From NCBI GenBank assembly GCA_035623825.1, contig DASPSR010000043.1, forward strand, positions 1 to 13,237: DNA of 13,237 nt. Direction: 5' to 3'. Below the pieces are notes generated by a model. The model had not been told where the DNA came from, searched no databases, and saw only the letters and a program-made list of their open reading frames with translations. Shown here one piece after another: positions 1-13,237 of the stretch; position 1 is the stretch's first letter, and each line of letters begins with the position of its first letter. A program made the translations under genes and the position numbers. The stretch comes from Nitrospirota bacterium. Lineage in GTDB: Bacteria; Nitrospirota; UBA9217.

Positions 1-252
1 CCATTCCTTGACGGATATTTGAAAATCTATCTTCTCGTTCCCGTTGTTGATGACGGAGAATGCGCCGCTCTTTGCACCGCCGCCCAGGTCCAGGGACGTC
101 GGCTGTATCTGAAAGTCCGCGGCAAATGCCGGGGGGATGAAGACCGCCATGATCAGCAGTCCGGCCAGCAACCGAACGCCCTTTTTTAACGGCGCCATGC
201 GCCCCGGGCGAAACCCGGTTGACAGCCTGCGGTCACAACAATTTTTTTCCAT
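1..252 (-). CDS. Fimbrial/pilus assembly chaperone (PapD/CsuC-like), 5' part only; runs off the window edge
   Basis: Not in the ORF track; translated by hand from ATG 252 (CAGGAG SD at 260-265; alternative ATG 198): MEKNCCDRRLSTGFRPGRMAPLKKGVRLLAGLLIMAVFIPPAFA-ADFQIQPTSLDLGGGAKSGAFSVINNGNEKIDFQISVKEW. Signal peptide ending AFA, then the chaperone pattern F-x-I-x-P-x-x-L-x-L...N-x-G...Q-I-x-V-x-x-W; lies directly downstream of an SCPU pilin. Confidence 0.85.
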   Translation of the reverse strand, partial: MEKNCCDRRLSTGFRPGRMAPLKKGVRLLAGLLIMAVFIPPAFAADFQIQPTSLDLGGGAKSGAFSVINNGNEKIDFQISVKEW

Positions 253-358
253 TATGCGACTCCTGCCATGTGGTTTTCAGCAACTCATGTCATTGCGGAC
301 CAAAAGCGTTTGATGACCTCCACATGCCCAAAGCGTGCAGACGTTCGTATGTCGCCCC

Positions 359-1097
359 TCAATACGTGATCATAACGGTAATGGTATCGGAATGAGCGCC
401 CGCCTTCGCATTCTGGTACGATGTTTGTGGGATCGAGATGCCAACAGGGATCGATACCGACGACGAGAACCCGCTGCCCGTCATGTTCGCCGGACAGCTT
501 GTGATCGTGTACGCAATGGGGTCTGTCACGCCGTCGTTGCCGATCGTCAGCTTGTTTGCGTGCCCCGATGAGCAGGCGACCGCATGCACAGCGTTCATGG
601 TGCACTTCACCGACGGCGATGTGCCGTTGGCGGTCGTGCTCGGGGTGAAGGTCCCTGAGCCCGACGGATCGATGGTGAAAGACATTGAGCCGGCTGCAGC
701 AGAAGTGCATGAGTCATTGACGGTCACGCTCACGCTGTTTATCGGCAACGTTGCCGTAATAGGGGATCCCGGTCCCCCCCACGTCACGGTAATCGTAATA
801 GTAGAGCCATTCGAGTAAGTCCCAGCGGGGGCATTTTGGTAGTCCGCTTGCGCTATCTGGCTCGCAGTAGCACCGCTCGGGATCAGCAGATTAACCGCCG
901 CGCCGGCATATGTGGCACTGGGAGCGATCCCGGGCGTATACGCTATGCTGTTCGCCCCAGATTGCAATGTCCACCCGCTCGCAGGAGCCACCGTAACGGT
1001 GTACGCATTGTTCTTGGTACATGTAAATTGCATAGGACACATTTACCGCGCCCATCATTATCAGGAAACTCACTGGCAGGATATATATTATTTTCAT
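359..1097 (-). pseudogene. Two-domain spore-coat-U (SCPU/Csu-type) pilin or tip adhesin, apparently disrupted by an internal frameshifting deletion
   Basis: ORF 359..1042 has two SCPU-like halves (FTCTKN..YQNAPAGTYS..TITITVTW and VKCTMN..YQNAKAGAHSDTITVMITY) but no signal peptide. A signal peptide MKIIYILPVSFLIMMGAVNVSYA (1097-1029) lies in a different frame. Domain 1 lacks the N-terminal segment with the first Cys that domain 2 has. Confidence 0.75.
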
Positions 1098-1126
1098 ATG
1101 TCGTAGCGACATATCTTTTATACTCG

Positions 1127-1155
1127 ATTATAAGAAAACAAGCAGATTATTGCAA
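1127..1155 (-). promoter_or_regulatory. Sigma70-type promoter for the pilus operon
   Basis: Minus strand TTGCAA (1155-1150), 17 nt spacer, TATAAT (1132-1127); predicted start about 1120, just upstream of ATG 1097. Confidence 0.65.
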
Positions 1156-1209
1156 TATTAATTTGCATATTAAAAAGGGTGCACCAGTCATTCCGGGGAA
1201 AATGAACGC

Positions 1210-1237
1210 TTGCAATTTCGAGTGAAATAGTTATAAT
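1210..1237 (+). promoter_or_regulatory. Sigma70-type promoter for rbp-rpsU
   Basis: TTGCAA (1210-1215), 16 nt spacer, TATAAT (1232-1237); implies a leader of about 260 nt. Confidence 0.5.
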
Positions 1238-1504
1238 ATAATTACGTGCCATAATCAGCAAGGCGATTCCGTTAAGACCAAGACTTCGTTTTCGCCTTAT
1301 CATCAGTCACTGACCTCTCCTGCTCTTACACTTTCTCACGAAATAAGACAGCATGCCTGGTTGGCGAACGATGTGGCTCTGCTGGTCATCCACGAAAAGT
1401 CCGAGCTTCGCTTTTCAGGGGAGCGTGCGTGCCCGGGGTGAAGGGGCAAACACGCTGTGCTGCAACAACCGTTAGCGCAAAGTTTAAATCACAAAGGAGG
1501 CATC

Positions 1505-1843
1505 ATGGCAAAGAAACTTTATGTAGGAAATCTGTCGTACCAGACCCACGACGAGGATTTACGGGAGGCATTCTCGAAGATCGGCGAAGTGCTGTCCGTC
1601 ACGTTGATCACTGATCAGGCAACGGGCAGGTCAAAGGGGTTCGGGTTCGTGGAGATGGCGTCGGATGAGGACGCGGACAAGGCGATCTCGACCATGAACG
1701 GCACGTCGTTCATGGATCGTACGATCACGGTGAATGAGGCCCGGCCGAAGACGGAGCGCGGGCGCTCGGGGCCCGGCGGTGGTGGTGGCGGTAGGGGTAA
1801 ACGCGGCGGCTACGGCGGCGGAGGGGGTCGGTCGTGGAGGTAA
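1505..1843 (+). CDS. RRM (RNP-1) RNA-binding protein with Gly/Arg-rich tail (RbpA-like)
   Basis: RNP2 LYVGNL and RNP1 KGFGFVEM, C-terminal GGGGRG repeats; SD AAGGAGG at 1494-1500 before ATG 1505. Confidence 0.97.
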   Translation: MAKKLYVGNLSYQTHDEDLREAFSKIGEVLSVTLITDQATGRSKGFGFVEMASDEDADKAISTMNGTSFMDRTITVNEARPKTERGRSGPGGGGGGRGKRGGYGGGGGRSWR

Positions 1844-2097
1844 GAGTTCTTTCCGGGGACCTCGAAAAGGCACTTCGTTCGCTGAAAAAGAAACTCCAAC
1901 TTGACGGTATTGTTGGAGAGCTGAAAAAGCGGCGTTTTTACGAAAAGCCATCGGTGAAAAAAAAGAGAAAGCAGTTGGAAGCGCAGAAGCGAAAACGGAA
2001 ACTGCTCAGGCGTCCGCACCCAGCCGGTTCGGCGCCGAGACCGGGAAACCGCAACGCAGTAAATCCGGCGGGTCTAAGAACCACACCTAAAGAATGA
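1834..2097 (+). CDS. rpsU: 30S ribosomal protein bS21 with C-terminal extension
   Basis: V..GDLEKALRSLKKK...G...ELKKRRFYEKPSVKKKRK is the bS21 signature; GTG start overlaps the rbp 3' end by 10 nt. Confidence 0.95.
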   Translation: MEVRVLSGDLEKALRSLKKKLQLDGIVGELKKRRFYEKPSVKKKRKQLEAQKRKRKLLRRPHPAGSAPRPGNRNAVNPAGLRTTPKE

Positions 2098-2133
2098 AGG
2101 GATGACCGAAATAGTCCGAAGTCGGAATAGGAC

Positions 2134-2172
2134 AAAAAAATGCCGCAAAGTCGGACTGTCTTTGCGGTTTTT
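2134..2172. terminator. Bidirectional intrinsic terminator
   Basis: A7, stem CCGCAAAG (2143-2150) / CTTTGCGG (2160-2167), T5; lies between convergent genes. Confidence 0.8.
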
Positions 2173-2310
2173 CTACAAGAACATCAGGGACCTCTGACAG
2201 CGTAACGTCCGTTCATGCCTGAATGTCAAGCTTTGTTATTGTACACTCTCGACATTTCCCCGCAGTGGAACGTCCCAAATCAAATTCCTATCTTCCGTTA
2301 ATAATGCACC

Positions 2311-2943
2311 TCACCACCGGGTGACAAGCAGCGTGCGCCGCTCCCCGTTCTCCGCCGCCTGCTCCACCTGCGTTCCGCATCCCTCGCCGTACACCCGCTC
2401 GAGCGCCTCCACAAAGCCTGGGCTCAGATTGCGCGAACCCCGTGCTTTCCGTGCATTACAGCTGAACAGAAATGCGTCATTGATCATGGCTAAAACCTCG
2501 TCGCCATCTGAGAAGTGCATGGGCCAGAGCAGGCAGACTTTCGGCTTCACCTCCTCCAGAGGCAGGCCGAACGTCACGGCGACGGTGTGCAGGGAACAGC
2601 GGATCCTGCCATGGGACCGATAGGCAAAAAGGCAGAGGCCGTCGTCATCCGTATCGATGGAAAAAAGATTGGGCTCCTCTTGCTCGAAGACGTTGTCGTA
2701 TCCTCGCGTAGTCAGAAGGTTGGGGCTAAACTTGGCAGCCTCGGGCAGGACCTTGATAATCCTCTTCATCTCCGCGGTTGTGACGCAGACCTCGTACGAC
2801 GAGCAGCAACATCGTTCGCCCTTGGTGCAGCCGTTGCATCGGTTCTCGAGCAACACCAGCGACTCGACATCGACCTCCACGCTGCTGCGCTGGTGCTGCG
2901 GCGGCCGCTTCTGACGGAAATTTTTAGATCCCTGCGATCGCAT
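2311..2943 (-). CDS. Cys-rich putative Fe-S/Zn cluster protein (DUF3109 / YkgJ CxxCxxCC-like)
   Basis: CNGCTKGERCCC, CLF, CSLH and KPKVCLLWP motifs; ATG 2943 preceded by GAGG is preferred over GTG 2970. Confidence 0.7.
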   Translation of the reverse strand: MRSQGSKNFRQKRPPQHQRSSVEVDVESLVLLENRCNGCTKGERCCCSSYEVCVTTAEMKRIIKVLPEAAKFSPNLLTTRGYDNVFEQEEPNLFSIDTDDDGLCLFAYRSHGRIRCSLHTVAVTFGLPLEEVKPKVCLLWPMHFSDGDEVLAMINDAFLFSCNARKARGSRNLSPGFVEALERVYGEGCGTQVEQAAENGERRTLLVTRW

Positions 2944-3016
2944 ATGCCTCAAGGCAGGAGACGGCCTCACTACATAAATGATCAGGTTACCAACAGATAA
3001 TATAAAATCCTATACG

Positions 3017-3045
3017 AATATACGTCTTAATAGGCGCCATGTCAA
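3017..3045 (-). promoter_or_regulatory. Sigma70 promoter for the Cys-rich gene
   Basis: Minus strand TTGACA (3045-3040), 17 nt spacer, TATATT (3022-3017). Confidence 0.7.
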
Positions 3046-3119
3046 TCGCAACGATGTTTCTTGGATATGTTCTTTTTTCAAAATACTTGTTCGCCACGGG
3101 CGCAATACGATGCCACTCC

Positions 3120-3686
3120 CTAGAAATGATACGCCAAGCCGGCCTGCAGTGTGAAGTAGTCGTCGGTTATAAGGTGCCACCTGGCGTCGGCGACAAAGCT
3201 CAGGCTCGGATTAAGCTTTATTTCTATTCCTGCACCGGGGACGAATCCCAAATGAGTATCGCTCTCCGAGGATGTGCCGGGGAACGGGAAGTTCGATACT
3301 TCCACCGTATCAAAGCTTACTTCCAGCATTCCCTGTACGAAAACCTTCAGATTGCCGCTTTGGGTCGGAAGAAAGAACCGTCCGCCGATGTCAACCGGTA
3401 CACGTTTGTACGTCACATCGGAGCCGAACTCGGTAGCGCTCCACTCAAAGTAGGAGAGCTCGACTCTGCCCTGAAGATTCTTGTTGATCTGGGAGAGCAT
3501 CGCTCCGAAGCCGAATGTGACGCCGACGCCAGTATCGAAGCCTGATGCGGGTGCCGATGCGACGGCGATCGAGCCGTCAACCTCCACATCCTGCGAGGAC
3601 GATGATCCCGCGGATTTAGCAAAGGCAGTGGCCGTTATGCTACATACTATTAAGGCCGCGAGCGTGATCAGTGCGAATCTTTTCAT
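3120..3686 (-). CDS. Small outer-membrane beta-barrel protein (OmpA/OmpW-like, 8-stranded)
   Basis: Signal peptide MKRFALITLAALIVCSITATAFA, alternating amphipathic strands, GAGIE motif, C-terminal GLAYHF (BAM-type terminal Phe); GGAGG SD. Confidence 0.9.
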   Translation of the reverse strand: MKRFALITLAALIVCSITATAFAKSAGSSSSQDVEVDGSIAVASAPASGFDTGVGVTFGFGAMLSQINKNLQGRVELSYFEWSATEFGSDVTYKRVPVDIGGRFFLPTQSGNLKVFVQGMLEVSFDTVEVSNFPFPGTSSESDTHLGFVPGAGIEIKLNPSLSFVADARWHLITDDYFTLQAGLAYHF

Positions 3687-3804
3687 TCTTGACCTCCTTA
3701 ATTGGTTTGAAACTTCGCAATGAATTCTTCGGGTGAATCATAAGTTATTCATACTTTCAGATAATTCAAAAAACCGTTAGATTATCGAAGCTCATGCAGG
3801 TTGG

Positions 3805-3850
3805 AGTATAAAAGACCTCCCGGTCTTAATCTGTGATTATGGTTACATTT
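3805..3850 (-). promoter_or_regulatory. CRP/FNR-family box and -10 element (class II promoter geometry) upstream of the beta-barrel gene
   Basis: TGTGA-N6-TTACA at 3832-3847 (1 mismatch to TGTGA-N6-TCACA); minus-strand -10 TATACT at 3810-3805 places the box centre at -41.5. Confidence 0.6.
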
Positions 3851-4031
3851 TTAAAACGTTCCGAATAGATCATAAGCTCGACCTTGGAATCTGTCCGGCG
3901 CCTGACCTATTGTTACTGTTCAGATGTTCAAAGCTTGACCCTGCGGCCTCGCGAGGTGCTATATTAATAGTGTGGGTGAAATAAAGTAATGTCTTTTGCC
4001 ATGCAGAGACGGCTCTGGAAGGAGGTGCACT

Positions 4032-4265
4032 ATGGCAGTAAAAGCGTATGTTCTTATCGAGGCTGGCCCTGGGGCATCGCGGGATGTTGCCGCAAGAGCA
4101 AAGAAAATTAAGGGGGTAAAATCCGTTTCCGTTGTGACGGGCCCACATGATGTGATTGCTGTTGTGGAGACGGCTGACGCGAAGGCACTCGGCGACCTTC
4201 TGATCACCAAAATTCAGAAGATCGCAGGCATCGCAGGGACGATCACAGACGTCGTAATCGATTGA
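4032..4265 (+). CDS. Stand-alone Lrp/AsnC ligand-binding (RAM) domain protein
   Basis: VKAYVLI...V..VTGPHDVIAVVE...I.KIAGI..TIT; 77 aa, no HTH; SD AAGGAGGT at 4019-4026. Confidence 0.92.
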   Translation: MAVKAYVLIEAGPGASRDVAARAKKIKGVKSVSVVTGPHDVIAVVETADAKALGDLLITKIQKIAGIAGTITDVVID

Positions 4266-4296
4266 GCCAGGAGGAGCAAACAGACGACATGTCATG

Positions 4297-4329
4297 AAAA
4301 AGCCGCCGATCTTCGGTTGGGCGGCTTTA
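4297..4329. terminator. Bidirectional intrinsic terminator
   Basis: AAAGCCGCC (4299-4307) / GGCGGCTTT (4320-4328) around a CTTCGG loop, between convergent genes. Confidence 0.8.
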
Positions 4330-4340
4330 TCACCTTACCC

Positions 4341-4814
4341 CTATTTTCTCTGTTTCCTCGTCGCTTTCTTTTTCGCCTTCTTCGCTGCTCTTTTCCGCAC
4401 TGCCTTTTTCTCCGGCGCATGCCAATTCATGGGGATAGGCTCCAGCATGCTTATGCGGTTGCCCTCGGTGTCGATGAACGAGACATACTTTCCTACACCG
4501 GGGATTTCCATGGGGTCGCCCAGCACCCTTCCGCCCGCTGCGCTTACCCGCTCCATGGACTTTTTCACATCATTTACGGCGATGACGATTGAAGGATATT
4601 GAGCCGGCCAATCGGGCTTCTTCGGGTAAAAGCCTCCATTGATCTGACCGCGCTTTTTGGGGCCTGTTTTTGTCATTTCGGTCGTGGTTGCGAGAACATA
4701 ATTGCCCATCTCCTCGCCCAACATCCGCGTCTGCCAGCCAAAAGCTTTTTTATAGAACGTCGCCATCCGCTTACTGTCGTCATAGGGTATCTCAAAATGT
4801 ACGACCGGATCCAT
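4341..4814 (-). CDS. VOC (glyoxalase/bleomycin-resistance) family protein with Lys/Ala-rich C-terminal tail
   Basis: VVHFEIP...FY...FGW, GQINGG, GG.V...PMEIPGVG.Y..F.DTEGNRISMLE; GGAGG SD. Confidence 0.93.
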   Translation of the reverse strand: MDPVVHFEIPYDDSKRMATFYKKAFGWQTRMLGEEMGNYVLATTTEMTKTGPKKRGQINGGFYPKKPDWPAQYPSIVIAVNDVKKSMERVSAAGGRVLGDPMEIPGVGKYVSFIDTEGNRISMLEPIPMNWHAPEKKAVRKRAAKKAKKKATRKQRK

Positions 4815-5097
4815 ACACTACCTCCCTTTTCGTGGGAAATCATGCTGCTCAACTGCTATTTCTATTCTATCACCGCAAGGCGAAGCAAGCTCAGCTCTCA
4901 TGCCGTTTCCTTAGAATGGAGCGTTGATATTTTCGATTGATGTAAAAATCACTGTTTCAGGAAGCAACGCGCAGGCAAAGTTTCTATAAATAAGTCTCCA
5001 TCTGCCCACTTCCATCATACTTTTATCCCATTGACACTGGCATATAGTTGCGCTTTTATTAAACTATGAGAAGTTGTTTCAAGTAAGGAGAACTACC

Positions 5098-5649
5098 ATG
5101 GCAAAGCAAGAAGGCAAAATAGACATGCTGAAAATCATGGAAATATACACGAAAGTGGGAACTCCTGGAGAGCCTCATAAAATGCTGGCAAAACTGGAGG
5201 GAAGTTGGACCACCAGATCCAGGAGTTGGATGGAACCTGACAAGCCGCCCATAGAATCGACTGGCACGTGCGAACAGAAGCTGGTCCTTGCCGGGCATTA
5301 CCTGCAGCAGGATTACACCGGGGATATGATGGGCTTCCCGTTCACGGGCATCAACCTCCTGGGGCACAATAACCATACCGGAATGTATGAGTCGGTCTGG
5401 CTCGATTCGATGAGCACCGCCATCTACTATTTTGTGGGTGCTGCAAGCGCGGATGGGAGAACCATCACGCAGAAATGCTGCTATGACGACCCGGTCAGGG
5501 GACCCTCGGTCTGGCGCACTGTGACCAGGATCAGAGACGACAATACCGTGGAGTTTGAGATGTTCATTACGCCCGAGGGAGGCAACGAAGAAAAGATGAT
5601 GGAGATGACGATTGCAAGAAAGGGAGCCGTCACTCGTAAGGCAGCATAG
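5098..5649 (+). CDS. DUF1579 family protein
   Basis: PGEPHKMLAKLEGSW, GDMMGFPFTG, YESVWLDSMST motifs; SD AAGGAG before ATG 5098. Confidence 0.85.
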   Translation: MAKQEGKIDMLKIMEIYTKVGTPGEPHKMLAKLEGSWTTRSRSWMEPDKPPIESTGTCEQKLVLAGHYLQQDYTGDMMGFPFTGINLLGHNNHTGMYESVWLDSMSTAIYYFVGAASADGRTITQKCCYDDPVRGPSVWRTVTRIRDDNTVEFEMFITPEGGNEEKMMEMTIARKGAVTRKAA

Positions 5650-5660
5650 TCTGGCTGCTT

Positions 5661-5745
5661 TGAGGACGTTATTTCCTATCGATGCGGTGTTGCTTTCTTA
5701 CGTCAGTAATGAAAGCGACCAAAGAGGAATGAAATAACGTCCTCA
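5661..5745. repeat. 85-bp element with perfect 15-bp terminal inverted repeats and an internal hairpin
   Basis: TGAGGACGTTATTTC (5661-5675) / GAAATAACGTCCTCA (5731-5745); inner GTTGCTTTC/GAAAGCGAC and TTAC/GTAA stems. Confidence 0.8.
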
Positions 5746-5773
5746 TCGTCTATTTGTTGTTTGAGCACGTTTA

Positions 5774-6709
5774 TCAGTATTGTCGCCACTCCGTAGGAAC
5801 AGAATTCTCGCTTGCGTACCGGCTGAGCTTCTCAAGCAGCTTTTCGGCTTCTTTGCACTGAAAATCCGCGAAGGCCTTTTTTTTCAAATCTTCATTCCCG
5901 ACGGATTGCATGGAATCATGAATTTTCTTTTCGAGGGTTTCGCTATAAGCCTTCCATTTGGCACGCGAGTCAGCAAACTCCATAAAATGATTGGTCCACC
6001 ACTCTTGATCGTGACCGCCGGGATGGTCAGGATCGAGCGGAATTTCTTCGAAGACGACCACCATGCGTTTCGAATCAATGGTCACAGAATAATTGGAGAC
6101 AAAATCCAATCCGAGAAGTCCATCAAATGAATTGGAAATTGATTGTATTACTGTAGTGGGGATGAATTCGCCCTTCGCGCCTCCTGCATGAATACTGTCG
6201 ATAATCGATCGTACGGCAGGAGTCGTACCTCCGATTCCTCCCGCCCTAATGACTAACCTTCCCTGGTCCTCGTTGAAAAGCCCCAGTTTCTCCGCAAGTT
6301 TCACCGAGATCACCGTTTCTGGCGCTCCGGTGTCAATCGCCATGGGGGCAGTCACGGAGTCATTTAATACAACTGCAATTATCACCCGTTTAGCCGAGCC
6401 TTCGTAGGCCTTATACGGAACCTCGAATTTCTTTAATGGCTTTCTTTTGCTCTCTTCATTTGATGAGGGAAGTTTTGACGGATGCCCTTTGACAGATGGT
6501 TCCGAGGACGAATGTGCGTCGTCTATAAACACTTTTTTTTCGATCTGGTCTCGATACTTCTCGGGGACGTTTTGAAAGGAGTCAGAAAAATGAAGATTCC
6601 CATTCTCGTCTGTCCATTTGTAATAGTCGGCTGAAGAGCTGAAAGAACAGAGGGAAAAGAAAATTGCTCCTGCGATTAAACCAACGGACGCCCGACAATT
6701 AGAAAACAT
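5774..6709 (-). CDS. Exported DUF4124 + retropepsin-like aspartyl protease with helical C-terminal extension
   Basis: Signal peptide; YYKWTDENGNLHFSD..VPEKYR (DUF4124); catalytic IDTGA, GGIGG flap, DGLLGLDF. Confidence 0.9.
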   Translation of the reverse strand: MFSNCRASVGLIAGAIFFSLCSFSSSADYYKWTDENGNLHFSDSFQNVPEKYRDQIEKKVFIDDAHSSSEPSVKGHPSKLPSSNEESKRKPLKKFEVPYKAYEGSAKRVIIAVVLNDSVTAPMAIDTGAPETVISVKLAEKLGLFNEDQGRLVIRAGGIGGTTPAVRSIIDSIHAGGAKGEFIPTTVIQSISNSFDGLLGLDFVSNYSVTIDSKRMVVVFEEIPLDPDHPGGHDQEWWTNHFMEFADSRAKWKAYSETLEKKIHDSMQSVGNEDLKKKAFADFQCKEAEKLLEKLSRYASENSVPTEWRQY

Positions 6710-6788
6710 CGGTTCTCCTTAACTTACTAAAAACAATACAGAATTACGCGCTTCATTAAAAAACATTTTGTCGGATCAGGCAGTCTTC

Positions 6789-6815
6789 TTATCGGAATAT
6801 CATAGATAAACTTAA
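6789..6815 (-). promoter_or_regulatory. Sigma28 (FliA)-type promoter for the aspartyl protease
   Basis: Minus strand TTAAGTTT-N11-TCCGATAA versus consensus TAAAGTTT-N11-GCCGATAA (one mismatch per element). Confidence 0.7.
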
Positions 6816-7184
6816 AGAAATAAACTGCACGCGGACTAAAGTCGGGGCTCCGCGTGAAGGAGCAGAGACGATTTAACCATTGCTTCGCTCCGCGCGGCCT
6901 TCGTCACATGTCTTAAAAACTGGGATTTTCTGGCCAGGGTTATAAAGAAGGATTTAAAGAGTTTTTACAGGTGGATGGTAAAAGTTCTGGGCCGACTTAT
7001 GAGTTTTCACATCCGCAACTTTTGCGTAGTTCAAGTAGGATGAAATTTTGTTATAACTTACAAACGAAAATCATGACGCATCCAAAATGATGGTTTATCG
7101 AGGTTGCCTGAAAAGCCTATACTCACGTCTATGAAAAATGCGGAGCTGATTTCCGATCGCCAAACTTATACCAACTGAAATTGC

Positions 7185-7216
7185 CGTGGGGCGCTATTTT
7201 TTTACAGCGCCCCACG
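7185..7216 (-). terminator. GC-rich hairpin downstream of the lipoprotein gene (probable terminator or 3' stabiliser)
   Basis: CGTGGGGCGCT (7185-7195) / AGCGCCCCACG (7206-7216), 11-bp perfect stem; U-tract is weak. Confidence 0.55.
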
Positions 7217-7248
7217 CAGCTCATTATTTCAAGAAATCAGGTTCTTCC

Positions 7249-8364
7249 CTATCGCACAATCAGATTTCCCTCATGGCTCAAGACCATGAATTTGTCATTC
7301 CCGGCATACTGCAGCTCGACAGCGCTATACTGACCACCACTGAGCGAACCCCCGGTCCCGGGTGTAGTGCTCTGAGCCCACTGCGGGCAAGAGGGATAGA
7401 TTCCGCCTCCGAGGATTACGGCGGCCAGCTTAGTGCCGTCCGAGGGCGAGGTAACTAGTGCCTTTTTGACAGGAAACTGCTCGCATATTTGAATCCAAAT
7501 ATTATCGATAGTTTCAATATAACCCACAATGGACTGGCCTGGATTTTGTGCAATCTTCCAACCGCCTGTACCAATGCCGGATACCGCGACAATATCACCT
7601 ACTTTGAGAGAAGTCGAAGTAGGTAGAGTGATCACGATCTGTGAAGTGCTATCAGCCAGGTATCCGGTATTTGGAACAGCCTGCACCGGAGAAGTGGTGA
7701 CATCCACCCATTTGATCCCGGCGACACTGCAAACGTAGGTCGTCGAAGTCACCTCGCCCGGCTGGAGTATGCCATCATTGGCAATGCCGCCGTTATTGCC
7801 ATTATCCAGTCCGGAGCTTACCTTTAACCCTCCATACTCACAATTGCTTCCAGATGGCTCTGAAACGATTGAAACAAGCGAATTATATCCATTTGTGCCG
7901 TTGGTGCCGTTTGTGCCGTTCGCGCCATTACAGATGTAGTCGCTGGAGGTTATCTCTGATGGATCGAGGACGCCGTTATTGTTCGTATCAAGGCCCACGT
8001 TCAGCTTGTAGCCGCCATAGGGACAGTTCGCGCCCGGGGGTTCGTTCACCACGGATATGAGCGATGACAGGCCGTCTGTGCCATTACAGAGGTAACTGCT
8101 GGAGGTTATCTCTGATGGATCGAGGACGCCGTTATTGTTCGTATCGAGGCCCACATTCAGCTTGTAGCCGCCATAGGGACAGTTCGCGCCCGGGGGTTCG
8201 TTCACCACGGATATGAGCGCTGACTGACCGTTTGTGCCGCTTGTACCAGGTCCGCCGTTCCCGCCAGGTCCGCCGTTCCCGCCATTTCCTCCGTTTGCGC
8301 CACACCCTATGAGCAGGACCACCATCGAAAATATCAGAATCATGATACTAAAAATCCGTTTCAT
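7249..8364 (-). CDS. Surface lipoprotein with collagen-like G-X-Y linkers, three Cys-bounded DxNxNG repeats (DUF7151-like) and a fibre-tip-like C-terminal domain; putative adhesin
   Basis: SD AAGGAGGG then ATG 8364; lipobox LLIG-C; GANGGNGGNGGPGGNGGPGTSGTNG; EPPGANCPYGG..GLDTNNNGVLDPSE..Y.CNG twice plus a divergent third copy; C-terminal ITLP..GD.V.V.G.G.GGWKIAQN domain. Confidence 0.85.
   Translation of the reverse strand: MKRIFSIMILIFSMVVLLIGCGANGGNGGNGGPGGNGGPGTSGTNGQSALISVVNEPPGANCPYGGYKLNVGLDTNNNGVLDPSEITSSSYLCNGTDGLSSLISVVNEPPGANCPYGGYKLNVGLDTNNNGVLDPSEITSSDYICNGANGTNGTNGTNGYNSLVSIVSEPSGSNCEYGGLKVSSGLDNGNNGGIANDGILQPGEVTSTTYVCSVAGIKWVDVTTSPVQAVPNTGYLADSTSQIVITLPTSTSLKVGDIVAVSGIGTGGWKIAQNPGQSIVGYIETIDNIWIQICEQFPVKKALVTSPSDGTKLAAVILGGGIYPSCPQWAQSTTPGTGGSLSGGQYSAVELQYAGNDKFMVLSHEGNLIVR
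7924..8219. repeat. Intragenic direct repeat, two 140-nt copies with a 156-nt period
   Basis: 7924-8063 versus 8080-8219; 6 mismatches by manual alignment (about 96% identical). Confidence 0.95.
8246..8281. repeat. Perfect 18-nt tandem repeat (2 copies) in the collagen-like linker
   Basis: CCAGGTCCGCCGTTCCCG x2, encoding GGNGGP repeats. Confidence 0.9.
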
Positions 8365-8614
8365 ATGACCCTCCTTGGGTCTGTCCGCAGTCTCGAAGTT
8401 GCTTGTCTGCCCGGACTGCAATACCAGCACGATTATTTCCATTACGATGAAGGCAAGAAAATCCAGGCCATGCGCAAAGGTCTCTATTACCTATTCCAAA
8501 CCTACCGTCTGCCTTCGAAAAAGTGAATCGCTTACCATCAGATATTGTAAATATTTGATTACACTAAGGTTTTAACGGCTTTTTCAGCTTTCCTGTCCTT
8601 GACTTTTGACCAAT

Positions 8615-8659
8615 AAAAAAGCCGAGCGTACCTGAAGCAATATCCTTCGGCAGCCCGGC
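8615..8659 (-). terminator. Riboswitch expression-platform terminator overlapping the aptamer 3' strand
   Basis: RNA GCCGGGC-UGCC-GAAG...CUUC-A-GGUA-C-GCUCGGC-UUUUUU; the 5' arm is the aptamer's P3/P1 3' strand. Confidence 0.9.
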
Positions 8660-8726
8660 TGTCTTGTCATCCAAGACCCTTTGCTTTCCGTCCCCTCCTC
8701 ACGAAGGGTTTGGCTTTATCGGGTAT
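8641..8726 (-). ncRNA. GEMM-I (c-di-GMP-I class) cyclic-dinucleotide riboswitch
   Basis: Minus strand AUACCCGAUAAAGCCAAACCCUUC-GUGA-GGAGGGGACGGAAAGCAAAGGGUCUUGGAUGACAAGACAGCCGGGCUGCCGAAGGAUA: AAA bulge in P2, GNRA (GUGA) loop, GGGACGGAAAGC junction, GGGUCU..AGACAGCC P3, 3' GCCG. Confidence 0.95.
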
Positions 8727-8734
8727 TTTACTAT

Positions 8735-8763
8735 ATTATAATAATTAATACTAAAGTTGTCAA
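8735..8763 (-). promoter_or_regulatory. Perfect-consensus sigma70 promoter driving the riboswitch leader
   Basis: TTGACA (8763-8758), 17 nt spacer, TATAAT (8740-8735); predicted start about 8728, immediately before the aptamer. Confidence 0.9.
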
Positions 8764-9016
8764 TTTCGATTTTCTGCAACTTATTAACTTAATTGCATTA
8801 TAATTTGAGTTTATTTCGTGAAAGGATTCAGCGGGGATGCCTAAAAGGGAATATCCCGATTGCAAACCGATACGCTCAAGTTCCCTGGCAGAAATCCGGG
8901 CATCCTGCTTTTTCATTAAGAAAGATTACCGACGCGTTTGCGGGGATGTCATGTTAAAATGGATGAAGTGAACCATTAAATTCGGATATAATTTGGGAGA
9001 CCAGGAGGAGAAAGTC

Positions 9017-10153
9017 ATGTCCTTGGTGATTGGCGTGCCACGGGAGACCGCGCCGGGAGAACGGCGCGTCGCCGTGTTTCCGGACGTGGTCAGGAAATAC
9101 ATCGCCCTCGGTGCCGAGGTCTGCATCGAGACAGGGGCCGGAGACGGGAGCTATTTCCACGACAAGGACTTCAACACCGCCTGCATCGTCGAGAGCATCG
9201 CCGAGGTCTTCGAGCGGTCCCAGGTCATCCTCAAGGTCCAACCGCCGGCCCCGTACGAAATCAAGAGGATGAAGCCCGGGTCCGCGGTCATAGGCTTTTT
9301 GGCCCCTTTCGATAGCATTGAGCGGGCGCAGCTCCTTTGCGAGCGAAACGTGACGAGCTTCGCCGTGGAACTCATTCCACGCATATCCCGGGCCCAGAGC
9401 ATGGACGCCCTCTCCTCCCAGGCCACCGTGTCAGGATACCTTTGCGCGCTGATCGCGGCGGAAAACTCGTCGAAATTCTTTCCCATGATCACCTCCGCCG
9501 CAGGGACGCTCCGGCCCGCCCGGGTGCTCGTCATTGGCGCGGGCGTCGCCGGGCTTCAGGCGATGGCCACGGCCCACCGGCTTGGCGCCGTCGTCGAGGC
9601 CTACGACGTGAGGCCTGAGACACGGGAACACGCCGAGTCCGTGGGCGCCCGTTTCATCGAGACCGGCGTCTCCGCCTCCGGGATGGGCGGCTATGCACGG
9701 GAGCTCACCGTGGATGAGAAAAAGCTCCAGCAGGAGAAGCTCGCAAAGGCCGTGACCCAGACGGATGTGCTGATCACCACCGCCGCGCTTCTGGGCAAGA
9801 GGAGCCCTCTGATCATTACCGATGAAATGGTCAGGAGCATGAAGCGGGGCGCGATCATCGTCGACATGGCCGCCGAGGGAGGCGGCAACGTGGCGGGCAC
9901 GCGGCCGGGCGAGACAGTCCAGATTGGCGACGTCACGATCTTCGGGCCCGTGAACCTGCCCTCGCGCATGCCGGTCCATGCCTCGGAGATGTACTCCAAG
10001 AACCTGTACAATTTCCTCGTACCGCTCATAAACGACGGGGAATTGAAACTCGACTGGAACGACGAGGTCGTCGCGGGCAGCGCCTTTACCCACGAGGGCA
10101 CGATCCGAAACGAAGGGGTGAGGAAGGCGCTGGAGGGACAGAAAAGTTCATAG
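9017..10153 (+). CDS. pntAA: NAD(P) transhydrogenase subunit alpha part 1 (domain I)
   Basis: IGVPRET..GERRVA, IPRISRAQSMDALSSQ, GAGVAGLQA, GGYARE, VDMAAEGGGN; SD AGGAGGAG before ATG 9017. Confidence 0.97.
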   Translation: MSLVIGVPRETAPGERRVAVFPDVVRKYIALGAEVCIETGAGDGSYFHDKDFNTACIVESIAEVFERSQVILKVQPPAPYEIKRMKPGSAVIGFLAPFDSIERAQLLCERNVTSFAVELIPRISRAQSMDALSSQATVSGYLCALIAAENSSKFFPMITSAAGTLRPARVLVIGAGVAGLQAMATAHRLGAVVEAYDVRPETREHAESVGARFIETGVSASGMGGYARELTVDEKKLQQEKLAKAVTQTDVLITTAALLGKRSPLIITDEMVRSMKRGAIIVDMAAEGGGNVAGTRPGETVQIGDVTIFGPVNLPSRMPVHASEMYSKNLYNFLVPLINDGELKLDWNDEVVAGSAFTHEGTIRNEGVRKALEGQKSS

Positions 10154-10234
10154 TTCGTCGATCATAGCCAAAGTCATGCGATTTCAACTGTAAATTATCA
10201 TCTATTAAATAGAGCTTTATTCCGGAGGAATACA

Positions 10235-10549
10235 ATGGAGGTCTTTGCCGCACTTTACATATTCCTGCTTGCAGCGTTCACGGGCTATGAGGTGATCGCG
10301 CGGGTTCCGGTGATCCTGCATACGCCGCTCATGTCCGGCTCCAACTTCGTGCACGGCGTCGTGCTCGTCGGCGCCATGGTCGCCCTTGGCGAGGCGCGCA
10401 CGCCCTTCGAGCAGGCCGTCGGCTTCGTGGCCGTACTGCTGGGCGCGGCCAACGCCGTGGGCGGCTACGTCGTCACCGAACGGATGCTTGCGATGTTCCA
10501 GAGCAAATCGCAGAGCGCACAGCGCAAAACGCAAAGCAGAAAGGGATAA
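10235..10549 (+). CDS. pntAB: NAD(P) transhydrogenase subunit alpha part 2 (membrane)
   Basis: VP.ILHTPLMSGSNFVHG and NAVGGYVVTERMLAMF; SD GGAGG. Confidence 0.96.
   Translation: MEVFAALYIFLLAAFTGYEVIARVPVILHTPLMSGSNFVHGVVLVGAMVALGEARTPFEQAVGFVAVLLGAANAVGGYVVTERMLAMFQSKSQSAQRKTQSRKG
10504..10545 (+). repeat. Degenerate heptamer tandem repeat at the pntAB 3' end
   Basis: CAAATCG CAGAGCG CACAGCG CAAAACG CAAAGCA GAAAGGG. Confidence 0.6.
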
Positions 10550-10576
10550 TGCCATGCGCAGATCGAAGGACCTGTC

Positions 10577-11953
10577 ATGACTGAAAAACTCCTGATCAAC
10601 ACCAGCTACCTCGTCGTTGCGGTCCTGTTCATCCTGGGGCTCAGGGCGATGTCCTCGCCTGTCACCGCTCGGCGCGGCATCGGCTGGGCAGGCATCGGCA
10701 TGGTCCTGGCCACGCTCGTCACCTTCCTCTGGCCGGGGATGAGAAATTACGCGCTCATGTGCCTCGCCCTTGCCCTGGGCGGCGGCCTCGCCTGGTGGTC
10801 TGGGGCCTCGGTCAAGATGACCGAAATGCCCCAGATGGTAGCCCTGTACAACGGCATGGGCGGGGGCGCCGCGGCCGCCATTGCCGCAATCGAACTGGGC
10901 CGCGGCCTGGCGCACGACGCCGTATCCACGGCGCTCGCGGCCCTGGGCGCAGTGATCGGCACGGTCTCCTTCTCAGGTTCCCTCGTCGCCTTTGCCAAGC
11001 TCCAGGGCATCATTCGCAGGACATTCCGCTTGCCAGGCCAGAACGCGGTCAACGCGGTCCTGGCGCTGCTCACCCTGCTCGCCGGCACTGGCATGGCTTC
11101 CGCCGAGCACGCGAGTACCGCAAAGATCGTCACGTTCTTCGCTCTCGCAGCTGTCCTCGGCGCGATCGTCACCCTGCCGGTGGGCGGTGCGGACATGCCG
11201 GTTGTGATCTCTCTCTTCAATGCCTTCACAGGCCTGGCCGTAGGGTTCGAGGGCTACGTGCTGAACAATCCGGCCTTGATCATCGCCGGCATCGTGGTCG
11301 GCGCTGCCGGCACGCTCCTCACCCAGCTCATGGCCAGGGCCATGAACCGCAAGCTCATCCACATCCTGTTCAAGCCCATCACGGGTGAGGCTCGGGCCGG
11401 CGCTGGCGTCACGGGGACGATGAAGGAAGTGGCTGCCCTGGACGCAGCGTCGATGCTTAGGTACGCGCGGAAGGTGATCATCGTGCCGGGCTACGGCATG
11501 GCCGTGGGCCAGGCCCAGCACAAGGTCATGGAAATGTTCGAGCTCCTGGAGGAGGCGGGGGTGGAGGTCAAGTTCGCGATCCATCCGGTCGCAGGCAGGA
11601 TGCCAGGCCATATGAACGTGCTTCTTGCCGAAGCAGGGGTCCCGTACGACAAGATTTTCGACATCGAAGAGATCAATGAGGAATTCGACCAGACCGACGT
11701 GGCGCTCGTGATCGGCGCAAACGACGTTGTGAACCCCGCCGCGCGCACGGACAAATCAAGCCCAATCTACGGCATGCCGATCCTGAACGCCGACCGCGCT
11801 CATTTGGTGATCGTGATCAAACGCGGCCAGGGCGCGGGCTACTCGGGCATAGAGAACGCGCTTTTCTACGCCGAGAACACCCGCATGCTCTACGGCAGCG
11901 CCCAGCAGGTCGTGAGTGAGGTGATCAAGCACATAAAAGCAATGGCGGGCTGA
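10577..11953 (+). CDS. pntB: NAD(P) transhydrogenase subunit beta
   Basis: MTEMPQMVALYNGMGG, GGADMPVVISLFN, PGYGMAV, HPVAGRMPGHMNVLLAEA, GANDVVNPAA. Confidence 0.98.
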   Translation: MTEKLLINTSYLVVAVLFILGLRAMSSPVTARRGIGWAGIGMVLATLVTFLWPGMRNYALMCLALALGGGLAWWSGASVKMTEMPQMVALYNGMGGGAAAAIAAIELGRGLAHDAVSTALAALGAVIGTVSFSGSLVAFAKLQGIIRRTFRLPGQNAVNAVLALLTLLAGTGMASAEHASTAKIVTFFALAAVLGAIVTLPVGGADMPVVISLFNAFTGLAVGFEGYVLNNPALIIAGIVVGAAGTLLTQLMARAMNRKLIHILFKPITGEARAGAGVTGTMKEVAALDAASMLRYARKVIIVPGYGMAVGQAQHKVMEMFELLEEAGVEVKFAIHPVAGRMPGHMNVLLAEAGVPYDKIFDIEEINEEFDQTDVALVIGANDVVNPAARTDKSSPIYGMPILNADRAHLVIVIKRGQGAGYSGIENALFYAENTRMLYGSAQQVVSEVIKHIKAMAG

Positions 11954-12317
11954 CGGCCTTATTCGAAAGCCGCCTTATTGTTGTGTAAAATTATCAATAC
12001 AACCAGTAAATTTTACTTACGAGACGCACATTGGTGCGTTAAATGCGCACATAGTCTTCACATGACCTTGGGGTTTAATGCCCGAAGAGCAAGGCAGTTA
12101 AAAGGCTTGATTTCCTAAAAATAGGTGGATTCAGTGATTTGATGCTGAAAGAACATGTGATTAATTAGCGTTTAATATTTGTTTAGTACATCTGCAAACA
12201 TGTACTGCGATCAATTCTAATTTCTGCGAATTACCGCTTGAAACCAGCAAAACGTCTTTTTGCTCACCTTTGTTTTACCGTCTCTTCATAGTTAGCCTTC
12301 TTCGATCTGTTTCTCCG

Positions 12318-12370
12318 AAAAAGTCAGAAAGGAAGGGCAGTGTGCCCTTCCTTTCTGATAAATTTTTTCT
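12318..12370. terminator. Strong 16-bp hairpin terminator, probably bidirectional
   Basis: TCAGAAAGGAAGGGCA (12324-12339), GTG loop, TGCCCTTCCTTTCTGA (12343-12358), flanked by A-rich and T-rich tracts. Confidence 0.85.
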
Positions 12371-12543
12371 CATGTGTGGACAGGCAGTCCGTTTGTCGTG
12401 AAGTCGCCGTGCACGCTGGCCAGCCATGCATACGGCGCGATTTCCGTCTTCCAGCCGTTCATTGTATCTGCCGCGTACGCTCCCGCTCCGGTGAACAGAA
12501 ATAGCGCAATAAGGATCGATCACACGATGGTTGTTGTCTTCAT
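12370..12543 (-). pseudogene. Truncated outer-membrane beta-barrel gene remnant
   Basis: Hand translation from ATG 12543: MKTTTIV*SILIALFLFTGAGAYA-ADTMNGWKTEIAPYAWLASVHGDFTTNGLPVHT*. Signal peptide broken by TGA (12522-12520); W-x-x-x-x-x-PY-x-W-x-x-x-x-x-G first-strand motif; second TGA at 12372-12370. Confidence 0.75.
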
Positions 12544-12547
12544 ATTA

Positions 12548-13228
12548 TTATTTTGTCTCCGTACCTTTTAACGATTTTCTAGCTCTTAGTGACGTCCAAG
12601 ACTTGTCAATCCTCTCCCCCCATTGTTTAAAAGCATCCTCGACTTCACCCCACTTAGTGAATCTCTCTCCAAATGATGCGGCTAACTCGCCATACCCTGC
12701 CGCAATCGGTTTGTTTGTCATAGAATCCAAGAAAATCACTTCCCCTTTGGTCAGGCCTCCACCGGTCCACTCCCCCTCCGCCCCTTTCTCAACGAGGCTG
12801 ATGGCCATCCCTACTGGGAGCACCGTAGTAACGACGCTCTCGGCAGGCTTGCTCTGTTTAAGGTCGGTAATCGCAAATTTGATCCGTACAACGTCAGGGC
12901 CCGGCTCGGACACGACCTCATACTTTTCCTTGATGGCATTCACGAGCGCAAGGCTCGCGGCATCTGCAAGCTTTTTCATTTCAACAGCATTGATTCCCTT
13001 GTACTCGGAATGGGCATCAAGTCCGAAGATCACATAATCAATCATGGCCTTGTTGTATTTTGAGAAATCGACCCCCGGTTTAAGCCAGCGCATCGTGTGT
13101 TCGTCCGCGCGCTCAAATACGCCCAGGTACTCTTTAGGCACGAATACTCCTTCGTACTTTATCGGCGTAGTTGTGGCGCAATCTGCTAGAACCATTAACC
13201 CCACGAGAACTATCAAAAACTTTTTCAT
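12548..13228 (-). CDS. DUF3313 family lipoprotein-like protein (atypical lipobox LAD-C)
   Basis: RWLKPGVDFSKYNK, VVSEPGPDVVRIKFAITDL, E..F.DS.TNK.IAA, AFKQWGE motifs; N-terminal signal with Cys17. Confidence 0.85.
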   Translation of the reverse strand: MKKFLIVLVGLMVLADCATTTPIKYEGVFVPKEYLGVFERADEHTMRWLKPGVDFSKYNKAMIDYVIFGLDAHSEYKGINAVEMKKLADAASLALVNAIKEKYEVVSEPGPDVVRIKFAITDLKQSKPAESVVTTVLPVGMAISLVEKGAEGEWTGGGLTKGEVIFLDSMTNKPIAAGYGELAASFGERFTKWGEVEDAFKQWGERIDKSWTSLRARKSLKGTETK

Positions 13229-13237
13229 TTTTCTTTC

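Follow-up and report, generated by a model that had tools for sequence, protein, structure and literature searches.

A GEMM-I clan aptamer and an overlapping terminator precede a single DUF7151 lipoprotein gene in an uncultured bacterium of the Nitrospirota

Riboswitches for c-di-GMP ahead of genes for adhesins and other surface proteins are established (PMC4744006; PMC9481103). One example is the Vc1 riboswitch of Vibrio cholerae, upstream of gbpA, where a long 5' UTR opens directly with a GEMM-I aptamer and c-di-GMP increases expression of the one downstream gene, which encodes a secreted or surface attachment protein (PMC4744006). The locus described here has the same layout and would respond in the same way. 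It differs in its product (GbpA is a chitin-binding colonisation factor, from another phylum and unrelated to the protein studied here) and in having an explicit predicted intrinsic terminator that overlaps the aptamer and would supply the mechanism. Gram-positive examples include c-di-GMP-II riboswitches before COG4932 surface anchor genes of Paraclostridium and c-di-GMP-I with a Bacillus thuringiensis protein for collagen adhesion (PMC9481103 and PMC11124144). In these, too, a second-messenger riboswitch directly governs a single surface protein gene. They concern wall-anchored adhesins of other families, often with tandem riboswitches, whereas the present locus combines a single aptamer with a lipoprotein that carries a DUF7151 stalk. 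Finally, the GEMM-Ib riboswitches of Geobacter are built on the same aptamer. In these anaerobic bacteria from the environment they work with terminators as ON switches for extracellular functions (PMC9481103 and PMC7266159), but have an A at the discriminating position (PMC6140456) where the aptamer described here has a G.

The locus lies in a window of 13,237 nt (the whole stretch of DNA that was analysed) from an uncultured bacterium most closely related to genomes of the Nitrospirota. The cassette occupies positions 8763-7249 of the minus strand and consists of a promoter, a GEMM-I clan aptamer, a terminator, a leader, a ribosome-binding site (RBS) and one lipoprotein gene (Table 1). Every element named in an earlier note on this DNA was found within a few bases of its coordinates. 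The note had also proposed the cassette as a new system; this is too strong, given that c-di-GMP riboswitches ahead of such genes are already known from the sources cited first above. Its view of a stand-alone cassette holds: the cassette is self-contained and serves a single gene, which is monocistronic, and the neighbouring genes vary from genome to genome. In the window these neighbours are pntAB and genes for an aspartyl protease, a glyoxalase, an outer-membrane beta-barrel and an RRM protein, and a prophage origin, which we had considered, was dropped because of them. The hairpin downstream of the gene probably marks where the transcript ends. An 81-nt piece containing it folds at -32.7 kcal/mol (z -4.24) and one of 200 shuffles folds as well.

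Table 1. Features of the minus-strand cassette and of the hairpin that follows it (positions in the window; residues are those of the lipoprotein, P0001)
Feature	Position	Strand	Details
Sigma-70-type promoter	8735..8763	(-)	-35 TTGACA 8763-8758, 17-nt spacer, -10 TATAAT 8740-8735
GEMM-I clan (c-di-GMP-I type) aptamer	8645..8723	(-)	P1, GNRA-capped hairpin (loop GUGA), P2 hairpin
Intrinsic terminator	8612..8660	(-)	16-bp stem with two bulges, then UUUUUUAUU
Terminator parts	5' arm 8660-8645, loop 8644-8638, 3' arm 8637-8620, U-run (U6) 8620-8615	(-)	
Leader	8365..8611	(-)	About 250 nt (8614-8365), between terminator and gene
RBS	8370..8376	(-)	AAGGAGG, 5 nt ahead of ATG
CDS, 371-aa lipoprotein P0001	7249..8364	(-)	Stop codon 7251-7249 included
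Signal peptide and lipobox	8302..8364	(-)	L-I-G-C (Cys21); sequence pattern
Gly-X-Y linker 1, residues 22-48	8221..8301	(-)	Nine triplets; pLDDT below 50
DUF7151 module 1, residues 49-93	8086..8220	(-)	Three strands, DxNxNGxLDxxE loop, Cys62 and Cys93
DUF7151 module 2, residues 101-145	7930..8064	(-)	Best Pfam stretch 101-145
Gly-X-Y linker 2, residues 147-161	7882..7926	(-)	Five triplets; pLDDT below 50 for 148-157
DUF7151 module 3, residues 162-212	7729..7881	(-)	Loop 6 residues longer
Head, residues 214-371	7252..7725	(-)	Split beta-sandwich, core 214-285 and 330-371
Insert in head, residues 286-327	7384..7509	(-)	One degenerate BNR/Sortilin-like blade; pLDDT below 50
Hairpin 33 nt past the stop codon	7185..7216	(-)	11-bp G+C-rich stem, without clear U-run

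The unit formed by promoter, aptamer and terminator recurs in two other Nitrospirota. In one (locus L001) it lies upstream of a 75%-identical orthologue; in the other (L016) it precedes a different DUF7151 lipoprotein with a PQQ-like propeller as its head and an atypical lipobox (L-S-D-C). The geometry of the unit is the same at the three loci, and synteny is not kept. L001 has the same -35 element at the same distance from its -10 element, TATATT, and L016 retains TTGACA. A survey of 76 related loci for upstream GEMM-I motifs identified the riboswitch at these two, which represent two of the 11 Nitrospirota loci, and at none of the 65 loci from other phyla; seven of the 76 cannot be judged, as the sequence ahead of the match is shorter than 500 nt. 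A permissive scan of the nine remaining Nitrospirota loci gave no positive at E<=1. The link between DUF7151 and the riboswitch is therefore narrow, and the idea of a general association was abandoned.

The start codon of the lipoprotein gene is the ATG at 8364. Orthologues align with P0001 from residue 1, and the L001 protein opens with the same MKRIFSIMILI. An in-frame ATG at 8442, which begins the mechanically defined ORF, was rejected, since it lacks a ribosome site and MKR is where the orthologues start. The N-terminus (MKR, a hydrophobic run and L-I-G-C21) has the form of a lipoprotein signal peptide and agrees with the bacterial lipobox pattern [LVI][ASTVI][GAS]C. Most of 15 aligned homologues have an L-x-[AG]-C motif at this site. 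The product would be exported and anchored by lipid at Cys21.

Residues that follow the lipobox alternate between Gly-X-Y stretches and small repeated modules. The collagen-like linkers proposed earlier stand as a periodicity (runs of nine, two and five Gly-X-Y triplets) and not as a family assignment: P0001 has no Pfam match to Collagen (PF01391) at E<=0.01, a domain that is present in some relatives. NCBIfam gave no match for P0001. The modules belong to DUF7151 (PF23657), which matches over three stretches with 185 bits against a gathering score of 27.2. The first two form a tandem duplication of 156 nt with 93% identity. In the 15 aligned homologues the cysteine pairs are invariant, as are the loop columns D, G, L and E. 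The loop DTNNNGVLDPSE, as we read it, fits the 12-residue EF-hand pattern. EF-hand_5 matches residues 73-86 with 17.7 bits (E 0.0024), below its threshold of 25.9. The calcium-binding-type repeats suggested in the note are the three copies of DUF7151, whose EF-hand-like loops are candidate calcium sites. The flexible linkers and the three modules would together form a stalk below the head. DUF7151 alone had no structural relative in the fold search and no mention in the literature searched. The domain and the split head that goes with it are widespread, with 303 proteins reaching E<=1e-3 out of 8,000 candidates that were scored.

The head was modelled with a core pLDDT above 90 and a pTM of 0.71. 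A fold search of the PDB gave as best match the N-terminal part of tailspike TSP4 of phage CBA120 (TSP4-N; E 3.8e-5, TMq 0.47-0.50), the CBA120 TSP4 entries 7rfo/7rej being matched at E 3.8e-5 to 6.4e-5. The ten best PDB matches range from E 3.8e-5 to 5.9e-3 with TMq 0.41-0.50. T4 gp9, gp10 and CpaA are weaker (E 0.55-2.7), the PDB entries 5iv5, 1qex, 6o38 and 2fl8 being among the matches, as is a KP1 baseplate chain. Sequence identity to the PDB entries is 8-18%. In BFVD the best match has E 1.3e-11 and TMq 0.63, and 141 viral models are matched at E<=1e-3; where a name is given, it is that of a tail fibre, tailspike or tail protein, with 20-29% identity for the viral tail fibres. The full-length model finds the same phage matches with lower TM. 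Among sequence-based searches, one of the PDB with the family profile gave nothing at E<=1, and PHROGs a single marginal tail-fibre match (E 0.0086).

These matches are the same set as the XD1 list of PMC8825819 (its Table 2), a beta-sandwich of two sheets that CpaA and StcE use as a glycan-binding module. Because the two sets coincide, the head core of the model is assigned as a phage tail-protein XD1-type beta-sandwich; the assignment is from the set of matches, the tool giving no aligned target residues. The likeness is to the core fold of CBA120 TSP4-N, T4 gp9 and gp10 and the CpaA and StcE modules. The domain in the window differs in being C-terminal, split by an insert and carried on a bacterial lipoprotein, and the phage proteins are defined by trimer formation whereas the P0001 head is known from a monomer model. 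The fold link to phage tail modules suggests that the head binds a partner or a glycan, perhaps as a trimer. With three DUF7151 domains, 2,784 cluster representatives for the head at E<=1e-3 and a phage tail-protein fold, P0001, which the note could match to no characterised adhesin, belongs to known families.

The predicted sandwich would be interrupted by one degenerate BNR-like blade. P0001 itself has no Pfam match to a BNR/Sortilin propeller, nor does it have several blades. In relatives, a propeller of several blades occupies this site (PF15902/PF02012, with several matched stretches), and head and relatives together show that a propeller can be inserted into an XD1-type sandwich. The proteins annotated as 'WD40/YVTN/BNR-like repeat' that combine DUF7151 and BNR-Sortilin (in Burkholderiales and others) share the stalk modules and the two halves of the head with P0001; they differ in the full propeller between these halves and, as seen at the non-Nitrospirota loci surveyed, in being without the riboswitch.

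Considering the usual targets of c-di-GMP together with the fold relatives, P0001 would be exposed at the cell surface, bind a glycan or matrix partner and serve in an attached or biofilm mode of life. We would likewise infer adhesion, a biofilm-fibre function and trimer formation. A different reading is that P0001 faces the periplasm (for example, as an envelope scaffold or binding protein) and is not an adhesin, its head being simply a common beta-sandwich. The moderate PDB fold scores are consistent with this, as is the head of the L016 paralogue, a BamB/PQQ-like propeller of a fold common in periplasmic proteins. However, long flexible Gly-X-Y linkers together with repeated Ca-loop modules are what is typically seen in an extended stalk outside the cell, the relatives join this stalk with BNR/Sortilin, LamG and collagen modules, and the viral tail-fibre models are matched at E-values down to 1.3e-11 and with 20-29% identity. 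We therefore think a periplasmic role unlikely and retain the surface protein as the preferred reading.

As for expression of this putative surface protein, the scan for sigma-70-like sites found none on the minus strand between 7000 and 9100 other than the promoter of Table 1, which agrees with the consensus at 12 of 12 positions, as the 'perfect' promoter of the earlier note should. Under a looser 9-of-12 rule the two strands together give four sites, compared with 2.9 +/- 1.9 in shuffles. The terminator also has the proposed construction, in which the 3' strand of the aptamer serves as 5' arm: the whole of 8660-8645 falls within the aptamer (8723-8645), where it provides the 3' strands of P2 and P1 and includes the C that we read as the ligand-pairing C. 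A 67-nt piece containing the hairpin folds at -27.3 kcal/mol (z -4.36) and none of 200 shuffles folds as well. The hairpin 8660-8620 was missed by a simple terminator scan, because its stem has two bulges. The 16 pairs of the stem are 93.8% paired in the three sequences (28-49% in slid controls); seven vary on one side and stay paired, and none of the 16 changes on both sides. The aptamer fold behaves in the same way, with 91.7% of 72 cells (24 pairs, three sequences) being standard pairs, compared with 33-50% when the partners are slid, and none of the 24 pairs changing on both sides. With three sequences and no two-sided changes, this conservation of aptamer and terminator could in part reflect relatedness.

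The proposed mechanism is as follows. Transcription would begin a few bases past the promoter and at once yield the aptamer. Without ligand, 8660-8645 would pair with 8637-8620 to form the terminator stem, and polymerase would stop in the U-run. With c-di-GMP bound, P1 and P2 would hold the shared strand, the terminator would be blocked and transcription would read through into the gene. The overlap of the two sequences means that the terminator excludes the ligand-bound aptamer, which is the arrangement of a transcriptional ON riboswitch, and it is from this geometry that the ON polarity is deduced. We consider it probable, with a fair measure of doubt, that a c-di-GMP ON riboswitch driving a putative surface protein is the full explanation of the cassette.

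The leader downstream of the terminator complicates this explanation. It is present at the length given in the note, about 250 nt, compared with about 70 in L001 and about 35 in L016, and alignment shows that some 190 nt of it (roughly 8380-8570) have no counterpart in either. This extra stretch may have brought its own promoter or another control element, so that the riboswitch is largely bypassed. It matches nothing that would identify it (the leader gave no Rfam match and, in three frames, no Pfam match, and no repeat of the extra stretch occurs elsewhere in the window), and a promoter of a type other than sigma-70 is possible within it. The independent downstream promoter that the note had named as fatal to its proposal was looked for in the leader (8365-8610), and no sigma-70-like site is seen on its coding strand. 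The leader has no significant RNA structure (z -0.45), and the upstream promoter, aptamer and terminator are intact and consensus-like. Long leaders after GEMM aptamers are also known: in the gbpA leader of 225 nt, the Vc1 aptamer takes up the first 111 (PMC4744006), a precedent for a long 5' UTR. A bypass is thus quite unlikely, and control by the riboswitch remains our preferred explanation.

The identity of the aptamer was examined with the Rfam covariance models that the note had recommended. Where the note placed a GEMM-I aptamer (8726-8641), the model RF03167 of clan CL00126 matches at 8723..8645 of the minus strand with 68.0 bits, above its gathering score of 59 (E 1.3e-14). The match covers positions 1-80 of the 80 model positions, with all helices, and is the sole Rfam match in the window. 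Rfam output gives only the best-scoring clan member, and the score of the canonical RF01051 is hidden by the clan filter. RF03167 is the 'c-di-GMP-I-GGC' class, and it is the best clan member for both relatives as well (71.2 and 69.8 bits), which might mean that these aptamers belong functionally to this class and sense something other than c-di-GMP. This we judge very unlikely. At model position 37, which is unpaired, follows the first hairpin domain and is taken here as the base that gives the GGC variant its middle letter, the consensus G is replaced by A (the match line is blank) in all three aptamers, and the triplet of binding-site letters reads G, A, C, as in the canonical site. The three GNRA loops are GUGA, GUGA and GCGA.

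In the cmscan alignment, model positions 10, 37 and 75 are occupied by G, A and C, positions that we equate with 20, 47 and 92 of Vc2 (this mapping is our own reading of the alignment). G20, A47 and C92 of Vc2 contact the ligand (PMC6140456; PMC5888326), and G at the discriminating position corresponds to c-di-GMP and A to c-AMP-GMP (PMC9481103, PMC6140456). Because this position is G, the aptamer points to c-di-GMP rather than cGAMP as ligand, which narrows the original suggestion of c-di-GMP or 3'3'-cGAMP to its first half. A GEMM-Ib type switch for 3'3'-cGAMP, or one that senses both dinucleotides, is most improbable: GEMM-I variants of Geobacter and other anaerobes do sense c-AMP-GMP, some being bispecific (PMC7266159, PMC6140456 and PMC9481103), but all three aptamers have G rather than A at the discriminating position, and wild-type Vc2 with G20 discriminates against cGAMP (PMC6140456).

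The riboswitch-controlled stalk carries a phage tail-fibre-type sandwich in the window and in L001 and a PQQ-like propeller in L016. It is tempting to see in this a conserved delivery module of one Nitrospirota lineage, in which riboswitch, signal peptide and DUF7151 stalk stay together and the heads are swapped, giving c-di-GMP-induced, calcium-stiffened and possibly trimeric surface fibres with heads recruited from phage tail proteins. We offer this as a speculation that is more doubtful than not. If it were true, DUF7151 would serve generally as an extracellular stalk, and the cassette would provide the first physiological cue for the domain.

The switch adds nothing new to riboswitch biology, and its value is in annotation. 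Promoter, aptamer and terminator form a compact unit of about 150 nt that can be tested in vitro. While the regulation is ordinary, it gives a first clue to the use of a large uncharacterised protein family: a c-di-GMP ON switch before two DUF7151 genes would tie this family to an attached or biofilm lifestyle in Nitrospirota that are hard to culture.

All of the elements that the earlier note had read from the minus strand as a second-messenger riboswitch cassette could be located: promoter, aptamer, terminator, leader and gene. The covariance-model search it had proposed as a check gave a match above the gathering threshold to RF03167, a member of the GEMM-I (c-di-GMP-I) clan, CL00126. This alignment takes in all 80 model positions and is the sole Rfam match in the entire 13,237-nt window. 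The aptamer begins 12 bases past the -10 hexamer of the only promoter-like site on the minus strand between 7000 and 9100. With a looser 9-of-12 rule, four promoter-like sites were found on both strands (2.9 +/- 1.9 in shuffles). The 67-nt piece containing the terminator folds at -27.3 kcal/mol (z -4.36; equal stability in 0 of 200 shuffles), and the first 146 nt of transcript at -50.3 kcal/mol (z -4.65) with the terminator hairpin in the minimum-energy structure. A simple terminator scan did not list this hairpin, because its rule demands an unbroken stem adjoining the T-run. On sequence evidence, the regulatory part of the cassette is well supported.

Positions of the cassette elements, of other genes in the window and of tmRNA genes in three related loci
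Feature	Locus	Position	Strand	Remarks
Sigma-70-type promoter	window	8763-8735	-	both hexamers perfect, spacer 17 nt
c-di-GMP-I clan aptamer, RF03167	window	8723-8645	-	68.0 bits (gathering 59), E 1.3e-14
Terminator hairpin	window	8660-8645 paired with 8637-8620	-	16 bp, two single-base bulges, then UUUUUUAUU
Leader	window	8614-8365	-	~250 nt
Ribosome site AAGGAGG	window	8376-8370	-	5' of ATG 8364
Strong hairpin downstream of gene	window	7216-7185	-	z -4.24
Weak BACON-like fragment	window	1-252	-	
Spore-Coat-Protein-U-domain protein	window	362-1042	-	22.7 bits (cut-off 22.4)
RRM_1 RNA-binding protein, bacterial	window	1457-1840	+	128 aa, E 8.6e-26
Outer-membrane beta-barrel	window	3123-3686	-	
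pntA (AlaDh_PNT), pntB transhydrogenase genes	window	8993-11950	+	divergent from cassette
Small ORF	window	10235-10549		between pntA and pntB
tmRNA gene	L014	2243-2616		
tmRNA gene	L015	2188-2561		
tmRNA gene	L026	5073-5446		

Of 8,000 candidates scored in a protein search with the lipoprotein, 303 were related at E<=1e-3; the nearest (78% identity) is from a Nitrospirota genome. A one-genome-per-species scan confirmed 122 stretches, of which the best 80 were retained (76 loci). Rfam, run at gathering thresholds on all 76, gave a GEMM-clan match in two, both Nitrospirota (L001, 71.2 bits; L016, 69.8 bits); seven loci extend for under 500 nt 5' of the protein match, and absence there carries no verdict. 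For the nine remaining Nitrospirota loci, relaxing the threshold to E<=1 still brought up no member of the GEMM clan. Both positive loci, L001 and L016, have the aptamer immediately 5' of the gene in the same orientation, and they keep the TTGACA hexamer, aptamer, overlapping hairpin and U-run. Across the three sequences, standard pairs occupy 91.7% of 72 aptamer cells and 93.8% of 48 terminator cells, compared with 28-50% in controls in which partners were slid one to three columns. Pairing is kept in 7 of 16 terminator pairs that vary on one side; two-sided changes occur in neither structure among the three sequences. Coming from three related sequences, this conservation is supportive of the predicted aptamer and terminator rather than proof of them.

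The L001 gene is a 75%-identical orthologue of the window gene. Its neighbours (a DUF5018 protein and an alpha-amylase) differ from those in the window (pntA/pntB and an aspartyl protease), and the cassette is therefore self-contained. In L016 the switch and terminator are followed by the gene (2887-4767) for a lipoprotein-like protein that joins three DUF7151 modules to a PQQ/BamB-like propeller head; its lipobox is atypical (L-S-D-C). What the three proteins downstream of the switch all have in common is a signal peptide and a DUF7151 stalk, not a head.

The 5' arm of the terminator lies wholly within the aptamer, taking in the P2 and P1 3' strands as well as the C that would pair with the ligand. 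Terminator and ligand-bound fold should therefore exclude one another. Ligand binding would block the terminator and allow read-through into the gene. Since ligand would favour read-through, an ON switch is strongly indicated.

In the Vc2 aptamer, G20 is described as reading one guanine of c-di-GMP and C92 as pairing with the second, and G20 as replaced by A in variants sensing c-AMP-GMP (PMC6140456, PMC5888326, PMC9481103). All three aptamers studied here have, by cmscan alignment, G at model position 10, immediately 5' of the first inner helix, and C at the unpaired base preceding the P1 3' strand; these probably correspond to G20 and C92. The top model, the 'GGC' variant, has an upper-case consensus G at position 37, where all three carry A. 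We take this position to be A47 of Vc2 and the source of the variant's middle letter. With G, A and C at the mapped positions, the site would thus have the letters of the canonical c-di-GMP site, G-A-C. The Rfam result gives only the best-scoring clan member, the score of the canonical model RF01051 being masked by the clan filter, and the RF03167 label should not be used to assign the ligand. We strongly favour c-di-GMP.

The leader is ~190 nt longer than its counterparts (~70 nt in L001, ~35 nt in L016), the extra stretch (8380-8570, minus strand) being missing from both. The earlier note had named an independent downstream promoter as a refuting observation; nothing promoter-like was found on the coding strand of the leader, including the extra stretch. 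This stretch also gave no match in Rfam or Pfam, has no repeat copy elsewhere within the window and has no significant fold (z -0.45). For a GEMM aptamer followed by a long leader, gbpA of Vibrio cholerae is a described precedent (PMC4744006). The mechanical ORF start, ATG 8442, was rejected: it has no ribosome site, and the orthologues begin MKRIFSIMILI, as from ATG 8364. The gene ends at 7249.

A signal peptide and its lipobox (L-I-G-C21) open the 371-aa lipoprotein. Of the 'collagen-like linkers' proposed earlier, exact Gly-X-Y periodicity holds (nine triplets at residues 22-48, two at 95-100, five at 147-161) but a Pfam Collagen match is absent; these stretches come out disordered in the structure model. 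Similarly, the 'Ca-binding-type repeats' are three DUF7151 modules (185 bits; Pfam cut-off 27.2), each with a 12-residue loop (for example, DTNNNGVLDPSE) that fits the EF-hand pattern but scores under the Pfam thresholds. Every module is modelled as three strands (pLDDT 82-92) and carries two Cys, invariant across 15 aligned homologues. Modules 1 and 2 form a 156-nt tandem duplication (93% identical, 7915-8226), which indicates that the stalk expanded recently through repeat duplication. Fold and PDB sequence searches found no relative of DUF7151, nor is it mentioned in the literature searched.

Pfam and NCBIfam searches gave no family for the last 158 residues, the head. Its cluster representatives number 2,784 at E<=1e-3, 592 at 1e-10 and 34 at 1e-30. 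In alignments its N-part (WVxVT...GDxVxVSGxGxGGWxIAQNxGQ) and its C-part (TTxGxxGSxSGxQ...LQYxG) are conserved, and between the two parts relatives hold none, one, two or many BNR/Sortilin-type repeats; the window head has a single degenerate blade (7384-7509, residues 286-327). The head sandwich appears to have received the propeller as an inserted domain. In the isolated head model (pTM 0.71) the core has pLDDT >90 and the insert <50. Foldseek against the PDB gave five matches at E<=1e-3, the top one being the N-terminal region of tailspike 4 from phage CBA120 (E 3.8e-5, TMq 0.47-0.48); a baseplate chain of Klebsiella phage KP1 (TMq 0.50) was also among the best, and T4 baseplate (5iv5), T4 gp9 (1qex), CpaA (6o38) and T4 gp10 (2fl8) were weaker. 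The tailspike paper gives this same protein set as relatives of the XD1 beta-sandwich, with the phage proteins as trimers and the fold in CpaA and StcE as a glycan-binding module (PMC8825819). Among predicted viral structures there were 141 matches at E<=1e-3 (best E 1.3e-11, TMq 0.63; identity 20-29%), those named being tail fibre, tailspike or tail proteins. Some proteins (P0203, P0201, P0149) carry the same head behind another N-terminal stalk (motif like TAFTYQGRL.D....G.YD) in place of DUF7151, which makes the head a mobile module in its own right.

Three further envelope proteins are encoded in the window (the Spore-Coat-Protein-U-domain protein, the weak BACON-like fragment and the outer-membrane beta-barrel), and none of them has a riboswitch. 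Three loci from Burkholderiales (Mitsuaria, Roseateles and one uncultured) have a tmRNA gene ~1 kb or less from the DUF7151 gene; synteny may be conserved here, or the site may be a hot spot for integration.

The suggestion of a new system goes too far: the switch type is already known, and the cargo belongs to a large, if uncharacterised, family. In the closest systems described, a cyclic-dinucleotide riboswitch turns on one attachment protein (PMC4744006; PMC9481103; PMC11124144). Functionally closest are Vc1-gbpA of V. cholerae, Firmicutes surface-anchor genes under riboswitch control and the gene for the collagen-adhesion protein in Bacillus thuringiensis. Among the papers listed by our literature search, which concern ComFB, none reports a riboswitch-run attachment protein in Nitrospirota. 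The lipoprotein may plausibly be exposed at the surface, bind calcium, form trimers and serve in adhesion. The cassette belongs with the known riboswitch-controlled attachment-protein systems, from which its phylum and its DUF7151 cargo set it apart.
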